NCBI GenBank assembly: GCA_964511875.1
Contig: CAZEHS010000004.1
Coordinates: 5,028 to 69,027 of the forward strand
Length of the DNA: 64,000 bases
From: an uncultured Peptostreptococcaceae bacterium
Lineage (GTDB): Bacteria > Bacillota > Clostridia > Peptostreptococcales > Acidaminobacteraceae
Direction of reading: 5' to 3'
Part shown: positions 1 to 64,000 of the stretch, in pieces
How positions within the stretch are numbered: the stretch's first letter is position 1
Layout of the letters: the number at the start of each line of letters is the position of its first letter
The notes under the pieces: generated by a model
Seen by the model: the letters and a program-made list of their open reading frames with translations, nothing else
Told to the model about the DNA's origin: nothing
Database searches by the model: none
Made by a program: the position numbers and the translations under genes

Positions 1-168
1 TCAAAAAATCTCCGACATCACTTTCACTATATAATCTATTATAGAAACTTGCTAAATTGCAATATTTCTTAATATCCTCGTCGTTGATAGTAATATTTTT
101 CTCGTCGATGTACTCTTTTACATAATCCAAACTCGATTGATTCAATTCTGATTTGTACTCTGACATAA
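1..168 (-). CDS. Small hypothetical protein (55 aa), absent from the supplied ORF track
   Basis: Own reverse-strand translation: MSEYKSELNQSSLDYVKEYIDEKNITINDEDIKKYCNLASFYNRLYSESDVGDFL. ATG at 168-166 with GAGGAG upstream; stop at 3-1. Confidence 0.3.
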
Positions 169-611
169 TGGCAACTCCTCTACATTTTATATTACATCTA
201 TTAGATGAACGAATTAGGATACCGCGGTTTTACGATTTACACGAACGTACGCGTCGAGATTTTCTACTTCGATTTGGGGTCACTGCGTAGCTTTGACACG
301 GTTAATTACTTCTCCTTCTTCATTATACCTTAAAGGTTCTTGGATAATCTTTCATTTTCTTTGGGGCTGCCATATAACTACGGTGTTGACGAAACAACCC
401 GTCGTAAACACACCCATTTCAATAAGGGTTGATGACGGTCATATATACCTCTAAATCATATGTATATATGACAAGTGTCGTTAACACTACCTATTCATGC
501 TAATTTTGACGCTGATCAAATCACTCAATGGCAATGTGAAATGGTTAGGATGAGGGGGTGATTCACAACCGACACAACGAATTTCCAATCATTCAAAAAT
601 ATGTATTCATA

Positions 612-648
612 TCAATAAAACAAAAGCCCAATCCATCCGGACTGGGCT
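612..648 (-). terminator. Intrinsic terminator of the repressor gene
   Basis: Hairpin AGCCCA-N12-TGGGCT (625-648), followed on the minus strand by TTTTGTTTTATT, directly after the stop of 652..981. Confidence 0.6.
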
Positions 649-651
649 AAT

Positions 652-981
652 TTATTTCTTTTCCCCTTTATGTTTCGCTTTCAACCCTTCAATAATCAAC
701 TTAACCGCCGCAATATCCTCATCAGTAAGCCCGTCGATATCTTTGGTACTAAAGGCCAGACCCTCAGTTTCCCATCTGCGAGTGGGCGTTTTACCAAGAA
801 GATAGTCAACCGACACGTCAAAAAAATTAGCGATCTCAACTAAAGTGTCATGCTTAGGCTGTTTGAGCTCAGATTCATAACCTGCAACAGTTGATCGGGT
901 TTTATTTATTTTCTGTGCAAACTCTTCTTGTGTCAGACCAGATTCTTTTCTGAGTTCTTTCAACCGACTAGCGAAGTTCAT
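652..981 (-). CDS. XRE-family HTH transcriptional repressor (cI-like)
   Basis: N-terminal HTH_3-type sequence LKELRKESGLTQEEFAQKINKTRSTVAGYESELKQP. AAGGAG RBS. Divergent from a second XRE gene. Confidence 0.85.
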   Translation of the reverse strand: MNFASRLKELRKESGLTQEEFAQKINKTRSTVAGYESELKQPKHDTLVEIANFFDVSVDYLLGKTPTRRWETEGLAFSTKDIDGLTDEDIAAVKLIIEGLKAKHKGEKK

Positions 982-1000
982 ATCATCAGCTCCTTCTAAA

Positions 1001-1029
1001 ATTTTACGCTTTAATGTTTCTAATGTAAA
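1001..1029 (-). promoter_or_regulatory. Putative sigma-A promoter of the repressor gene
   Basis: On the minus strand TTTACA-N17-TAAAAT, just upstream of the AAGGAG RBS and ATG at 981. Confidence 0.4.
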
Positions 1030-1044
1030 CAGTCAATAGCAAAT

Positions 1045-1122
1045 AGTCCTTAAAAGGAACAAAAAGTGGTTGACAATGTTCCTTAACGGGACTATGCTTT
1101 ATACAAAGTCACCGAACGGGAC
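1045..1122 (+). promoter_or_regulatory. Cro-side promoter flanked by operator-like repeats
   Basis: TTGACA (1070-1075)-N17-TATGCT (1093-1098). AGTCCTTAAAAGGAAC (1045-1060) and the inverted AGTCCCGTTAAGGAAC (reverse complement of 1078-1093) flank the -35 box. AACGGGAC recurs at 1115-1122. Confidence 0.45.
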
Positions 1123-1136
1123 AAAGGAGGTGTGGC

Positions 1137-1382
1137 ATGAGAGCGTTTATGAAAACGAAACGTGAGGAACTGGGTTTCACTCAGGCTGAAACTGCTGAGA
1201 AGGTTGGTATTGCACGTACAACATATACAAATATTGAACTTGGTGAAAAAAATCCTTCATTCGAAATTATGCTAAAGCTCAAAGAAGTTTTTAAAGTGAA
1301 AAAAGACGATATTTTTTTAAATACAAATGTCCCAAAGAGTGACAAAACGGAGTGCGGCGGGCATAAAGAAGCCACTATGTGA
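1137..1382 (+). CDS. XRE-family HTH regulator (Cro-like)
   Basis: LGFTQAETAEKVGIARTTYTNIELGEKNP HTH_3 motif. GGAGG RBS. Divergent from the repressor. Confidence 0.8.
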   Translation: MRAFMKTKREELGFTQAETAEKVGIARTTYTNIELGEKNPSFEIMLKLKEVFKVKKDDIFLNTNVPKSDKTECGGHKEATM

Positions 1383-1542
1383 TGAGGGATAGATAAAAAG
1401 ACAGCCTGCTTTCGCAGGCCGTGAAGGTGAGCCGCATGGACAGCGGCTATAGTAACAGTGTATCAGGGGTGCGGATTACCACTTACAGCTTCACTCAATA
1501 AAACAATCCAATTCTACAGAAAACCCGGAAGGAGGAACAAAT

Positions 1543-2004
1543 ATGAAAACACAGAGCATTTACAAAACAGCCCGGGAAAGCGGACCCAAAGAGTACAGCA
1601 TTGAGGCTTCGGCCAGAGAGCTGCATGTATCGCCATCATCCCTTTATGACTACGAGCGGGGAACCACCATTCCCCCGGAAGACGTCGTGTGTAGGATGAT
1701 TGAAGTATACGGTGCAGGATGGCTGGCGTATCAGCACATTCAGCAGAACACACTGTTGGGAGCACGGTTTTTTCCATCGGTGAACATTCAGAACCTGTGC
1801 CAGGCAGTGCTTCAACTGGAAAAGGAACTGGAGGATGTCGAGAAACAACGGCCTGAGCTGGTACGTATAGCACTTGGCGGAAGCATTGATAAAGCCGAGA
1901 GCAAACGGTGGGATAAGCTTTGTAAGGAGTTTATGGAGGCGGCAGGGGTGCTGCTGGCACTGAACGCTTGGAATCCGATGAAGGCAGGTGGCGGGCATGC
2001 ATAA
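1543..2004 (+). CDS. Phage HTH-domain protein
   Basis: GGAGG RBS. SIEASARELHVSPSSLYDYERGTTIPP resembles an XRE-type HTH. Confidence 0.55.
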   Translation: MKTQSIYKTARESGPKEYSIEASARELHVSPSSLYDYERGTTIPPEDVVCRMIEVYGAGWLAYQHIQQNTLLGARFFPSVNIQNLCQAVLQLEKELEDVEKQRPELVRIALGGSIDKAESKRWDKLCKEFMEAAGVLLALNAWNPMKAGGGHA

Positions 2005-2431
2005 GGTTTCAATTGCTATTAATCCGGTGCAGATTGTATTACAGCAGATGGATAAACTGAACCGTTTGGCAGAGAAGGTAACTGATCCTGAAAATGCCTG
2101 CAGGATTGCAGGGTGCATCGCAGAGCTTGGGGCTGCGGTGATAGGGAAGGCGGATGGGGAAATGAATCTGCAACTGGATGATATTCCGGATGGCAACGAC
2201 ACCATCAGTTATAAAGAAGCCTGCCTGTTTCTGAGGATGGGTGCCACTTCACTGAACCGTGAAATTGCAGAGAATCCTGATTTTCCGGTTTATCAGCCAG
2301 GGGGCAAGGGCGGCAGAAAGTATTTCAGTAAAAAGCAGCTGATGATCTGGCAAGAGAAAAAGCTGCGTGAACCGAAGAAGGAGCAGATAATGCATAAGGC
2401 GACACCGGGCAAGCTGTGGCAGGTGCAGTAA
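1997..2431 (+). CDS. Excisionase/MerR-like HTH DNA-binding protein
   Basis: C-terminal ISYKEACLFLRMGATSLNREIAENPDFPVYQPGGKGGRKYFSKKQL is HTH_17/excisionase-like. I prefer the ATG at 1997 over the track's GVG start at 1988. Confidence 0.5.
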   Translation: MHKVSIAINPVQIVLQQMDKLNRLAEKVTDPENACRIAGCIAELGAAVIGKADGEMNLQLDDIPDGNDTISYKEACLFLRMGATSLNREIAENPDFPVYQPGGKGGRKYFSKKQLMIWQEKKLREPKKEQIMHKATPGKLWQVQ

Positions 2432-2599
2432 GGAGGTTTATGATTCTTGCAACAGCACAACCCAAAGCTCCGGCACGATCCGGAGAAAAAGAAAACGCCA
2501 CCGCAAATGCGATAGGCGCTTAAGAAAAATCACATGTTCAGTATACCAGAGGTACAGAGGGAAGGGAAGACGGTGAAACTCACCGGAAAAGGAGGCTCT

Positions 2600-2956
2600 A
2601 TGCTGATTCGATGCAATGTGGAGTACAAACGCTTTGATGACTTTGAAAAGGCCATGCTGGCCATGGGGCATTCGCTGCCGGGTGCGGATTCCATCGATAT
2701 CGATGAAACCTATATGGATGGGCAGTTCCGGATTCATAACGAATGGCGCTGCGGCATCTCATTCCGGAACCACGGCCTGACAGTGTTCATGAAAGGCACC
2801 AGCCTGCGGATCCTCTGCGAAGATGACCAACTGGCCATCCAGGCATTTCTCGCCCTGAAAGGGATCGGCAACTTTCATCCCTGCCAGCCTGCCACTATTC
2901 CGCCCGAAATTTACGGCATCCGGGAACAACGGTGGGCCACAGAAATACTGCCATGA
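2600..2956 (+). CDS. Hypothetical phage protein
   Basis: AAGGAGG RBS 7 nt before the ATG at 2600. Co-oriented with its neighbours. Confidence 0.45.
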   Translation: MLIRCNVEYKRFDDFEKAMLAMGHSLPGADSIDIDETYMDGQFRIHNEWRCGISFRNHGLTVFMKGTSLRILCEDDQLAIQAFLALKGIGNFHPCQPATIPPEIYGIREQRWATEILP

Positions 2957-3261
2957 AACCGGTCCTGATCGCCTGGACACAGCCTCAACACTGCGGCGAT
3001 TGCAGTATGACCGTGCCGGAGGGCTGGCAGGAGCTGAAATACTCAAGCGGCGGCCCATACCTTGAAAAACGGTGCTGTTCTTGCGCGGAGGTGCATTATG
3101 GGAATGCCTTATCTAATCTGGCTGACGACCTTCCCAAGAAAGTACGGCGTTCTGGCCAGAATAAAAAGACTGATAAACCGATGACCGAAGCCCCGCTTCT
3201 GGGGTTGGCAGGCAGTGTGGACTATGTGATCAAGAACGTTCGGAATGTGAGTGAATCTTAG
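2953..3261 (+). CDS. Hypothetical Cys-rich phage protein
   Basis: ATGA start/stop overlap with the preceding gene. Contains CGDC and CCSC motifs. Confidence 0.4.
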   Translation: MKPVLIAWTQPQHCGDCSMTVPEGWQELKYSSGGPYLEKRCCSCAEVHYGNALSNLADDLPKKVRRSGQNKKTDKPMTEAPLLGLAGSVDYVIKNVRNVSES

Positions 3262-3303
3262 CGAGCGCTCCTTATGACGACTTAAAAGACAGGAGGCACC
3301 GAA

Positions 3304-4338
3304 GTGCCAAACAGAATCATCAAAGAGACAATCTGCACCAGTGAGAACCTTGACCAGTTGAGCCCGGAGGCAGAAGTATTCTTCTACCGGCTGATGGTGA
3401 ACTGCGACGACTTCGGCCGCTTCTCTGCCAACCCTCAGATCCTCCGGAGCAAGCTTTACCCGCTGAAGGTAGATATCGTTCGGCCGGAGATGGTGGAAGC
3501 CTGGCTCATAGAGCTCATCGGTTCGGAACTGATATTCCTCTACGAAGCTGAAGGCAAGCGCCTGCTACAGATACAGAGCTGGAACAAACACCAGCAGAAG
3601 CGTGCAAAGCACAGCAAGTATCCAACATATGACAGCACCTGCATGAAACTGATATCACATGATATCGGATGCAAACCCAAAGATATCCGGTGCGATGCAA
3701 ATGAAATCACGTGCAGTGCGGAAGCTGTCACATGCGGTGCTGACGAAACCACAGGAAATCATCTGCCAGCAAATGTCCCCGAGAATCGAGAACCGAGAAA
3801 CGAGAAACGAGAATCGATTAAAGATTCTTCGTCGCACCTCACGGCCGACGGAGCTGAACCGGACATGCCTGAAGAATTAAGTGATCCAGAAGAATCCCAA
3901 GCGTCGGAAGAATCCACACCGAAGGAACCGGTGGAACCGACTGAGCTCAAAACGATATATAGCACCAGCGGACCGGAATACAAACTGGCGGAATACCTGC
4001 TCGGCAATATCAGAGAGCTGGACCCCAAAGCGCGGCAGCCAAACCTTCAGGGCTGGGCCGCAGACATAGACAAGATGATCCGCCTGGATAAACGGTCCGC
4101 ATCGGAGATCAAAGACCTAATCGACTTTGTGCAGAGTGACACATTCTGGCGATCGAACATCCTCTCAGGCAAGAAACTGCGGGAGAAGGCTACTACTCTC
4201 ACCGCCAAGATGAAAGAAAAATCAACGAAAGGAGGACCCGGCTATGGAAGCAATTTCAAGCCTGCTGGTAAAAGTTCAGAAACTGCAGCAGATCCAAGGT
4301 TCAGCGCCAGTAGATATAGCAGCAGGCAAAGCGGTTAA
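3304..4338 (+). CDS. Phage replisome organizer (DnaD-like C-terminal domain)
   Basis: N-terminus MPNRIIKETICTSENLDQLSPEAEVFFYRLMVNCDDFGRF is typical of the phage replisome-organizer N-domain. An acidic low-complexity linker follows. C-terminal LAEYLLGNIRELDPKARQPNLQGWAADIDKMIRLDKRS is DnaD-like. GTG start with AGGAGG RBS. Confidence 0.7.
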   Translation: MPNRIIKETICTSENLDQLSPEAEVFFYRLMVNCDDFGRFSANPQILRSKLYPLKVDIVRPEMVEAWLIELIGSELIFLYEAEGKRLLQIQSWNKHQQKRAKHSKYPTYDSTCMKLISHDIGCKPKDIRCDANEITCSAEAVTCGADETTGNHLPANVPENREPRNEKRESIKDSSSHLTADGAEPDMPEELSDPEESQASEESTPKEPVEPTELKTIYSTSGPEYKLAEYLLGNIRELDPKARQPNLQGWAADIDKMIRLDKRSASEIKDLIDFVQSDTFWRSNILSGKKLREKATTLTAKMKEKSTKGGPGYGSNFKPAGKSSETAADPRFSASRYSSRQSG

Positions 4339-5053
4339 ATGCGCCATCTGCCAGGATGATAAATTTATCCCCGGCGAAGGAGGAAGGCTGAAACGCTGTC
4401 AGTGCGTAGATATGGAAATCTCCATGGAGCGCCTGAAGAACAGCGGACTGGCCGCAGCTTTCGGCAGCAAACGCCTTGATACATTCCGGCTGGAAGGGCG
4501 ACCGGCTTCGATTAGGGAGGCATACAACATGGCAATCCGCTATGTGGAACAGTTTGAAACCATCAGGCAGTCCGAGAACAACTGGCTGGCCTTGCTAGGC
4601 CAGGTCGGCTGCGGCAAAACCCACCTGACCATCGGCATCGCCAACGCCCTGATGGCGAAGAACATCAGCGTGGTGTACATGCCTTATCGGGATGAGATCA
4701 CCCGGATCAAGCAGGTAATCACCGATGAAGCGGAATACAACCGGGTTATGAACCGCCTGAAAAACGCCCAGGTGCTGGTCGTTGACGACCTGTTCAAAGA
4801 GGCCCTGGTGAACCGGAACGGGGAGAAGGTCTTGAACGAATCCGACCTGCGGATCATGTTCGAACTCTTTAACCACCGCTACTTTAAACGCCTGCCGGTC
4901 ATCATCAGCAGTGAGCACTACATCAGCCGATTGCTGGACATGGATGAAGGGTTGGGCAGCCGTATCTTCGAAATGACCAAGGGGAACCTGGTTGAACTGT
5001 GGGCAGAGAAGCCTCAGGACCGGGCCGCCATGAACTACCGAATGACAGGATGA
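4244..5053 (+). CDS. DnaC/IstB-like AAA+ helicase loader
   Basis: Walker A GQVGCGKTHL and Walker B VLVVDDLF. N-terminal CAICQ..CQC zinc-ribbon-like motif. AGGAGG RBS. Overlaps the upstream gene by 95 nt. Confidence 0.8.
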   Translation: MEAISSLLVKVQKLQQIQGSAPVDIAAGKAVKCAICQDDKFIPGEGGRLKRCQCVDMEISMERLKNSGLAAAFGSKRLDTFRLEGRPASIREAYNMAIRYVEQFETIRQSENNWLALLGQVGCGKTHLTIGIANALMAKNISVVYMPYRDEITRIKQVITDEAEYNRVMNRLKNAQVLVVDDLFKEALVNRNGEKVLNESDLRIMFELFNHRYFKRLPVIISSEHYISRLLDMDEGLGSRIFEMTKGNLVELWAEKPQDRAAMNYRMTG

Positions 5054-5065
5054 GGAGGACAAACC

Positions 5066-5353
5066 ATGCGGAACGACATCATGGACCTGAGCGAAGCTAT
5101 CAGCATCGAAAACATGAAAGCCCACGGCCTGGAAGTGGGCATGCAGGTCGAAGTGCTGGAACAGAAATCCTATGCCCGGCCGGAACGGGAGCACAAAGAA
5201 ACCGGCATCAAACCCCGCAGCATCCGGGGGGAAGTCCTGGCCGTCAACGACCGGATCTTCACCCTGAAAACCGAAACCTTCCGGCGGATCGAGAGCTTCC
5301 ACCTGAGCGATCTCTTCAGACCTGGGGGCATCAGCGTGAGGGTACGGTCATGA
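5066..5353 (+). CDS. Hypothetical phage protein
   Basis: AGGAGG RBS. Co-oriented with its neighbours. Confidence 0.45.
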   Translation: MRNDIMDLSEAISIENMKAHGLEVGMQVEVLEQKSYARPEREHKETGIKPRSIRGEVLAVNDRIFTLKTETFRRIESFHLSDLFRPGGISVRVRS

Positions 5354-5422
5354 TCACCAACCGGCGCATCGGAAACCGTCAGAGTAGGGGACACCACAAC
5401 CTGAAGACCATGGAGGTACAGC

Positions 5423-5656
5423 ATGGACAAGACTGAAATCACAGCCCTTGAAAAAACCAGGGCAAACCACCGCATCCGAAGCACCTGCACCGGCCATCTG
5501 TTCGAGCGGATAGGGGATTACGGCCAGCACCGCTGCCGGTACTGCGGAGCAACCGCCGACGCCGGTTTTGTCGAAGGTTACCTGCAGGGCATAGGCCACA
5601 GCCGCAGTAACATCAAAGCGCCCCATGCCCGGGAAAGCTGGGTGCGGACCACATGA
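5423..5656 (+). CDS. Hypothetical phage protein
   Basis: GGAGG RBS. Contains HRCRYCG. Confidence 0.4.
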   Translation: MDKTEITALEKTRANHRIRSTCTGHLFERIGDYGQHRCRYCGATADAGFVEGYLQGIGHSRSNIKAPHARESWVRTT

Positions 5657-5678
5657 ATGCGATAACAAGGAGCAGCCA

Positions 5679-5933
5679 ATGGGCCGAAAAGTAGGGGATC
5701 CCTCCAGCAAATATGCCTACCAGCCTGAACGGCTGGAGAAGGACATAGCCGAGAAAGCAATGCTCCGGGAAACGGCCGGCCAGACCATCCGGGAACACAT
5801 CCGCCGGGCTGTGTATTACTCGGGCCTGCAGCCGGAAACCGGGATGCAGATAGTGCTGGAGGAAGTACGGAAGGTTTACGCCGAACTGAATGATATGGAG
5901 GAGAGAACAGATGGACATTACCAAACTGATTGA
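5679..5933 (+). CDS. Hypothetical phage protein
   Basis: AAGGAG RBS before the in-frame ATG at 5679, which I prefer over the track start at 5625. Confidence 0.4.
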   Translation: MGRKVGDPSSKYAYQPERLEKDIAEKAMLRETAGQTIREHIRRAVYYSGLQPETGMQIVLEEVRKVYAELNDMEERTDGHYQTD

Positions 5934-5954
5934 AACCGCTCACCCGGAGGTTAC

Positions 5955-6080
5955 ATGCTTAAAAAAATAAAGTGCAGACACTGCGGCCGAACCATATGTG
6001 AGCTCAAAGGGCAGATCATCATCCACTGCAGGCGATGCGGTAAAGTCAATTACATAACCACCACAGAGAAACGCGTATAG
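5955..6080 (+). CDS. Small zinc-ribbon protein (Com-like), absent from the ORF track
   Basis: Own translation: MLKKIKCRHCGRTICELKGQIIIHCRRCGKVNYITTTEKRV. Two CxxC pairs. GGAGG RBS. Confidence 0.5.
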   Translation: MLKKIKCRHCGRTICELKGQIIIHCRRCGKVNYITTTEKRV

Positions 6081-6148
6081 CGGACCAAGCGTCCCAGGGT
6101 TAACACACACCCTGGGACTATTGTTTTTACTTAGAAGGGAGAACCCAC

Positions 6149-6721
6149 ATGGACAAGACCAAAATGAGAAAGACCGAATGGAGACTCACCCAGTATTACC
6201 GCCGGAAGGCCGCCATCGGCCGATTCGAACGGATGCTTACCAAGGGACGGGAACGGATCACCCAGATTGAAAAGGATATCAGGAATTGCAGCTACACCAT
6301 CGAGAACCCGCTACAAAGCGTCACCTATGACGGCATGCCCAAAGGCAAACAGTCCCCCGGCAGTGCCATCGAACGGAGCCTGATCCGAGCCCATGAACAG
6401 CTGGAAACCGAAATGTGCCGCCTCATCGAACGGGAAGCCCACCTGATCACCTGCATCACCCGCACCCGGGACAACATCGACCTCATGGAAGAAGCGCTCT
6501 GTGTTCTGGACGAAGAACAGCAGCTCATCGTAGAACTCCGTTATGGCAAAGGCCAAGCCTACAGGCAGATGGAAGAGCAGTTGATGATGGACTACACCTC
6601 CGTCCACCGCCGAAATTCAATCATCATGGAACGGCTGACCGAAGAACTGGACCGCATGGGCACCACGCTCCTGGCCGAGTACGACCTAGTAATCGAAATT
6701 GAAGAGCCCATAAGCGGCTGA
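6149..6721 (+). CDS. Phage late-gene transcriptional activator, sigma-70 region-4-like (ArpU/RinA-type)
   Basis: LDEEQQLIVELRYGKGQAYRQMEEQLMMDYTSVHRRNSIIMERL resembles a sigma region-4 HTH. Its position after the replication module fits this role. Confidence 0.5.
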   Translation: MDKTKMRKTEWRLTQYYRRKAAIGRFERMLTKGRERITQIEKDIRNCSYTIENPLQSVTYDGMPKGKQSPGSAIERSLIRAHEQLETEMCRLIEREAHLITCITRTRDNIDLMEEALCVLDEEQQLIVELRYGKGQAYRQMEEQLMMDYTSVHRRNSIIMERLTEELDRMGTTLLAEYDLVIEIEEPISG

Positions 6722-6803
6722 AGAAGGAACATAAGCCAGGCTTACGGTCAGCAATGCCCCAGCCTGGCTTTTGCATAAGCTAAACACGATCAGGAGGAGA
6801 CCC

Positions 6804-7355
6804 ATGAACTACGTACAGCCCATTAAGAGCAAAGCGAAGATAGATGAAATAGAAAGCATTTTGGAAGCCTGGCACCGGAAATACCGGATCATGTTCCTCA
6901 TGGGCATATACTCCGGCCTGAGGATCAGTGACATCCTGCCCTTGAAGGTGAAGGACGTGTACGGCAAGGACCACATCGACATCCGGGAGAAAAAGACCCG
7001 GAAGGCCAAACGGTTCCGGATCAACAGGAACCTGGCCGACGCCCTGAGCAAGTACTGCATCGGCAGACCTGAAGACAGCTACCTGATCCCGTCCGGACGG
7101 CGGGCCCACAAGCCTCTTGGATCACGACGGGCCTATGACGTCATCAAGGAAGCTGGAGGGAAGGCCGGGATGGAGAGCCTGGGCACCCACAGCATGCGCA
7201 AGACCTTCGGATTCCACTACTACCAGCAGACCGGCGACATCGTCACCCTGCAGAAGATATTCAACCACGCCACCACCCAGATCACCCTGCGGTACATCGG
7301 CATCGACCAGGAAGCCATCGACGACACCATGTACAGTTTCAGCTTCAGGAACTAA
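6804..7355 (+). CDS. Small tyrosine recombinase (catalytic domain only, 183 aa)
   Basis: Catalytic-residue pattern GLRISD ... HSMRKTF ... NHATTQITLRYIG (R, H-x-x-R, H, Y). AGGAGG RBS before the ATG at 6804. Confidence 0.75.
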   Translation: MNYVQPIKSKAKIDEIESILEAWHRKYRIMFLMGIYSGLRISDILPLKVKDVYGKDHIDIREKKTRKAKRFRINRNLADALSKYCIGRPEDSYLIPSGRRAHKPLGSRRAYDVIKEAGGKAGMESLGTHSMRKTFGFHYYQQTGDIVTLQKIFNHATTQITLRYIGIDQEAIDDTMYSFSFRN

Positions 7356-7530
7356 CCCTCTGAAACCGTTGAAATAAACGTAGTGTACTACATTAACTGC
7401 TTAAAACGGGATGAACAGGAATAAATGAGAAACATGAAAGCCCGGAAACCATTGAAAAGTATGGGGATGAGGCAAGGTTGGAGTTTATGCCTACAATGAT
7501 GCGATATGACAATAAAAGGACGGTGTAAAA

Positions 7531-7854
7531 ATGGACATAAAAGACGTTGAAAAGCATATTGAATTCTATGAGAGATTGAAGCAAATGTTATCCAAAGAGC
7601 CCAGTAATGATACAGAGGCAATCTTCCTGAAATACATTGAGTTAAGGCGGACGGCAGACGTAGCTGCCTACATGAATGATCAGGGCCATAGGATACAAGG
7701 TGCCAAGAAGAAGCGGCTCTACATCAACACCGACATCACTGCCATCCTGGATGATCCGGAAGCCGAGCACCTGGTTGAGCCGGATGTGTATAGCCTGGTC
7801 AGGCGGATGCAGAAGTCGGGGAGGCTGCTGCAGCGCCATCTTCTGGAGAATTGA
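7531..7854 (+). CDS. Hypothetical protein
   Basis: ORF with a weak RBS. Last co-oriented gene of the element. Confidence 0.35.
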   Translation: MDIKDVEKHIEFYERLKQMLSKEPSNDTEAIFLKYIELRRTADVAAYMNDQGHRIQGAKKKRLYINTDITAILDDPEAEHLVEPDVYSLVRRMQKSGRLLQRHLLEN

Positions 7855-8206
7855 ATAGAGAACGGCATGAGACAAAGCAAGGAGGGTGTAAGCTAAACGC
7901 ACACCCTTCTTCCATGCAATCAATCATGTAACCGGTAAAGGCAAGGATCCGTGGTATCCCCCCCACCCTCCATATCCATTTTTATACTTTAATGGACCGT
8001 ATAGGGTAGGTGTTTCCAATAGAGCGTTTCCCACAAACCTTTTTTCCGGCGGGGAAACGGGCAGAAAAACCACTGGTTGAAATCCGGTCAAACAAGCGAT
8101 TTTCAACAGTGGAGGGGCATCGGGGCATATGAGGATAAACGAAATATATAGGTCGAAAATCATAGGGGGATTCGCCGGAAAAACACGAGGAATCGCTGGG
8201 TATGAG

Positions 8207-8248
8207 AACAAATAAAAAGAGCCCTGCAGGTAGGTATTTAACCTGCAG
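8207..8248 (-). terminator. Orphan intrinsic terminator (no intact upstream gene)
   Basis: CTGCAGGT-N9-ACCTGCAG stem, followed on the minus strand by CTCTTTTTATTTG. Confidence 0.45.
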
Positions 8249-8650
8249 TACTGGGCATTTTGGATTGGTGCATGTTTGCTGGGCAGCAGGAGCTCAAACG
8301 ACAGCTTATCGAACACGTGGAGACCGCTCTTGTTAGCGATCAAATCAGCTCATTGCTCAGGAACCTTACTCGACATAACTACCGGAAACGGCAATAATCG
8401 GAAATGGATCCCTTCCGCAAAGATACAGAAGGTCGCCTTACATTGAAAACAGAAAAACGCAGCGGATAATCTCGATGATTCATCCTGCTAGGAGAGTAGT
8501 CACAAGACCTATTGGAAGGTATAGTGGAAATAGAACACTAATGGGCCAGTTATGAAACGGTCTTGAAAAGGCCTGCTGACAAAATCCTGTAAGTGAAAAT
8601 CGAGGTTCAAAAAGGACAACCAAGGTGAACTGAACTGGAGGAGAGCTCAT

Positions 8651-9538
8651 ATGGCGTTGATAAACGATTACAGTATTTTTAAAAGGCAAAGCAAAATGAG
8701 AGAAACAGAATTTCCTTTTGAAATTCCACATATCGCCAGTAAAGCGACAAACATGTCCATGTACCACTGGCATGATTTTTTTGAAGTGTCCCTAATCATT
8801 GAGGGATGTGGCACGTACTATATTGAGGAGAAATGTATCCCTGTTACAAAGGGAGATATCATCATCATCAATAATATTGAACGACACAAAGTACAATACA
8901 GTAGTGAAACGCCTTTGTATGAAACTGTGATCCATTTTTCCGCGGATCTACTTAAAGGGATACTGAGCAATGGAAACCAGCTCTTTGATTATTGCGGGAC
9001 TGCTTTTTTCAACAAGTTGGAAATCGATCAGAATCAGCGCAGCACCCTGATTAGGATAATTGATGAGATTACAGAAGAGTACACGAATCAAGCGCCCTAT
9101 TTCGAGCTGCTGATTTCATCCCAGATCATCTCTTTTATAGCACTGGTCCAGCGTTACAATAACGTCAAAATAGGGGCTCAGTACGGAGAAAAACTGCGAG
9201 GGTATAACATAGGAAGATTAGAAGAAATTTTAAAATACTTGCAGACCCATATCGAATCTGAAACAACCCAGAACGGCGTCGCCAAACATTTTCATTTGAA
9301 CTCGGCGTACTTTTCAGAGTATTTTAGAAAGAATCTGGGGATCACGTTTACTGAGTATATGCGGAGTATACGGATCAATCATGCAATTCAGCTGATGAAC
9401 AGCAGTACGATGAAATTGTCGGATATTGCTTTTGCTAGTGGATATGCCAGCTTAAGTTCATTTTATGAGGCCTTTTCCAAAGTGACCGGCGTATCCCCTA
9501 AGAAGTATTTAGCCAAAAATGCCGGAAAAACTTCCTGA
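8651..9538 (+). CDS. AraC-family transcriptional regulator (cupin + HTH_18)
   Basis: C-terminal VAKHFHLNSAYFSEYFRKNLGITFTEYMRSIRINHAIQLM...IAFASGYASLSSFYEAFSKVTGVSPKKY. Confidence 0.85.
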   Translation: MALINDYSIFKRQSKMRETEFPFEIPHIASKATNMSMYHWHDFFEVSLIIEGCGTYYIEEKCIPVTKGDIIIINNIERHKVQYSSETPLYETVIHFSADLLKGILSNGNQLFDYCGTAFFNKLEIDQNQRSTLIRIIDEITEEYTNQAPYFELLISSQIISFIALVQRYNNVKIGAQYGEKLRGYNIGRLEEILKYLQTHIESETTQNGVAKHFHLNSAYFSEYFRKNLGITFTEYMRSIRINHAIQLMNSSTMKLSDIAFASGYASLSSFYEAFSKVTGVSPKKYLAKNAGKTS

Positions 9539-10065
9539 ATTTCAGGAGGAAAGTTATTTCTATTTGATCTATAATTACGTCATAAAGACATTTTAAATTA
9601 GTTAATATTCTTGTCTTTACAAAATTACTTGTTTAACCACTTATTGTTCTATAAGTTATAATATTTATTAAAAAGCGGCTAAGAAGGCGAATTGTTAAGT
9701 GAAACGAATTTTGGTGTGATCGACTGCTATACGCCCATTCTGTTTGGAAGGTTGTTGGGTTACTAGAATGTCACCAAACTGAGGGCGTTTTTTTATTCCA
9801 ATGGCATGGCAAATTGGGATGAATGCGTTGTGATACAGCGCTGACAGGTGCTATATCGTATCCTGGATTTTTGTAAATATCAGGGAGTGAAACCCAGCCG
9901 CAAAGGGGTGAAATCATGTAAACGGCGTGAATTGGTTTTTTGATTGCGACGAATCTGGGTAGCATGATGGAATAATACGGCATAAAATGAAATTTAAAAC
10001 AAAATAAAAACCAATTAAATCAACGGGTGCTTAATTTTGAACACCTGAAAATTACGGAGGAAAAA

Positions 10066-11040
10066 ATGACTGCGATACGGTGTGAGGATATCGAGAACTT
10101 TAAGAAATTGGGAAAAGCATTAAAAATCAGCAATGGCAAATTTGATGTAATTGTGACCCTGGATGTAGGCCCCCGGGTGATGCATCTTTCTTTGGCCGGG
10201 CGCGAAAACATGTTTGAAGATGAGGTGGATTTGTGCGAAAAGCTGCCAGATGGCACGGAATGGCGGCTATATGGGGGGCACCGTGTGTGGCACAGCCCTG
10301 AAGCCTTTCCGCGAAGCTACATTTCTGACGGTCAGCCTTTGGACAGGTATGAAATATTTGAAGACGGCATCATGATGTATCAGAAGGAAGAGGAATGGAC
10401 AAAGATTGTCAAAGCAATCGAGGTACGGTTCCTAGAGGGCTCCATTCAGGTGACAAATCATCTGACCAATAATGGTGCATGGCCTTTAGAAGTAGCAGTA
10501 TGGTCTTTGACTCATGGTGCGAGGGACGGTCGGGAGGTGTGTCCGGTTGTTCAAAGAAATACAGGATTGCTTCCCAATGCAGCATATGTCAATTGGCCTT
10601 ACTCCCGCATGAATGATCCCCGAGTCTACTGGGGGCAAAAGTATATCGTTGTGGATAATGACCGTGAGAATAAATCGGCCTTTAAGTTCGGCTATGCCAA
10701 TGAACTCGGATGGGCAGCGTATTTCAACAAAGGGCAATGTTTTATTAAAAAATACAGCCACGACCGCAACGGGAAATATCCAGATATGGGGTGCAGTTGG
10801 GAAACTTACACCGGATACACTGGAATTGAGCTGGAAACCCTTTCGCCACTTCAGATTTTAGGTTCGATGAAGTCCTTGGCACATTCGGAAGAGTGGTATG
10901 TGTTTGACTGCCCGGATCGTCCGAGCATAGATGAAGAGGAGATAGATAGGTTCATCCAACCGATGTCCCAAAGCGCAGGCTTTGAGATGCCGGTGTTAAA
11001 TAGCGAAGGCTGGGATCCTACGTTTGAAGAGAAGGAATAG
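10066..11040 (+). CDS. Galactose-mutarotase-like fold protein (DUF4380-like), function unknown
   Basis: GGAGG RBS before the ATG at 10066. The family assignment rests on weak recollection only. Confidence 0.35.
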   Translation: MTAIRCEDIENFKKLGKALKISNGKFDVIVTLDVGPRVMHLSLAGRENMFEDEVDLCEKLPDGTEWRLYGGHRVWHSPEAFPRSYISDGQPLDRYEIFEDGIMMYQKEEEWTKIVKAIEVRFLEGSIQVTNHLTNNGAWPLEVAVWSLTHGARDGREVCPVVQRNTGLLPNAAYVNWPYSRMNDPRVYWGQKYIVVDNDRENKSAFKFGYANELGWAAYFNKGQCFIKKYSHDRNGKYPDMGCSWETYTGYTGIELETLSPLQILGSMKSLAHSEEWYVFDCPDRPSIDEEEIDRFIQPMSQSAGFEMPVLNSEGWDPTFEEKE

Positions 11041-11116
11041 ATGCAGCTATACCACCCACATATGATATTTTGGCAACACGCGTACCAAAAAGAATAAATG
11101 ACAGGGGGAAGTTGAG

Positions 11117-12430
11117 ATGAAGAGAAGAGGATTCAGAGCAGTTGCTGTGGTGTTAATGATGGTCCTCGTAGCGACAATGGGTGCGGGGTGCCAGCCCCAA
11201 GCAGCGAAGGCAGAACCAGCAGGGGGGTCAAACCCATCGGAGATCAAAGTGCGAACGGTTGCTGACCGTGAGGATGCATTGGCAGGAAAAGTGGTGACGC
11301 CTGCAGATTTCGGCAGCGATTTTTTTCCAGGCATTGAAAAACCAGGAGCAATTCCAGCGAAGAAATTCTTCATTGCATTTTCTAACGGTGAAATGGGGAA
11401 CGGCTGGTGCCGCACCCATGTCAATGACATGGTGGATATTGCAGACAAATATAACAAAGAGTTCGGTGTCCGGTTTGAGTGGACGAATGCCGGGAATAAC
11501 TCAACGAAACAACTATCCGACATTCAAAGCCTGATTGCTAAAAAGCCCGATCTGCTGCTCGTGAACCCCAATGAAGCGGAACCCTTATCCGTGATTGTCG
11601 ATTGGTGCAATAAGGCAAATATCCCCCTAATCACTATTGACAAGCAACTTTCTGCACCTACTGGTGAGGGGATGTACATTTCCTGCATAACCATGGACGG
11701 ATATCTGAATGGCGTTGCAAATGGTGTCGCAATCGTTAAAACCCTGACTGAAAAGTATGGTGAACCTAAAGGCAATGTAGGAGAGTTGGCTGGGATCCTA
11801 GGTGCAAGTACCTCAAAGTATCGTTCATTGGGACTGAATGCAGTGCTCAAGGGGTATCCCAATATCAAGATTACGGTGTCCAGACCGGGAGAATGGGACC
11901 CGAAAGTAAGCTACGCAGCAGCACAGGATATTCTGACTACGTTCCCAGCAGGCTCACTCGATGTGATAGCAAGCTCCTGTGATGAAAGCGGTCTATCGTT
12001 TATGGAAGCTTCCAAGGCTGCCAACCGGACAGAACTGGACGGTTACTACACCGGTTGTGATGGGACAGTCGCATTCCTTCAAAAAATCTTGGATGGCAAG
12101 GCCATTGAAACAAATGAGTGGACACCTTATTTCGCAATCCCTTCGTTTGAGTACGCAATTCATTACCTGAACGGTAACAGCATTCCACCGATTGTTGCAT
12201 TTCCTCAACGAGATTATTCTGCTGATACACCTGAAAAGAAAGCAAAGCTGCAGGAATTTGTTACAAAATGCAAAGAACAAAAACTGGATTTTGTCCCCCT
12301 CACATTTGGTGGCCATGATCTGTTCAAGCCGGATCCAGAAATTATGTCAAAATTCTATACGCCTGGTGATATATTTGTAAACAAAGAAAAGTATACAACT
12401 GGCGTTCAACCTTATGTAATTTCTCAGTAA
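11117..12430 (+). CDS. Sugar ABC transporter substrate-binding lipoprotein (ribose-type periplasmic binding fold)
   Basis: Lipobox LVATMGAGC. Periplasmic-binding-protein family 1-like body. Followed by an ABC ATPase and permeases. Confidence 0.7.
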   Translation: MKRRGFRAVAVVLMMVLVATMGAGCQPQAAKAEPAGGSNPSEIKVRTVADREDALAGKVVTPADFGSDFFPGIEKPGAIPAKKFFIAFSNGEMGNGWCRTHVNDMVDIADKYNKEFGVRFEWTNAGNNSTKQLSDIQSLIAKKPDLLLVNPNEAEPLSVIVDWCNKANIPLITIDKQLSAPTGEGMYISCITMDGYLNGVANGVAIVKTLTEKYGEPKGNVGELAGILGASTSKYRSLGLNAVLKGYPNIKITVSRPGEWDPKVSYAAAQDILTTFPAGSLDVIASSCDESGLSFMEASKAANRTELDGYYTGCDGTVAFLQKILDGKAIETNEWTPYFAIPSFEYAIHYLNGNSIPPIVAFPQRDYSADTPEKKAKLQEFVTKCKEQKLDFVPLTFGGHDLFKPDPEIMSKFYTPGDIFVNKEKYTTGVQPYVISQ

Positions 12431-12544
12431 TAGAGTCAGATCTATAAGAATGTTTGAGGCGGGGGATACCTCCCGCCTCATTTATAAAATAAGATGACAG
12501 TTTAATAGGATTGATTATGTGATATCGGGGGATGGGGTGTCCAA

Positions 12545-14098
12545 ATGACGGTTGAAGGTAGTAAAAAGAGCGGTGTATTACTCAACATGAAAAAAATAAA
12601 CAAAAGTTATTCCGGTGTCCAAGTTCTCTTTGATGTTGACTTCGAGTTGAAGGCTGGAGAAATCAACTGTCTGCTTGGTGAAAACGGAGCAGGTAAGAGT
12701 ACGCTCGTAAAAATCCTTTCAGGAGCCATCGCGGATTATACCGGAGAAGTCATGATCGAAGGTATGCCAGTAAAGCTCGTGAGTCCCATTATTTCAAAAC
12801 ATGCAGGAATCCATTCGATTCAGCAGCATCGGGATCTTGTTCCGACAATGAATGCTGTTGAGAACATATTCCTTGGGGAAATGATTGTCAAGGGGAAGTT
12901 CTTAGATAGCGAAGCCATGAAGAAAAAAGCAGTGGAACTTCTGAACCTGTTTGAAGTAAATATGGATTTGACTGTACCTGTGCGGGATCTAAAAGTATCG
13001 GAGCAAGGAATCATCGCAATTTGCAAGGCAATCGCTTCGGATTCCAAGATGCTGTTGGTAGATGAAGCCTCGGCTCCTCTGGATAGCAGAGAAAGAAGCA
13101 TCCTGTACAGTGTGCTTACAAAACTGAAGAATAGTGGGAAGGGCATCATTTACATCACCCATCACATGGAAGAAATAGCGGAAATAGGTGACGTCGTCAC
13201 TGTACTTCGAGGCGGTAGAGTAGTCGAGATACTTAAAGCACAAGGTACTGAGATTCATACCTTGGTCAATGCAATGACCGGAAGTAAAAAATTCTATGAC
13301 AGGCAGGTTTCGGAGGTTGTTATTGAGGCCGACAGCGTTCCTGTTGTGGAATTCAAGGACGTCAGCAGCAAAGATCTGGAGGCTATCAGTTTTAAAGCTT
13401 ATAGAGGAGAAATCATAGGTTTTGCGGGGCTTGAAGGTTCAAGCAAGCATATGATCGCAGAAACCCTTTATGGGCTGTCGCCTTCCGTCAGTGGTGAAAT
13501 CCTCATAAGAGGAAAACAAGTGCATTTCACACATCCTATAGAAGCTATACAGCAAGGCGTAGGGTATCTTCCGACGGACAGGAAAGTAAAAGGGTTGATA
13601 ACTTGCCGGGACGTATCCGAAAATATAAACATCACACGTATTAACCAAAAAAAGATGAAAGTGGTGTCTTGGAGATTGATGGAAAAGAACGTCAAACCCC
13701 TGGTGGATGAGCTTGCCATTAAAATGTCATCTCTACAGCAGTTGGTGGAATATTTAAGTGGCGGTAATCAGCAAAAGGTCCTTTTGGCAAAGTGGATGAT
13801 GGCTGATGTTGATTTACTGTTTCTCGATGGCCCCACAGAAGGGATTGATGTGGGAGCCCGTGGAGATATCTACCGGGAGCTTAATAAGCTTGCATCCCAG
13901 CATGGCAAGACCCTGGTCCTATTCAGCAGCGATATCGATGAATTGTTAACTCTCTGTACACGGGTTTATACGATGAGTGCCGGTAGGATTGTCTCAGAGT
14001 ATTCTGGAGAAACTGCTGAAAAGACTGATATTTTGACTGACATCTTGGTTAAGCATCCAACATCTTCTGAAATGGGGGGAGGACATCGTCATGAATAG
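12545..14098 (+). CDS. Sugar ABC transporter ATP-binding protein (duplicated ABC domains)
   Basis: Walker A GENGAGKST, signature LSGGNQQKV, two-domain RbsA/MglA-type architecture. Confidence 0.9.
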   Translation: MTVEGSKKSGVLLNMKKINKSYSGVQVLFDVDFELKAGEINCLLGENGAGKSTLVKILSGAIADYTGEVMIEGMPVKLVSPIISKHAGIHSIQQHRDLVPTMNAVENIFLGEMIVKGKFLDSEAMKKKAVELLNLFEVNMDLTVPVRDLKVSEQGIIAICKAIASDSKMLLVDEASAPLDSRERSILYSVLTKLKNSGKGIIYITHHMEEIAEIGDVVTVLRGGRVVEILKAQGTEIHTLVNAMTGSKKFYDRQVSEVVIEADSVPVVEFKDVSSKDLEAISFKAYRGEIIGFAGLEGSSKHMIAETLYGLSPSVSGEILIRGKQVHFTHPIEAIQQGVGYLPTDRKVKGLITCRDVSENINITRINQKKMKVVSWRLMEKNVKPLVDELAIKMSSLQQLVEYLSGGNQQKVLLAKWMMADVDLLFLDGPTEGIDVGARGDIYRELNKLASQHGKTLVLFSSDIDELLTLCTRVYTMSAGRIVSEYSGETAEKTDILTDILVKHPTSSEMGGGHRHE

Positions 14099-15098
14099 GT
14101 TTCTGGTACACGTAAAGAAAGCAAGATATGCATATTTGACGAGTGGATTGCTCATCTTCTCCACCCTTTTGGATCCGAACTTTATGAATCCCTTTAATAT
14201 TGAGTCATTGCTCATTGATATTGCTATTATTGGAATCATGACTTTAGGGCAGGCAATTGTTATTTTCAACGGCGGCATCGATTTGTCCGTTGGAAACATT
14301 GCTAGCATGACAACAGTGCTGATGGCATGGATGATGGTGAATATAGGGCATTCAGTGACGGGTATTGGTAATATTCTGATATGCATTCTGTTCGTTCTCG
14401 CGGCAGGGGCGTGCATCGGGTTCTTAACAGGAATTTCCGTAGCGAAATTTCATTTGCCACCGATCATTGCCAGTTTAGGTACCATGTGGATTGCTCGGGG
14501 ATTTGCGTTCTTCTTCTTAAGAGGGATGGCCACTGCATACCCTGAGAAAGGCTTTTTAGCTGTTGCACGGTCCACTATAGGACCAGTACCCTATGCATTC
14601 CTGTTCTTCTTGGTGCTAACGTTTCTGTTATACATCGTATTGACCCGCACCCAGTTCGGGCGCTCGGTTTACGCGGTAGGTGGGAATGAGTACGCAGCCC
14701 ATATATCCGGAATCAATACGATTAAAGTCAGGACAATAATATATGTGGCTTCTGGGGTTCTGGCAGCACTTGCTGGCATCATTCTCGGTGCCTATCAGGG
14801 AACCAGCTATCCCAAAGCAGCAAGCGGGTATGAGCTTTTCACCATCGCAGGTGTAGTCATGGGGGGAACCTCTCTGAAGGGGGGTGAAGGAAGTCTATGG
14901 AATTGTGTACTGGGTCTTGCTATGTTCAGGATTATCAATAAGATCATGATATTTGCAAACCTGTCCGGGTATTTCGAAGGGATATACATTGGTTCCATTA
15001 TTCTAATCGCGCTCTATTTCAGTAGCAGAGATTCTAAAAGAATTGAGTTCAGGAATGGAAAAAACTCAAAAATGATCCTCAGCAAGGCAGGTGAATGA
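14091..15098 (+). CDS. ABC transporter permease (RbsC-type)
   Basis: Multi-TM BPD_transp_2-like protein (GGIDLSVG motif). 8-nt overlap with the ATPase gene. Confidence 0.85.
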   Translation: MNRFLVHVKKARYAYLTSGLLIFSTLLDPNFMNPFNIESLLIDIAIIGIMTLGQAIVIFNGGIDLSVGNIASMTTVLMAWMMVNIGHSVTGIGNILICILFVLAAGACIGFLTGISVAKFHLPPIIASLGTMWIARGFAFFFLRGMATAYPEKGFLAVARSTIGPVPYAFLFFLVLTFLLYIVLTRTQFGRSVYAVGGNEYAAHISGINTIKVRTIIYVASGVLAALAGIILGAYQGTSYPKAASGYELFTIAGVVMGGTSLKGGEGSLWNCVLGLAMFRIINKIMIFANLSGYFEGIYIGSIILIALYFSSRDSKRIEFRNGKNSKMILSKAGE

Positions 15099-16089
15099 TA
15101 TGTCGCTTAATCTGGAAGCAACTACGAATTGTAAGAAAAGAAGCTCGTTCAGCATGATTGAGTTCCTCAGGCGGTACAATGTAGGTGTCACTTTTTTAGT
15201 CTTGTTTCTTATCGCTACGTTCTCTACTGGCGGTTCGTTCTTCACACTGAATAATCTGCTGAATGTAGGTGAACGTGCAAGCATAGTTGGGATCGTCGCC
15301 ATGGGTCAGATGCTGGTGATCCTGACCGGCGGAATTGACCTGTCCGTCAATGGCATGATGGCTATGTCCTTTACGCTTTTTGCAGTACTGACTGCCATGG
15401 GAGTTCCGATTGGGGTTGCTATCCTGGCCTCTATTGTTGTCGGAAGCATTCTTGGCGCTATCAACGGTCTGCTGATTTCAAGAACAAAGATCCCGCCCTT
15501 CATGGTGACCCTGAGCACGATGCTGATTTTCAACTCTCTTGCATTAATTACGGCCTCTGCTAGGGAATTGCGCTACAGCAACCTGCAGGAATTTATCAAC
15601 ACCGGATTCGGTAACAATGTCATCCTAACGAACCTGCTGCCGACAATCGTCTGGCTCATCCTCAGCGGATTGCTCCTGTTCCTGCTCAGTCGAACACGGG
15701 TGGGGATGAACATCTACGCTGTGGGTGGTGCTGAAGAGGCAGCATTCCTGTCTGGGATACGAGCCACAAAGACAAAAGTAGGCGTGTATATCATGAGTGG
15801 TGTTCTCTGTTCTATCGCAGCCTTGGTTTTTGCATATCGGCTGGGATCCCTGAACCCGATATCTGCAGAGTCATACCAACTGGAGTCCATTGCAGCAGTC
15901 ATATTAGGCGGCGCAAACGCCAACGGCGGAGAAGGAACGGTTTATGGTAGCTTTTTCGGAGCGATACTTATCGCAATGCTGGGGAACATATTGAACCTTC
16001 TGCGTGTGGATCCGTACTTACAATACGGTATTATGGGGTTATTGTTGATCCTGATTATCATTGGGCAGAAATATTTGAGCAAGCGATAG
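15091..16089 (+). CDS. ABC transporter permease (RbsC-type)
   Basis: GGIDLSVNG motif, multi-TM. Overlaps the previous permease. Start uncertain (GTG 15091 or ATG 15100). Confidence 0.85.
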   Translation: MNDMSLNLEATTNCKKRSSFSMIEFLRRYNVGVTFLVLFLIATFSTGGSFFTLNNLLNVGERASIVGIVAMGQMLVILTGGIDLSVNGMMAMSFTLFAVLTAMGVPIGVAILASIVVGSILGAINGLLISRTKIPPFMVTLSTMLIFNSLALITASARELRYSNLQEFINTGFGNNVILTNLLPTIVWLILSGLLLFLLSRTRVGMNIYAVGGAEEAAFLSGIRATKTKVGVYIMSGVLCSIAALVFAYRLGSLNPISAESYQLESIAAVILGGANANGGEGTVYGSFFGAILIAMLGNILNLLRVDPYLQYGIMGLLLILIIIGQKYLSKR

Positions 16090-16118
16090 TATTCAAAAAG
16101 AAATGGAGGAAAGATACG

Positions 16119-17387
16119 ATGAATCAAATATCGACAGCGGACGTTATAATCATCGGCGGTGGAGCTATGGGATCTGCGACAGCTTATCAGCTTGCAAAAG
16201 CGGGTATGGACGTTGTACTGTGCGAAATGCGAACATTAGCATCAGGAGCCACAGGACGTTGTGGTGGTATGGTATCCCACTGTTATGGGCGGGAAAATAA
16301 TATCGAAAAGACGGCCGAACGTCTGAAATTCACCCGAGAAAACACCAAGATGCTGAAGCAATTCCAACAAGAGTTGGATGTTGATTATGAATTCCGACGT
16401 GTAGGCTGCCTTGATATCGCTTCCTCTGAGGAAGAGTTTGAGCAGTTAAGAGAATTAGTTAACATACAGAAATCTCAGGGTGATGATGAAATCGAGCTTT
16501 TGGATAAAAAAGAAACTATTGCTCACATGCCGGTCATTAATCCCGATCTGGTTTTTGGGTCCAGATACCGGGCAAGTGATGGGCATCTATCTCCCTATAA
16601 ACTTGTTCATGCATTTTCCCGGGGGGCTCAGAAGCACGGGGCTAAGATCATGACCTTCACGAAGGTAGAAAAAATCCTCATTGAAAATGAACGGGCCATC
16701 GGTGTGGTGACGGATAAGGGTATAATCTATTCGAAGTGGGTCATCAACGCCAGTAATGCATGGTCCAAGTTCCTTGGTAAGGAGACTGAATGCGTTCTGC
16801 CGGTCCGAGAAATTGCCTGTGCCACTGAAGCCATCGGTAAGGTGCCAGTCATGTCTTTTGAGCTGCTTCTCAATGGAGAGTTTGCTTATGGAGCAACACA
16901 AGCGGCGTCAGGGAACCTGACCTTTGGTGGCCCTGCTCATCCACGGGACAAGCGGAGTGGGTACTATAATGAAACAATCACGATTGATGAAGTGAAACGG
17001 TTGGGGAATTATCTGTGCAATATTTTCCCCGCATTCAAGGATTTGAAAATCATCCGAACGTGGACCGGTACCATGGCTTTTGCCCCGGATGCGCTCCCCC
17101 TGATCGGAAAATCAACCTTGACGGAAAATCTGCTCATTGCTGCCGGCTTCGCTGCTGGGATATCGCAGCAGTGTGTTGTCGGTAAAATCATGGAAGATCT
17201 CATTATTAAAGGGGAAGTCGGTTTGCCCATCGATATGAGTCTGTACGATCCCGGCCGTTTCTTGGGACAAACCTTTAAGTGGCCTGAAGTCTATGATTTA
17301 AGTATCCTTCATGACTATTTGGCTGCAAAACGGCAGGGTAAAGAAGATGCATACGAAATACCGTACGATCTGACGGTGGAAAGATGA
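16119..17387 (+). CDS. FAD-dependent oxidoreductase (DAO family; HcnC/OoxB/sarcosine-oxidase-beta-like)
   Basis: N-terminal dinucleotide fold VIIIGGGAMGSATAYQLAKAG. About 420 aa, DAO-like. Confidence 0.8.
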   Translation: MNQISTADVIIIGGGAMGSATAYQLAKAGMDVVLCEMRTLASGATGRCGGMVSHCYGRENNIEKTAERLKFTRENTKMLKQFQQELDVDYEFRRVGCLDIASSEEEFEQLRELVNIQKSQGDDEIELLDKKETIAHMPVINPDLVFGSRYRASDGHLSPYKLVHAFSRGAQKHGAKIMTFTKVEKILIENERAIGVVTDKGIIYSKWVINASNAWSKFLGKETECVLPVREIACATEAIGKVPVMSFELLLNGEFAYGATQAASGNLTFGGPAHPRDKRSGYYNETITIDEVKRLGNYLCNIFPAFKDLKIIRTWTGTMAFAPDALPLIGKSTLTENLLIAAGFAAGISQQCVVGKIMEDLIIKGEVGLPIDMSLYDPGRFLGQTFKWPEVYDLSILHDYLAAKRQGKEDAYEIPYDLTVER

Positions 17388-17401
17388 AGGAGGGAGCGGT
17401 A

Positions 17402-17722
17402 ATGAGAATTAAGGATCATCCTATATTCGGCGCTATCACATATGAGAATCCAATCAGGATATATCTAGGAGATCAGGCCATAGAAGCTTATGAAGGTGAC
17501 ACCATCGCCGCTGCTTTATGGGCTGCCGGTCAACAGGTTTCTCGATATACTCCCAAGCGATGCGATCCCAGAGGTCTTTTCTGTGCAATAGGTCATTGTT
17601 CAGACTGTCTGATGACGGTGGACGGTGTACCTAATGTACGTACTTGTGTAACTTTAGCCAAAGATGGAATGAAGGTCGAGATTCAACAAGGACATGGAGA
17701 TTGGAGTAACTCATATGAATAA
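17402..17722 (+). CDS. (2Fe-2S)-binding protein (Fer2_4; HcnA/SoxA-N-like)
   Basis: EGDTIAAALWAAG...PRGLFCAIGHCSDCLMTVDGVPNVRTC. AAGGAGGG RBS before the ATG at 17402. Confidence 0.8.
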   Translation: MRIKDHPIFGAITYENPIRIYLGDQAIEAYEGDTIAAALWAAGQQVSRYTPKRCDPRGLFCAIGHCSDCLMTVDGVPNVRTCVTLAKDGMKVEIQQGHGDWSNSYE

Positions 17723-18812
17723 AAAAATAGTTGATATCGCCATCATCGGCGCAGGACCCGCCGGTTTGTCTGCTGCCTATGAAGCTGCTATAAGTGGCGC
17801 CTCAGTATGCGTCATCGATGAGAACAAAGTTCCAGGCGGGCAGTTATTCAAACAGATCCATAAATTTTTCGGTTCCAAAGCTCACAGTGCGGGCACAAGA
17901 GGATTCAGAATTGCAGATGATTTAGTAAAGAAAGCACAAGCGGCCGGAGCTGAAATCTTGCTGGATACCATTGCATGGGGTGTTTTCCCAGGGTTCAAGA
18001 TTGGTGTCACAATTGCAGACGCAAAGACAATCACAATCGAGGCAAAAAAAATAATTGTAGCTACCGGAGCTGCTGAAAACACCTTGACCTTCCCGGGTTC
18101 CACACTGCCTGGCATTATAGGCGCAGGAGCAGCCCAAACGCTTATGAACATTCGGAAGGTCCGTCCGGGAAAAAGAGCGCTCATCGTTGGATCGGGAAAT
18201 GTTGGATTGATTGTTGCCTATCAATTGATGCAGGCTGGTGTAGATGTAGTGGGTTTAGTCGAAGCGGCACCATCAATCAGTGGATATCTGGTTCACGCCA
18301 GCAAGATTAGGCGTGCGGGTGTCCCCATATGGACCCAAAGTACCATTGTCAAGGCAGAAGGCAAGGATCAGGTGGAGAGGGTAATCGTATCAGATGTGGA
18401 TGATGCATTCAAACCCATAGCCGGTACGGAAAAACTAATTGATGTAGACTTGGTCTGTCTGGCTGTCGGTTTGCATCCAATGACAGAGATGTGCTGGATG
18501 CTGGGCTGCAAATTTACTTTTGCCGGACTCCTGGGTGGATTTGTACCCAGCCATAACTGCAACATGGAAACGTCTATCAGCGGTCTGTATTTGGCAGGAG
18601 ATATCTCAGGTATTGAAGAAGCTTCAATTGCAATTGAAGAAGGGAAGCTTGCAGGCATTGCTGCAGCAGAATCCCTGGGATATATACCTGAAAAGCTTTC
18701 CTGCGTTCTAAAATCTCAATTGCTTGAAAATATGGCCCAACTCCGTAGTGGTGCCCATGGGGAAAAAATTGCATCTTGCAAAAACCAGATCATGGGGGTG
18801 GAGACATGTTAG
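17715..18812 (+). CDS. NAD(P)/FAD-dependent pyridine-nucleotide-disulfide-type oxidoreductase (HcnB/OoxA-like)
   Basis: Two Rossmann motifs, IIGAGPAGLSAA and IVGSGNVGLIVA. Overlaps its neighbours. Confidence 0.8.
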   Translation: MNKKIVDIAIIGAGPAGLSAAYEAAISGASVCVIDENKVPGGQLFKQIHKFFGSKAHSAGTRGFRIADDLVKKAQAAGAEILLDTIAWGVFPGFKIGVTIADAKTITIEAKKIIVATGAAENTLTFPGSTLPGIIGAGAAQTLMNIRKVRPGKRALIVGSGNVGLIVAYQLMQAGVDVVGLVEAAPSISGYLVHASKIRRAGVPIWTQSTIVKAEGKDQVERVIVSDVDDAFKPIAGTEKLIDVDLVCLAVGLHPMTEMCWMLGCKFTFAGLLGGFVPSHNCNMETSISGLYLAGDISGIEEASIAIEEGKLAGIAAAESLGYIPEKLSCVLKSQLLENMAQLRSGAHGEKIASCKNQIMGVETC

Positions 18813-19321
18813 GAAATGCAAAAAGGACTGGTGTGTTAACTCAAGAGGAACTGATGGATACTCCAGGCTATAATGTCGAAGCTTTAGGAAAGAAAAGAGG
18901 TGCGTTCGTTATGATCGAATGTGCCGAGCATATTCCCTGCAACCCATGTGAGACGGTTTGTCCTCATGGCGCTATCGTTGTAGGAGATGCAATTACAAAT
19001 CTGCCCACCGTGGATCCTGAAAAATGCAGCGGATGTGGTCTGTGCGTTGCAATCTGTCCGGGATTGGCAGTATTTATGGTGGACAGTGCCTACGAAGAGA
19101 ATCGGGCATCCATAACATTTGCTTATGAGTATCTGCCGGTACCGGAAAAGAAAGCTGTGATCCATGCAGTTGACCGGGAAGGAAATGTTGTTTGCGATGC
19201 CATCCTTGAAAAAGTGGTAAGCGTAAAAGGCTATGACATGACGAAAGTGATGACGATATCAATACCGGCCGAATTCGCTCTCGTTGTTCGCGGTATACAA
19301 AGAATTAAGGAGGTGCGATGA
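18806..19321 (+). CDS. 4Fe-4S dicluster ferredoxin-domain protein
   Basis: CNPCETVCP and CSGCGLCVAICP motifs. Confidence 0.75.
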   Translation: MLGNAKRTGVLTQEELMDTPGYNVEALGKKRGAFVMIECAEHIPCNPCETVCPHGAIVVGDAITNLPTVDPEKCSGCGLCVAICPGLAVFMVDSAYEENRASITFAYEYLPVPEKKAVIHAVDREGNVVCDAILEKVVSVKGYDMTKVMTISIPAEFALVVRGIQRIKEVR

Positions 19322-19593
19322 TGAAAGAACTATGTGATAACGATATTATTATCTGCCGTTGCGAAGAAGTGACAAAGAAAGAGATATTGGATGCAATTAG
19401 AAGTGGATCACATGATCTGGACTCCATCAAGAGAGCCACCCGGTCTGGTATGGGGATGTGTCAGTCAAAAAGTTGTTCCATGGTAATTTCGCGCATGATC
19501 AGAGAAGAAACCGGTAAGGCAGCGGAAGAAATCAAGCCTTTCACAAAGCGTGCACCATTGAGACCTATAAAGGCATCTGCCCTAAACGATTAG
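19318..19593 (+). CDS. BFD-like (2Fe-2S)-binding protein
   Basis: IICRCEEVTKKEI...GMGMCQSKSC. ATGA-type overlap with the previous gene. Confidence 0.7.
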   Translation: MMKELCDNDIIICRCEEVTKKEILDAIRSGSHDLDSIKRATRSGMGMCQSKSCSMVISRMIREETGKAAEEIKPFTKRAPLRPIKASALND

Positions 19594-19731
19594 TGTCAAT
19601 AAAGGCGTAATTGATTGATTTGGTAATTTAAAAGAGTGCGACTGGAGGATAGTATTCATGCCTATCTTGCTTTGCTGTGTCATTTTACGGGGATACACCA
19701 AATGAAGTAGCACGGGAAGGAGCGAATCACA

Positions 19732-20640
19732 GTGAAAAAACTAATGATATTCGGTGGAAGTGGTTTTGTTGGTGGCAACATGACTAAAGTCGCGCAAAAG
19801 CAGGGCTGGAGAGTCATTATTGCAGACAGTTTTTACAGACCTGGTGTGGATGAAGTGGAATGGCTCACGGTAGATATCACGGATAAAGAACAGATTGAAA
19901 AAGCGATAGATGTGATCAAACCGCAAGCTGTGGTAAATCTCGCGGCCATTGCGGACATCGACAAAGTTGAAAACAATAAGGAGCTGGCGTGGTCCGTGAA
20001 TGTGACGGGGGCCAAGAACATTGCTGAGAGCTGTGCCAAGCATGGAACAAAGCTTGTCTTCTTTTCCAGTGATGCAGTATTCAGCGGCCAAGGCGTCGAC
20101 TATAGGGAAGAAGACCTTCCAGCCCCTGTGAATTATTACGGCTATACCAAGGCTGAAGCTGAAAAAGCAGTGTTGACAGCTCATCCGGGTGCAGCAGTAA
20201 TCAGGATATCACTGGTGATGGGGTTTCCTGTAACAGGGGGCAATTCCTTCTTTGAGTCGCTGAGAATCAAACTTGAAAATTCGGTTGAAATCCTGTGCCC
20301 TATGAGTGAAGTAAGGACCCCAGTGGATGTGCTGACGCTTTCAGAAGTCGTATTGGAGTTGGCGGAGGATGATTATACAGGAATTCTTCATATTGGTGCG
20401 ACTGACAGTATCAATCGATATGAGCTGACCAAAAGAGCAGCAGTAATGATGGGATTCAGTGAAGATTTAGTCAAGTTACAGACTCTGGAGGAAATTATAC
20501 CTGGCAGAGCACCCAGGCACAAGAACGGGATCATAAGCGTTGACAAGGCCCAACGGGTTTTAGAAACCAGAATCCTCAGCGTCAGTGAAGGGATTAGCAG
20601 AGTCATCCAGAAGGAAATGAATCCTGACAGATATGTTTGA
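19732..20640 (+). CDS. NAD(P)-dependent extended SDR, RmlD (dTDP-4-dehydrorhamnose reductase)-like
   Basis: MIFGGSGFVGGN Rossmann motif and YGYTK catalytic motif. GTG start with GGAAGGAG RBS. Confidence 0.7.
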   Translation: MKKLMIFGGSGFVGGNMTKVAQKQGWRVIIADSFYRPGVDEVEWLTVDITDKEQIEKAIDVIKPQAVVNLAAIADIDKVENNKELAWSVNVTGAKNIAESCAKHGTKLVFFSSDAVFSGQGVDYREEDLPAPVNYYGYTKAEAEKAVLTAHPGAAVIRISLVMGFPVTGGNSFFESLRIKLENSVEILCPMSEVRTPVDVLTLSEVVLELAEDDYTGILHIGATDSINRYELTKRAAVMMGFSEDLVKLQTLEEIIPGRAPRHKNGIISVDKAQRVLETRILSVSEGISRVIQKEMNPDRYV

Positions 20641-20707
20641 TAATGGCGAAAAACATAAGTGATAAATAGCAGAGGTTGCTAATTAAACTATGATAGGAGT
20701 GTTATTA

Positions 20708-21904
20708 ATGATTAAACCTAAAATAAAGTATAATCTAGAAGTTGCATATGGGACAACGTATGGTCTAGAAGAAGAAGTAGCATTGTTGGATGTCTTGAAA
20801 AACCAGGCTCCTTCCTGTGGCAAAAAGGTCAAGGAATTTGAAGACGCGTTTGCCACGTACTGCGGCACTGAGTATGCACTTGCGCTCACATCAGCAACTA
20901 CTGGTCTTACTCTGGCAGGCATTGCTGCAGGTATTCAGCCAGGGGATGAAGTGATTACTACGCCTGTCAGTTGGATTTCTACGGCGTCTGCGTTTTCGGT
21001 TTTGGGAGCCAATATTGTTTTTTGTGATGTGGACCCTGAAACCCTTAATCTAGATGCCGAAAAACTGGAAGAAAAAATCACCTCCAAAACAAAAGTTATT
21101 GTGCCGGTTCACCTATATGGTCAATGCTGTGAGATGGATAAGATTATGGAAATCGCAAATAAGCATGGCATAGTTGTTATTGAGGATTGTGCCCATAGCC
21201 CTGGTGCGCAATACAAAGGTAAGCTGGCTGGTAATATGGGGCACATGGGTGTATTCAGTTTTCACCAGCAGAAGAACATGTCTACGTTGGGTGAAGGCGG
21301 CTTGGTGACTACAAATGATAGTAAGTATTTTGAAAGTATTCTGTCCTATCGTTCTCTTTGCTGTAGAATTTATGGTGAAAGTGATAAGTACCTGTCAATT
21401 GATGAAGAAAAATTTCCCATGGGCAAGGAATACTGGAAATTAAGTTTTGATGACATCGGCTATAATTTCAGAATGATTGATGCCCAGGCTGCCGTAGGCA
21501 TTGAGCAACTGAAGAAACTTGATGGTAACAATAAAAAGAGAAATGAGCTGGCTCAGAGACTCACAAAAAAATTAGAAGGAATCGAAGGGCTGACTCTTCC
21601 CTATGTAGATCCCAATGGCAAACATACTTTCCACCTGTATATGGTGAAGGTGGAAGATACATTCCCCATGCCCAAAGCTGATTTCATGTGGGAACTCTAT
21701 ACGAACAAAGGCATCAAAGCGTGGTCTCATTATACGCCAATCCATCTGACTGCGCCTTATAGAGCCAAAGGACATATGGTGGGAGAATGTCCTGTAGCAG
21801 AAAATGAATTCGAGAAATATGTAACACTACCCATCCACCCAAGGCTGACGGATGAGGCAATCGATTATATGGCTGCCAGCATCAGGGAACTGGCAGGGAA
21901 GTAG
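20708..21904 (+). CDS. DegT/DnrJ/EryC1/StrS-family PLP aminotransferase
   Basis: VFSFHQQKNMSTLGEGGLVTTND (PLP-lysine region). AGGAG RBS before the ATG at 20708. Confidence 0.8.
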   Translation: MIKPKIKYNLEVAYGTTYGLEEEVALLDVLKNQAPSCGKKVKEFEDAFATYCGTEYALALTSATTGLTLAGIAAGIQPGDEVITTPVSWISTASAFSVLGANIVFCDVDPETLNLDAEKLEEKITSKTKVIVPVHLYGQCCEMDKIMEIANKHGIVVIEDCAHSPGAQYKGKLAGNMGHMGVFSFHQQKNMSTLGEGGLVTTNDSKYFESILSYRSLCCRIYGESDKYLSIDEEKFPMGKEYWKLSFDDIGYNFRMIDAQAAVGIEQLKKLDGNNKKRNELAQRLTKKLEGIEGLTLPYVDPNGKHTFHLYMVKVEDTFPMPKADFMWELYTNKGIKAWSHYTPIHLTAPYRAKGHMVGECPVAENEFEKYVTLPIHPRLTDEAIDYMAASIRELAGK

Positions 21905-21949
21905 ATTGCATGCTTGGTTTGTCAACATTAAGAGAATGAGGTGAAGTTG

Positions 21950-23245
21950 ATGCTTGAGTTGAATAAGGTTAAAATAGCGCTTAAACAGGGAGTAGCCCAA
22001 GTGCTGTTTGAGCAGCTTTATGGAAAAAAGTCGGGGGTTGTTGAAAAACAAATTCAACGGTATGTAAGTGCAATTGACCAGTTTTCTGAAATTTATCCTG
22101 AGCACAGTGAGATTGACCTTTTCAGTACGCCGGGAAGGACGGAAGTTGGAGGAAACCATACCGATCATAATGCAGGCAGAGTGCTGGCTGCAGCAATTGA
22201 TCTGGATGTCATCGCTGTGGCAGCGAAAAACAACACTGGGATCATCAGCATCCATTCGGAGGGTTTTTCGCGGAATGAAATACAGATCAGCCAGCTCGCG
22301 GCGGTTAGGGATGAGCGGTATACATCTGCTGCTCTAATCAGAGGAGTATGTGCCAGACTGAATGAACTGGGGTATGCAATTGGGGGTTTTGATGCCTATA
22401 TTACCAGCAATGTGCTGAAAGGCTCTGGACTTAGCTCATCTGCAGCTTTTGAGGTCATAGTCGTCAGTATTCTCAACCATTTTTATAATGAAGCAAAGAT
22501 AGATGATATCCTGGGGGCGCAGATTGCACAAGTTGCTGAGAATGAATACTTCGGGAAGCCCTGCGGGCTGATGGACCAGACAACTTGTGCAGTTGGAGGC
22601 TTAGTGACCATCGATTTCGAAGATTTTGACAGTCCTATAGTCAGAAAGGTAGATTACGATTTTTCGAATAATGGGTTTACTATGGTAATTGTGGATACAG
22701 GTGGGAATCACGCTGACTTGAACGAAGATTATGAGGCACTAGAACATGAAATGAAAGAAGTTGCAAAAGCTCTCGGTGGCCAAGTTCTTCGTGAAATACC
22801 AAAAGATAGAATGCTTGGAAATATTAATGTTTTACGGACGAAAGTCAGTGACCGTGCAATCCTGAGAGCGCTCCATTTCTATGCCGATGACCAACGTGTC
22901 GTTAAGCAGGTTGACGCCTTGGAAAAGAATAATTACTTCAAATTTTTAGAGCTAGTGATTGAGTCTGGTAACAGCTCTTGGATGTTGTGTCAGAATTGTT
23001 ATTCAACCCAGGATGTTGAGAAGCAGGGAATAACAGTTGCTCTTGCAATGACTGAGCACTTCCTTAAGGGAAAAGGTGCGTGGCGAGTCCATGGAGGCGG
23101 TTTTGCAGGAACGATACAATCTTTTGTGCCCAATGAGGTTCTCGAAGATTATCTCAGATTAATGCAAGCTGTTTTTGGGGGCGATTCCTGTCATGAACTC
23201 ATTATTAGGCCCTATGGAACGATGAGAATTGCATTAGAAGTATAG
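21950..23245 (+). CDS. GHMP kinase, galactokinase family
   Basis: PGRTEVGGNHTDHNAGRVLAAAID (galactokinase-signature-like) and GSGLSSSAAFEV (GHMP motif). GAGGTG RBS before the ATG at 21950. Confidence 0.75.
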   Translation: MLELNKVKIALKQGVAQVLFEQLYGKKSGVVEKQIQRYVSAIDQFSEIYPEHSEIDLFSTPGRTEVGGNHTDHNAGRVLAAAIDLDVIAVAAKNNTGIISIHSEGFSRNEIQISQLAAVRDERYTSAALIRGVCARLNELGYAIGGFDAYITSNVLKGSGLSSSAAFEVIVVSILNHFYNEAKIDDILGAQIAQVAENEYFGKPCGLMDQTTCAVGGLVTIDFEDFDSPIVRKVDYDFSNNGFTMVIVDTGGNHADLNEDYEALEHEMKEVAKALGGQVLREIPKDRMLGNINVLRTKVSDRAILRALHFYADDQRVVKQVDALEKNNYFKFLELVIESGNSSWMLCQNCYSTQDVEKQGITVALAMTEHFLKGKGAWRVHGGGFAGTIQSFVPNEVLEDYLRLMQAVFGGDSCHELIIRPYGTMRIALEV

Positions 23246-23485
23246 ATAGCTGGATAACGATAATTGTGGCTTTTAGTTCATCCAGATTGGGTGAAAACGG
23301 TAAATGAAATATGTGACTCAATCGCATCCGTTTGGATCAGAATCCCCCCTTGCATTAACTCCGATATAATCTTAGGTGCCATGTCTACAAACTTCGTATA
23401 TCATACTATAGCATCCTCCGCTTGCTCTTTGTCGGAAGGATGCTCTTAGCATTATTAAATCTTTCGAAGGGGGAAAACGAGACAA

Positions 23486-24745
23486 ATGCTAGGATATGAG
23501 AATTGTGAATTCAGGATTTATAATCGACGTTGGAGTGTACTTGCGGCCTATGTTGGTGTGGGTACTGCAATGCAGTTTCTCTGGGCTACATTCTTTTCAA
23601 TCACGACTCAGGCGTGGCAATATTACGGATTTGTGGACAAAGCTAAGGGTGAAACCGCGATCAGCAATCTGTCCATGATAATTATGCTGGGCATGGTCAC
23701 TTTTTCATTTCTTTCAATGTGGGTTTTAGAAAAATTTGGTTGGTATAACTCGGTAGTATATTCTTGTATTCTGATGTCGCTATGCGCATTGGCCCGTGGT
23801 TTCTGGGGTGAAAGTTACACAGCAGTCCTTTGGTGTACTGTTGGTTTATCAATGGCGCAACCTTGTATAGTGAATTCAGTTGGTATGGTTGCAGGAAAAT
23901 GGTTCCCCCCAAAGGAAAGGGCAACTGCCAATGGATTGGGTGTATTTGCAATATTTTTAGGCGTAATGATAGGAATGCTAGGAACTCCTGCAATGATTCA
24001 GGCTGGGGTAAGCATTAAGGATGCACTGAAAATGTATGGTTATGCAACGGTAATACTTACAATTATATTTTCGGTTGTAGCTAGTGAGAACCCTCCGTCT
24101 CCTCCAACTTACGATAGGTTAGTTGAGCGTGCCCACTTAATTGAAGGTCTGAAAGTGTGCCTAAAGCGCAAGAGCTTCCTAGGAGCTATTCTGATTTGCT
24201 TCAGCGTCTACGGTATTTATGGTGTATTTTCCACATTAATTCAACCGATTTTGAATTTCTTCTCGGGCGATAAACCATTGGAAGCAGTGACGATTGGTTT
24301 TATTGGTGTGGTGATAGCAGTCAGTGGGTTGTTAGGTACCATCCTTATCCCCATTATGACGGACAAAGACTTACACAAGAGACGACTACCGATTATGAAG
24401 ATGAGTTTGGCGTTGAGTATCGTAGGATTTCTTATGTTCACCTTCTTTCATCAACTAGTTATGATTAGCTTTGCTGCTATTCTATATGGATTCTTCTTAA
24501 CGGGAATCATGCCGGTTTTACTTGTGTTTGGTGCTGAAGCCGCTTATCCGACGTCAGAGGGTACTTCAGTTGGACTTCTTCAATGGGCTGGAAATCTTGG
24601 GAGTTTATTGTTCCTAACACTGAGTACTTTCTTCAACGGAAATCATTTATATACCATGATACTCCTTATTGGGATTCTGTTGGCATGCATTCTCATTGCT
24701 AGTATCACCGATGAATCCTTAGAACATGAAAGGCTTCTAGAATAG
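23486..24745 (+). CDS. MFS transporter
   Basis: About 12 predicted hydrophobic segments, 419 aa. Confidence 0.7.
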   Translation: MLGYENCEFRIYNRRWSVLAAYVGVGTAMQFLWATFFSITTQAWQYYGFVDKAKGETAISNLSMIIMLGMVTFSFLSMWVLEKFGWYNSVVYSCILMSLCALARGFWGESYTAVLWCTVGLSMAQPCIVNSVGMVAGKWFPPKERATANGLGVFAIFLGVMIGMLGTPAMIQAGVSIKDALKMYGYATVILTIIFSVVASENPPSPPTYDRLVERAHLIEGLKVCLKRKSFLGAILICFSVYGIYGVFSTLIQPILNFFSGDKPLEAVTIGFIGVVIAVSGLLGTILIPIMTDKDLHKRRLPIMKMSLALSIVGFLMFTFFHQLVMISFAAILYGFFLTGIMPVLLVFGAEAAYPTSEGTSVGLLQWAGNLGSLLFLTLSTFFNGNHLYTMILLIGILLACILIASITDESLEHERLLE

Positions 24746-24867
24746 CGGATAACAGAAAGTTGAATTTGATCGATTATTAACTCAAGTTTCTCAGCAGAAT
24801 CCGGCATTAAACCTTGATATAACTAGGCTGTAAGTCAATCCAATGAGCTGCTTGATTAATTGGATTC

Positions 24868-25140
24868 TTGTTTTTAACTTCGGGCACGATAATCTTCGCT
24901 GTACAAAGAACTCCATCAACTGAGTCCCACCATGAGAAATACGGCGGAACTGGTTATCCGGACGGACTCTCAGGAGATAACATCCTTATGGGGGCCGGAA
25001 TTATTGCTATTGCCGATGTCTTCGTCGCCACAACCTTCAATCGTTCTTATTGTGCCCCAATGAATCCAGATGACGCGGTAGATTTCATAAAAACAATGCA
25101 GGGATTCATTTTGCCTCATTCCTTGCTGCATTATTTGTAA
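24868..25140 (+). pseudogene. 5'-truncated HD-GYP domain fragment
   Basis: HHEKYGGTGYPDGLSGDNI...IIAIADVF matches only the C-terminal half of HD-GYP. There is no HD motif or RBS upstream. Confidence 0.6.
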
Positions 25141-25402
25141 GGATATCTCAAGTGATTTATGACAAATGGCATATTTTGAATTTTCATCCACCACTGAATA
25201 AATCAGATCCGCTTAATAAGTATTTTGCGAAAAGCGAACGCCTACCGGGAATGGAAATGAAATATGATATTGAAAAAACACCTAGAATTAAAGTGTATGT
25301 GCATCCATATGCATTGTAAATGTTTAGTGTCAGAAATTGTTGATTTTCTGGCTGAACCCCATAATAAAAATCTAAGAAAAACATAACAGGAGGGTAAATC
25401 TA

Positions 25403-25837
25403 GTGAGAACTGCAATGCAAAATAATATACACAGAAAAAGCGAAGCCAGTCCAATAAATTTAAATGGTTATTTAAAAAAATTCCTGATTCAAGCAGATGA
25501 ACTCTGCCCTCAAACCGCTCTCAGTCGGTCGTTCCCGCTATTGAGTGTGGATTCCGATTCCATCATTCTGAAAGTCAATGATGGCGGCTGCAAAACGCTG
25601 GGATTGACTCGAGAAAATCTAGAAGGCAAGAACATCGAAGAAATCCTGAACACGCAAAACATGGTTCAATTTAACAGCTTCAAGATCAAGACCTCAAAAG
25701 ATGAAATTGCGATTGGAGAACTGGAGATCAAAGATTTCAATGAGGAACTTCAGAAAGTAGTAATAGTCTGTTTGCAGAGTATTCAAGAGGATGAGATGAT
25801 AAGTTCAATTATTAACGTGCGCAAGACCTCAAGTTAG
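25403..25837 (+). CDS. Short PAS-like domain protein (possibly a gene remnant)
   Basis: GTG start with GGAGGG RBS. ILKVNDGGCKTLGLTRENLEGKNIEEIL is PAS-like. No output domain. Confidence 0.35.
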   Translation: MRTAMQNNIHRKSEASPINLNGYLKKFLIQADELCPQTALSRSFPLLSVDSDSIILKVNDGGCKTLGLTRENLEGKNIEEILNTQNMVQFNSFKIKTSKDEIAIGELEIKDFNEELQKVVIVCLQSIQEDEMISSIINVRKTSS

Positions 25838-26189
25838 AAAAGTCGATGCGATTATTGAAAAGTCGGATTTTCACCTCGATGGTGGACAAAGTCTTTCAAA
25901 AGCATGCTGTAATGATTTGGATCTAAAACGCGGATCGTAAATCTCGGGTGAATATTATCAAATAAAAGGCATTAACCTGAACAATTTGATAAGCGTTTCG
26001 AAACATTTTAATGACTGATACATCCTGAGGACATATGGAAAGTTGACCAAGCCAAGGTACTGGAGCGGGCAAAAGAAGTAGATTTTTCTTGACCACTTCA
26101 ATCAGTTTGATGCTGTCAGCGGTATATACCATTGTTGATTTTCAGGGGGATCAAGTTGAGTCATTTGCAAGTTGTGAATTAGATGGGGG

Positions 26190-26732
26190 GTGAGGAAGGG
26201 TTTGGTCAACAAGAGAAGTGTTAACCTGAAAAAAGACCTGGAAATCACTGTAATGGCGCCTTTCATCAAGGAGAGTTCCAACCAGCAGGTGGCGTTGCTC
26301 AAGAAGATTATAAAGATTCGCGAAGATATTATGGATGCCATATTAATGGGCGATGGCATTATTGAGATTATCAGGGTACTGAGGCAAAACTTAGAGAACC
26401 CCCTCATAGTAAAAAACCATCATTTTGAAGAGTATATTCTCGACGAACGGGACGCTCTAGGGGATTACGACACTTTGATAAAATGTGTAGCGAAATACTT
26501 CCAGACCACAACCTGTCAATTTGCTTTGCCTAAGAAGGTAAAGGCCAAGGTCATAGTAAACAACGAATATGTAGATTGGTTCGTTGTACCCATCCTAATC
26601 CAGAACAAAGTTAATGGACATATGGTGATTTTTGGAACCCGGCGGAATATCACAAATTTCGATATGTGTGTCTTGGAAATGGCTGCTAAAATTATCTCTT
26701 ATGAATTTCAGAATGTTTCTTGCACCGTGTAG
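26190..26732 (+). pseudogene. PucR/CdaR-type regulator sensor region lacking the C-terminal HTH (truncated)
   Basis: VVPILIQNKVNGHMVIFGTRRNITNFDMCVLEMAAKIISYEF resembles the central domain of PucR-family regulators. The ORF ends without an HTH. Confidence 0.35.
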
Positions 26733-27063
26733 CCGCGACACTTAGAAATACCTGCAGCCTCAGGATCTTGCTGATTTTCATGGTTCTGAATACTCGTTCG
26801 AAGCAAAAGATATTCTTTTCAGGAAGCGGATTTTGGTGCAAACTTGAACATTTTGTTTTAAATATGTAAGGAAATCTTTCGGTGTATCGAACCCTAGTCT
26901 GGAATAGGGAGGGTGTATCTACAGATGAGTATTACCCAAAACCCTGGGGCTTTTTTGGGGCCTTATAGAAGAAAAACGACATTGAAAGATAACATCATAA
27001 AAAGCAATAATCGAGTATTTTCAAGCAACTCACCCTCCTGTATAATTCGAAATACGGCATTTT

Positions 27064-27125
27064 ACAAGACTCGAAATCTGTTGAGCCGAAAGGTTCCTAG
27101 GGTTCGAATCCCTATCTCTCCGCCA
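27064..27125 (+). pseudogene. tRNA-Ser(CGA) 3' fragment: anticodon loop, long variable arm, T-arm and acceptor-CCA; 5' half missing
   Basis: CTCGAAA anticodon loop (CGA at 27072-27074), variable arm GAGCC-GAAA-GGTTC, T-arm AGGGTTCGAATCCCT, then TCTCTCCGCCA. No complementary GGAGAGA acceptor 5' strand or D-arm upstream. Confidence 0.65.
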
Positions 27126-27140
27126 AACGAATTGAGTAAA

Positions 27141-27180
27141 ATGAACGCTTGTGCTAATTGCATAAGCGTTCATTTTTATT
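27141..27180 (+). terminator. Intrinsic terminator after the tRNA fragment
   Basis: ATGAACGCTT-N13-AAGCGTTCAT followed by TTTTTATT. Confidence 0.7.
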
Positions 27181-27279
27181 CAGGTTATGCAGAAAATCTG
27201 ATTTTAGGGTGGGCTCTCTAAAAAGCCTTATGCATTTTGAGAAAAATTAAAGAAAACCATAAGAGTTCTCTGATTTCTT

Positions 27280-27411
27280 TCAGCCATTTCTTCGCTTAAG
27301 CAGATTAATCTCCAGGGCGTTTGAAGCGGCTTTTTTATTGTTTTCGATGGCATGAGCGTATATGTTAGCAGTTGTTGATTTCTGAGAATGACCAGTAATT
27401 TCTCCGGCAAA
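27280..27411 (-). pseudogene. Tyrosine integrase C-terminal fragment
   Basis: HFAGEITGHSQKSTTANIYAHAIENNKKAASNALE carries the GHS..TT..IY.H catalytic-tyrosine region. Homology stops exactly at repeat copy A. Confidence 0.65.
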
Positions 27412-27543
27412 ATGAAGTGAACCTTTGCTTCGGGTGGAGTTTCTACTCCATCCGAAGCTTAGTTGAACGGATCCAGGGCCTTTACAGTTCTCCACTCGCC
27501 GCTTATAGAAGCGGGAGTCTTAGAACTGTTAGGCATCGGATAA
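27412..27543 (+). repeat. Structured ~130-nt repeat family, copy A (132 nt)
   Basis: ATGAAGTGAACC...CTGTTAGGCATCGGATAA. Hairpin 1 is GCTTCGGGTGGAGT/ACTCCATCCGAAGC. Hairpin 2 is CAGTTCTCCACTCGCCGC/GCGGGAGTCTTAGAACTG. Confidence 0.9.
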
Positions 27544-27573
27544 AACCGCCTGTCCTGGAAGGATGGCGGTGGG
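27540..27573 (+). repeat. 34-nt direct repeat, copy 1 (31/34 identical to 28331-28364)
   Basis: ATAAAACCGCCTGTCCTGGAAGGATGGCGGTGGG. It also forms the terminator-like stem ACCGCC/GGCGGT downstream of the cupredoxin gene on the minus strand. Confidence 0.8.
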
Positions 27574-27614
27574 TGCTGCTTAATTCGACTTTTGAGTGAT
27601 TTGCTGGGATGCTG

Positions 27615-28022
27615 CTATTTGACAATCAATTTGCCATTCATATCACCATGACCTGATCCGCAAGGCACACTACAATAAAACTCAAACGTGCCCTTCTGAT
27701 CTGCTTGAATAGTAACTGTTTGGGTTTCGCCGCCGTTAACGATCACATTGACTTTATATGCATCAATACTAAAGCCATGCGTTGAATCTTTTGAAGTCAA
27801 GGTCAAATGAATCACATCACCTTGGTTGACCTCAATAGTATTAGGGTCAAAAGCAAATTTTGAGAGCTCCATGGTGATGTTATGTTCAACACCTGACGAG
27901 GCGCCTTGACTATTAGTTGGCTCTGGTGCTGGAGCTTTATCATTTTTACTTGGTTGATTTCCAGCAGAACACCCAACTAAAAGAACGAATACGCTTAATA
28001 AGATTAATAGTTTGATTTTCAT
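27615..28022 (-). CDS. Cupredoxin-fold lipoprotein with CuA-like C-x3-C-x3-H-x2-M site
   Basis: Lipobox LLVGC. HGF upstream plus FYCSVPCGSGHGDMNG matches the CuA/cupredoxin ligand spacing. Confidence 0.7.
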   Translation of the reverse strand: MKIKLLILLSVFVLLVGCSAGNQPSKNDKAPAPEPTNSQGASSGVEHNITMELSKFAFDPNTIEVNQGDVIHLTLTSKDSTHGFSIDAYKVNVIVNGGETQTVTIQADQKGTFEFYCSVPCGSGHGDMNGKLIVK

Positions 28023-28330
28023 ATTTGAATCTCCTTTTGATAATGCTTCCTAAATTCTACGTCAAATTTAGAATTCTTTGATTTTCAATTTTTTACGAAG
28101 AACTCAAGCAGTTCATTCCACGTTTTAACATTTCTTCTACCCTTTACTCGACATATTTATTACACCTATACCCTTTTTTTAGAACCGCAACACCGTTTCG
28201 CGGTCAATTAATAAGCCATTCATTTGTTGTGGCAAATGTACAATTACAAAAGCAAAAAGAACCGTCCCTTATGTTTTGAGTTCAAGTTTGCATGAGTAAA
28301 TTCCAGTGTGCAGAAACTATCCTTACAAAA

Positions 28331-28364
28331 ATAAAACGGCCTGTCCTGGAAGGGTAGCGGTGGG
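28331..28364 (+). repeat. 34-nt direct repeat, copy 2
   Basis: ATAAAACGGCCTGTCCTGGAAGGGTAGCGGTGGG. Embedded in the minus-strand terminator region of the hydrolase gene. Confidence 0.8.
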
Positions 28365-28393
28365 GGATGCAGGCGGTTTATTGTAGATAGTCT

Positions 28394-29191
28394 TCAGTTT
28401 GATGGTACAACGTCTGTTAGCCACTTGTAGAATGAAGCATAGGCTTTGCTATCAGTATCCAAATAATCCATATGACCTGCCTCCGGGACTTCTATGAAAT
28501 CTATCTCATCTCCAGCAGATCTTGCCAAACGGGCGTATTCTCTTGCCAATTCAACCGGCAGTCCATCATCAAGGGTACCATGCATGATAAGCTGACGCAC
28601 ACCAAGGGGGATCATTTCAATGGGCGAACTTATTAGGTATCTCTCAGGGACTTCCATCGGTGATCCACCGAGCAAATCTGAAACGGCATCATCTCCTGCA
28701 TGGGCTTCATATCCGCTTCTAAGATCAACAACTGGAGCTAAACCGACGACTGCACAGGGTTTTATTCGTAACCTCGTAAATGGGGAAGGGAACTCGCTGT
28801 CTTGTGCAGCGCACCACAATGCCAGATGACCACCGGCAGAGTGCCCGGCAATGATCACACGCCTCAAATCAAGTTCAATGCCGCTCTGTACAAATTGCTC
28901 CAGGTGATTTACCGCTTCAATAACATCATTGAATGTGCCTGGCCATCCGCCACCCTCTGCATCCAAGCGACGGTATTCCAAGTTCCAAACTGCAAAGCCA
29001 TGTGATGCAAGATCAAGAGCCATTGACGACAGTTGTTTTCGATCATAAGGCATACGCCAGAAGCCGCCATGAAGCAGGCAAATGACTGCAGGAAATTTTT
29101 TTTCGGTCAGGTATAGATCGCCTTCTTGGAAGAGCTCGGTTCCGTATTTTGCGGTGGTTTTTGAAAAGTGATGAATCGAAGAGCGGGGCAT
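28394..29191 (-). CDS. Alpha/beta hydrolase (esterase/arylformamidase-like)
   Basis: HGGFW oxyanion motif and GHSAGGHL nucleophile elbow. GGAGG RBS supports the ATG at 29191. Confidence 0.75.
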   Translation of the reverse strand: MPRSSIHHFSKTTAKYGTELFQEGDLYLTEKKFPAVICLLHGGFWRMPYDRKQLSSMALDLASHGFAVWNLEYRRLDAEGGGWPGTFNDVIEAVNHLEQFVQSGIELDLRRVIIAGHSAGGHLALWCAAQDSEFPSPFTRLRIKPCAVVGLAPVVDLRSGYEAHAGDDAVSDLLGGSPMEVPERYLISSPIEMIPLGVRQLIMHGTLDDGLPVELAREYARLARSAGDEIDFIEVPEAGHMDYLDTDSKAYASFYKWLTDVVPSN

Positions 29192-29245
29192 AGAACCTCC
29201 AAAATACAAACGGAACCTTCATTTACACATAGTCGTTATTTCGTT

Positions 29246-30232
29246 TCAATTAATTGTTATTATGACATTTCCCTTCTTATGCCCTTTATCAACGTATCTA
29301 TGAGCATCCACCATTTGCGCCATCGGATAAATCCGGTCAATGACTGGTTTTAAATGTCCATCTTCAACAAGTTTTTTCAGATAATTTATAAATTCAGCAT
29401 TTGGTGAAAAAGTTCCTCCAATCATTTTTTTCTTACTACCCATCAGGCCTAATCTTATTCGGATTTCTGTTGCGGGAGTAGTCATTGCATGAATATATAT
29501 GCCAGTCGATTTAAGCGAGTTAATTGTACCGGTAATTGGACTTTTTCCAACAGTATCAAAAATAACATCATACTTTTCACCATTTCGGGTAAAATCGGTA
29601 CTTTTATAATCGATTACTTCATCTGCCCCTAATGACTTCACCATGTCCAGATTATCTGTACTGCATACTCCTGTAACTTCAGCACCAAAGTATTTGGCAA
29701 TCTGAACAGCACTACTGCCTACACTTCCGGAAGCTCCATATATAAGCACTTTTTGATCTTTCCGTATATCTCCTTTTCTTAAAAAATACAAGGCAGTATT
29801 GCCACCCCATGGAATTGCGGCAGCTTCTTCATATGTCAGATCAATTGGTTTGATACTTAAACACCCATTTTCAGGAATGCAAATATACTCGGCATAAGCA
29901 CCTAAATTGTGTCCGGTAGATCCAAAAACATGATCGCCCTTACTGAAATGCTGCACATCACTTCCTACTGCTTCAATCTCCCCAGCAAAAACACTGCCTA
30001 GTACAGCTTTATTTGGTTTTCTTAAACCAAGTGTTAAGCGGGCGGGAATCCAAAAGGATAATGGTACTCGAAAACCACGAATCCTGGAGTCACCTATTGA
30101 TACTGTTGTTGCATGTATTTTAACTAACACTTCAGTTTTTTTAGGTATTGGTTTTTCGATTTCCGCCATATTAAGAACTTCCGGCGGCCCATATTTAGAG
30201 CATATAATTGCTTTCATTTTTGCTTCTGGCAT
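29246..30232 (-). CDS. NAD(P)-dependent MDR-family alcohol dehydrogenase/quinone oxidoreductase
   Basis: ADH_N/ADH_zinc_N-like protein with GASGSVGSSAVQIAK cofactor motif. AGGAGGA RBS. Confidence 0.8.
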   Translation of the reverse strand: MPEAKMKAIICSKYGPPEVLNMAEIEKPIPKKTEVLVKIHATTVSIGDSRIRGFRVPLSFWIPARLTLGLRKPNKAVLGSVFAGEIEAVGSDVQHFSKGDHVFGSTGHNLGAYAEYICIPENGCLSIKPIDLTYEEAAAIPWGGNTALYFLRKGDIRKDQKVLIYGASGSVGSSAVQIAKYFGAEVTGVCSTDNLDMVKSLGADEVIDYKSTDFTRNGEKYDVIFDTVGKSPITGTINSLKSTGIYIHAMTTPATEIRIRLGLMGSKKKMIGGTFSPNAEFINYLKKLVEDGHLKPVIDRIYPMAQMVDAHRYVDKGHKKGNVIITIN

Positions 30233-30563
30233 GTGATCATCCTCCTATTGGAAACTCAACAAATGGTATAACCCCATAGCTAACATTCTACCCTGCGCGT
30301 CCTTTTTCAGGAGCGACAATCTGTGGTTCAGATAGAAAGCTGAAGTCGGTCTAATAGGTTGCTTTTGAGCACCAAGAAAATTCGATATTATCACAGTTCA
30401 TGTAATTTATACCCAGAAGCCCATCTGACATTCGGCGGTTTCACACCGTGACGTGGAAGCCTAACTTGAAGAATGCTAATGAACGTGCATGGCAAGAGGC
30501 AATAGGTTTTTAGAAAAGGCAAGAAAGCCGGTCATATCCAATAACCAATTGCTAATAACCCAT

Positions 30564-31088
30564 CTAAGTAGGGCTGTTTACCTTCTGCCATAGGCCAATA
30601 GCAAATTCTTCTGCATGCTTGAGGTCCTCGCTGTTCGGCCTTCCCTTGTTCAATCCACCGAAAAACTTGAGAAAGCTATTTGTATCAAATCCCTTGCAGC
30701 TGAATTCATCGACAATTATAAAACCTTTTGAAGCCAGTTTCTCCCTGAGCAATGAGTGATCCTTTTCAACCTTGCCTGCTCCCTGAATGGCACTGGTTGA
30801 AAATATAAAACTCTTCTGGTTGTTTACCGTTGATAGCCTATCCACAAGGTCCAGAATGGGTTTGTAGTGTTTCCCGCTGTCTATTCCTGCACCAAAACCA
30901 ATCAGATCATACTGCTGAAGATCCTCCTGAGTTACCTGGTCCGGCGTTTTGATCTGCGCGTTAAGAACATCCGAAAAAACCTGGGCGATTTTGGCCGTGT
31001 TGTTGTGGTGATAGGAATACAACACTATTAGGCACTTAATGGATAGAGAATCTGTGACCATACTTTCAATACGACTCAATTTTTCCAC
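30564..31088 (-). CDS. Flavodoxin-like protein
   Basis: CLIVLYSYHHNNTAKIA flavodoxin-like N-terminal strand-loop. Start codon uncertain (GTG 31088 or TTG 31079). Confidence 0.55.
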   Translation of the reverse strand: MEKLSRIESMVTDSLSIKCLIVLYSYHHNNTAKIAQVFSDVLNAQIKTPDQVTQEDLQQYDLIGFGAGIDSGKHYKPILDLVDRLSTVNNQKSFIFSTSAIQGAGKVEKDHSLLREKLASKGFIIVDEFSCKGFDTNSFLKFFGGLNKGRPNSEDLKHAEEFAIGLWQKVNSPT

Positions 31089-31100
31089 CTCCGATTATGA

Positions 31101-31847
31101 CTATATCCCAAGTTTTTTCTTTAATCGCTCTGTCCATTCATTATCCATTCTTTCAAGCCTTTTCTTCTTCATATTCTCTTTAATAATCCAACGAATGTCC
31201 TTATCTGTGCATTCTATCCATTTTTCTATGAGTCTCTTTCCTTCATTAGGATTTCCAGCCACTGCAACACTCCAGCAATAAGCCATTCCCTTCTTTAAAG
31301 CGATATAACTCTCTTCTTTTCTATCTTGGATTTCACATATTGATTCCATTATTCGGTCCAGTAGTCTCAAAATTTTTGATACTTGTTTTTCCTCTTTTAG
31401 CAACTTCGGCTCACAAAGCGCAGCTGCAGCAGCCCTCTTTTCATAATTGTTGCCTTGAGCCCATTTTTCCATTTCATTTATCAGTTCTTCAATATAGTTT
31501 TCTCCATAAATCTGCAAAGCCATTGCTACTGCTTCTCGTGTTCTCCATCGAGGGTCTGATGATAACAAACGTAATGTTTCAAGATACTCTTTCTTTCCTT
31601 GTACTATGAGTGCACCTAGCCCCAAAGTCCCACAGAAATGCAGAAATTCTTCTGGAGTATTAACTGGCGCTTTTTCAGGTGTGAAATTAAGTAGTTCTAA
31701 AAAAAGGGCTTCCTTCCCTGAAATAGCAACTGCTTGAGCTAACTCAATATTGCCGCGCGGGCCGGGAAGCCCAGATTCCTCCATCAAGAAGGCTTTCCAG
31801 TTCTTAAGGTTATTCAGTTCATCTATGTATTCTTCTATCTTTTTCAT
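31101..31847 (-). CDS. HEAT-repeat protein (DNA alkylation repair AlkD-like family?)
   Basis: Helical-repeat sequence with DPRWRTREAVAMAL. The ATG at 31847 has a GGAGAG RBS. Confidence 0.35.
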   Translation of the reverse strand: MKKIEEYIDELNNLKNWKAFLMEESGLPGPRGNIELAQAVAISGKEALFLELLNFTPEKAPVNTPEEFLHFCGTLGLGALIVQGKKEYLETLRLLSSDPRWRTREAVAMALQIYGENYIEELINEMEKWAQGNNYEKRAAAAALCEPKLLKEEKQVSKILRLLDRIMESICEIQDRKEESYIALKKGMAYCWSVAVAGNPNEGKRLIEKWIECTDKDIRWIIKENMKKKRLERMDNEWTERLKKKLGI

Positions 31848-32029
31848 ATACTCTCCAACTTCTATTTCTGGCCGATGTCGCATAACGTTCCGCATGCCGA
31901 CGCCTTTGAACCGAACAAGAGAGCCTGACCCAGAAGCGGGGCTTGCCCCCTGTTACGGCTTTTAATATTCTGTTCAGAGAATGCCAAGTCATCACTTAAC
32001 TGATCAGAATGAGGGAAGAACAATACTCT

Positions 32030-32218
32030 TTACAGACACATATCGGTGTTCTTTAGACAGGTGACGATGGAAATCCACTCCATATCATGGTCATCATAGA
32101 TGCGAATGCCTGCCGAGGTACGCATGATTGGCGGCAAAATCTGTTATTTCTCGTAAAAACGGAGTGTGGATGGGGGAAGCCCGGTAAGTTCAGAAACTTT
32201 CTTAATAGAATAATGATA
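32030..32218 (-). pseudogene. MerR-family regulator remnant (no start codon, in-frame stop, truncated)
   Basis: Own translation: YSIKKVSELTGLPPSTLRFYEK*QILPPIMRTSAGIRIYDDHDMEWISIVTCLKNTDMCL*. MerR HTH signature with a TAA (complement of 32144-32146) inside it. Confidence 0.65.
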
Positions 32219-32544
32219 TCATACACATCATAATAATAACGATTGACTTAAACTCAACTTTAAGCTTTATGATGTGATTATACAATGCAATTTTCAAGGG
32301 AGAGATAATAAATGGCTAAGCAATTTGAACAAGATATTATAAACACAGATAGTTGAGAATGTAAAAATCATTTAAAAGATCTGATTTACATTGTAATAAA
32401 CTTAAGCCATCGTCTGGAATGCCTCTTTAAGACTCGGAATCTGTCTATAAGTGATAAAATCGAAATTATTGTATTTGTCAGGTAACTGTGGTAGTATTCC
32501 AATGAAAATGTGTATAATGATATATAACGATTGAGGTGGTGCGT

Positions 32545-33267
32545 ATGCTAAGTCACAATGATATGATGCCCTTGTACCAACAGATAAAGGAACGAATCAA
32601 GGAATCAATCCTCAAAGAGGAGCTGAAGCCGGGCGAGAAGATCCAGACTGAGCTAGAACTGATTTCGAAATATGGCGTCAGCCGGATCACTGTCAGGAAT
32701 GCTATTTCGGATCTAGTCGAAGAAGGTTATCTGATCAAGAAGCAGGGCAAAGGCACATTTGTAAACAAGCGGAAAATGGAAAGAGAGATCATCACTTTTC
32801 TCAGCTTCACAATGGCTTGTAAGGCCAAAGGCGTAAAACCCAGCAGCAAATTGATCAAAAGAGATATCATCGAACCAACCAGCGAGGATTTGGAGGAATT
32901 GGAGCTCGTCGATGAAGATAAGGTCATTCATATCCAAAGAATCCGCTATGCGGACGATGAGCCCATCATGATTGAGAACAACTACTTTTCGTATGAAAAG
33001 TATAAATTTCTGATGGAGGAAAATCTGGAATCCTCACTTTATGAGATTCTCTCAAAGAAATACGACATCAACCCTTGCAAATCAAGAAGCACCATTGAAA
33101 TTGCCAAGGCCGGGGATGAAGAAGTGGCCCATCTGAAAATCACCAAAGGCTCTCCGCTTTTCAACATTACTGCAACGGCCTATGACGTTGACAACCATCC
33201 TGTCCATCGGTCAGAGCAGATTATCGTGGGGGAGAAGTTCAAACTCTCCTATACCAATGGATTTTAA
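32545..33267 (+). CDS. frlR: GntR/HutC-family transcriptional regulator (UTRA domain), FrlR-like
   Basis: PLYQQIKERIKESILKEELKPGEKIQTELELISKYGVSRITVRNAISDLVEEGYL winged HTH. Adjacent to frl-type genes. Confidence 0.8.
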   Translation: MLSHNDMMPLYQQIKERIKESILKEELKPGEKIQTELELISKYGVSRITVRNAISDLVEEGYLIKKQGKGTFVNKRKMEREIITFLSFTMACKAKGVKPSSKLIKRDIIEPTSEDLEELELVDEDKVIHIQRIRYADDEPIMIENNYFSYEKYKFLMEENLESSLYEILSKKYDINPCKSRSTIEIAKAGDEEVAHLKITKGSPLFNITATAYDVDNHPVHRSEQIIVGEKFKLSYTNGF

Positions 33268-33293
33268 ACAAGCTTTACCTGATTTCAGCATCA

Positions 33294-33337
33294 AGCCCTA
33301 TGCGCGGAGAATATGACTCCCTGCATGGGGCTTTTTA
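33294..33337 (+). terminator. Intrinsic terminator after frlR
   Basis: AGCCCTATGC-N19-GCATGGGGCT followed by TTTT. Confidence 0.55.
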
Positions 33338-33401
33338 GCAACCCGAGATATTTGAAATCGAGAAAATCATCGGATCGGACTATTATTTTTAGATTTGTAT
33401 A

Positions 33402-33452
33402 TTTACATTTATACAGGACCATGCTACTATGATGTCATATAACGTTATATGA
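33402..33452 (+). promoter_or_regulatory. Putative frl operon promoter plus perfect 18-nt palindromic operator
   Basis: TTTACA-N17-TACTAT (33402-33430), then TCATATAACGTTATATGA (33435-33452). A related half-site GATATATAACG lies upstream of frlR at about 32510-32530. Confidence 0.5.
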
Positions 33453-33495
33453 TGTATTTAGGGCATTGAAAATCATGTATCCAAGGAGAACTTAA

Positions 33496-34470
33496 ATGAC
33501 TGAGAAGGAAATTGTAAAGAGTATCGTATCACGCACGGAGAACAAAGGAGGCGTCAAACAGGTCTATCTGATTGCCTGTGGAGGTTCCTTTGCGAGCTAT
33601 TATCCTGCAAAGTACTTCCTACAAAGCGAAGCCACGGCGCTAAAAGTGGAACATTACAGCAGCAATGAATTCGTGCATGCGGCCCCGAAAGCACTCGGAG
33701 AGAATTCTATAGTAATCCTTACATCCCATGCTGGAAATACACCGGAGACGGTTGCAGCAGCAGAGATGGCTCAAGGAAAAGGCGCTGCAACTATTTGTCT
33801 GACTTTCACAGAAGATTCCCCACTGACTAAGTTTGGAGACTATAATATTACTTATGAGTTTGGGAACAACTCGGATGTTATGAACCAGAAGACAGCGATT
33901 CCATTAGCCTTGGCAGTTGAAATCCTGAACCAGGTAGAAGGATATGCCCATTACGAGAAGGCACTGGATGGCTTTGGTAAAATCCAGAATATCACGAAAA
34001 ATGCAAAATCCTTGATTGAAGACAGAGCTGTGAAATTCGGAAAAGCATTTAAAGATGAAAAACTGATTTACGTTATGGGCAGCGGCGCCAGCTATGGCGA
34101 GGTTTATGCATTCTCGATCTGTATCCTATTGGAAATGCAGTGGGTCAATTCCGCAGCGATCCACTCGGGGGAATATTTCCATGGCCCCTTCGAAATCACT
34201 GACAGAGAGACTCCCTTCCTGATGCTGATGAGCGAGGGCAGGACACGGCCTCTGGATGAAAGAGCGCTGAGCTTTCTTTCTAAATATGGCGAAAAAATGG
34301 AATTACTGGATGCAAAGGAGTATGGTCTGGATCAGATTGATGCAGCCGTTGTCGACTTCTTTAATCCGCTTGTTTTCGTGAATGTCATGCGTGTGTATGC
34401 CGAACAGCTTGCTGAAGCCCGGAACCATCCGCTTTCAGAGCGACGGTATATGTGGAAGTTCGAATATTAA
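33496..34470 (+). CDS. frlB: SIS-domain fructosamine-6-phosphate deglycase (FrlB-like)
   Basis: IACGGS, SHAGNTPETV, EMQWVNSAAIHSGEYFHGPFEI and C-terminal HPLSERRYMWKFEY match FrlB-type deglycases as I recall them. Confidence 0.75.
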   Translation: MTEKEIVKSIVSRTENKGGVKQVYLIACGGSFASYYPAKYFLQSEATALKVEHYSSNEFVHAAPKALGENSIVILTSHAGNTPETVAAAEMAQGKGAATICLTFTEDSPLTKFGDYNITYEFGNNSDVMNQKTAIPLALAVEILNQVEGYAHYEKALDGFGKIQNITKNAKSLIEDRAVKFGKAFKDEKLIYVMGSGASYGEVYAFSICILLEMQWVNSAAIHSGEYFHGPFEITDRETPFLMLMSEGRTRPLDERALSFLSKYGEKMELLDAKEYGLDQIDAAVVDFFNPLVFVNVMRVYAEQLAEARNHPLSERRYMWKFEY

Positions 34471-34512
34471 GAGGTCGACCGGATTAGGTGGATCTGAATA
34501 TCAGGTGGGATT

Positions 34513-35355
34513 ATGATCAGAGCAATCGGAATAGGCGACAACGTCGTGGACAAGTACATCCATACCCGTATCATGTATCCAGGCGGGAATGCACTCAATT
34601 TCAGCGTGTATGCCAATATGCTGGGGTATCAAACGGCCTATCTAGGCACTCTCGGAAGTGACACAGCAGCAGCACACATTGAAAAAGTATTGACGGAACT
34701 TAATGTGGATATCTCACGCTGTAGGCATGTGGAAGGCGAGAACGGGTTTGCAAGAGTTAGCCTTGTAGATGGGGACCGGGTATTCCTCAAAGGTAATCAA
34801 GGCGGGGTCCAAAAAGAGCATCCGATTGTCCTCAGCGAAGACGACATGACGTATATCAAGAGTTTCGATATTGTACACACCAGCTGTTACAGCTATAACA
34901 TGGAAAACGAAATTGTTAGGTTTAAAGAGGCTGGGATATCAGTTTCATATGATTTTTCCAATCATTTTAATGAAACGTTGATGGAGAAAGTATGCCCACA
35001 TGTGGATTTCAGTTGTTTCTCCTGTAGTCACCTGAATGATCAGGAAATCAGAGAATTGCTGCTTCATGCCCATTTGCTTGGTGGCGGTATTGCTTTAGGA
35101 ACTGCAGGTTCCAGAGGTGCCATTCTATACGACGGCGCAGACTACTATCATCAAAGTCCTGACACAGTTCAGGCAATCGATACATTGGGCGCAGGGGATT
35201 CCTTCATAACGGCATTTGTTTTGAACTATATCGTCCAGTCCAGAAAGAGTGAAGGAAAAGCAGAGGTCATCGTGGAAAGCCTGAAAAGGGGCGCTGCTTT
35301 TGCGGCCCAGAATTGCATGGTATGTGGTGCGTTTGGATACGGACTAAACTATTAG
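34513..35355 (+). CDS. frlD: PfkB-family fructosamine kinase (FrlD-like)
   Basis: IGIGDNVVDKY...YPGGNALN...DRVF...DIVHTS...DTLGAGDSFITAF. Confidence 0.75.
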   Translation: MIRAIGIGDNVVDKYIHTRIMYPGGNALNFSVYANMLGYQTAYLGTLGSDTAAAHIEKVLTELNVDISRCRHVEGENGFARVSLVDGDRVFLKGNQGGVQKEHPIVLSEDDMTYIKSFDIVHTSCYSYNMENEIVRFKEAGISVSYDFSNHFNETLMEKVCPHVDFSCFSCSHLNDQEIRELLLHAHLLGGGIALGTAGSRGAILYDGADYYHQSPDTVQAIDTLGAGDSFITAFVLNYIVQSRKSEGKAEVIVESLKRGAAFAAQNCMVCGAFGYGLNY

Positions 35356-35368
35356 AAGGGGTGGACAC

Positions 35369-36670
35369 ATGAAAAATCGAAATGGATTGATGATTCTTCT
35401 AGCAGTATGTGTTACTTTCGTAATGTTATTCTCGGGATGCTCCGCAAAAGCAGCGGAACCTGCTGTAAAGGACGATGGTCAGGTTACAATAAAATTTCTG
35501 CATCGCTGGCCGATGGAGCCAAATAAAAGCTTCCTCGATAAAGTAGTAGCGGATTTTGAGACTGCGAATCCAAATATCAAGATAGACATGCAGTCAATTG
35601 CGAATGATCCATACAAAGAAAAAATCAAAATCATCTTAGGTACAGAAGAAGCACCCGACGTTTTCTTCACATGGAGTGGGGAGTTCATGTATCGATTCGT
35701 ACGAGAGAACAAAATCTTCGATCTTACCCAAGCGCTCAACACAGATGGGTGGAAAGATTCTTTGATGGAAGCTCAGGTGAAACCCTTCACACTGGATGAT
35801 AAGACCTATGGGATTCCCTATCGAGTTGAGGGAAAGGTGTTCTTCTATAACACGAAAATCTTCAATGATAATGGACTTCAGGTGCCCAAAACCTGGGATG
35901 AGTTCCTGACAGTCTGCAAAACGCTGAAGAGCAAAGGCATTACTCCCATTGCATATGGAAATCAGGCCCCATGGGCAAGTGCACACTATATTGGCACATT
36001 GAACCAAAAGGTAGTGGCAGAAGACGTGCGGATTAAGGACTACAATGCGAAGACCGGGGAATTCACCGATCCTGGATACTTGGAAGCGCTCAAGAAATAT
36101 CAGGAACTGATTCCTTATTTCAACGCGAATTCGAATGCACTTTCACACCAACAGGCAAGACAGACCTGGATCAATGGCGATGCGGCCATGATGTATCTGG
36201 AAACCGCAGAAATTGGCGAAGTTCAAGATATCCAAGCGGCAGATTTTCAGTGGGACATGTTTAAATTTCCAGATATTACAGATGGCAAAGGGGATCAGAA
36301 CAAGTTGACAGGTGCACCCGAAGGCTTCGTGATCTCTGCGAACACGAAGCATCCGGAGGAAGCCATCGCATTTCTGAAGTATCTCACAGGTGAAGAAGTG
36401 GGATTGCAGGAGGTCAAGGCTACTGGAATCATAAACGGTATTAAAGGCCTATACAACACATCAAATGCGGATGAAAAGGTCGTTAAGGCCTCGGATCTCA
36501 TTAATGAAGCTTCTGATATCGTGTACTGGTTGGATACTGACATAGATGCCAAACTCGTGAACGTTTACCTGGCAGAAACACAAAGTCTTACCAATAACGA
36601 AACGACTCCGGAAGCGATGATGGAGGCCATCAAAAAGACTGCCCAGGAAGTCAGGAATACAGCGCAATAA
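35369..36670 (+). CDS. frlO: ABC substrate-binding lipoprotein (CUT1 family, FrlO-like)
   Basis: Lipobox MLFSGCS. SBP_bac_1-like, 433 aa. Confidence 0.7.
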   Translation: MKNRNGLMILLAVCVTFVMLFSGCSAKAAEPAVKDDGQVTIKFLHRWPMEPNKSFLDKVVADFETANPNIKIDMQSIANDPYKEKIKIILGTEEAPDVFFTWSGEFMYRFVRENKIFDLTQALNTDGWKDSLMEAQVKPFTLDDKTYGIPYRVEGKVFFYNTKIFNDNGLQVPKTWDEFLTVCKTLKSKGITPIAYGNQAPWASAHYIGTLNQKVVAEDVRIKDYNAKTGEFTDPGYLEALKKYQELIPYFNANSNALSHQQARQTWINGDAAMMYLETAEIGEVQDIQAADFQWDMFKFPDITDGKGDQNKLTGAPEGFVISANTKHPEEAIAFLKYLTGEEVGLQEVKATGIINGIKGLYNTSNADEKVVKASDLINEASDIVYWLDTDIDAKLVNVYLAETQSLTNNETTPEAMMEAIKKTAQEVRNTAQ

Positions 36671-36740
36671 CAGAAGGTCCCGTGAGGCAGCGGTTTTCCA
36701 GCCGCTGCCTCAAATTTAAAAACAGGAAGATGGGAGTAAG

Positions 36741-37616
36741 ATGAGAGAGAACAAGATAGCACCCTATGCGTACATTTTCCCTGCATTGCTATTGATCATC
36801 GTATTTGTATATATCCCAATCGTACAGAATTTCTATTTCAGTTTTTTCGAAATGAGTTCGTATTCAACGACTAGTACCTTTGTTGGATTTGAGAACTACA
36901 TCAAAATCTTCAGTGACGATATTTTCTATACAGCCCTTAGGAACAACATTCTTTATGCCGTTATCTCCCTGGTTTTCCAGGTGGGACTGGGACTGTTCCT
37001 GGCGATTCTTTTAGAAAGCAAGTATGTATCCCCGAAGTTGCAGGCATTTTTCAGAAGCATTTACTTTGTGCCATCAGTGATCTCCATTACCGTTGTCGCA
37101 CTGCTGTTTCAATTCATCTATAATCCGGAAATGGGCATCTTGAATGGCATTCTCAATGCCATCGGTCTTGGAAGCTTGACACATGCTTGGCTTGGCGAAT
37201 CAAAGACTGCAATATTCAGCATCATCGCAATGAGTCAGTGGCAATATGTCGGATATATCATGATGCTGTTCATCGTAGCGATTCAGAAGATCCCAGAGGA
37301 ACTATACGAGGCAGCAGAGATAGATGGTGCTACTGGGCTTCAGAAAGCACTGCTGATTACAGTACCATTGGTTCGCGACATGTCGCTGGTGACATCGGTC
37401 ATTACGATCATTGGGGCGTTCAAAGTATTTGCAGAGGTGTATGTCATGACGTCTGGAGGGCCAGGCACTTCATCCCATGTCTTAGGCACCTATCTGTACA
37501 GATCAGCCTTCATCAACGATGAGATGGGCTATGCCTCGGCAATCGGAGTGATCATTTTCATAATCACGATTTCGCTTTCGATTCTACAGACCAGACTATC
37601 AAGAGGTAGTGAGTAA
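36741..37616 (+). CDS. frlN: CUT1 ABC permease (MalF-type, FrlN-like)
   Basis: Six-TM permease with EAAEIDGATGLQKALLITVPL EAA loop. Confidence 0.8.
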   Translation: MRENKIAPYAYIFPALLLIIVFVYIPIVQNFYFSFFEMSSYSTTSTFVGFENYIKIFSDDIFYTALRNNILYAVISLVFQVGLGLFLAILLESKYVSPKLQAFFRSIYFVPSVISITVVALLFQFIYNPEMGILNGILNAIGLGSLTHAWLGESKTAIFSIIAMSQWQYVGYIMMLFIVAIQKIPEELYEAAEIDGATGLQKALLITVPLVRDMSLVTSVITIIGAFKVFAEVYVMTSGGPGTSSHVLGTYLYRSAFINDEMGYASAIGVIIFIITISLSILQTRLSRGSE

Positions 37617-37634
37617 AGGAGTGGCAACCGGCTG

Positions 37635-38468
37635 ATGAAAGACTCAAAAAAACTCTCGGTATCAAAGATTACCATCAACACCCTGTTGGTTTTTCTTACG
37701 GCAGTCGTGGTCTATCCACTCTATTGGACGGTCATAAATTCCTTGAAAACTACTGGGGAGCTGTTCACGAATTCCTTCAATTTTCCGCACACACTGCACT
37801 TCGAGAATTACAAAGCCGCATGGGACTTGGGATTATCCCAGTATTTCCTGAATAGTATCTATGTTAGCGTCGTATCGATCTTTCTGACCGTTTTCCTTGG
37901 GGCATTATGTGCATATGGGCTGACTCGCTTCAATATCAAGGGACAGAATGCTTTGTTCATTGTAATCCTGGGTGGACTGATGCTGTCGCCGGAAGTGGCC
38001 TTAGTGTCGCTCTATAAGATTCTGCAGGCACTGCATATCTATAACACGCGACTTGCCATGATCATTCCGTATATTGCTTTCAAGCTGCCTTTTGCAGTTT
38101 TCCTGATCCGGTCCTATTTTCTGACCTTCCCAAGAGAGATTGAGGAAGCCGCAATCATAGACGGCTGCAACAGTTTTCAGATTTTCTACAAGATCATCGT
38201 GCCGATCAGTCTGCCGATTTTTGCTGCAACGGCCATCATGGATGCTATCTTTGTCTGGAACGAGTTCCTATTTGCCTTGGTATTCGTGGAAAACAAAGAC
38301 ATTGTAACAATCCCTGTCGGGCTCATGGCATTCAGGGATGCGCTCAATACGGACTGGACAGTCCTGTTGGCAGGCATCATCATCTCTTCTCTGCCAATGG
38401 TGATTTTGTTCCTGTTCATGCAGAAATATTTTGTGAAAGGGCTGGCATCAGGATCAGTCAAAGGGTAA
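37635..38468 (+). CDS. frlM: CUT1 ABC permease (MalG-type, FrlM-like)
   Basis: EEAAIIDGCNSFQIFYKIIVP EAA loop. Confidence 0.8.
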   Translation: MKDSKKLSVSKITINTLLVFLTAVVVYPLYWTVINSLKTTGELFTNSFNFPHTLHFENYKAAWDLGLSQYFLNSIYVSVVSIFLTVFLGALCAYGLTRFNIKGQNALFIVILGGLMLSPEVALVSLYKILQALHIYNTRLAMIIPYIAFKLPFAVFLIRSYFLTFPREIEEAAIIDGCNSFQIFYKIIVPISLPIFAATAIMDAIFVWNEFLFALVFVENKDIVTIPVGLMAFRDALNTDWTVLLAGIIISSLPMVILFLFMQKYFVKGLASGSVKG

Positions 38469-38495
38469 TTCTAATCATGCTGAGGAGATAGGATC

Positions 38496-39488
38496 ATGTT
38501 GAATTTTAACGAAGAAAAATTTCTAATGGAAGAAAACGGCGCCCTCTCATTGCGACGTGACATTGAGATAATTGTTGACGGAATCTGTAGGAGGGGCTAC
38601 AAAAATCTATTTTTAATGGGCATCGGGGGCACTATCGCATTTGCGGACCAAATGGCGAGCATTCTGAAGTCCAGGTCGACAATCGATGTCTATGTTGAAA
38701 ATGCTGCAGAATTCACGACTCTTGGAAACCGTCATTTTTCAAAGGATTCGGTCGTGATTGTGGATTCTGTTTCTGGAGACACGCAGGAGATTCTTGAAGC
38801 ACTGAAACTGGCTAAAGCAGTAGGGGCAACAGTCATCGGTTTTATTGAAAAGGAAGACTCACCTCTGGCAAAATTGACAGACCATCTGATATCCTATGAA
38901 GGCGGCGTGCTATATAAATTCTATGCGACGATTCTGCGGTTCATGTATAACGCAGGGGAGTTCACAGAGTACGACCGCTTTTTCGAAGAACTGAAAAACA
39001 TGCCACTGGCACTGCTGGAAGTGAAAAGGGATGCGGAACCAGATGCGGAACGGTTTGCCGATGCGTACAAGGACGAAGCCATGCAGTATCTGGTCGGTTC
39101 CGGCAATTTGTGGGGCGCGACGTATTCCTATGCCATGTGTGTGATGGAAGAGATGCAGTGGATGCGCACGAAATCGATTCATGCTGCGGAATTCTTCCAT
39201 GGCACTCTGGAGGTCGTCGACCGTAATACCAGTGTCATCCTGTTCAAAGGGGAGGATGACACACGTCCGCTGATGGATCGTGTCGAAAAGTTTGTGAACC
39301 GGATTTCCGGGAAAGTCACGGTTTTTGATACGAAATCATACCCGCTGAACGGAATCAGCGAATGCTTCAGAGGACTGGCTTCGCCGTTTGTCATGAGAGC
39401 CATCACTGAAAGAATCAGTAAGCACCTTGAAGAGAAACGGAAACATCCACTGGAGATCCGTCGATATTACCGTCAGCTCAACTATTGA
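38496..39488 (+). CDS. Second, divergent SIS-domain deglycase paralogue
   Basis: MGIGGT, EEMQWMRTKSIHAAEFFHGTLEV, C-terminal HPLEIRRYYRQLNY. Same architecture as frlB but clearly diverged. Confidence 0.7.
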   Translation: MLNFNEEKFLMEENGALSLRRDIEIIVDGICRRGYKNLFLMGIGGTIAFADQMASILKSRSTIDVYVENAAEFTTLGNRHFSKDSVVIVDSVSGDTQEILEALKLAKAVGATVIGFIEKEDSPLAKLTDHLISYEGGVLYKFYATILRFMYNAGEFTEYDRFFEELKNMPLALLEVKRDAEPDAERFADAYKDEAMQYLVGSGNLWGATYSYAMCVMEEMQWMRTKSIHAAEFFHGTLEVVDRNTSVILFKGEDDTRPLMDRVEKFVNRISGKVTVFDTKSYPLNGISECFRGLASPFVMRAITERISKHLEEKRKHPLEIRRYYRQLNY

Positions 39489-39514
39489 CGTACTGAGACC
39501 AGAGGATGTGTGAA

Positions 39515-40189
39515 ATGAATATTAACGGTATGGAAAATATTTCGTTGGTGATATTTGATATGGATGGGTTGATGTTCGACACAGAGCGACTTTCCTTGAG
39601 TGCCTGGATCCGTGCGGGGATGGTATTTGGTTATCAGATTGACACATCAGTGATCATGAAGGGTATTGGAATGAATGCAAAGGGTTCTGAGCGCATATTC
39701 AAGGAACACTTTGGGGAGGCATTCCCATTGGAGCGCATCCGGATGTTGAAATCTGATTATGTTTCAGAGGAAATCGAGTTGAACGGTGTTCCTGTGAAGT
39801 CCGGCCTCTATGAATTGCTTACGTACTTGGAAGATCATGAGTTCAAAAAAGCTGTAGCCACTTCAACATCAAGGGCTATGGCAGAGCGCTTGCTGGAATC
39901 TGCCGGAATTCTCGATCGTTTCGATGTCATTGTATGTGGAGATGAAGTATCTGAAGGCAAGCCGGATCCGGAAATATTCAGAACTGCAGCGAGAAAGTCT
40001 TGGTGCAAACCTGAGGCCTGCATCGTTTTGGAGGACTCTGCTAATGGCATCCTGGCCGCATCCAGGGCGAAGATGATTCCTTTCCTGGTTCCGGATCTGA
40101 AGAAACCCTCTAATGAAATTCAGAAACTTGCATATAATACATTTGAATCCCTAAATGAAGTAAAAGCTTACCTATGTGACTGTTTATAG
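39515..40189 (+). CDS. HAD-superfamily hydrolase (beta-phosphoglucomutase/sugar-phosphatase type)
   Basis: IFDMDGLMFDTE motif I, ATST motif II, GKPDPEIF and EDSANG motifs. Confidence 0.8.
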   Translation: MNINGMENISLVIFDMDGLMFDTERLSLSAWIRAGMVFGYQIDTSVIMKGIGMNAKGSERIFKEHFGEAFPLERIRMLKSDYVSEEIELNGVPVKSGLYELLTYLEDHEFKKAVATSTSRAMAERLLESAGILDRFDVIVCGDEVSEGKPDPEIFRTAARKSWCKPEACIVLEDSANGILAASRAKMIPFLVPDLKKPSNEIQKLAYNTFESLNEVKAYLCDCL

Positions 40190-40220
40190 TATCCCTTGCC
40201 CCCCATTTTTCTATTTAATT

Positions 40221-40271
40221 AAGGAGCTGTCCTCAAAAACCGATTTGCACTGGTTTTGAGGACAGCTCCTT
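40221..40271. terminator. Long perfect hairpin between convergent genes
   Basis: AAGGAGCTGTCCTCAAAACC / GGTTTTGAGGACAGCTCCTT, a 20-bp stem. Confidence 0.65.
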
Positions 40272-40530
40272 AAATTATTTATACTTTAGAAAGAAATTAT
40301 GGGTATCTAGTAGGTTGGTAAACTAGGTACTATCCCAGCCCAAATCAATTATATGAATTTCATGGAGTGCTGATGCCACATTCGTTCCAAGCTGTAAGCT
40401 GTACTTGCAATTATTGCAGCCCTGATTTTCTCTCTATCATGAAAATGCTATACTGAAAAGGTAATGATCAACAGAAACAAACGCCTCTAGCAACTGCTGG
40501 CGGCGTTTGTTCTATTAATAAACTGGATAT

Positions 40531-41619
40531 TCATACTATTTCATATTGAATTTTCTCTATCCGCAAATCACTTTCTTTTGTAAGGTCGATTGGAGTGTTA
40601 AGCAAGACCTTAGTGGTGTGATCGATAGGTATCACAATCGGCCGCATTGGGTCGCTCTCCTGTACGGTTGCCACTAATGCAGTTCTCTTATCACTGAGTG
40701 TCACAAGACAACCTTCCGGGTAAGGCATGATTTTTCTAATGAATAGATCTACCAATTTGGAATCCAGTTGTTTACCGCTCGCCGAAATCATGTGCTGCAA
40801 TGCTTCATTCGGCGATATAGCACGGCTATATGACCGGTCTGATGTTATGGCATCGTAGATGTCTGCAACTGCAACAATCCGGGTAAGTTGATGAATTTCA
40901 TGATTAACCAGATTCCTGGGATATCCGCTGCCATCCATTTTTTCATGGTGCTCTAAAACAATGATTTTCATAAAGGCAGTGGCAAAGGAGAAATCCTTGA
41001 AAATTTCGTATCCTTTCTTCGGATGTTCTTTTATTTTTATGAATTCCTGAATATCCAGTTTCCCATTTTTCATAAAGACATTTTCATTGATAAAGTTCAT
41101 GCCGATATCGTGAAATAATGCACCCAAGAAGACATCACGCTGGCGGTTTCGATCCAGGCCCGCATCAATTCCTAACAGGAGTGACAGGACGGCTACATTC
41201 AAAGAGTGAGAAACCGTATAACTTTCACGGATTTTAATGTCCGTAAAACTCAGGTATTGACGAGTTGTACGGATGATTTCATATTGTATATGTTCCGCTA
41301 ACTCCAGAATTCTATTTAGTGGCTTCAATACACTTTCATGGACATTATTCCCCGACTCATGACGCAATCGGATGATATCATACATATTCTTCAGTTCTCG
41401 GGTGATCTCTATCTTCAGATCGGTTGATATCGGAGGTGTTAACTGATTATGACTGTATCGGTCATTGACATACACCGAAAACACACCGGCATTTTTAAGT
41501 TGCGACACAATTCGATCCGATACCGATAAGCCTTTTTTTACAAGAATTCGGCCAAAGTGATCATAAACATCTTCCGCTAAATGTAGAGTAACGGCATATT
41601 CAATCGGAACGATTCGCAT
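40531..41619 (-). CDS. HD-GYP domain protein (putative c-di-GMP phosphodiesterase)
   Basis: ALFHDIGM (HD) and LEHHEKMDGSGYP (GYP) motifs. GGAGG RBS. Confidence 0.85.
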   Translation of the reverse strand: MRIVPIEYAVTLHLAEDVYDHFGRILVKKGLSVSDRIVSQLKNAGVFSVYVNDRYSHNQLTPPISTDLKIEITRELKNMYDIIRLRHESGNNVHESVLKPLNRILELAEHIQYEIIRTTRQYLSFTDIKIRESYTVSHSLNVAVLSLLLGIDAGLDRNRQRDVFLGALFHDIGMNFINENVFMKNGKLDIQEFIKIKEHPKKGYEIFKDFSFATAFMKIIVLEHHEKMDGSGYPRNLVNHEIHQLTRIVAVADIYDAITSDRSYSRAISPNEALQHMISASGKQLDSKLVDLFIRKIMPYPEGCLVTLSDKRTALVATVQESDPMRPIVIPIDHTTKVLLNTPIDLTKESDLRIEKIQYEIV

Positions 41620-41639
41620 ATATAACCTCCAAATTCAAG

Positions 41640-41733
41640 ATGAAGTGAACCTTAGTTGAACGGATCCAGGGCCTCTACAGTTCTCCACTCCCGCTTACGA
41701 GGCGGGAGTGGAGAACTGTTAGGCATCGGATAA
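41640..41733 (+). repeat. Structured repeat family, copy B (94 nt; lacks hairpin 1)
   Basis: ATGAAGTGAACCTT|AGTTGAACGGATCCAGGGCC... Hairpin 2 is a perfect 17-bp stem, CAGTTCTCCACTCCCGC/GCGGGAGTGGAGAACTG. Confidence 0.9.
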
Positions 41734-41756
41734 ATAAAAAAACAGGCCTAGGCCTG
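41734..41756 (-). terminator. Intrinsic terminator abutting repeat copy B
   Basis: CAGGCC-TA-GGCCTG followed on the minus strand by TTTTTTTATTT. Confidence 0.6.
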
Positions 41757-42013
41757 TCATCAAAACAATCTTATTAAATAACGACCAGCAGCTTGGCAAT
41801 CATAGATACTAATATCCGTAGACCCATAGCTTTGCGTCCCAACTTTTCAGATGGTTTGCCAATATGCAGTTGTTTGTTGTCTTAATGATACCACAATGGA
41901 GATATTATTAGAATGCCCTCGAAGAGCATGGAGCCATTGTGATTGAGTTGTGTTAAAGCTACTTATGAATAAGACTTGAAAAACACGTTCATTTTGTGAC
42001 AGAATGAATTGGA

Positions 42014-42427
42014 TTGTTAGTTTGCAATACTGTCCGGCTGAGTATAGAAATATTGATTATGCAATTCGTTGATATGGGAGGAATTATGGAAAAATGGGCC
42101 TCGTTTCATCATGATAAGCTTGATGGAACCGGATATCCATTCCGACTGGATGAATCAAAAATTGGAATTGGCGCTCGGATTCTGGCAGTGGCGGATGTGT
42201 TTACAGCATTGTCGGAAGATCGCCCTTACCGTAAAGCGATCTCAAAAGATAAATTGATGGAAATAATGGGGAATATGGTTGAGACACGCTGTTTGGATAA
42301 ACATGTAGTTAATAATTTGATGCAGAATTATGATGATGTAATGAACTATGTCCAGGAATTCAAAAATAGTGATGGAAGAAATTACAAAGACATATATCAG
42401 AAGTATTTAAAAGTAAAGCAGATATGA
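42014..42427 (+). pseudogene. 5'-truncated HD-GYP fragment
   Basis: FHHDKLDGTGYPFRL...ILAVADVFTALSEDRPYRKA. No HD motif or credible N-terminus upstream. Confidence 0.6.
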
Positions 42428-42463
42428 GGAGTAGGAGGCTTCAGGTTCAAAAAGGAGAGCCAA

Positions 42464-44485
42464 ATGTCAAGAAAACGAACGGAAAAAATTGCAGCATTTA
42501 TCATTCTGCTCATTCTTATGTCAGCAGTTGTGTATTCAATTGCTATCTTGAATAGGGATTTTGCAAGTGATAATCAAAATTTGAAAGTCAATCTGAGTGA
42601 TGAAGAGCGTATTTGGTTGTCCTCACAGGAGAGTCTGCTATACTCAGCCGATCGGAATGCCCCGCCCTTGCGATTTGTTGATGATGCAGATGGTCAGTAT
42701 AAAGGTTTTGTTGTCGACTATATCAATTCTCTCTCATTAGAATTAGGCACAAATATCGAAATGCACCCCATGGTCTGGGAGGATGCTCTAAAGTCATTAT
42801 CTGAAGGCAATTCCGATCTCTGCGATATGTTTAAGAGTGAAGAACGTTCCAAATATTACAATTTCTCAGAGCCAATCTATACCCTTCGGGGAGTACTGGC
42901 TGTTAAGAAAGCAAACACGGAAATCAAGAATATCAAGGATCTGGATGGAAAGGTCATCGCAACTCAAAAGGGTGACTACGTTAATGAGTTTCTTAGGACT
43001 AAGTATCCGGGCATTAAGATCCGAGAAGTAGAAGATGTCAGTGAGGCCATCACACTGCTCCAATCAGGGCTTGCCGACGCTATTGCTGGCGATGAACCGG
43101 TGGTCCTGTTCCATCTTGAGAAGCAGAATTCGGAGCAAGCCATAAGGATAGTTGAACGCCCCTTATATGAAAATGAAGTTGTTCTTGCGATGCCAAAAGG
43201 CAAGCCACAACTAGTCAGTATCGTGAACAAAGGGATTGAGGTTCTCAAAGCTAAGAAGCAACTGGAAATAATCCAGCAGAAGTGGTTCGGAATCTCCACA
43301 CCGATTGTTCAGACAGGTGAAGTTGAAAGGATCATTCGGATAGCCCTGACGGGTGCATTCATTCTTCTGTGCGGATTGTCAGCAATGGGGTTCTGGACAA
43401 CGACATTGAAAAGACAGGTAGAACTGCGGACAAAGGAAATTGAAAACAACAAGGATGAACTGGAGACCGTTTTTGACAGCATGAATGAATTTTTGGTCGT
43501 GGTGAATGAAAAGAAGGAAATCCTTAACGTCAACAAAGCGCTGTGCGAGGCAGTGAATAGTGATCGGGAAGATCTGATTGGAACAAACTGCGAGGGTGTC
43601 TTAAGCAAGTACTGCAAAAACTGTTCATTATGTCCGGTGGATCAAACTGCCGAGACAACTGAATATGCTGGCCATGAAGAGACCGTGGGGAACGAGGTCT
43701 ACGCAATTCGCTCATACCCTCTCAAAACAGCGCAGGGTATGATGAAGAACGCATTGATCATCATACAGAATGTTACCAGTGATAAGATTTCTAAGAATCA
43801 GATGCTGCAGGCCAACAAAATGGTTGCGGTCGGTCAGCTGGCAGCGGGTGTGGCCCATGAAATCCGAAATCCACTGGGAATCATCCGGAGTCACAGCTAC
43901 ATCTTGAGGTCGATATATGAGAATGACGAGCGTATCGTCAAGTCGCTGAACTATATTGATTCCTCGGTAGAGCGGGCAGGCAGCATCATTGACAACCTCC
44001 TGAATTTCTCCAGGATTTCAGAGAAAACATCGGATGTGATTCAGGTCAAAAGGTTTGTCCTCGATGTGATTGAACTGGAGAAAAAGCACCTTCAAAATAG
44101 AAATATTGAATGCGAAGTGCATTGCGCCGATGATCTGATCTGCAAAGTCAGTCCGGAATCATTGAAACATATTTTCATCAACCTGATTTCTAATGCAGCA
44201 GACGCTATCGGACAATCCGGACGGATCAGCATCGAAATGATGACGAAGAATGATCGCCTACACCTTGTTCTCAGCGATACCGGAATGGGAATCCCGGCAG
44301 AGAATCTTGAGAGAATATTCAATCCGTTCTTCACGACAAAGGAACCGGGTGTTGGAACTGGATTAGGCCTTTATATCGTATACAGTGAGGTCAAGAAAAT
44401 GAATGGTGAGATTCATGCAGAGAGTGTATTAGGGGAAGGGACGACATTTACTCTGGACATCCCGCAGTATGGAGGCATCGTATGA
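42464..44485 (+). CDS. Sensor histidine kinase: periplasmic SBP_bac_3 domain, TM, Cys-rich PAS, HisKA, HATPase
   Basis: Amino-acid-binding-protein-like segment [21 protein letters not shown]-box [12 protein letters not shown]-boxes DTGMGI and GTGLGL. Confidence 0.85.
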
Positions 44486-45849
44486 AGGATTCATTAAAAA
44501 TTCTCATTGTTGACGATGAGCAGGATCACCGTGAAACCTTCCGCATGATCCTTGAAGCGAAGGGGTACCAGGTTGGTGAAGCGGCAAGCGGGAAAGAGGC
44601 GCTGGATCTTCTGGACAAGGAATATTTCCCAATTGTATTGTCAGACATCATGATGGTGGGAATGAGCGGACTCGAGCTTTTGGATGAGGTGATGAAGCTC
44701 TATAAAGGTCGGATTGAAATGATCATGGTAACCGGTTACGGCAGTGTAGAAACGGCGGTAAAGGCATTGAAAAATGGGGCATTCGGATACTTTATCAAAA
44801 CACGGAGTCCGGATGAACTGCTGATAGAAATTGAAAAGGCGCATAAGTTCCTGAATTTACAGGCTCAGAACGCTTTTTTGAAGCAGAATCAAGGCAGTAG
44901 CAGATTCCTGCTGCAGAGCAAGAATAGAAAAATGCAGGACATCCTTGATGTGGCACAAACGGTTGCGAAAAGCAAATCGAATGTGTTGCTTTTGGGCGAA
45001 TCCGGTGTCGGGAAAGAGGTTATTGCCCAAATGATTCATAAAAGCAGCGAGCGGGCTGATATGCCTTTTGTTGCGATCAATTGTCAGTTCTTTTCTGAAA
45101 GTCTTATGGAGTCAGAGCTCTTTGGCCATGAAAAGGGTGCATTCACCGGAGCCATGGGAAAAAGAATCGGACGATTTGAGGAGGCCAGCGGCGGGACTGT
45201 TTTTCTGGATGAGATCGGCGAAATGGCTTTGAGCACACAGGTTAAGCTTCTCAGGGTTCTCGAAAACAGAAAAATTGAACGAATCGGATCAAACAAGGAA
45301 ATCTCGGTGGACTTCAGATTGATCAGCGCCACAAATAAAAATCTGAAACAGGCAATCCGAGAGAGTGCTTTTAGAGAAGACCTTAACTACCGAATCAATA
45401 CGATTACGTTGGAAATTCCTCCTCTAAGGGATCGGTCAGAGGATATTCCGGATATGATTGATTTCTTCATGAGCCTATACAGTGCAGAGTTAAAAAAGAA
45501 CCTCATCGGAATGGATGAATCCACAAGAAAGTATCTTTTGAACTATGATTACCCCGGGAATATCAGAGAGCTGAAGAACATGATCGAGCGTATGGCTGTG
45601 TTGACCTCAGACGGGTATTTGAGAATGGAAAACAACAGCGAGCGTACGAAACCGATTTTGGCAGCCAGACAGACGGGAGATCGGGGTTCTTACAAAGATG
45701 CCAAACGGGAGTTTGAAACAAGCTACATCCGCAATGTCCTTGAACAAACAGAAAACAACATTACAAAAGCAGCTGAAATAATGGAGATCAGCCGAAGGCA
45801 GCTCTTTAATAAATTGGTTGAACTCAATCTGCGACCCAATATTGAATAA
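44482..45849 (+). CDS. Sigma-54-dependent response regulator (NtrC family)
   Basis: REC domain (LIVDDE, SDIMM). AAA+ module [14 protein letters not shown] loop, [16 protein letters not shown]-terminal Fis-type HTH. Confidence 0.9.
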
Positions 45850-45852
45850 TGA

Positions 45853-45864
45853 TTCCACGTGGAA
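45853..45864. promoter_or_regulatory. Putative enhancer (UAS) palindrome TTCCACGTGGAA
   Basis: Perfect 12-nt palindrome 64 nt upstream of the sigma-54 -24 element. A near-identical TTCCAGGTGGAA lies at 49508-49519. Partial TTCCAGGT at 45871-45878. Confidence 0.5.
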
Positions 45865-45928
45865 AAATAGTTCCAGGTACAAAACAGACCAACAGTTCAT
45901 TTCACTGCATTACAGGGAAATGAATTGT

Positions 45929-45944
45929 TGGCATTTTTTTTGCA
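45929..45944 (+). promoter_or_regulatory. Sigma-54 promoter (-24/-12) of ortAB
   Basis: TGGCAT-N5-TTGCA with GG/GC spaced 12 nt, 55 nt upstream of the ortA GTG. Confidence 0.8.
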
Positions 45945-45999
45945 ATAAAAAGAGTAGGATGTCGTCAAAGACTCTTGCAAACCATAAGGAGGAAAGCGT

Positions 46000-46317
46000 G
46001 TGAAAGCAGCCAAAAATGAATGGGTCGAAATCGAGTGTATGATTCTTAAACCGTCAGAGCGGGCACCACAAGTTCCCGAAGATACCAAACTGACACCCTT
46101 GATGATGTGGGTGAAAGGATTTCTAATGAGCGAGGCTTCAAACCTGGGTGAAACAGTCACGATCAAGACCCTCACTGGCAGGACGCAAGAAGGCAAGCTT
46201 GTGAGCATCCAACCCCGACACGTGCACGACTATGGCAAACCGATCACGGAGTTATTTGAAATCGGTGTTGAGATCAGAAATGAACTGAATCAAGATGGAG
46301 GACCTGTTAATGAATAA
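46000..46317 (+). CDS. ortA: 2-amino-4-ketopentanoate thiolase alpha subunit
   Basis: About 100-aa protein with SERAPQVPEDTK...MWVKGFL...TLTGR...DYGKP, as recalled for OrtA. AAGGAGG RBS with GTG start. Followed by the beta subunit. Confidence 0.7.
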   Translation: MKAAKNEWVEIECMILKPSERAPQVPEDTKLTPLMMWVKGFLMSEASNLGETVTIKTLTGRTQEGKLVSIQPRHVHDYGKPITELFEIGVEIRNELNQDGGPVNE

Positions 46318-47716
46318 TTCTTACGAAGCAGTCATGGCAAGAAAAAATGAAATAATGCGAAAAGCGGTCGGAATTGATTACTCGGAATTTGAATATGGGG
46401 AACTAGGTTTTGATTATGAAAAAATGATGCGGCAGGTAGCCTACTCCATCGATGAAATGCAGAAGATCCAGGGCGAGACGAAGGTTGGTAACACGCCTCT
46501 TTTTGAATTGAAGAACATCAACCGCATGATCAAGAAATACGCGCCTCATGGAAAGGGAGCACGGATATTCGTTAAAGATGAAGCCGCCAACGCTTCAGGT
46601 TCATTCAAAGCACGCCGGGCCTCCATAGCGGTCTATCACGCACAGAAGCTGGGGTACAAGGGCGTTATTGCAGCAACCAGCGGGAATTACGGGGCAGCTG
46701 TTGCATCACAGGCAGCCCAGCGGGGGATGAAGTGCATCATCGTCCAGGAAGTCTTCGATTCATCCAAAACGGGGCAACCGGAAATCCTTGAAAAGGCCAG
46801 AAAGTGTGAAGCTTACGGTGCCGAAGTGGTCCAGCTGACCGTTGGACCAGAGCTGTTCTATGTGTTCCTCAGACTGCTTGAAGACACAGGGTATTTCAAT
46901 GCATCACTCTACACGCCATTTGGAATCGCAGGCGTTGAAACGTTAGGTTATGAATTGGCCAACCAGTTCATGGAGAGAGAAGGGGTGTACCCGGATGTTG
47001 TTGTTGCGACCCACGCAGGCGGTGGGAACCTTACGGGTACGGCAAGGGGGCTGATTAAGGCTGGTGCGACCGACACAAAGGTTGTGGGTGCTTCTGTGGA
47101 CCTGTCTGGGCTTCATATGGCATCAGATAAGGACTTCAATAAGAAATCGTTTACAACCGGTCATACGGGGTTTGGTGTCCCATTTGCATCATGGCCGGAT
47201 CGTGCGGATGTGCCTAGGAATGCCGCCCGTGTACTCAGGTACATGGACCGGTACGTCACGGTTACACAAGGTGATGTATTTTATGTGACAGAATTGTTGG
47301 CGCAATTGGAAGGAATCGAACGAGGGCCTGCAGGCAACACATCTCTTGCAGCTGCAATCGCCATTGCCAAAGAAATGAATGACGACCAAACCATCGTAGT
47401 TCAGGAAACGGAATATACCGGAGCTGGTAAGCACCCCATGCCCCAGCTGACCTTTGCTAAGGATAATGGGATTGTGTTAAAACGAGGCAATCCTGAGCTG
47501 AGCATACCTGGAGTGAATATCATTCTGCCGGAACACTTCAGTCAGATCCAGGTGAACGATATCGATGTTCTGAAGCTGAAGAAATCTTATCTGAAGCATG
47601 CGATGGCGTCCAAATCCCTTACCAAAATTGAAGACAATGATCTGTCGTTCCTGGCGGAGGATACCCGGTTAAATAAGGCTGAAGTCGGCAACATACTAAA
47701 AGAACTCGGATACTAA
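46310..47716 (+). CDS. ortB: 2-amino-4-ketopentanoate thiolase beta subunit (PLP, fold type II)
   Basis: GNTPL...KDEAANASGSFKARRA PLP-lysine region and TSGNYGAA. About 470 aa. GGAGGA RBS before the ATG at 46310. Confidence 0.7.
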   Translation: MNNSYEAVMARKNEIMRKAVGIDYSEFEYGELGFDYEKMMRQVAYSIDEMQKIQGETKVGNTPLFELKNINRMIKKYAPHGKGARIFVKDEAANASGSFKARRASIAVYHAQKLGYKGVIAATSGNYGAAVASQAAQRGMKCIIVQEVFDSSKTGQPEILEKARKCEAYGAEVVQLTVGPELFYVFLRLLEDTGYFNASLYTPFGIAGVETLGYELANQFMEREGVYPDVVVATHAGGGNLTGTARGLIKAGATDTKVVGASVDLSGLHMASDKDFNKKSFTTGHTGFGVPFASWPDRADVPRNAARVLRYMDRYVTVTQGDVFYVTELLAQLEGIERGPAGNTSLAAAIAIAKEMNDDQTIVVQETEYTGAGKHPMPQLTFAKDNGIVLKRGNPELSIPGVNIILPEHFSQIQVNDIDVLKLKKSYLKHAMASKSLTKIEDNDLSFLAEDTRLNKAEVGNILKELGY

Positions 47717-47724
47717 ACAACAAG

Positions 47725-47750
47725 AGGGCTCCCCAGAATCAGGGAGCCCT
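47725..47750. terminator. Hairpin between convergent ortB and the NhaC-like gene
   Basis: AGGGCTCCC-N8-GGGAGCCCT. Confidence 0.6.
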
Positions 47751-47784
47751 TCTTGTCGTTCAAAATGGTGAGACGTTTTTCCGG

Positions 47785-49227
47785 TTAAGATACTTGGTCC
47801 TTTTTAGCGTTAACATGATCCATATTATCATTCCGGCCGATTCCCAGGAAGATACTGGCCAGCATAACCGCCATCATTCCATAAGCGTAGATAACGAATG
47901 GCGTAACTTCCATTGCAGCCAGCGGGTGAATAGTGTCTTTAGCAAAGCTGAGCGTGTAAATGATTGCCGGTGTCCAGGGCAGTGAATACACAAGCGTACA
48001 AGACATTGAATCAAGCAAGTTTGCAGTTCGATAAGGACTTATTCCATGTTTCAAAGACAGTGGTTTTGCAAAAGATGCACCAACTGCGAGGATTGCAGGT
48101 GCGTTCAAACCCATCAATGAGGAAAGTGCAACGATCATCCCTGTGATTGAAAGCTCGGCGCCGATAGGGGTTTTCGCAACTTTGCCCAAAGCATTCAGCA
48201 ATTTGAGATCTCCTTGTCCAGCACGCATGATTGCGATAGACCCGAAGAGCAGGATGGCCAGTATGGAGACTTGAAGCATGCTGTTGATGCCTGAATAGAT
48301 GACCCCGTCAACCGTACGATCCAGGCCAACCCCAGAGACTCGAAGGAGTGCTTTTTTAGTAACCTCTTGAGTAGGATCAATTTGGATTAAATCCATCAGA
48401 CCGGCCATGACAGCTGTGCCCCCTGCTAAGACAGACCCGATTGTCGTTGCGATTACAATGTCACCGGACTTGATAGCCACCCAAATGGTAAGTGCTACAG
48501 GAATCAGCATGAGAAGTGTAGCTGAATTGTACTGAGCTGCAGCCGCTTCCGTAATGGTCCCTGTATATCCGGAACCAATGATCACAATGCCGATAATCGT
48601 GATTATTCCAGCTGCCAGTGCGTATTTGAGCCGAGATCTTACAACGCCTGGAACATCCACCCCCTGAGAGGTCGCAGAGCAAATGGTGGTATCAGAGACA
48701 GGCGCCAGATTGTCGCCGAATGCGCCTCCCGATACAATCGCTCCTGCCAACAAACCAGGGTGTGCTCCTAGAGCAAGCCCTGCAGGATAAAGAACGCCCA
48801 TCCCTGCTGCGATGGTGCCAAATCCGGTTCCTGAAGCCGTAGCGAATATGGCGGATGCAACAAAGGAAATGATAATGAACATCGTACCACCGACGCCGAT
48901 TGAAGATGCTACTCCGGCAATCCCACCAGCGAGTCCGGAATCACGAAGGATTCTGGAAAAAACACCGGCGAAAATCCAGCAAACGACAGGGATGATTGCC
49001 TCCTTGCTGGCCATTCCGCTGATAATCGTATCGCTGAATAATTGCTTGTCCTTGGCGAAAAAGAAAGAAACGATCAGTGCCATGAATGCCGGAATCCAAA
49101 GTGCGCCATCTGAAATCGAACCAAAAAGAAATGTAGTCAAAATAATGAGAGCCAGGAATACCACAAATGGGATAAACGAAACCCATTCCCCACCGTAAAA
49201 CTCGAGCTTTTTCTTTTCTGTTGTCAT
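47785..49227 (-). CDS. NhaC-family Na+/H+ antiporter-like transporter (possibly an amino-acid carrier)
   Basis: GAFGDNLAPVSDTTI motif, multi-TM, 480 aa. GAGGAGGA RBS. Confidence 0.65.
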   Translation of the reverse strand: MTTEKKKLEFYGGEWVSFIPFVVFLALIILTTFLFGSISDGALWIPAFMALIVSFFFAKDKQLFSDTIISGMASKEAIIPVVCWIFAGVFSRILRDSGLAGGIAGVASSIGVGGTMFIIISFVASAIFATASGTGFGTIAAGMGVLYPAGLALGAHPGLLAGAIVSGGAFGDNLAPVSDTTICSATSQGVDVPGVVRSRLKYALAAGIITIIGIVIIGSGYTGTITEAAAAQYNSATLLMLIPVALTIWVAIKSGDIVIATTIGSVLAGGTAVMAGLMDLIQIDPTQEVTKKALLRVSGVGLDRTVDGVIYSGINSMLQVSILAILLFGSIAIMRAGQGDLKLLNALGKVAKTPIGAELSITGMIVALSSLMGLNAPAILAVGASFAKPLSLKHGISPYRTANLLDSMSCTLVYSLPWTPAIIYTLSFAKDTIHPLAAMEVTPFVIYAYGMMAVMLASIFLGIGRNDNMDHVNAKKDQVS

Positions 49228-49282
49228 AAAGAATCCTCCTCTTAAATTACCTAAAGCGAATTTAGGTGTTGCATATAACTAC

Positions 49283-49298
49283 TGCAACTTATATGCCA
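49283..49298 (-). promoter_or_regulatory. Sigma-54 promoter of the NhaC-like gene
   Basis: The minus strand reads TGGCAT-ATAAG-TTGCA, the same hexamer/pentamer as the ortA promoter, about 57 nt upstream of the ATG. Confidence 0.75.
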
Positions 49299-49322
49299 AA
49301 TGAGGATGAACATGAAGTGGCT

Positions 49323-49451
49323 ATGAAGCGATCCTTGGTTCAGGTGGAATTTCTACTCCATCTGAACCTTAGTAGAGCGGATCCAGGGCCTCTACAGTTC
49401 TCTACTCCCGCTTTAGAAGCGGGAGTCTTAGAACTGTTAGGCATCGGATAA
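49323..49451 (+). repeat. Structured repeat family, copy C (129 nt)
   Basis: ATGAAGCGATCC...CTGTTAGGCATCGGATAA. Hairpin 1 is GGTTCAGGTGGAAT/ACTCCATCTGAACC. Confidence 0.9.
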
Positions 49452-49507
49452 TTGAGCATTTAAAACAAAAGAAGGTGATGAATTTACGGAAGCAGTATGA
49501 AATAAAT

Positions 49508-49519
49508 TTCCAGGTGGAA
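49508..49519. promoter_or_regulatory. Putative enhancer palindrome TTCCAGGTGGAA
   Basis: Matches 45853-45864 at 11 of 12 positions, with similar A-rich flanks. Confidence 0.5.
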
Positions 49520-49535
49520 GAAAAATACTCAGTGT

Positions 49536-49823
49536 GTGCCACCATTAATCCGTTGTGTCAGTATTATAGAGTTCTTTTCAAAGCATTGTACTTTGATAGC
49601 AACGATGACCACATCAGAAACTGAATGCTCTTTTTGGTTTGATTCTCATCCCGCGCGCCTTATAAAGGAAGCATATCCACACCATAAATGTATAGACATT
49701 ATCACTGCCGAGCGAGGTAAGCAATTTGATCCCGTAATTGTGGATGCGTTTATCAAGGTTGAGAAGCAATTTGAAGAGGTTTTATTTTGGCAAAACCTCT
49801 GTGATCAGTACAATGTTGGTTAA
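49536..49823 (+). pseudogene. Possible extreme C-terminal remnant of an HD-GYP-type protein
   Basis: Only KEAYPHHKCIDIITAERGKQFDPVIVDAFIKVEKQFEEV resembles the conserved tail (G.qFDP.vv.aF) of HD-GYP proteins. Confidence 0.35.
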
Positions 49824-49953
49824 TAGGGTGTTCAGCGAAGACCTTCTGGTGGTGTGTGAAATCTTTGAGGTGGTGTACTATACTTGATTGCATCGAAACA
49901 CGGATGGGTATGAAGTCTCCATCAAGGGACAACTGATGAGATGGAGGTGGCAT

Positions 49954-50385
49954 ATGGCGGAACTTAAGACCAAGCAGCACGATGGAGATGTGATGGCGTT
50001 TATCGAGGGATTTGCTGAAAGTGATCAGCGACGGCTAGATAGCTATGCACTTATTCAGCTTATGCAGGATTTTACGGGCTTCCCACCTAAAATGTGGGGA
50101 CCTTCGATGATAGGCTTTGGCAGTTATCACTATAAATCGGATCGAAGTAAACAGGAAGGGGATTGGCCACTTGTCGGCTTCTCCCCCAGGAAGGCAGCAA
50201 TATCACTCTATGTGTATACAGGACTGCCCGAGCACGAACAGTTGCTGAAGGCACTTGGTAAATACACAGTGGGAAAGGCCTGTGTCTACATTAAAAAATT
50301 GTCGGATATCGATCAGGAAGCACTGAAGCGACTGATGGGTGCCACCATTGAATATTTACAAACCAGATACAGCTTGAAACAATAA
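49954..50385 (+). CDS. DUF1801 (YdhG-like) domain protein
   Basis: GGAGGTGG RBS before the ATG at 49954. The family call comes from memory of the MWGPSMIGFGSYHY...AISLYV pattern. Confidence 0.45.
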   Translation: MAELKTKQHDGDVMAFIEGFAESDQRRLDSYALIQLMQDFTGFPPKMWGPSMIGFGSYHYKSDRSKQEGDWPLVGFSPRKAAISLYVYTGLPEHEQLLKALGKYTVGKACVYIKKLSDIDQEALKRLMGATIEYLQTRYSLKQ

Positions 50386-50422
50386 TTATGGTCAGCTTCC
50401 TCAAGACCTTGTACACCACGAT

Positions 50423-50552
50423 TTATCCGATGCCTAACAGTTCTAAGACTCCCGCTTCTAAAGCGGGAGTAGAGAACTGTAGAGGCCCTGGATCCGCTCT
50501 ACTAAGCTTCAGATGGAGTTGAAACTCCACCTGAAGCCAAGGATCGCTTCAT
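50423..50552 (-). repeat. Structured repeat family, copy D (130 nt, inverted)
   Basis: Its reverse complement reads ATGAAGCGATCCTTGGCTTCAGGTGGAGTTTCAACTCCATCTGAAGC...GTTAGGCATCGGATAA. Confidence 0.9.
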
Positions 50553-50891
50553 CTTGATTCTGACATGTCGGCCTGTATTTGAGTTTTAATTGGGGATCGG
50601 GCTTTCAAGGAGCTAACTTCTACAAGGATTAAGATCTGTAGGACGTCTGGCTCTTTTTTTATTGTCACAAATAAGAAACGCAGGCATATCCAAAAAGCCG
50701 GTCCTCTGATAATTGTTATAGCCTACTATTACTTTACTCCCTAAAGTCAATTTTACTTTGCTATTGATATATGTTTTGAAGAATTTTCTGAATTCATGAT
50801 TCTTATCATTGCCAAAGGTCAAGAAGTTTTGACGAATGCATGATTATGCGTTACCATGAAGTCATATTTTAACGGAAGGTCTGGTGATAAA

Positions 50892-52667
50892 ATGAAGATT
50901 GGTTTTCGTGCAAAAGTGCTTCTATCAATCTCAGCGATCTCCATTTTGTCATCGGTCATCATTTCTGCGGTTTATTTCAACCGTTCTGCACAGATGGTAG
51001 AGCAGAACTACATCCGTTCTTTGTGGAACACGCTTTCTGTTTCTATGGAAACATTTGAAGGAACGGCGCAGGACTCCTATAATGTCGCCGTGCGATTGAG
51101 CAACGATAAGGTCCTGATCGACATGATCACCCAATATGCCGAGCATAAAGGCGGTGTGAATCAGGCGCTGGACATTAATGCCTATCTCAAACAGTTTCAG
51201 CCGGACGGCGGCATGATCGATTCAATTTATATCTATATGCCTGAACGAAAACAAGTCATCACTTCGATAGAATATCACGCATTGCAGGAAATATTTCTGC
51301 CGGAGAATTATCCGTGGTTTCAACTGAATGAAAATGGGTTGGGCGGCACAGGGCTTAGCCCTGCCGTCATTGTAGACCGTATAAGCCGTGCACCTAAATA
51401 TGTCATTACTTATTCGCGCGATATCTATAACCCGGAGGGGACCCAACGCATTGCTACGCTGGCTGTGAATTTGGATGAACGGCAGCTGTCCTATCAGCTA
51501 CTCAATAACGAGCGGGTGGGTGAAAACCGATATTATCTGGTAGACTCCAGCGGGATAATAGCATCAGGGGTAAGCGTTTCACAGTTAGGTAAGAATCTGA
51601 TCAGTCAGCTTCAATTGGCACCCTCAGGCAATCAAAGCTGGGAGGAACGGACCCAAACCATCGATGTAATCGATGATCTGCTCGTTGCATCCGTGCGTTC
51701 ATCCATGACAGGGTATCGCATCGTGTGTGTGGCTAAACGGTCTGAACTGGTGAACAACCTGCAACAACAACAGGGGTTTGTAATCACGTTACTTATTTTG
51801 ACATTGCTTGTCATGCTGATGTTGGCATCCATGATGTCGAAATGGATGTATAAGCCGGTTAAACTATTGAAGGATACTATGGAAAAGGTCAGTAACGGAG
51901 ACCTTGCGGCAAGAACGCCGGTGACCGGCAACGACGAAATAGCCATATTAGGGAAAGGATTCAATGAAACCATTGCACGGATTGAAAACCTAATCGGAGA
52001 GCTTGTCAGTGAGCGCATACACAAGAAGGAAGCCGAATTGGAAGCGTTGCAGTATCAGATTACACCGCACTTTATGTATAATACTCTCAATTCCATCAAG
52101 TATGCCGCCGTGCTCCAAGGTGCTGAACGTTTAAGCGAGCAGTTGGGAGCGTTCATAGAACTGCTGCAGGCCAGCATAAACCGCAGAGGGGCTTTTCTCA
52201 CCGTAAATGAAGAACTGAGAATGGTCGAAAACTATGTTAAGCTTCAGCGGTTTCGCTATATGAGCAGCTTCGAGGTCCTTTACGATGTACAGGATGAAGT
52301 CAGGGAATTATATGTACCAAGACTCTTGATTCAGCCCTTGCTGGAGAATGCCATCCTGCATGGCGGCAATTTGGAAGGCACCAATAGTCAGATTGGAATA
52401 TCGGCAGCCTTGGAAGGCGGGCAATTGATATTCTCCATCTTCGACAATGGGAACGGAATGTCTGAAGAACAGATACAGGAACTGATGAGGATCGAACCTT
52501 TGAAAAAAGGACGTTTCAGCGGTATTGGTGTTGCCAATATACAGGAACGGCTCAGACTGTATTATGGGGAACGGGCTTCACTGGATTATTCCAGTGGTCA
52601 GGGGGCAGGAACCTGTGCCCGTATTTGTATGCCGGCCAGCTCTGATCCAGATGAATTTGCGATATAG
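50892..52667 (+). CDS. YesM/LytS-type sensor histidine kinase (HAMP + His_kinase + HATPase)
   Basis: ALQYQITPHFMYNTLNSI H-region of PF06580-type kinases, with two TM segments. Start may be 50856 or 50892. Confidence 0.8.
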   Translation: MKIGFRAKVLLSISAISILSSVIISAVYFNRSAQMVEQNYIRSLWNTLSVSMETFEGTAQDSYNVAVRLSNDKVLIDMITQYAEHKGGVNQALDINAYLKQFQPDGGMIDSIYIYMPERKQVITSIEYHALQEIFLPENYPWFQLNENGLGGTGLSPAVIVDRISRAPKYVITYSRDIYNPEGTQRIATLAVNLDERQLSYQLLNNERVGENRYYLVDSSGIIASGVSVSQLGKNLISQLQLAPSGNQSWEERTQTIDVIDDLLVASVRSSMTGYRIVCVAKRSELVNNLQQQQGFVITLLILTLLVMLMLASMMSKWMYKPVKLLKDTMEKVSNGDLAARTPVTGNDEIAILGKGFNETIARIENLIGELVSERIHKKEAELEALQYQITPHFMYNTLNSIKYAAVLQGAERLSEQLGAFIELLQASINRRGAFLTVNEELRMVENYVKLQRFRYMSSFEVLYDVQDEVRELYVPRLLIQPLLENAILHGGNLEGTNSQIGISAALEGGQLIFSIFDNGNGMSEEQIQELMRIEPLKKGRFSGIGVANIQERLRLYYGERASLDYSSGQGAGTCARICMPASSDPDEFAI

Positions 52668-52675
52668 GTGATATC

Positions 52676-53635
52676 ATGAAAAAACATTGGGTGCTTTGCA
52701 TAATGATCTGTTTTATCGTGTGTGGTTGCAGCCCTGTCACGGATAGCTCCGTGCAGCCGCTTCAGAACCAGCACACAATCGGTATCCTGTTAAAAGCGAT
52801 GAACAGCCAGCATTGGCGTGATGTGCAGTCCGGCATTCAGGATGCCGCCCGTGAAGCCGGTGTAGCAACCATAGTATTGTATCCTGAAAATGAAACCAGT
52901 GTTCGTCAGCAGGAGGCTATGTTCAAAGATATGTTGAAATCCAAACCCGATGCAATCATATGGGCTCCGTGCGATTCGACACAATGCAGGGAACTGGTGG
53001 AACTGGCGGAGCGGGAAAATGTCAAAGTCTATGCTCTGGATACCCGTCCCGAAGACATCGTGCTTCCATTCATTGGGGCAGATAATCAGAATATCGGTAA
53101 ACTGGCCGCTGAACGCATCATTCAACTAACCGGTGGGACAGGGAAGGTTGCCATAATATCCGGCAGTATCATGCAGTCTTCCCATACGGAAAGAATCATG
53201 GGTTTCCAAAATACATTGAAGGGTACGGAGCTGAATCTTGTCTCAATCGAGAATGCAGATTCCGATTATCGACTTTCCATGGAAAAAATGAAAAAGCTCA
53301 TGAATGCTTATCCTGATCTGGCAGGTGTGTTCTGCACCAGTGCGGTCATGGGGCTGGGGGCAGTTGAACAGAGTCGTGCCACCTATGACAGGCCGCTCAG
53401 CATTGTGGCGGTAGATACCCAGGATGATGCCCTTACTGCTATACAGAACGGCACTCTGCACGGGCTCATAACCCAGAGCGGTTATGAAGCGGGATACACG
53501 GCGATACAAGTAGTGGAGAAAGGACTGAATGGGTTCAAGGTACCGATGAATACCTATATCGGGAGTGAGCTTGTCACACGGAATAACGTGATTGATTATC
53601 AGAAAAGGTCTCAATCACAGGGGGATTTACAATGA
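52676..53635 (+). CDS. Periplasmic sugar-binding lipoprotein associated with the two-component system
   Basis: Lipobox VCGCS. Ribose-binding-protein fold. Sandwiched between the kinase and regulator genes. Confidence 0.75.
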   Translation: MKKHWVLCIMICFIVCGCSPVTDSSVQPLQNQHTIGILLKAMNSQHWRDVQSGIQDAAREAGVATIVLYPENETSVRQQEAMFKDMLKSKPDAIIWAPCDSTQCRELVELAERENVKVYALDTRPEDIVLPFIGADNQNIGKLAAERIIQLTGGTGKVAIISGSIMQSSHTERIMGFQNTLKGTELNLVSIENADSDYRLSMEKMKKLMNAYPDLAGVFCTSAVMGLGAVEQSRATYDRPLSIVAVDTQDDALTAIQNGTLHGLITQSGYEAGYTAIQVVEKGLNGFKVPMNTYIGSELVTRNNVIDYQKRSQSQGDLQ

Positions 53636-55143
53636 TTAAGGTTCTTATTGTTGACGATGATTTTCTTGTGAGAATGTTCCTTAAGCAGCTCACGAATTGG
53701 ACTCAGGCGGGATATGAAATTGTGGGCGACGCCCGCAACGGTGCGGAAGCTCTGGTACTGTTCAAACAGCATCGGCCGGAGCTGATCATTACGGATTTGT
53801 GCATGCCCGGCATGAGCGGGCTTGAGCTGATCCGGCAGGTGAAATCTGAAGAGCCGTCCACGAAGGTTGTTGTTCTCAGCTGCCACGATGAATTCGAATT
53901 CGTACGCGAAGCGATGCAGTTGGGTGCCGATGATTATGTGCTAAAGAACATTCTGGATGAAAAGGAACTGCTCAGACAATTGGATGCCATTCGTGTAAAA
54001 ATAGAACAAACCACGGAAAAGGCATATAAGGAGAAGGAACTGCAAAGACTGGCACGTATGGGAACAGATATGCTTCGCATGGAACTGGTGGAACAGCTGA
54101 GGTCAGGGGAATTGACCCATGGCGGACAGCAAAAACTCATGAAGGATGCAGGACTAAAAGGAGAATACCCGGTCTGTGCTGTGCTGATGGTAACTGGGAC
54201 AGCCATGAGGGGTAACTCTTTGCAGGAAGTATGTCAACAGTATTGCCGCACGAAGGCAGCAGAAGCAGTTGAATGGACTTCCGGCAATTGCTGCATATTT
54301 GCGGATGTCAGTGCATACATTACACGTGACCGGCAGCAAGAATATGTGCGTAATTTTTCGCAGGGTCTTATGAACTGCGTTCATGAGTATCTCAATATCG
54401 ATCCCGATGTGGGTGTAAGCAATGTGCAATCCGGGGACGGCAGATTGGCAACGGCAGTTTTACAGGCACATGCCGCACTTCAGTGGTGTTTTTATTCGCC
54501 CGGAGTCCATGTTTATGACCCGACTGCCGTTATGAATACCCAGTGGCCCCAATCGGCAGCGCGTTTCCTCAATACGTTTGCACAGGCTGTTGAAGGATGC
54601 AGAGGAGAAGATATCCTGACCGGGGGATACCTGATATTGGAAGCGTTCCAGAGCGAACATACTGCTCCGGAAGCTATCGGAAGATGGTTCACAAGACTGG
54701 AGATGGAAGGCAAATTCCAGGCGAGCCGGAAGATTCCTGTGAATCTTGCAGCATGTAGAATACGGTTCAAAGAGTATGCTGAAAACGTGCAGCGATCCAA
54801 CGGACTAAAGGAACAGACCGGAGGAAACCGGGCCATTGAAACTGCTCTCGAATTCATCCGCCTACACTATTCGGAGCCGATTTCCCTTACACATGTAGCG
54901 GGTGCGGCACATCTGAATCCCGCATATCTTTCCCATCTTTTCAAGCTGGAGACCGGCGTGAATTTCAGCGAATATCTTCTGCGCTGCCGGATAGGCAAGG
55001 CGAAGGAACTGATTCTCAGTTCGGATAAGCCGTTGAACCAGTTGGCTGCACAGGCAGGCTTCTTCGATTATCGTAATTTCTGCAAGCTTTTCAAAAGAGA
55101 GACCGGCTTACGTCCTGCAGAATTCCGGAATCGAAAGATCTGA
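53632..55143 (+). CDS. YesN-type response regulator (REC + AraC HTH)
   Basis: VLIVDDD...DLCMPGMSG receiver. C-terminal AraC HTH LSHLFKLETGVNFSEYLLRCRIGKAKELI. ATGA overlap with the previous gene. Confidence 0.85.
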   Translation: MIKVLIVDDDFLVRMFLKQLTNWTQAGYEIVGDARNGAEALVLFKQHRPELIITDLCMPGMSGLELIRQVKSEEPSTKVVVLSCHDEFEFVREAMQLGADDYVLKNILDEKELLRQLDAIRVKIEQTTEKAYKEKELQRLARMGTDMLRMELVEQLRSGELTHGGQQKLMKDAGLKGEYPVCAVLMVTGTAMRGNSLQEVCQQYCRTKAAEAVEWTSGNCCIFADVSAYITRDRQQEYVRNFSQGLMNCVHEYLNIDPDVGVSNVQSGDGRLATAVLQAHAALQWCFYSPGVHVYDPTAVMNTQWPQSAARFLNTFAQAVEGCRGEDILTGGYLILEAFQSEHTAPEAIGRWFTRLEMEGKFQASRKIPVNLAACRIRFKEYAENVQRSNGLKEQTGGNRAIETALEFIRLHYSEPISLTHVAGAAHLNPAYLSHLFKLETGVNFSEYLLRCRIGKAKELILSSDKPLNQLAAQAGFFDYRNFCKLFKRETGLRPAEFRNRKI

Positions 55144-55328
55144 CACTTTTCTAAAAAAAGAACACCCTTTTGTCCACGTGAGTTGATGTGGTCAAGGGAG
55201 TGTTCTTTTTTTGCGTGAAATATCCAAAATTTTGCGAACATTTCGAAAGTACTGATCACTGCCGATGAAAACGATATCCTGATATCCTTAGTTTAAAGAC
55301 AGGGCAGCCTGAAACAGGAGGAAACATA

Positions 55329-56336
55329 ATGAAAGTTGGAATTATCGGCGCCGGGCGTATTGGAAAGGTCCATGCCCAAAATATCTCAATGTTCGTGCCG
55401 GAAATGAAAATCAAGACCATTGCAGATCCTTACATGAATGAGGAAACAAGAGGATTTGCACAACGCTTCGGTATTGAAAACGCTGTCAATGATGCGGAAG
55501 AGATCCTGAATGATCCTGAAATTGAAGCCGTACTGATCTGTTCATCGACAGATACTCATTCAAAGTACATCATTGAAGCTGCAAAAGCCGGGAAGCATAT
55601 TTTCTGCGAAAAGCCGATCGACTACGATCTGGCGAAAGTCCACGAAGCCATCAATGCAGCAAAGGATGCCGGTGTAAAGCTTCAGATAGGCTTCTGCCGA
55701 CGGTTTGACCACAACCACAGGGCTGTCTATGATATGGTGCAGTCCGGCAAAGTGGGTAAACCCAACATCATCAAAATAAGCTCCAGAGATCCGGAGCCTC
55801 CCCCAGTGGAATATGTAAAAGTATCTGGCGGCATCTTTTACGATATGATGATCCATGATTTCGACATGGCCCGTTTTCTTGCTGGAAGCGAAGTGATTGA
55901 AGTGCATGCTGTCGGTTCAGTACTGGTGGATCCGGCCATCGGAGAAGCCGGCGATGTGGATACGGCTGTGGTGACCTTGAAATTCGAATCCGGCGCCATT
56001 GGCATAATCGACAACAGTCGTAAGGCAGTATACGGCTACGATCAACGGGTAGAAGTTTTCGGATCGGAAGGATGTGCAGTCAACGGAAATGATATTCCCA
56101 ACACGGCGATGCTTTGGAATGGGGAAGGTTCAACAGGAGGAACGGCATATAAAGTCATGTGGGACCGCTATACCGGTGCTTTTGTGGATGAATTGAAAGC
56201 TTTTGCAGAGGCAGTTGCGAAGGATCAGGAGCCTCCGGTAACCGGAATGGACGGACTGTATCCCGTGCTGATGGCGGCTGCAGCTACCAAATCCATTAAA
56301 GAAGGTAGACCGGTCAAAATTTCGGAGGTTGAATGA
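55329..56336 (+). CDS. Gfo/Idh/MocA-family oxidoreductase, inositol 2-dehydrogenase-like
   Basis: MKVGIIGAGRIGKVHA Rossmann motif and FCEKP motif. Confidence 0.75.
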   Translation: MKVGIIGAGRIGKVHAQNISMFVPEMKIKTIADPYMNEETRGFAQRFGIENAVNDAEEILNDPEIEAVLICSSTDTHSKYIIEAAKAGKHIFCEKPIDYDLAKVHEAINAAKDAGVKLQIGFCRRFDHNHRAVYDMVQSGKVGKPNIIKISSRDPEPPPVEYVKVSGGIFYDMMIHDFDMARFLAGSEVIEVHAVGSVLVDPAIGEAGDVDTAVVTLKFESGAIGIIDNSRKAVYGYDQRVEVFGSEGCAVNGNDIPNTAMLWNGEGSTGGTAYKVMWDRYTGAFVDELKAFAEAVAKDQEPPVTGMDGLYPVLMAAAATKSIKEGRPVKISEVE

Positions 56337-56337
56337 C

Positions 56338-57132
56338 ATGGCTTTGAAAAAATGTGCATGTATCGACACACTCTACACGGAGGTCACGTGGTTTGACCGT
56401 TTTGCGGCTGCAAAAGCCGATGGATTTGATGCAGTGGAGTTCTGGGACTGGCGCCCGCATGATCTGGATATGGTAAGGGCAGCTGCGGAGACCGCAGGAA
56501 TCAATATCAGCGGATTCAATGGCGATGCAGATTACTCACTTATAGATCCGACTCATAAAGCTGCATACCTGGGTTATCTGAAACAATCAGTCGCGGCAGC
56601 CAAGAAAATAGGTGCTTCCAGTGTAACGATCCATTCCAATGCATTAGGCGAAGGTGGAATCGTAGTGAATCATTATGATGAGCTTTCATATACCGTAAAG
56701 CTGTGTTCCATGTATGACACATTGCTGGAATGTGTGAAGATAGCCGAAGCAGAGGATATACTCCTTAATCTTGAAGCACTCAATATCACAACAGACCATG
56801 CAGGGAACTTTCTAGTGAATACTCAGATGGGGGCTGAAATATGCCGCTTAATCAATTCACCGAAATTAAAACTGCTGTACGATGTCTACCATATGCAGCT
56901 GAATGAAGGAAGCATTTGCGATACGCTGAGCAGATATGCGGATCAGATCGGTCATATTCATGTCGCTGACGCTCCCGGCAGGCATGAGCCAGGAACAGGC
57001 GAAATCAACTACAAAAAAGTGCTTACACATCTCGAAACCCTTGGCTACACAGGACGTATCGGCTATGAACTGTTTCCGATGACAGACACTGCTTCGGCAG
57101 TGGAAGCCATAAAGAAAAACAAGGAGGAATAA
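56338..57132 (+). CDS. Xylose-isomerase-like TIM-barrel protein (hydroxypyruvate-isomerase-like)
   Basis: FAAAKADGFDAVEFW and HIHVADAPGRHEPGTGEINY are typical of the Hyi/AP_endonuc_2 family. Confidence 0.65.
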   Translation: MALKKCACIDTLYTEVTWFDRFAAAKADGFDAVEFWDWRPHDLDMVRAAAETAGINISGFNGDADYSLIDPTHKAAYLGYLKQSVAAAKKIGASSVTIHSNALGEGGIVVNHYDELSYTVKLCSMYDTLLECVKIAEAEDILLNLEALNITTDHAGNFLVNTQMGAEICRLINSPKLKLLYDVYHMQLNEGSICDTLSRYADQIGHIHVADAPGRHEPGTGEINYKKVLTHLETLGYTGRIGYELFPMTDTASAVEAIKKNKEE

Positions 57133-58118
57133 TGATGAAAAAGAAACTGACAGCATTGGTTCTTGCGGGATTGATGGTTTTTTCTCTGGCAGGGTGCAGT
57201 ACACCTGCACCCGCAGCAGATGCCGCTGCACCAGCCGCACCTGCTGCTGACAAACCGATTCATATCGGGATTGTCGTCAAATCCATGGCAGACCAGCACT
57301 GGAACCTGGTAAAAGCCGGAGCTATGGCAAAGGCAAGGGAACTCGGCGTGCAGGTGGATGTTATTGGACCCAACGCTGAATCGGATGTTCAGGGTCAGGT
57401 AGACATGATTGACAACATGGTCGGTCAGGGCGTAAGTGCATTAGCCGTTGCCCCTTCTTCGCAGGATGCAGTAATTGGTTCTTTCCAGAAGGCCGCTGAT
57501 GCAGGTATTCCGATTCTGACCATTGATACAGATACTACCTTTGAAAAGCGTTTGTCTTTCATTGGCACGGGAAACTATGATGCAGCGAAGGCTGGTGGCG
57601 AAGCTGCTGCAAAAGTGGTGGGTTCAGGCAAGAAAGCTGTGATTCTTCGCGGTCGTTTAGGCGATCCAACCCATGATCAGCGCCAGCAGGGATTTGAAGA
57701 GGCCCTGAAAGCAGCGGGAGTGGAAATCATTGATGTGAAGGCAGCAGATTCCGATGCAGAAAAGGCAATGAACATCATGCAGGATCTCCTTCAGGTTTAC
57801 CCCCAGATTGATTTGGTAGTCTCCACAACCGATAGTCAGGCATTGGGTGCGCAACGGGCAATTGAAGCAGCAAGCGCCAAAACGATCATCATGAGTTTCG
57901 ACGGCACTTCAGATGTCTGCGCATTGATCCAGCAGGGTAAAGTCATGGGCAGCGTTGCTCAAAACCCATACGGGATGGGTGAACTTGCTGTTGAGAATGC
58001 CATAAAAGCCGCTAAGGGCGAAAGTGTTGAAGCAAGAATTGATTCCGGTGCTGTTGTTGTGATGACCGAAAATGTTGACAGTTATCTGGAAGATTTGAAT
58101 AAAAAAATGGGTCAGTAA
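57132..58118 (+). CDS. Sugar ABC substrate-binding lipoprotein (RbsB-type)
   Basis: Lipobox SLAGCS, Ala/Pro linker, Peripla_BP_4-like body. Confidence 0.8.
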   Translation: MMKKKLTALVLAGLMVFSLAGCSTPAPAADAAAPAAPAADKPIHIGIVVKSMADQHWNLVKAGAMAKARELGVQVDVIGPNAESDVQGQVDMIDNMVGQGVSALAVAPSSQDAVIGSFQKAADAGIPILTIDTDTTFEKRLSFIGTGNYDAAKAGGEAAAKVVGSGKKAVILRGRLGDPTHDQRQQGFEEALKAAGVEIIDVKAADSDAEKAMNIMQDLLQVYPQIDLVVSTTDSQALGAQRAIEAASAKTIIMSFDGTSDVCALIQQGKVMGSVAQNPYGMGELAVENAIKAAKGESVEARIDSGAVVVMTENVDSYLEDLNKKMGQ

Positions 58119-58186
58119 TAGTGATTTGAGGGCGGGAGCATTGTTTTGCTCCTGCCCGATATAATAAAAAAGGTCGGTGAAGGTAC

Positions 58187-59695
58187 ATGAATGAGGTGTT
58201 TATCGAGCTGAAGGGAATCACGAAATATTTTCCAGGCGTTGTGGCTCTCAAAGACATGTCTTTTCAGATACGACGGGGAGAGGTTCATGGGCTCATTGGT
58301 GAAAACGGTGCTGGGAAATCCACTTTGATTAAGGTTCTGACCGGTGTGCACAAGCCGGATCTGGGAGATATCCATATCGAAGGAAAGCGGGTTTCACTGT
58401 CAAACCCTCATATGGCTCAAAATGAAGGGATTGGCTGCGTATATCAGGAGCTGAACATCGTACCTGAATTAAGTGTTACAGACAATCTGTTCATCGGTTA
58501 TTACAAGCAGAAGGGAAAAAGCTTCTTACTTGATTATGAAATTATGCATAAGGAAGCGGCAGAACTTATGGATAGTCTGGGCGTTAAACTTGACCCTCGT
58601 ACGGCATGCGGCAGTCTTGGTATGGGTGTACAGCAGACAGTTGAGATAGGAAAATCAATACTGCGCAAATCGCGGCTGATTATAATGGATGAACCGACGT
58701 CCAGTCTTTCGGAAAATGAAGTCCGCCAGTTGATGACGACTGTTAGAATGCTTAAAGAGCAAGAAGTAGCAGTGATTTTTGTATCACACAAATTGGAAGA
58801 AATCTTTGAGTTGTGCGATGTCGTGACTGTCATGCGTGACGGTGAGCATGTCAGTACGACGCCGGTGCCTGAAATGACAAAGGAACGCCTAATTTCGGAT
58901 ATGGTAGGCAGAGAGGTTGGCAACCTGTTTCCGAAACAGATTGCAGCAAAAGGCGAAGAAATGATGAGAGTTGAAAACCTGAATGAACCTGGCGTATTAA
59001 GAAATGTCAGCTTCAAAGCTTACGGCGGTCAGGTTCTGGGCATTGCCGGACTGGTAGGTGCAGGCCGGACTGAAACACTGCAGGCAATTTTCGGCGTGGT
59101 GCCATATGAAAGCGGTGATGTATTCATTCGAGGTAAAAAAACTTCAATCCGACAACCATCGGATGCAATTACGAATAAGATAGCATTCTTAACAGAGGAT
59201 CGAAAACTGGAAGGTCTTATCCTGAATGATTCGGTGAATAACAATATTAATCTGGTAACACTGGATCGTGATAGGATTGGACACTTTTTCATGGATATGA
59301 AGAAGCATACAGCTATATCGCAGAATTTGATCAAAATCCTGCAGATAAAAACACCAGAGTTGCATACGCCCGTTGGAACCCTTTCAGGCGGGAATCAGCA
59401 GAAGGTCGTTATCGGCAAATGGGTGAATACAGATGCAGATATCTACTTTCTAGATGAACCGACACGTGGTATTGATGTGGGAGCGAAGGTGGAGGTCTAC
59501 CGTGTGATGAACGATTTGGCGGCGAAAGGGAAATGCATAATCATGGTTTCATCAGAGTTGCCTGAAATCCTGGGGATGAGCGACCGTGTGATTGTTATGC
59601 GCGGAGGCAGAATCATGGCTGAAATTGACCGCGACAGCGCACAGTTCAACCAGGAAGACATTATGAAAGCGGCTTGGGGAGGCACATTGGCATGA
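58187..59695 (+). CDS. Sugar ABC ATP-binding protein (duplicated ABC domains)
   Basis: GENGAGKST, LSGGNQQKV, DEPTRGIDVGA. Confidence 0.9.
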   Translation: MNEVFIELKGITKYFPGVVALKDMSFQIRRGEVHGLIGENGAGKSTLIKVLTGVHKPDLGDIHIEGKRVSLSNPHMAQNEGIGCVYQELNIVPELSVTDNLFIGYYKQKGKSFLLDYEIMHKEAAELMDSLGVKLDPRTACGSLGMGVQQTVEIGKSILRKSRLIIMDEPTSSLSENEVRQLMTTVRMLKEQEVAVIFVSHKLEEIFELCDVVTVMRDGEHVSTTPVPEMTKERLISDMVGREVGNLFPKQIAAKGEEMMRVENLNEPGVLRNVSFKAYGGQVLGIAGLVGAGRTETLQAIFGVVPYESGDVFIRGKKTSIRQPSDAITNKIAFLTEDRKLEGLILNDSVNNNINLVTLDRDRIGHFFMDMKKHTAISQNLIKILQIKTPELHTPVGTLSGGNQQKVVIGKWVNTDADIYFLDEPTRGIDVGAKVEVYRVMNDLAAKGKCIIMVSSELPEILGMSDRVIVMRGGRIMAEIDRDSAQFNQEDIMKAAWGGTLA

Positions 59696-60687
59696 AGAAT
59701 AAAAATTTAAAACAACTGATTGGGAAATTAGGCCCAGTGCTGGCCTTAATCATCCTTTGCATTATTTTGGCAGTGGCGACAAATGGGAAATTCATTTCAT
59801 GGAGCAATATCACAAACCTTTTAAGGCAAGTACCGATCGTAGCACTGATGGCAGCCGGAATGCTGATTGTAATTCTTACGGGAGGGATCGACCTATCTGC
59901 TGGGTCAGTATTGGCGCTTTCAATATGTGTAATGGGTGTTGCCATGAAGAATTTCGGAATTACAAACCCAATTATTCTTGTTTCCCTGGGTTTGCTAACC
60001 GGTCTCGGTTTCGGCCTTATAAACGGATTACTGCTCACGAAACTGCATCTCCCGCATCCGTTCATCTCAACTTTGGGTACCAAAGGGATTGCACGCGGAC
60101 TCGCACTCCTCATTACCGGTGCAACTGCGATTGGCGGATTTCCAAAACCTGTGTTATATATGGGGATGACCGATATCAATCTGGGAGCGATGAAGATCCC
60201 GTTCAGCTTCATTCTGGTGCTTATTACATGCATCATGTTCCAAATTTTTCTCGGAAGAACAGCTTTAGGCCGTAAGATATACTCCTTCGGTGGTAACAAA
60301 GAGGCTGCAAGACTGGCAGGAATAAATACGGATCGTGTACAACTGTTCTGTTATGCCGCTTCAGGATTCATGTGTGCGTTTGCCGGACTGATCTATGTGG
60401 GACGGATGAACTCAGCTGTGCCACTTGCTTCGTTGGAAGGTGACCTTGATGCCATCGCAGCCTGCATAATAGGTGGAGCATCATTCAGTGGAGGAAAGGG
60501 AACCATTTGGGGAACCTTAGTGGGCGCATTTATGATTACGGTTATCCGGAACGGCTGTAATTTGCTTGGGGTATCGAGTGACTTACAGCAGATTGTTATC
60601 GGTACGGTAATCGTCATAGCAGTGTTCATAGACGTAGTTCGTGGAAACGTGGAAGCTCGAGCCAAACGTTTGGCGGCAGCAGCTTAA
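59692..60687 (+). CDS. ABC permease (RbsC-type)
   Basis: ATGA start/stop overlap with the ATPase gene. GGIDLSAGS motif. Confidence 0.85.
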   Translation: MKNKNLKQLIGKLGPVLALIILCIILAVATNGKFISWSNITNLLRQVPIVALMAAGMLIVILTGGIDLSAGSVLALSICVMGVAMKNFGITNPIILVSLGLLTGLGFGLINGLLLTKLHLPHPFISTLGTKGIARGLALLITGATAIGGFPKPVLYMGMTDINLGAMKIPFSFILVLITCIMFQIFLGRTALGRKIYSFGGNKEAARLAGINTDRVQLFCYAASGFMCAFAGLIYVGRMNSAVPLASLEGDLDAIAACIIGGASFSGGKGTIWGTLVGAFMITVIRNGCNLLGVSSDLQQIVIGTVIVIAVFIDVVRGNVEARAKRLAAAA

Positions 60688-60720
60688 ATCGCCCTTCTCT
60701 TTTTTATATTCATATAGTGA

Positions 60721-60757
60721 AAAATCTGCCGCCCCCCCATCTGCGGTAGATTTTTTG
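60721..60757 (+). terminator. Intrinsic terminator of the ABC operon
   Basis: AAAATCTGCCGC-loop-GCGGTAGATTTT followed by TT. Confidence 0.6.
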
Positions 60758-61013
60758 CGTGGCAGATCCAGTGAGCGTGTAAACGATCTTGAAAAAGGAC
60801 GCTCACTTGCATGGTATGCTTCCGGTATAGAACGATGGGGTAATATGCACTCCCTGGATAGAGCACATGCGTACATTTGTATTTTTTTGAAATCGCCTCA
60901 AAAAGCATGGCTCTATCAAAACCCATTTCACAATACAATTTCTGATACTCATGAGCAATCTGATGTTTATTCATTGATTTGTCCTTTTGTTCTGTCATTT
61001 TTCTTGTAATACT

Positions 61014-61066
61014 AGAAAACTTGGCTTTTTATGTGCTTGCAGCCGCATAAAAAGCCAAGTTTTTCT
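61014..61066 (-). terminator. Long hairpin terminator after the secreted repeat-protein gene
   Basis: GAAAACTTGGCTTTTTATG / CATAAAAAGCCAAGTTTTTC. Confidence 0.65.
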
Positions 61067-61075
61067 TCAGTCTGT

Positions 61076-62455
61076 TCAATCAATCTCCACTTCGAAATCG
61101 ATGTCCATATGTTCGCCATTCTCAAACTGGAAAGTCAATTCTGTATCCCCATCACCAAGGGACTTCAGATAATCGTCAAATAGGGTTACTTTATCACCGG
61201 CATTGTTGATGCTGTAGTCTTCGTCTTCAATCAGCTCTTCATCATCATTCATGATACCCTTGAGGGTGTGCCCATTCAAGATTAAGTCAATGTTGACGTC
61301 AGTAACAGCTTCAAGAGAGTCAAAGTCAGCTTTTTCAGGATTAAGGACTGCGTCTTCCTCGTTATCCTGATCTTCGTCCTCATTTTCGCCCAGTGTGATT
61401 TCAAAGTCTTCTTTCACAATGTCCCCATCTTTCGCGAATACGAATTCAAGATCGAGTTCTTCATCATCCTGAGCTTTGATATAGTTCTTCAGGATGGTGA
61501 CCTCATTGCCTGCCACAGTATAATCGGAGGGTTTCACCAGATCCTGAATCCCCTTGAATTCATAACCGTTGAGGGTCATTGTGACAGTGACGTCATCAAC
61601 GTCGTCCATAGAAGCAAAAACAATCTCGTCAGGATGGATCGAGGGCTCATCGGCTTCCTCATCATCCTCCGCGTAATCCAGGATGATCTTGAAGGATTTC
61701 AGCACCACGTTGTCCGCATTGTCTTTAAATTCGAACGACAGGACAGTTTTCTCAGCCATCAGGTCGCTGATGTACCCTTCTTTGATGGTGACCTTGCTGC
61801 CATCCACGGTGTAATCAGTGTTTTTATTGAGGTCTTTGATCCCTTTAAAAGTAAAATCGTTCAGAGTCATGTTAACCAATACATCCTTAATGTCAGCCGA
61901 GTCCTCAAAGGAGACCTTTGACGGCACTAGTTTCGGTCCGTCTTCAATATCGATCTTGCCGGTTTGGCTGTCATGGCTTACCCTCAGGCCGAAGGTTTCA
62001 GCAATGAACCGCAGGGGCACATAGGTACGGTTATTGTGCAGGCCCGGTCTGACATCGATGGTTACTGCTTTCTCATCTACAGTCACAACGCCAGTTTTCA
62101 AATTGAATACGATGATATTGTCACTGTCAGGGTGAGTGATTGTGACGGTCATATCTGTGCCGTTCCATGTCACGGTCCCGCCCAAACCTTCAATGATTGC
62201 CCGTACTGGAATTAAAGTGCGGCCGCTCTTGATGACTGGCGGGGAGTCGAATTTGATCTCATGGTCATTCATTCTTACCCGATGCTCATCGATTTCTGTG
62301 AAGTCCATTAGCTCATTATCATCGTAGGAATCAGATGACCTATACCATTCATCATGATTCCTCTGATAACCGTCCTCGTCTGCGAATACTGGAATAGCAA
62401 GAGTCAGCAGCAGAACGAAGACCAGAGTCAGACAAAAGCCCCGTGTTGATTTCAT
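61076..62455 (-). CDS. Secreted protein: copper-amine-oxidase N-terminal-like domain plus three acidic tandem ~90-aa repeats
   Basis: Signal peptide MKSTRGFCLTLVFVLLLTLAIPVFA (AGGGAGGAA RBS at the 62455 start). GRTLIPVRAIIEGLGGTVTW...NRTYVPLRFIAETFG is Cu_amine_oxidN1-like. Confidence 0.75.
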   Translation of the reverse strand: MKSTRGFCLTLVFVLLLTLAIPVFADEDGYQRNHDEWYRSSDSYDDNELMDFTEIDEHRVRMNDHEIKFDSPPVIKSGRTLIPVRAIIEGLGGTVTWNGTDMTVTITHPDSDNIIVFNLKTGVVTVDEKAVTIDVRPGLHNNRTYVPLRFIAETFGLRVSHDSQTGKIDIEDGPKLVPSKVSFEDSADIKDVLVNMTLNDFTFKGIKDLNKNTDYTVDGSKVTIKEGYISDLMAEKTVLSFEFKDNADNVVLKSFKIILDYAEDDEEADEPSIHPDEIVFASMDDVDDVTVTMTLNGYEFKGIQDLVKPSDYTVAGNEVTILKNYIKAQDDEELDLEFVFAKDGDIVKEDFEITLGENEDEDQDNEEDAVLNPEKADFDSLEAVTDVNIDLILNGHTLKGIMNDDEELIEDEDYSINNAGDKVTLFDDYLKSLGDGDTELTFQFENGEHMDIDFEVEID

Positions 62456-62941
62456 GTTAAGTTCCTCCCTTTTGTGTAGACGTCCAAATGGACGGCAACT
62501 ACAATGCAATTGTTCTCGCCAAATTATGCATACCCACTACTGTAAATATGAAACCTGACTTGAGAAGATGAAACACAAACATAATATAACCAGGTTTTGT
62601 TTTGGGTTTTTGTTTGTCCTCATTCAAGACAAGGTAAATATGTAAATGCAGCACTTGTATAGAAATATCGCCAGGATCAAGTGCATCCGCAGAACGTTGT
62701 ATATTTTTCCGAAGCACATGATTAGCCTGTTATTTGCAAAGCGGAGGAAATCGGCCAGTTTATTGCCGAAGAAAATATCGGCGTTTTACAATGTGACTCC
62801 ATGGTGCCTTTAATCCAGAGTACTGCTGGTGGATACCGGTCGCCCTTAAAAGATTCCAGTCCTTAAACACTTAATGGGAAGATGGTATGGAAATTGCATA
62901 ACAGTTAAGCGTTCATGAATCTATCACACTTGGAGGAAACG

Positions 62942-63934
62942 ATGATACTGCCTGAAAAAATCAGCTTGGCCAACTTGCCGACCCGCATCGATAAGTTTGA
63001 GCGACTCACAGAAACACTGGGTGGTCCTTCTCTGTATATAAAGAGGGATGATCAGACCGGGACGGAAATTTCCGGCAACAAAATCCGCAAATTGGAATTT
63101 GCGATAAAAGAAGCACTGGATCAGGGATGCGACACTCTGGTCACCTGCGGTGGATTGCAGTCCAACCACGCCCGGGCCACGGCAGCGGCGGCTGCCCGTA
63201 TGGGTTTAGGATGCGTATTGCTGCTGGCGTCGGATATTTCGGTGCCTGCACAGGGAAACCTGCTGATGGATCACTTGCTGGGTGCGGAAGTACGGACTGT
63301 ATCATTTGAGGACTTTGCCCAAAGGCGCAGTGAAATCATGCAAGGTATCCTGTCGGAGCTGGTTATCAAGGGGAAAAAGGGCTACCTGATTCCTTTGGGA
63401 GCATCCAACGGCATAGGCACATTCGGCTATTATTCCTGCATGGAGGAAATCGCAGAACAGGAAAAAACACTTGGCTTTCAGTTCGACCGTATCGTTATGG
63501 CCGTAGGTTCGGGAGCCACTTATGCCGGACTTTTCTATGCCAATCGGGCGATGGGGCGGGATACTTCAATTACTGGGTTTAACATTTCGGCAGATGGAGA
63601 CTATTTCAGAGAAACAATTTTCGACATCCTGCAGGAAGCGTTTCAGTACACCGGAGAGCCGGTGACTTGCAGTGCGAAGGATATTGACATCATAGACGGT
63701 TATGTCGGCCTGGGATACGCTCTGAACCAGCCTGCAGAACTGCAGTTTATCAAGGAACTGGCGGCTCTGGAAGGAATAATACTGGATCCTGTCTATACAG
63801 GAAAAGCATTCAGGGGCTTAGTGGAGGAGATTAAGAAGGGGAGCTTCAGAACAGACGAAAAAATCCTGTTCATACACACTGGAGGGCTCTTCGGGGCTTT
63901 CTCCAAATTCGCTGAATTCGAAATGGTGATATAA
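62942..63934 (+). CDS. D-cysteine desulfhydrase/ACC deaminase-family PLP enzyme
   Basis: LYIKRDDQTGTEISGNKIRKLEF (PLP-lysine motif), GGLQSNHARA. GGAGG RBS before the ATG at 62942. Confidence 0.8.
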   Translation: MILPEKISLANLPTRIDKFERLTETLGGPSLYIKRDDQTGTEISGNKIRKLEFAIKEALDQGCDTLVTCGGLQSNHARATAAAAARMGLGCVLLLASDISVPAQGNLLMDHLLGAEVRTVSFEDFAQRRSEIMQGILSELVIKGKKGYLIPLGASNGIGTFGYYSCMEEIAEQEKTLGFQFDRIVMAVGSGATYAGLFYANRAMGRDTSITGFNISADGDYFRETIFDILQEAFQYTGEPVTCSAKDIDIIDGYVGLGYALNQPAELQFIKELAALEGIILDPVYTGKAFRGLVEEIKKGSFRTDEKILFIHTGGLFGAFSKFAEFEMVI

Positions 63935-63974
63935 TTCAAGATACATTCAGAAAGAGGATTATGGAGGCGGCGTC

Positions 63975-64000
63975 ATGAAAAAGAGGATTGCGGTCATAAC
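63975..64000 (+). CDS. Start of an unidentified gene (partial, runs off the window)
   Basis: GGAGG RBS 6 nt before ATG. MKKRIAVI... Confidence 0.3.

Follow-up and report, generated by a model that had tools for sequence, protein, structure and literature searches.

We identified the interspersed repeat copy C (49323-49451, plus strand), which is non-coding, 129 nt long and composed of two hairpin domains, as very probably a recent insertion of a small, non-autonomous and highly structured element. The spacer in which it lies, between promoter and enhancer of an NhaC-like gene, is loosely constrained. The window, that is, the whole 64,000-nt stretch of DNA that was analysed, comes from an uncultured Peptostreptococcaceae bacterium, and the boundaries of the repeat were set by a genome-wide comparison of 28 full copies. 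On one side of copy C lies the sigma-54 (-24/-12) promoter of the NhaC-like gene, TGGCATATAAGTTGCA (49283-49298, minus strand), 55 nt before the nhaC ATG. On the other side lies the nhaC enhancer (UAS), a composite palindrome without strand (49494-49533) that has its core, TTCCAGGTGGAA, at 49508-49519.

The insertion is best seen by comparison with relatives in which the spacer is empty. A BLAST comparison with 164 related nhaC loci, including that of the same-genus species G001, gave no match to the repeat. In G001, TTGCCAGGTGGAA lies 96 nt upstream of TGGCATGCCTCTTGCT across a repeat-free spacer, and the spacer is also empty in a metagenome contig (L149, with an NhaC that is 83% identical) and in an Anaerosolibacter locus (L074). 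In a multiple alignment, these three loci show a single gap that coincides exactly with the repeat, with homologous sequence on both sides: approximately 95 nt to the left of copy C align with their promoter region, and approximately 70 nt to its right (the enhancer core plus GGAAATTTATTTCATAC) align with their enhancer region. Within its own genome, copy C reaches 99.2% identity with the copy at C25:18146 and 96-98% with 12 further copies, whereas the spacer without the repeat is only 52% identical to that of G001. Given this identity of 96-99% to 13 paralogs against 52% in the spacer, copy C must be much younger than the species split. The same divergence makes G001, the closest comparator, too distant in the spacer to place the insertion point to the base. 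Copy C ends in ATGAA on one side and ATAAT on the other, with no clean target-site duplication. Exact-protein look-ups with NhaC, DUF1801 and an HD-GYP remnant returned no match; the one with OrtA returned two 1-kb Logan contigs (SRR13723396, SRR13723397) that do not extend to the insertion site. The sequence-only reading of this region had regarded the repeat as a secondary insertion and had proposed to look for empty sites in related nhaC-like upstream regions. Such sites exist, as all 164 of the 164 loci are repeat-free, G001 and L149 among them, and together with the paralog identities they bear out the insertion. The contrary outcome that the reading had named, relatives with these 129 nt in the same position, was sought and did not appear. 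The argument from spacing, which the same reading had put forward, holds in its arithmetic (taking 129 nt out of 209 nt leaves 80 nt) but is weak on its own because natural gaps span 62-202 nt.

The gene behind this promoter encodes an intact NhaC-family transporter of 480 aa (47785-49227, minus strand; Pfam Na_H_antiporter), which is 84% identical to its G001 ortholog over residues 1-470, with no stops. It is convergent with ortA (46000-46317, plus strand; Pfam OrtA, E=1.2e-36) and ortB (46295-47716, plus strand; Pfam PALP, E=1.3e-52), which encode the two subunits of 2-amino-4-ketopentanoate thiolase. Upstream of these, a Pfam scan identified a sensor histidine kinase (42464-44485, plus strand) with the domain order SBP_bac_3 - PAS - HisKA - HATPase_c, and an NtrC-type response regulator (44482-45849, plus strand) with the order Response_reg - Sigma54_activat (E=2.8e-68) - HTH_8. 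The kinase gene adjoins the regulator gene in many related loci, and the host genome has two genes with Sigma54_DBD. The regulator is the presumed binder of the palindromes, on strong comparative grounds. Paired with the amino-acid-type sensor kinase, it would bind the enhancer and loop the DNA, and sigma-54 RNA polymerase would in this way be activated at the ortAB promoter as well as at the nhaC promoter.

The promoter of ortA-ortB, TGGCATTTTTTTTGCA (45929-45944, plus strand), likewise lies 55 nt before the ortA start, and both promoters have the -24 GG and -12 GC elements at the canonical spacing of the consensus TGGCAC-N5-TTGCW. No other exact match to TGGCAT-N5-TTGCA occurs in the window, where 0.10 would be expected; once a mismatch is tolerated, the sigma-54 pattern is as common as chance would have it (3 found vs 2.29 expected in the window). 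The core TTCCAnnTGGAA is confined, within the window, to the ortA and nhaC loci: apart from TTCCACGTGGAA (45853-45864) and TTCCAGGTGGAA, no sequence matches with one mismatch or fewer, where 0.14 would be expected. TTCCAGGTGGAA is an imperfect palindrome, its reverse complement being TTCCACCTGGAA. The ortA enhancer (UAS) is again a composite palindrome without strand (45839-45878), built around TTCCACGTGGAA, and its outer half TGGAAAAATAGTTCCAGG agrees with the family consensus TGGAAaaatATTTCatagc. The nhaC enhancer has a good promoter-proximal outer half (TATGAAATAAAT) and a degenerate distal half, the same state as in G001, and the multiple alignment shows its homology with the UAS of G001 and L074. 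From core to promoter, the gap is 64 nt at ortA (45865-45928) and 209 nt at nhaC (49299-49507). Both promoters, both palindromes and both gaps had been read correctly from the sequence alone, and their coordinates and counts were recovered exactly.

This arrangement is not peculiar to the host. The cluster of kinase, NtrC-type regulator, ortAB and nhaC recurs across Clostridia in several gene orders, and its holders include Geosporobacter, Anaerosolibacter, Fusibacter, Acidaminobacter, Tissierella, Anaerovorax and Anaerotignum. Our comparative set consisted of 160 related nhaC loci from genomes and metagenomes of Clostridia, approximately 130 of them non-redundant. A sigma-54-type promoter (TGGCA-N7-TGC) lies no more than 200 nt before the start codon in 65 of these 130 upstream regions, and in 38 of the 65 TTCCAnnTGGAA follows further upstream (a match being at least 9 of 10 positions). 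The promoter goes with the regulator: it precedes nhaC at 45 of 55 loci with a regulator gene nearby, vs 17 of 71 without. The distance from promoter to ATG, 55 nt in the window, is 34-68 nt in the relatives save a few loci (the largest being 140 nt), and similar promoters precede ortA at 24 of 55 related loci. Promoter and enhancer are kept across dozens of genera. The enhancer that the sequence-only reading had described as shared by ortA and nhaC therefore precedes the sigma-54 promoter at 38 non-redundant nhaC loci and is associated with an adjacent NtrC-type regulator gene. That reading was right about the near-identical cores at the two loci; however, 33 distinct sites align into a composite palindrome of approximately 40 bp, gCtatGAAATaaatTTCCAnnTGGAAaaatATTTCatagc, of which the dodecamers it had described are only the core. 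At the 38 loci the gap between palindrome and promoter ranges from 62 to 202 nt with a median of 95.5 nt, mostly 62-156 nt with outliers at 173 and 202 nt.

The element itself belongs to a family that is well represented in the host genome, with at least 28 full copies of 127-132 nt with sharp ends and approximately 15 partial copies. The assembly is 85% complete and consists of 167 contigs, and since many of the partial copies are cut by contig ends, the true copy number is higher. Overall, the element is 127-142 nt long. Two subfamilies can be told apart by their starts (ATGAAGCGATCC and ATGAAGTGAACC, respectively), and a short form, of which copy B (41640-41733) is one, lacks exactly hairpin 1. 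Copy D (50423-50552, minus strand) is the inverted partner of copy C at a distance of 971 nt, with 113-nt arms that are 97% complementary. The flanks of the 28 full copies are unrelated to each other. All copies but one are clear of predicted ORFs, the exception overlapping a possibly spurious ORF call, and there is no orientation bias. In six cases, the TGA stop of the upstream gene lies inside the element's own ATGA.

Copy C is predicted to fold into two independent hairpin domains (-33.6 kcal/mol, z = -7.7). For 19 diverse copies from six genomes, RNAalifold predicted 37 pairs in two domains, 13 of the 37 with double compensatory changes. In the predicted folds, bases 1-6 and the last two bases are unpaired and no pair links both ends; terminal inverted repeats were not found, the ends ATGAAGCGATCC and GGCATCGGATAA not being complementary. 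A search of Rfam gave no match to the repeat at gathering score in the window and no meaningful match at E up to 10 for 49250-49560. The sole Rfam match at gathering score in the window is a c-di-GMP-I riboswitch, unrelated to the repeat. We also considered copy C as a gene, as it can be read from ATG to TAA in exactly 43 codons; this candidate was rejected, given that the other subfamily has a TGA at codon 3, that copies differ by indels of 1-2 nt and that the stems covary. A longer autonomous parent was rejected too: the partial copies are contig ends, short forms without hairpin 1 or decayed copies, and none flanks a transposase gene.

Another point regards the ends of the element. In the host genome, the 5' end is ATGAA in all 28 of 28 copies, and the 3' end reads CGGAT(A/G)A and continues with an A in 24 of 27 copies. 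The 3' motif is ATAAA in most copies, ATGAA in 5 and another motif in 4 to 5. No simple 5-bp duplication is shown in this genome, because the 5' ATGAA is fixed and the ends do not match copy by copy. Elsewhere the ends are more symmetrical: in G020, and in the genera g25 and g50, copies read ATAAA-core-CGGATAAA with ATAAA at both ends, and tandem copies share ATAA.

When 151 genomes from 83 genera and 12 families of Peptostreptococcales were searched with a covariance model, the repeat turned up in 22 genomes, belonging to 17 genera and 7 families, a patchy distribution in which carrier genomes usually have several to more than 20 copies. The host's own family includes Fusibacter sp. 3D3 and an Acidaminobacter MAG. 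Two congeners, G026 and G037, with flanks that are approximately 90% identical, differ at one site that is filled in G026 and from which the element is absent in G037; the apparently empty G037 site consists of two ATAAACA heptamers separated by a single T. At a second site, G037 retains only the 3' 35 nt of the element, and three further sites (L255/L256, L260 and L272) are filled in both. The mobility that the sequence-only reading had attributed to the repeat is supported by the at least 28 sharp-ended copies, by the patchy, multi-copy occurrence in 17 of 83 genera and by this one filled/empty pair between congeners. We infer that the element would spread through a trans-acting enzyme. The mechanism could be bcr1-like and resemble site-specific recombination, or it could proceed through single strands at AT-rich sites of the ATAAA/TTTAT type. 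An IS200/IS605 or RAYT partner was rejected: there was no match to Y1_Tnp (PF01797) in the host genome, at its completeness of 85%, and the Y1 genes of the relatives G001, G002 and G020 are not flanked by the repeat. No similarity to the repeat was found on plasmids (blastn, 72,556 plasmids), and none was found in phages.

What does the insertion mean for the promoter? It lengthened the gap between the nhaC enhancer and promoter from approximately 80-85 nt to 209 nt, longer than in all 38 comparable loci, and in this respect the change in activator-to-promoter distance proposed from the sequence alone is confirmed. The earlier gap is given as a range because the 4-5 terminal bases of the element (AT[G/A]AA) may be derived from the target. 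Both helical phasing and output at the nhaC promoter may have been shifted by the insertion, an effect that for phasing cannot be stated firmly. The gaps of the relatives carry a hint of a 10.5-11.7-nt periodicity (for a period of 10.5 nt, R = 0.38-0.49, with a preferred residue of approximately 1), although the best period in the scan is 11-11.7 nt and not 10.5 nt. On the 10.5-nt reading, gaps of 64 nt and 84-85 nt share the preferred phase, whereas one of 80 nt misses it by half a turn and one of 209 nt by approximately 2 nt. This periodicity is only suggestive, because the loci are kin, and thus non-independent, and because the period was scanned. NtrC-type activators loop DNA over approximately 70 bp to more than 1 kb, and face-of-helix effects matter mainly at short range. 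The present 209 nt is still within the usual enhancer range of such activators. Since looping lets them bridge hundreds of bases, and since the nhaC frame is unbroken, the nhaC promoter can probably still be activated. In relatives, no other part of the region is under so little constraint as the spacer, in length as well as in sequence, which is why an insertion there survives. Neither a sigma-70-like promoter on the nhaC strand nor an intrinsic terminator was found in 49150-49900. According to Nie et al. (2019), most clostridial enhancers lie 100-250 bp upstream (PMC6615313).

The control region could also be read in other ways. It is unlikely, in our view, that the repeat has been co-opted into the nhaC control region as an architectural component that re-tuned the geometry of the sigma-54 enhancer, the insertion being selected instead of tolerated. 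It might then act as cruciform-prone or bent DNA that aids looping in an IHF-less Firmicute, or contribute a new TGGAA activator half-site. Copy C indeed has a private G-to-A change at 49349, its sole difference from the nearest paralog, which turns TGGAG into the half-site TGGAA 39 nt upstream of the -24 element; however, a single base change picked out post hoc is weak evidence. A gap of 84-85 nt would be in phase with the ~10.5-nt periodicity and 209 nt lies within approximately 2 nt of that phase, but this periodicity comes from related, non-independent loci with a best period of 11-11.7 nt. Also in favour, the nhaC frame is intact; against it, the family occurs elsewhere in intergenic settings that have nothing to do with this one, without orientation bias, and none of the 164 related nhaC loci has recruited the element. 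If this were true, the locus would show in nature how a mobile repeat is domesticated to serve as a spacer module between enhancer and promoter. That the matches to promoter and palindrome arose by chance, nhaC not being sigma-54 dependent here, is scarcely credible. The one-mismatch sigma-54 pattern, at 3 found vs 2.29 expected, would suit such a reading; the two exact matches against 0.10 expected, each of them 55 nt before a start codon, do not, and neither do the conservation of promoter and enhancer across dozens of genera and the presence of activator and sigma-54 genes.

The remaining alternatives concern the history of the site. The repeat would have to be ancestral at the nhaC site and lost from the relatives for the 209-nt spacing to be the old state, which we regard as very unlikely. 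The family does predate the genus, with diverged copies in G001 and G002, and an orthologous site may keep its old copy in different species, an example being L255/L256 in G026 and G037. Nonetheless, the repeat is absent from 164 of 164 related loci in many genera, and copy C is 99% identical to a paralog while its flanks are 52% identical to G001. The old orthologous copies of G026 and G037 are by contrast approximately 85% identical (estimated by eye) between flanks of 91.7% identity, and copy C has no comparable divergence from its paralogs. Equally improbable is a recombination between the inverted copies C and D that flipped or mobilised a 971-nt segment, leaving the palindrome beside nhaC by accident as a non-native enhancer. 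The two copies are 97% complementary and bracket 49452-50422, and synteny with G001 is lost further upstream; against this, the same type of enhancer precedes nhaC at 38 loci. Moreover, both flanks of copy C align with the regulatory region of the relatives, hence the flanks are native and contiguous, and an inversion cannot explain the palindrome. A recent insertion of copy C between a native enhancer and its promoter remains the reading that we prefer.

Taken in this way, the nhaC locus is a natural spacing mutant: within a single cell, the same type of enhancer stands 64 nt from the ortA promoter and 209 nt from that of nhaC, and the empty state of the relatives is approximately 80-100 nt. 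The dependence of a Gram-positive, IHF-less activator on distance and phase thereby becomes directly testable. The comparison also defines a widely conserved putative regulon of kinase, NtrC-type regulator, ortAB and nhaC in Clostridia, with an enhancer of approximately 40 bp that is distinct from the published OrdR site, and the insertion of copy C is clean evidence of recent mobility of the repeat family. The landing of a small repeat in a permissive spacer of a control region is in itself a known and fairly ordinary kind of event.

The regulon has a published counterpart. In the part of Nie et al. (2019) considered here, the OrdR regulon is given as ord-ortBA-oraSEF-orr-nhaC, with ortBA and nhaC as predicted sigma-54 targets (PMC6615313). 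As in the clostridial regulons of that study, ortAB and nhaC have predicted sigma-54 promoters with an upstream enhancer in the window, and the promoter consensus TTGGCATNNNNNTTGCT applies. The gene content differs, as the window has only ortAB and nhaC, and a scan of the neighbouring genes identified no ord, ora or orr. The activator differs as well, having a receiver domain and an adjacent partner kinase, as do only approximately 10% of the activators in that study (PMC6615313). The OrdR site GAGCAAAATATTTTGCTC is unlike TTCCAnnTGGAA, and TTCCAnnTGGAA does not occur in the part of the text considered (PMC6615313). Binding of the palindromes by the regulator is therefore something that we infer, on strong comparative grounds and not from a demonstration.

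For the repeat, several known systems offer themselves for comparison. Correia/NEMIS, ERIC and RUP-type MITEs are, like the present element, small non-autonomous repeats that land in intergenic control regions, where they change the geometry of a promoter or introduce additional sites. Typical of classical MITEs are terminal inverted repeats and a defined duplication, which is TA in Correia. The repeat shares with them its multi-copy, non-coding nature, its sharp boundaries and its variable flanks, but it has no terminal inverted repeats and no clear duplication, and no parent insertion sequence with the same ends was found among its partial copies. Correia elements carry promoters and IHF sites (PMC3184786). 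With the IS200/IS605-derived PATEs and with REP/RAYT, the repeat has in common subterminal hairpins and the lack of terminal inverted repeats or of a clear duplication. On the other strand, T(T/C)AT precedes the element and TCAT closes it, and the tetranucleotide is common to tandem copies. In contrast to these systems, no Y1 transposase was found in the 85%-complete host genome, and REPs are much shorter.

The closest likeness is with bcr1, the group A bcr repeats of the B. cereus group. According to published descriptions, bcr1 is present in tens of copies, ends in TTTAT, has two stem-loops that compensatory changes maintain, and moves by an unknown transposition enzyme (PMC3184786, PMC6542083). 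Both bcr1 and the present element are non-coding interspersed repeats of approximately 130-155 nt, in tens of copies and without terminal inverted repeats; both have two independent stem-loops with compensatory changes, and a distribution that is not conserved between relatives. At the ends, both have a 5-nt AT-rich motif, which is TTTAT in bcr1 and ATAAA (TTTAT on the other strand) here. The differences lie in the host, which belongs to the Clostridia (Peptostreptococcales) whereas descriptions of bcr1 confine it to the B. cereus group; in the lack of a plasmid match, although B. cereus-group plasmids are reported to carry bcr1; and in the 5' motif, which in the host genome is fixed as ATGAA. 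Judged by the description of bcr1, it is this element that the repeat most resembles, in function and not by membership, and the repeat represents a broad, structured, bcr1-like family of the Peptostreptococcales that is apparently undescribed.

Comparison of two congeneric genomes of the same order (G026 and G037) yielded a filled and an empty site for the hairpin-rich repeat. The filled allele in G026 (L265) reads ATT[ATAAACA]-core-[ATAAACA]T, whereas the allele without the element in G037 (L284) reads ATT-ATAAACA-T-ATAAACA-T, which could be either a tandem target or the footprint of an excision. G037 has kept just 35 nt, from the 3' end of the element, at a second site (L269 in G026 versus L286 in G037). 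Within the window's own genome, the TGA in the first four bases of the element (ATGA) provides the stop of the upstream gene in the same orientation for six copies (C25:18146, C15:7219, C3:61655, C2:86017, C28:10778 and C11:44297), and no gene was seen to run into the element in the remaining two frames. This suggests that the element inserts at or into the ends of genes, with an immediate stop being favoured by selection.

Copies of the element also differ in form and setting. In the same genome, C130:4185-4260 is a fold-back derivative, in which hairpin 1 lies between the 5' terminal 14 nt and their exact reverse complement (ATGAAGCGATCCTT ... AAGGATCGCTTCAT), and which sits within a copy that belongs to the other subfamily and has decayed. 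Copy B of the window is the short form that lacks hairpin 1 (41733-41640, minus strand). The series on that strand begins with a c-di-GMP-I riboswitch (41870-41784), scoring 78 bits, and continues with its terminator (~41758-41733), copy B, and the RBS and ATG (41619) of a 362-aa gene (40531-41619); given this order, copy B is within a leader under riboswitch control.

Copy C, in front of the NhaC-like gene, has one base, at 49349, that sets it apart from its closest paralog (C25:18146-18274), an A in place of G. The change turns TGGAG into TGGAA, which is the enhancer half-site and here precedes the -24 element by 39 nt, and disrupts the top pair of hairpin 1. Immediately past the enhancer, synteny with a genome of the same genus (G001) and with a metagenome contig carrying a related nhaC locus (L149) is lost, and no protein-level similarity was found between 49536-56000 and the DNA upstream of nhaC in either. 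Repeat copy D and a DUF1801 gene lie in the stretch of the break, together with an ORF at 49536-49823 that has no Pfam match and, on inspection by eye, resembles the end portion of an HD-GYP gene.

Regarding the regulatory system, a Sigma54_DBD domain occurs in two full-length genes of the single MAG that contains the window (C54:980-1456 and C81:357-833, in frames of 486 and 490 aa), which could reflect either the MAG's 4% contamination or a duplication that is real. In the related loci (L069-L228), a composite palindrome of ~40 bp, gCtatGAAATaaatTTCCAnnTGGAAaaatATTTCatagc, lies upstream of the sigma-54 promoters before nhaC and ortA. The gaps between palindrome and promoter cluster near 64, 74-75, 84-86, 95-96 and 105-111 nt, and a Rayleigh R of 0.38-0.49 at 10.5 nt hints at helical periodicity, but the loci are kin and the period was scanned. 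The palindrome defines a putative regulon of kinase, NtrC-type regulator, ortAB and nhaC in many Clostridia, and it is unlike the published OrdR site (PMC6615313).

Follow-up and report, generated by a model that had tools for sequence, protein, structure and literature searches.

Four copies of a short non-coding repeat probably represent an IS200/IS605-derived palindrome-associated transposable element (PATE), to judge from their sequence, cut and joined by the peel-and-paste mechanism of that family. They lie in the window, by which we mean the whole 64-kb stretch analysed from an uncultured Peptostreptococcaceae bacterium (GenBank assembly GCA_964511875.1, contig CAZEHS010000004.1). In the broader sense of a mobile, non-autonomous DNA element, the identification is very likely to hold. 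PATEs are already known as a kind of element, having been described in Haloquadratum walsbyi (PMC3119063) and Geobacillus stearothermophilus (PMC10055086), and a PATE with IStron ends and the TAM TTGAT has been reported in C. difficile, a member of the Peptostreptococcaceae (bioRxiv 10.1101/2023.11.20.567912). The present family is undescribed in the resources searched. All four features of the original PATE definition (PMC3119063) are found in it. Like PATEs, it lacks terminal inverted repeats and target-site duplications, carries palindromes near its ends, is too short to encode a protein, and has a targeting oligonucleotide of 4–5 nt on its 5′ side only. A one-sided flank, a look-alike end, the absence of inverted repeats and duplications, and a palindrome near each end together form the signature of IS200/IS605 elements and PATEs (PMC3201880, PMC3119063).

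We read the family as mobile DNA because its neighbours are unrelated, three of its eight known copies are truncated, two subfamilies coexist, and a contig breaks inside copies C and D. The narrower assignment is no more than probable because no transposase was found, the two hairpins are dissimilar, neither the guide register of IS608 nor the reported strand bias is reproduced, and the empty site is a single one.

Copies, boundaries and the target motif

The first-pass annotation had placed copies A at 27412-27543 (+), B at 41640-41733 (+), C at 49323-49451 (+) and D at 50423-50552 (-), and a repeat search together with an nhmmer profile of the 64-kb window returned the same four and no others. 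They are described here on the top strand, the reverse complement of that earlier alignment (Table 1). The full-length element measures 124-128 nt, and all four copies fall within 23 kb at unrelated sites. Copy C is 98% identical to D, which is inverted relative to it 971 nt away, and 91% identical to A. An invariant 22-mer (AGAACTGTTAGGCATCGGATAA) and an invariant 24-mer (CGGATCCAGGGCCTCTACAGTTCT) each occur four times, against none expected from shuffles. As the first reading of this DNA had proposed, the repeat is non-coding: indels and early stops disrupt its frames, no ORF is conserved, and it is too short for a transposase. Peptides from its open frames found nothing among 5.8 billion predicted proteins, and no promoter or terminator built into the element was found.

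Table 1. Repeat copies, their flanking motifs and hairpins, and associated features of the window
Feature	Position	Strand	Remarks
Copy A	27412..27539	-	128 nt; right end abuts integrase C-terminal fragment
Copy A TAM TTTAT	27540-27544	-	From T-tract after hairpin behind cupredoxin gene
Copy B	41640..41729	-	90 nt; lacks right-end hairpin; between riboswitch terminator and HD-GYP RBS
Copy B TAM TTTAT	41730-41734	-	From riboswitch terminator tail
Copy C (focal)	49323..49447	-	125 nt; top strand (presumed active) is the minus strand: CCGATGCCTAACAG...GGATCGCTTCAT
Copy C target motif (TAM) flanking left end	49448..49452	-	ATTAT on minus strand
Copy C left-end hairpin, long, imperfect	49381..49449	-	Core is hairpin 2 of the first-pass annotation
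Copy C right-end hairpin	49337..49368	-	Hairpin 1 of the first-pass annotation
Copy D	50427..50552	+	126 nt; top strand is the window's plus strand
Copy D TAM TTTAT	50422-50426	+	
Paralogous terminator-like hairpin, no element after it	28331..28370	-	Ends TTTTAT
c-di-GMP-I riboswitch	41784-41870	-	RF01051, 78.3 bits
Riboswitch terminator	41741-41758	-	With the riboswitch, target context of copy B
HD-GYP phosphodiesterase gene	40531-41619	-	Downstream of riboswitch

The family is very rare among public genomes. Scanning 185,579 species genomes (one per species) for exact 20-mer matches returned two loci, L001 and L002, both in uncultured Peptostreptococcaceae MAGs; a two-block pattern scan of metagenome contigs added one more, L003; and BLAST revealed a second, 5′-truncated copy in L001 at 7086-7185. 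The public scans thus yielded three further loci with four further copies (L001a, L001b, L002 and L003), all gene-less, which brings the known copies to eight. No match to the element appeared in plasmids and phages (BLAST) or in viral contigs (pattern scan), and a literature search with its sequence strings returned no matching paper. The truncated copies are B, L001a and L001b. Both copies on the L001 MAG contig, at 1347-1460 (+) and 7086-7185 (+), about 5.6 kb apart, are degenerate, one being without the right-end tail and the other without most of the left end. Two subfamilies coexist, distinguished by right-end tails ...GGTTCACTTCAT and ...GGATCGCTTCAT, and copy A shares more identity with L003, which comes from another metagenome (96%), than with copy C of its own genome. 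A Logan contig from an independent sample (L011, SRR13723396) is 100% identical to the window and comes from the same strain; it ends within both C and D, as is usual when an assembler meets a multi-copy repeat. Repeats of 126 nt thus break assemblies, and they also create spurious small ORFs.

The boundaries of the element were fixed by an empty site. Another Logan contig (L004) encodes an HD-GYP protein 96% identical to that beside copy B, preceded by the same c-di-GMP-I riboswitch and terminator and then by CCTGTTTTTTATTTATCTTGAATTGGGAGG (TTTAT|CTTGAAT), with no element. The minus strand of the window at copy B reads ...CCTGTTTTTTTATTTAT|CCGATGCC...(90 nt)...CACTTCAT|CTTGAATTTGGAGG..., so that between the filled and the empty site nothing has been duplicated or lost, junction placement being ambiguous over a shared 3-nt ATC. 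AT stands at both junctions. The limits of this indel are the edges of similarity among all eight copies. A 74% relative (L006) likewise lacks the element at the position of copy B. Copy B against L004 is the one true empty site obtained, and the absence of a target-site duplication is an observation on that site. None was obtained for A, C or D, where the available relatives differ in gene order: exact-protein matches for NhaC and cupredoxin were not on record, and the contigs with DUF1801 homologues (L007-L010 and L012) diverge from the window before the element boundaries.

The left flank is TTAT in all seven copies that keep that end and TTTAT in five of them, the exceptions being ATTAT in C and GTTAT in L002; immediately after TTAT, every such copy starts CCGATGCCTAACAG. 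The right end is C(T/G)TCAT in every copy that keeps it, with TTCAT in six of seven and GTCAT in L002, and is followed by a variable base (C, T or A). The target pentanucleotide is thus one-sided, restricted to the left flank, while the element itself terminates in a TEM-like TTCAT that differs from the TAM TTTAT at position 3. The TAM is already present in the empty site, and also in a paralogous terminator: the hairpin at 28331-28370 is 88% similar to the flank of copy A, with the similarity stopping exactly at TTTTAT. Because of the empty site and the conserved left flank, TTAT must be counted as flanking target. The start ATGAAG(T/C)GA and the end CTGTTAGGCATCGGATAA that had been listed as common to all copies are indeed present, but the last four bases of that end (ATAA, or TTAT on the top strand) belong to the target and not to the element, so that the earlier ...GGATAA includes four target bases. 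The element ends, CCGATGCCTAAC... and ...GATCGCTTCAT, have no conserved inverted match, and terminal inverted repeats are therefore absent, in agreement with the first reading, which had also seen no target duplications.

The paralogous hairpins lie behind adjacent minus-strand genes for a cupredoxin and an alpha/beta hydrolase, at 27540-27579 and 28331-28370, and are 88% identical; the first carries copy A and the second is unoccupied. Another observation concerns copy C. The 8 nt that close the right end of A-type copies (ATGAAGTG) recur at 49312-49319, 3 nt outside the right end of copy C, where the top strand reads ...CGCTTCAT AGC CACTTCAT...; chance occurrence is unlikely, and this second ATGAAGTG may be what remains of an earlier copy, or it may serve as an alternative site of cleavage.

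Two dissimilar hairpins and a proposed mechanism

Along the top strand, the target motif TTTAT and a presumed cleavage point are followed by the element, which runs from CCGATGCCTAA through a left-end hairpin, long and imperfect, a linker with CTAA at its end, and a right-end hairpin with a conserved internal mismatch, to 10 nt, TTCAT and the second cleavage point. Imperfect subterminal palindromes thus lie at both ends of the same strand.

In the right-end hairpin, 13 pairs are accompanied by a conserved mismatch, A.C on the top strand and a G.T wobble on the opposite one; the hairpin is preceded by CTAA and followed by 15 nt ending in TTCAT. Its irregularity falls at the same stem position in every copy, as A.C in six and as an equivalent bulge in L002. 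Across the seven copies that retain this hairpin, including those from other organisms, both partners have changed in five of the 13 pairs, and pairing holds in 97.8% of cells. None of 500 shuffles reached the observed values, and sliding the partner by one column lowered pairing to about 50%. The first-pass annotation had described a 14-bp stem with two compensatory double changes; the stem comprises 13-14 bp, both changes are real (G:C versus A:T, and G:C versus C:G), and the expanded alignment bears out the covariation. A compensatory change, GGAGT/ACTCC to GGGGT/ACCCC, occurs in the second L001 copy and likewise in L002.

The left-end hairpin is about 65 nt long, imperfect, and reaches the end of the element; at its foot in copy C, TGGAT pairs with the AT of the TAM together with CCG. 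It is almost invariant and so offers no evidence from covariation. The perfect 17-bp stem previously noted in copy B is there, but is only the core of this longer structure, while the 38 nt that B lacks relative to A are exactly the right-end hairpin, as had been noted. No sequence in the arms of one hairpin can be aligned with those of the other. Similarity of left and right palindromes, typical though not universal for PATEs, is therefore not seen here; the palindromes were described as identical only ‘in some cases’ (PMC3119063). Both strands fold far better than shuffles (z about -8, with DNA folds too), and on the opposite strand the right-end hairpin is fully paired through the conserved G.U. 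In every copy CTAA stands directly 5′ of the foot of both hairpins. It occurs four times in C, D and L002 (shuffling P about 0.001), an enrichment that is not consistent across copies.

We infer the enzyme, the single-stranded intermediate and current mobility, which would combine as follows. A Y1 HUH transposase (TnpA), encoded elsewhere in the genome and supplied in trans, would bind both hairpins in single-stranded DNA and cut after TTTAT and after TTCAT. The top strand would be released as a single-stranded circle, the donor being resealed precisely, and the circle would be pasted 3′ of another TTTAT in single-stranded DNA, with no bases duplicated. Such a target would explain where the copies lie. 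Copies A, B and L001a sit just after terminators because T-tracts followed by AT supply TTTAT, and L002 and L003 sit at the stop codons of convergent genes because ATAAA, the complement of TTTAT, overlaps TAA stops. The TAM thus predicts terminator tails and TAA stop codons as landing sites. Copy B looks as though its right-end hairpin was lost after insertion, by palindrome deletion between short CTT repeats; PATE copies elsewhere are similarly degraded by palindrome- or repeat-mediated deletion. Copy A, flanked on the left by a terminator and on the right by the interior of a dead integrase gene, is most simply explained as a recombinant of two former copies from which the intervening DNA was lost.

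The closest published motifs come from Geobacillus stearothermophilus, in which ISGst2 has the TAM TTTAT and the TEM TTCAC, ISGst5 has the TAM TTCAT, and PATE-like derivatives accompany both (PMC10055086). On these published motifs only, the present family shares its TAM with ISGst2 and has TTCAT in place of TTCAC; the TAM and TEM of ISGst2 itself differ at positions 3 and 5. ISGst2 and ISGst5 belong to the IS605 family and coexist with PATE derivatives in a host that is a Firmicute, as is the bacterium studied here. The ISGst elements carry tnpB or iscB with an omega-RNA, and their excision by a tnpA found for them was demonstrated (PMC10055086), whereas the present family is gene-less, has no omega-RNA match and has no tnpA found. 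It also differs from described PATEs in having no sequence similarity to any element searched, no parent IS found, and two unrelated palindromes, the left one unusually long (about 65 nt) and reaching the very end.

IS608 of Helicobacter pylori has the target TTAC 5′ of its left end and the cleavage site TCAA at its right end (PMC3201880, PMC5934647), and its guide sequences sit 5′ of the hairpin feet, the position of CTAA here (PMC3201880). The present family resembles it in the one-sided 5′ target, the look-alike right cleavage site, a fixed spacing between cleavage sites and hairpin feet (11 nt and 15 nt here, 19 nt and 10 nt in IS608) and the tetranucleotide 5′ of each hairpin foot. The target motif, in contrast, has 5 nt. 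The hairpins of IS608 are nearly identical, whereas those of the present family are dissimilar. Furthermore, the register in which the IS608 guides AAAG and GAAT pair with the cleavage sites is known, while both putative guides here are CTAA; the TAA of CTAA can pair with the TTA of the TAM, but the IS608 register is not reproduced for CTAA against TTTAT or TTCAT.

Competing explanations

If the repeat is mobile, it could have been moved otherwise, as a REP/REPIN served by a RAYT, by IS91-like rolling-circle transposition, or by a site-specific serine or tyrosine recombinase for which the shared AT would be the crossover point. The likeness to IS200/IS605 would in that case be superficial; we consider this unlikely. 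Among about 40 window ORFs scanned with Pfam there was no Y1 TnpA, Y1_Tnp, TnpB or any other transposase domain, as the first reading had also found. No transposase lies within 8 kb around the L001 and L002 copies, and no full-length IS with these ends was found in the 185,579 species genomes, the metagenome pattern scan or the plasmid and phage BLAST. The missing TnpA partner, the dissimilar end hairpins and the unmatched IS608 guide register would all sit more easily with different machinery, as would the strand placement of the copies. Positive GC skew and gene orientation indicate that the plus strand of the window is the lagging-strand template, and the top strand lies on the minus strand in A, B and C and on the plus strand in D, so that one copy in four fits the reported bias, a weak test at n = 4. 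The top strand of IS200/IS605 elements is reported to lie preferentially on the lagging-strand template (PMC5027513).

Single palindromes of 20-40 nt with a conserved GTAG head, clustered as inverted pairs, are characteristic of REPs. REPs, BIMEs and REPINs resemble the present family as short intergenic non-coding palindromes that often follow genes and whose movement is attributed to a Y1 HUH enzyme, but this family differs in its two unlike hairpins, its defined ends and its TAM/TEM pair. GTAG is not conserved in it: C and D carry the motif, and the A-type copies have GTGG and GTAA in its place. The window contains no RAYT. A conserved flanking tetranucleotide on one side is also a feature of IS91-type elements. 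The AT at both junctions makes a 2-bp crossover formally possible, but the sites of recombinases usually have a longer core in common, with dyad symmetry, and no such core is seen at the joined ends. The integrase fragment that copy A abuts could point to a recombinase, but it is a dead 43-codon remnant beside a tRNA fragment and is better explained as an old att/int junction. Against all of these alternatives, TTTAT/TTCAT closely matches published IS605 TAM/TEM pairs.

An improbable reading is that the repeat is an orphan omega-RNA gene, forming a trans-acting guide-RNA scaffold with the flanking DNA as guide and serving a TnpB or IscB nuclease encoded elsewhere, or else the recognition module for an undescribed HUH enzyme that reads two different hairpins. 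It is entertained because the left-end hairpin is unusually long and invariant and CTAA occurs up to four times. Were it true, insertions like copy B would rewire expression, in that case between the riboswitch terminator and the HD-GYP gene.

It is more doubtful still that the repeat is a structured RNA kept for a function at the RNA level, whether as a small RNA, 5′ leader, 3′ UTR element, or regulator of transcription or translation; a dedicated RNA of any sort seems very improbable. The first-pass annotation had offered a small or leader RNA beside an IS200/IS605 PATE-like or REP-like element. The PATE-like candidate is favoured by exact presence/absence, the one-sided target, the absence of duplications and inverted repeats, and the subterminal palindromes; the REP-like and RNA candidates are not supported. 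The folding of both strands, the covariation and the full pairing of the right-end hairpin through G.U would suit an RNA, as would copies in UTRs (B between riboswitch terminator and RBS, L001a between stop codon and terminator), which are open to being mistaken for regulatory RNAs. However, a DNA hairpin would be expected to show covariation in its palindrome just as an RNA would, and the element is cleanly absent from the 96% relative, with boundaries equal to those of the family. Rfam scans at the gathering threshold matched only the neighbouring c-di-GMP-I riboswitch, and relaxed scans over A, C and D gave noise (E > 0.5). No match to a known Rfam or IS family emerged in the resources searched.

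The sites of the copies also argue against an RNA. In the window the neighbours are unrelated (HD-GYP, an NhaC-like transporter, a histidine kinase and cupredoxin), and at the loci outside it a GGDEF-HD-GYP protein occurs with an M20 peptidase, a nitroreductase with MarR, and a lyxose isomerase with an aldose epimerase. Copies lie in 5′ UTRs, 3′ UTRs and operon spacers and beside pseudogenes, in both orientations relative to transcription; several are truncated, and none has a promoter or terminator of its own. The distances to downstream genes and the hairpins beside A and B had been reported correctly, but the suggestion of each copy pointing at a downstream gene fails as a general rule: outside the window, three of four copies abut the stop codon of a convergent gene, L002 and L003 exactly at the stop, leaving the protein unaltered. 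L001a lies between stop codon and terminator.

That the copies are inert relics, ancient duplicated intergenic sequence or leftover att sites that are not transposable, is scarcely credible: few copies exist in public data and several are degenerate, but the insertion polymorphism is exact, C and D are nearly identical, and four copies occupy unrelated sites in a short interval with a conserved target motif. A classical MITE is argued against by the missing terminal inverted repeats and the missing target duplication, a coding repeat or C-terminal extension by the broken frames, and an element tied to tyrosine integrases by the fragment beside A being a remnant next to a tRNA-Ser fragment. An integron attC, which would carry paired R''(RYYYAAC) and R'(GTTRRRY) boxes in cassette arrays served by IntI, was also rejected. 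GTTAGGC is present, but its partner is GCCTCTAC and not GCCTAAC, a coincidence with no inverse core; the copies are scattered in mixed orientation with no array, and the window ORFs scanned include no integron integrase.

Taken as a probable PATE, the repeat adds a cleanly delimited family with the motif pair TTTAT/TTCAT from an uncultured Peptostreptococcaceae-like Clostridium, a group whose PATEs are little catalogued. By itself the family opens no new question. If a cognate TnpA or TnpB is found, it would be a compact substrate for studying the recognition of two dissimilar hairpins.

Neighbouring features

The c-di-GMP-I riboswitch and its terminator are predicted to control the HD-GYP gene, and copy B adds 90 structured nt to the leader of that gene relative to L004. 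Two more HD-GYP fragments lie at 42014-42427 (+) and 49475-49823 (+). The second lies just inside copy C and matches only the last 65 residues of an intact 338-aa homologue on L007 (74% identity). L001a directly follows a GGDEF-HD-GYP gene, so that three of the eight copies stand beside HD-GYP genes; this adjacency is possibly chance in genomes rich in such paralogues. The 971-nt interval between C and D holds the HD-GYP fragment and a DUF1801 gene. Because the HD-GYP gene on L007 is intact and has a different downstream neighbour, the C-D segment must have been rearranged.

Beside copy A, a tRNA-Ser-like 3′ fragment at 27073-27122 matches an Rfam model containing plastid trnS (E 2e-7). ARAGORN called no tRNA anywhere in the window. 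At 27283-27411 (-), the C-terminal 43 codons of a tyrosine integrase match PHROG integrase families (E 7e-4) and do not align with the other integrase in the window. Together the two fragments look like the remnant att/int junction of an integrated element, with its upstream side cut off by A. At ~600-8000 lies an island of 50-57% G+C (about 42% elsewhere) with a strong A>T excess on the plus strand. It encodes Cro/CI-type regulators, DnaD-like and DnaC-like replication proteins and a short integrase-like ORF (6771-7355), and looks like a prophage remnant or a phage satellite.
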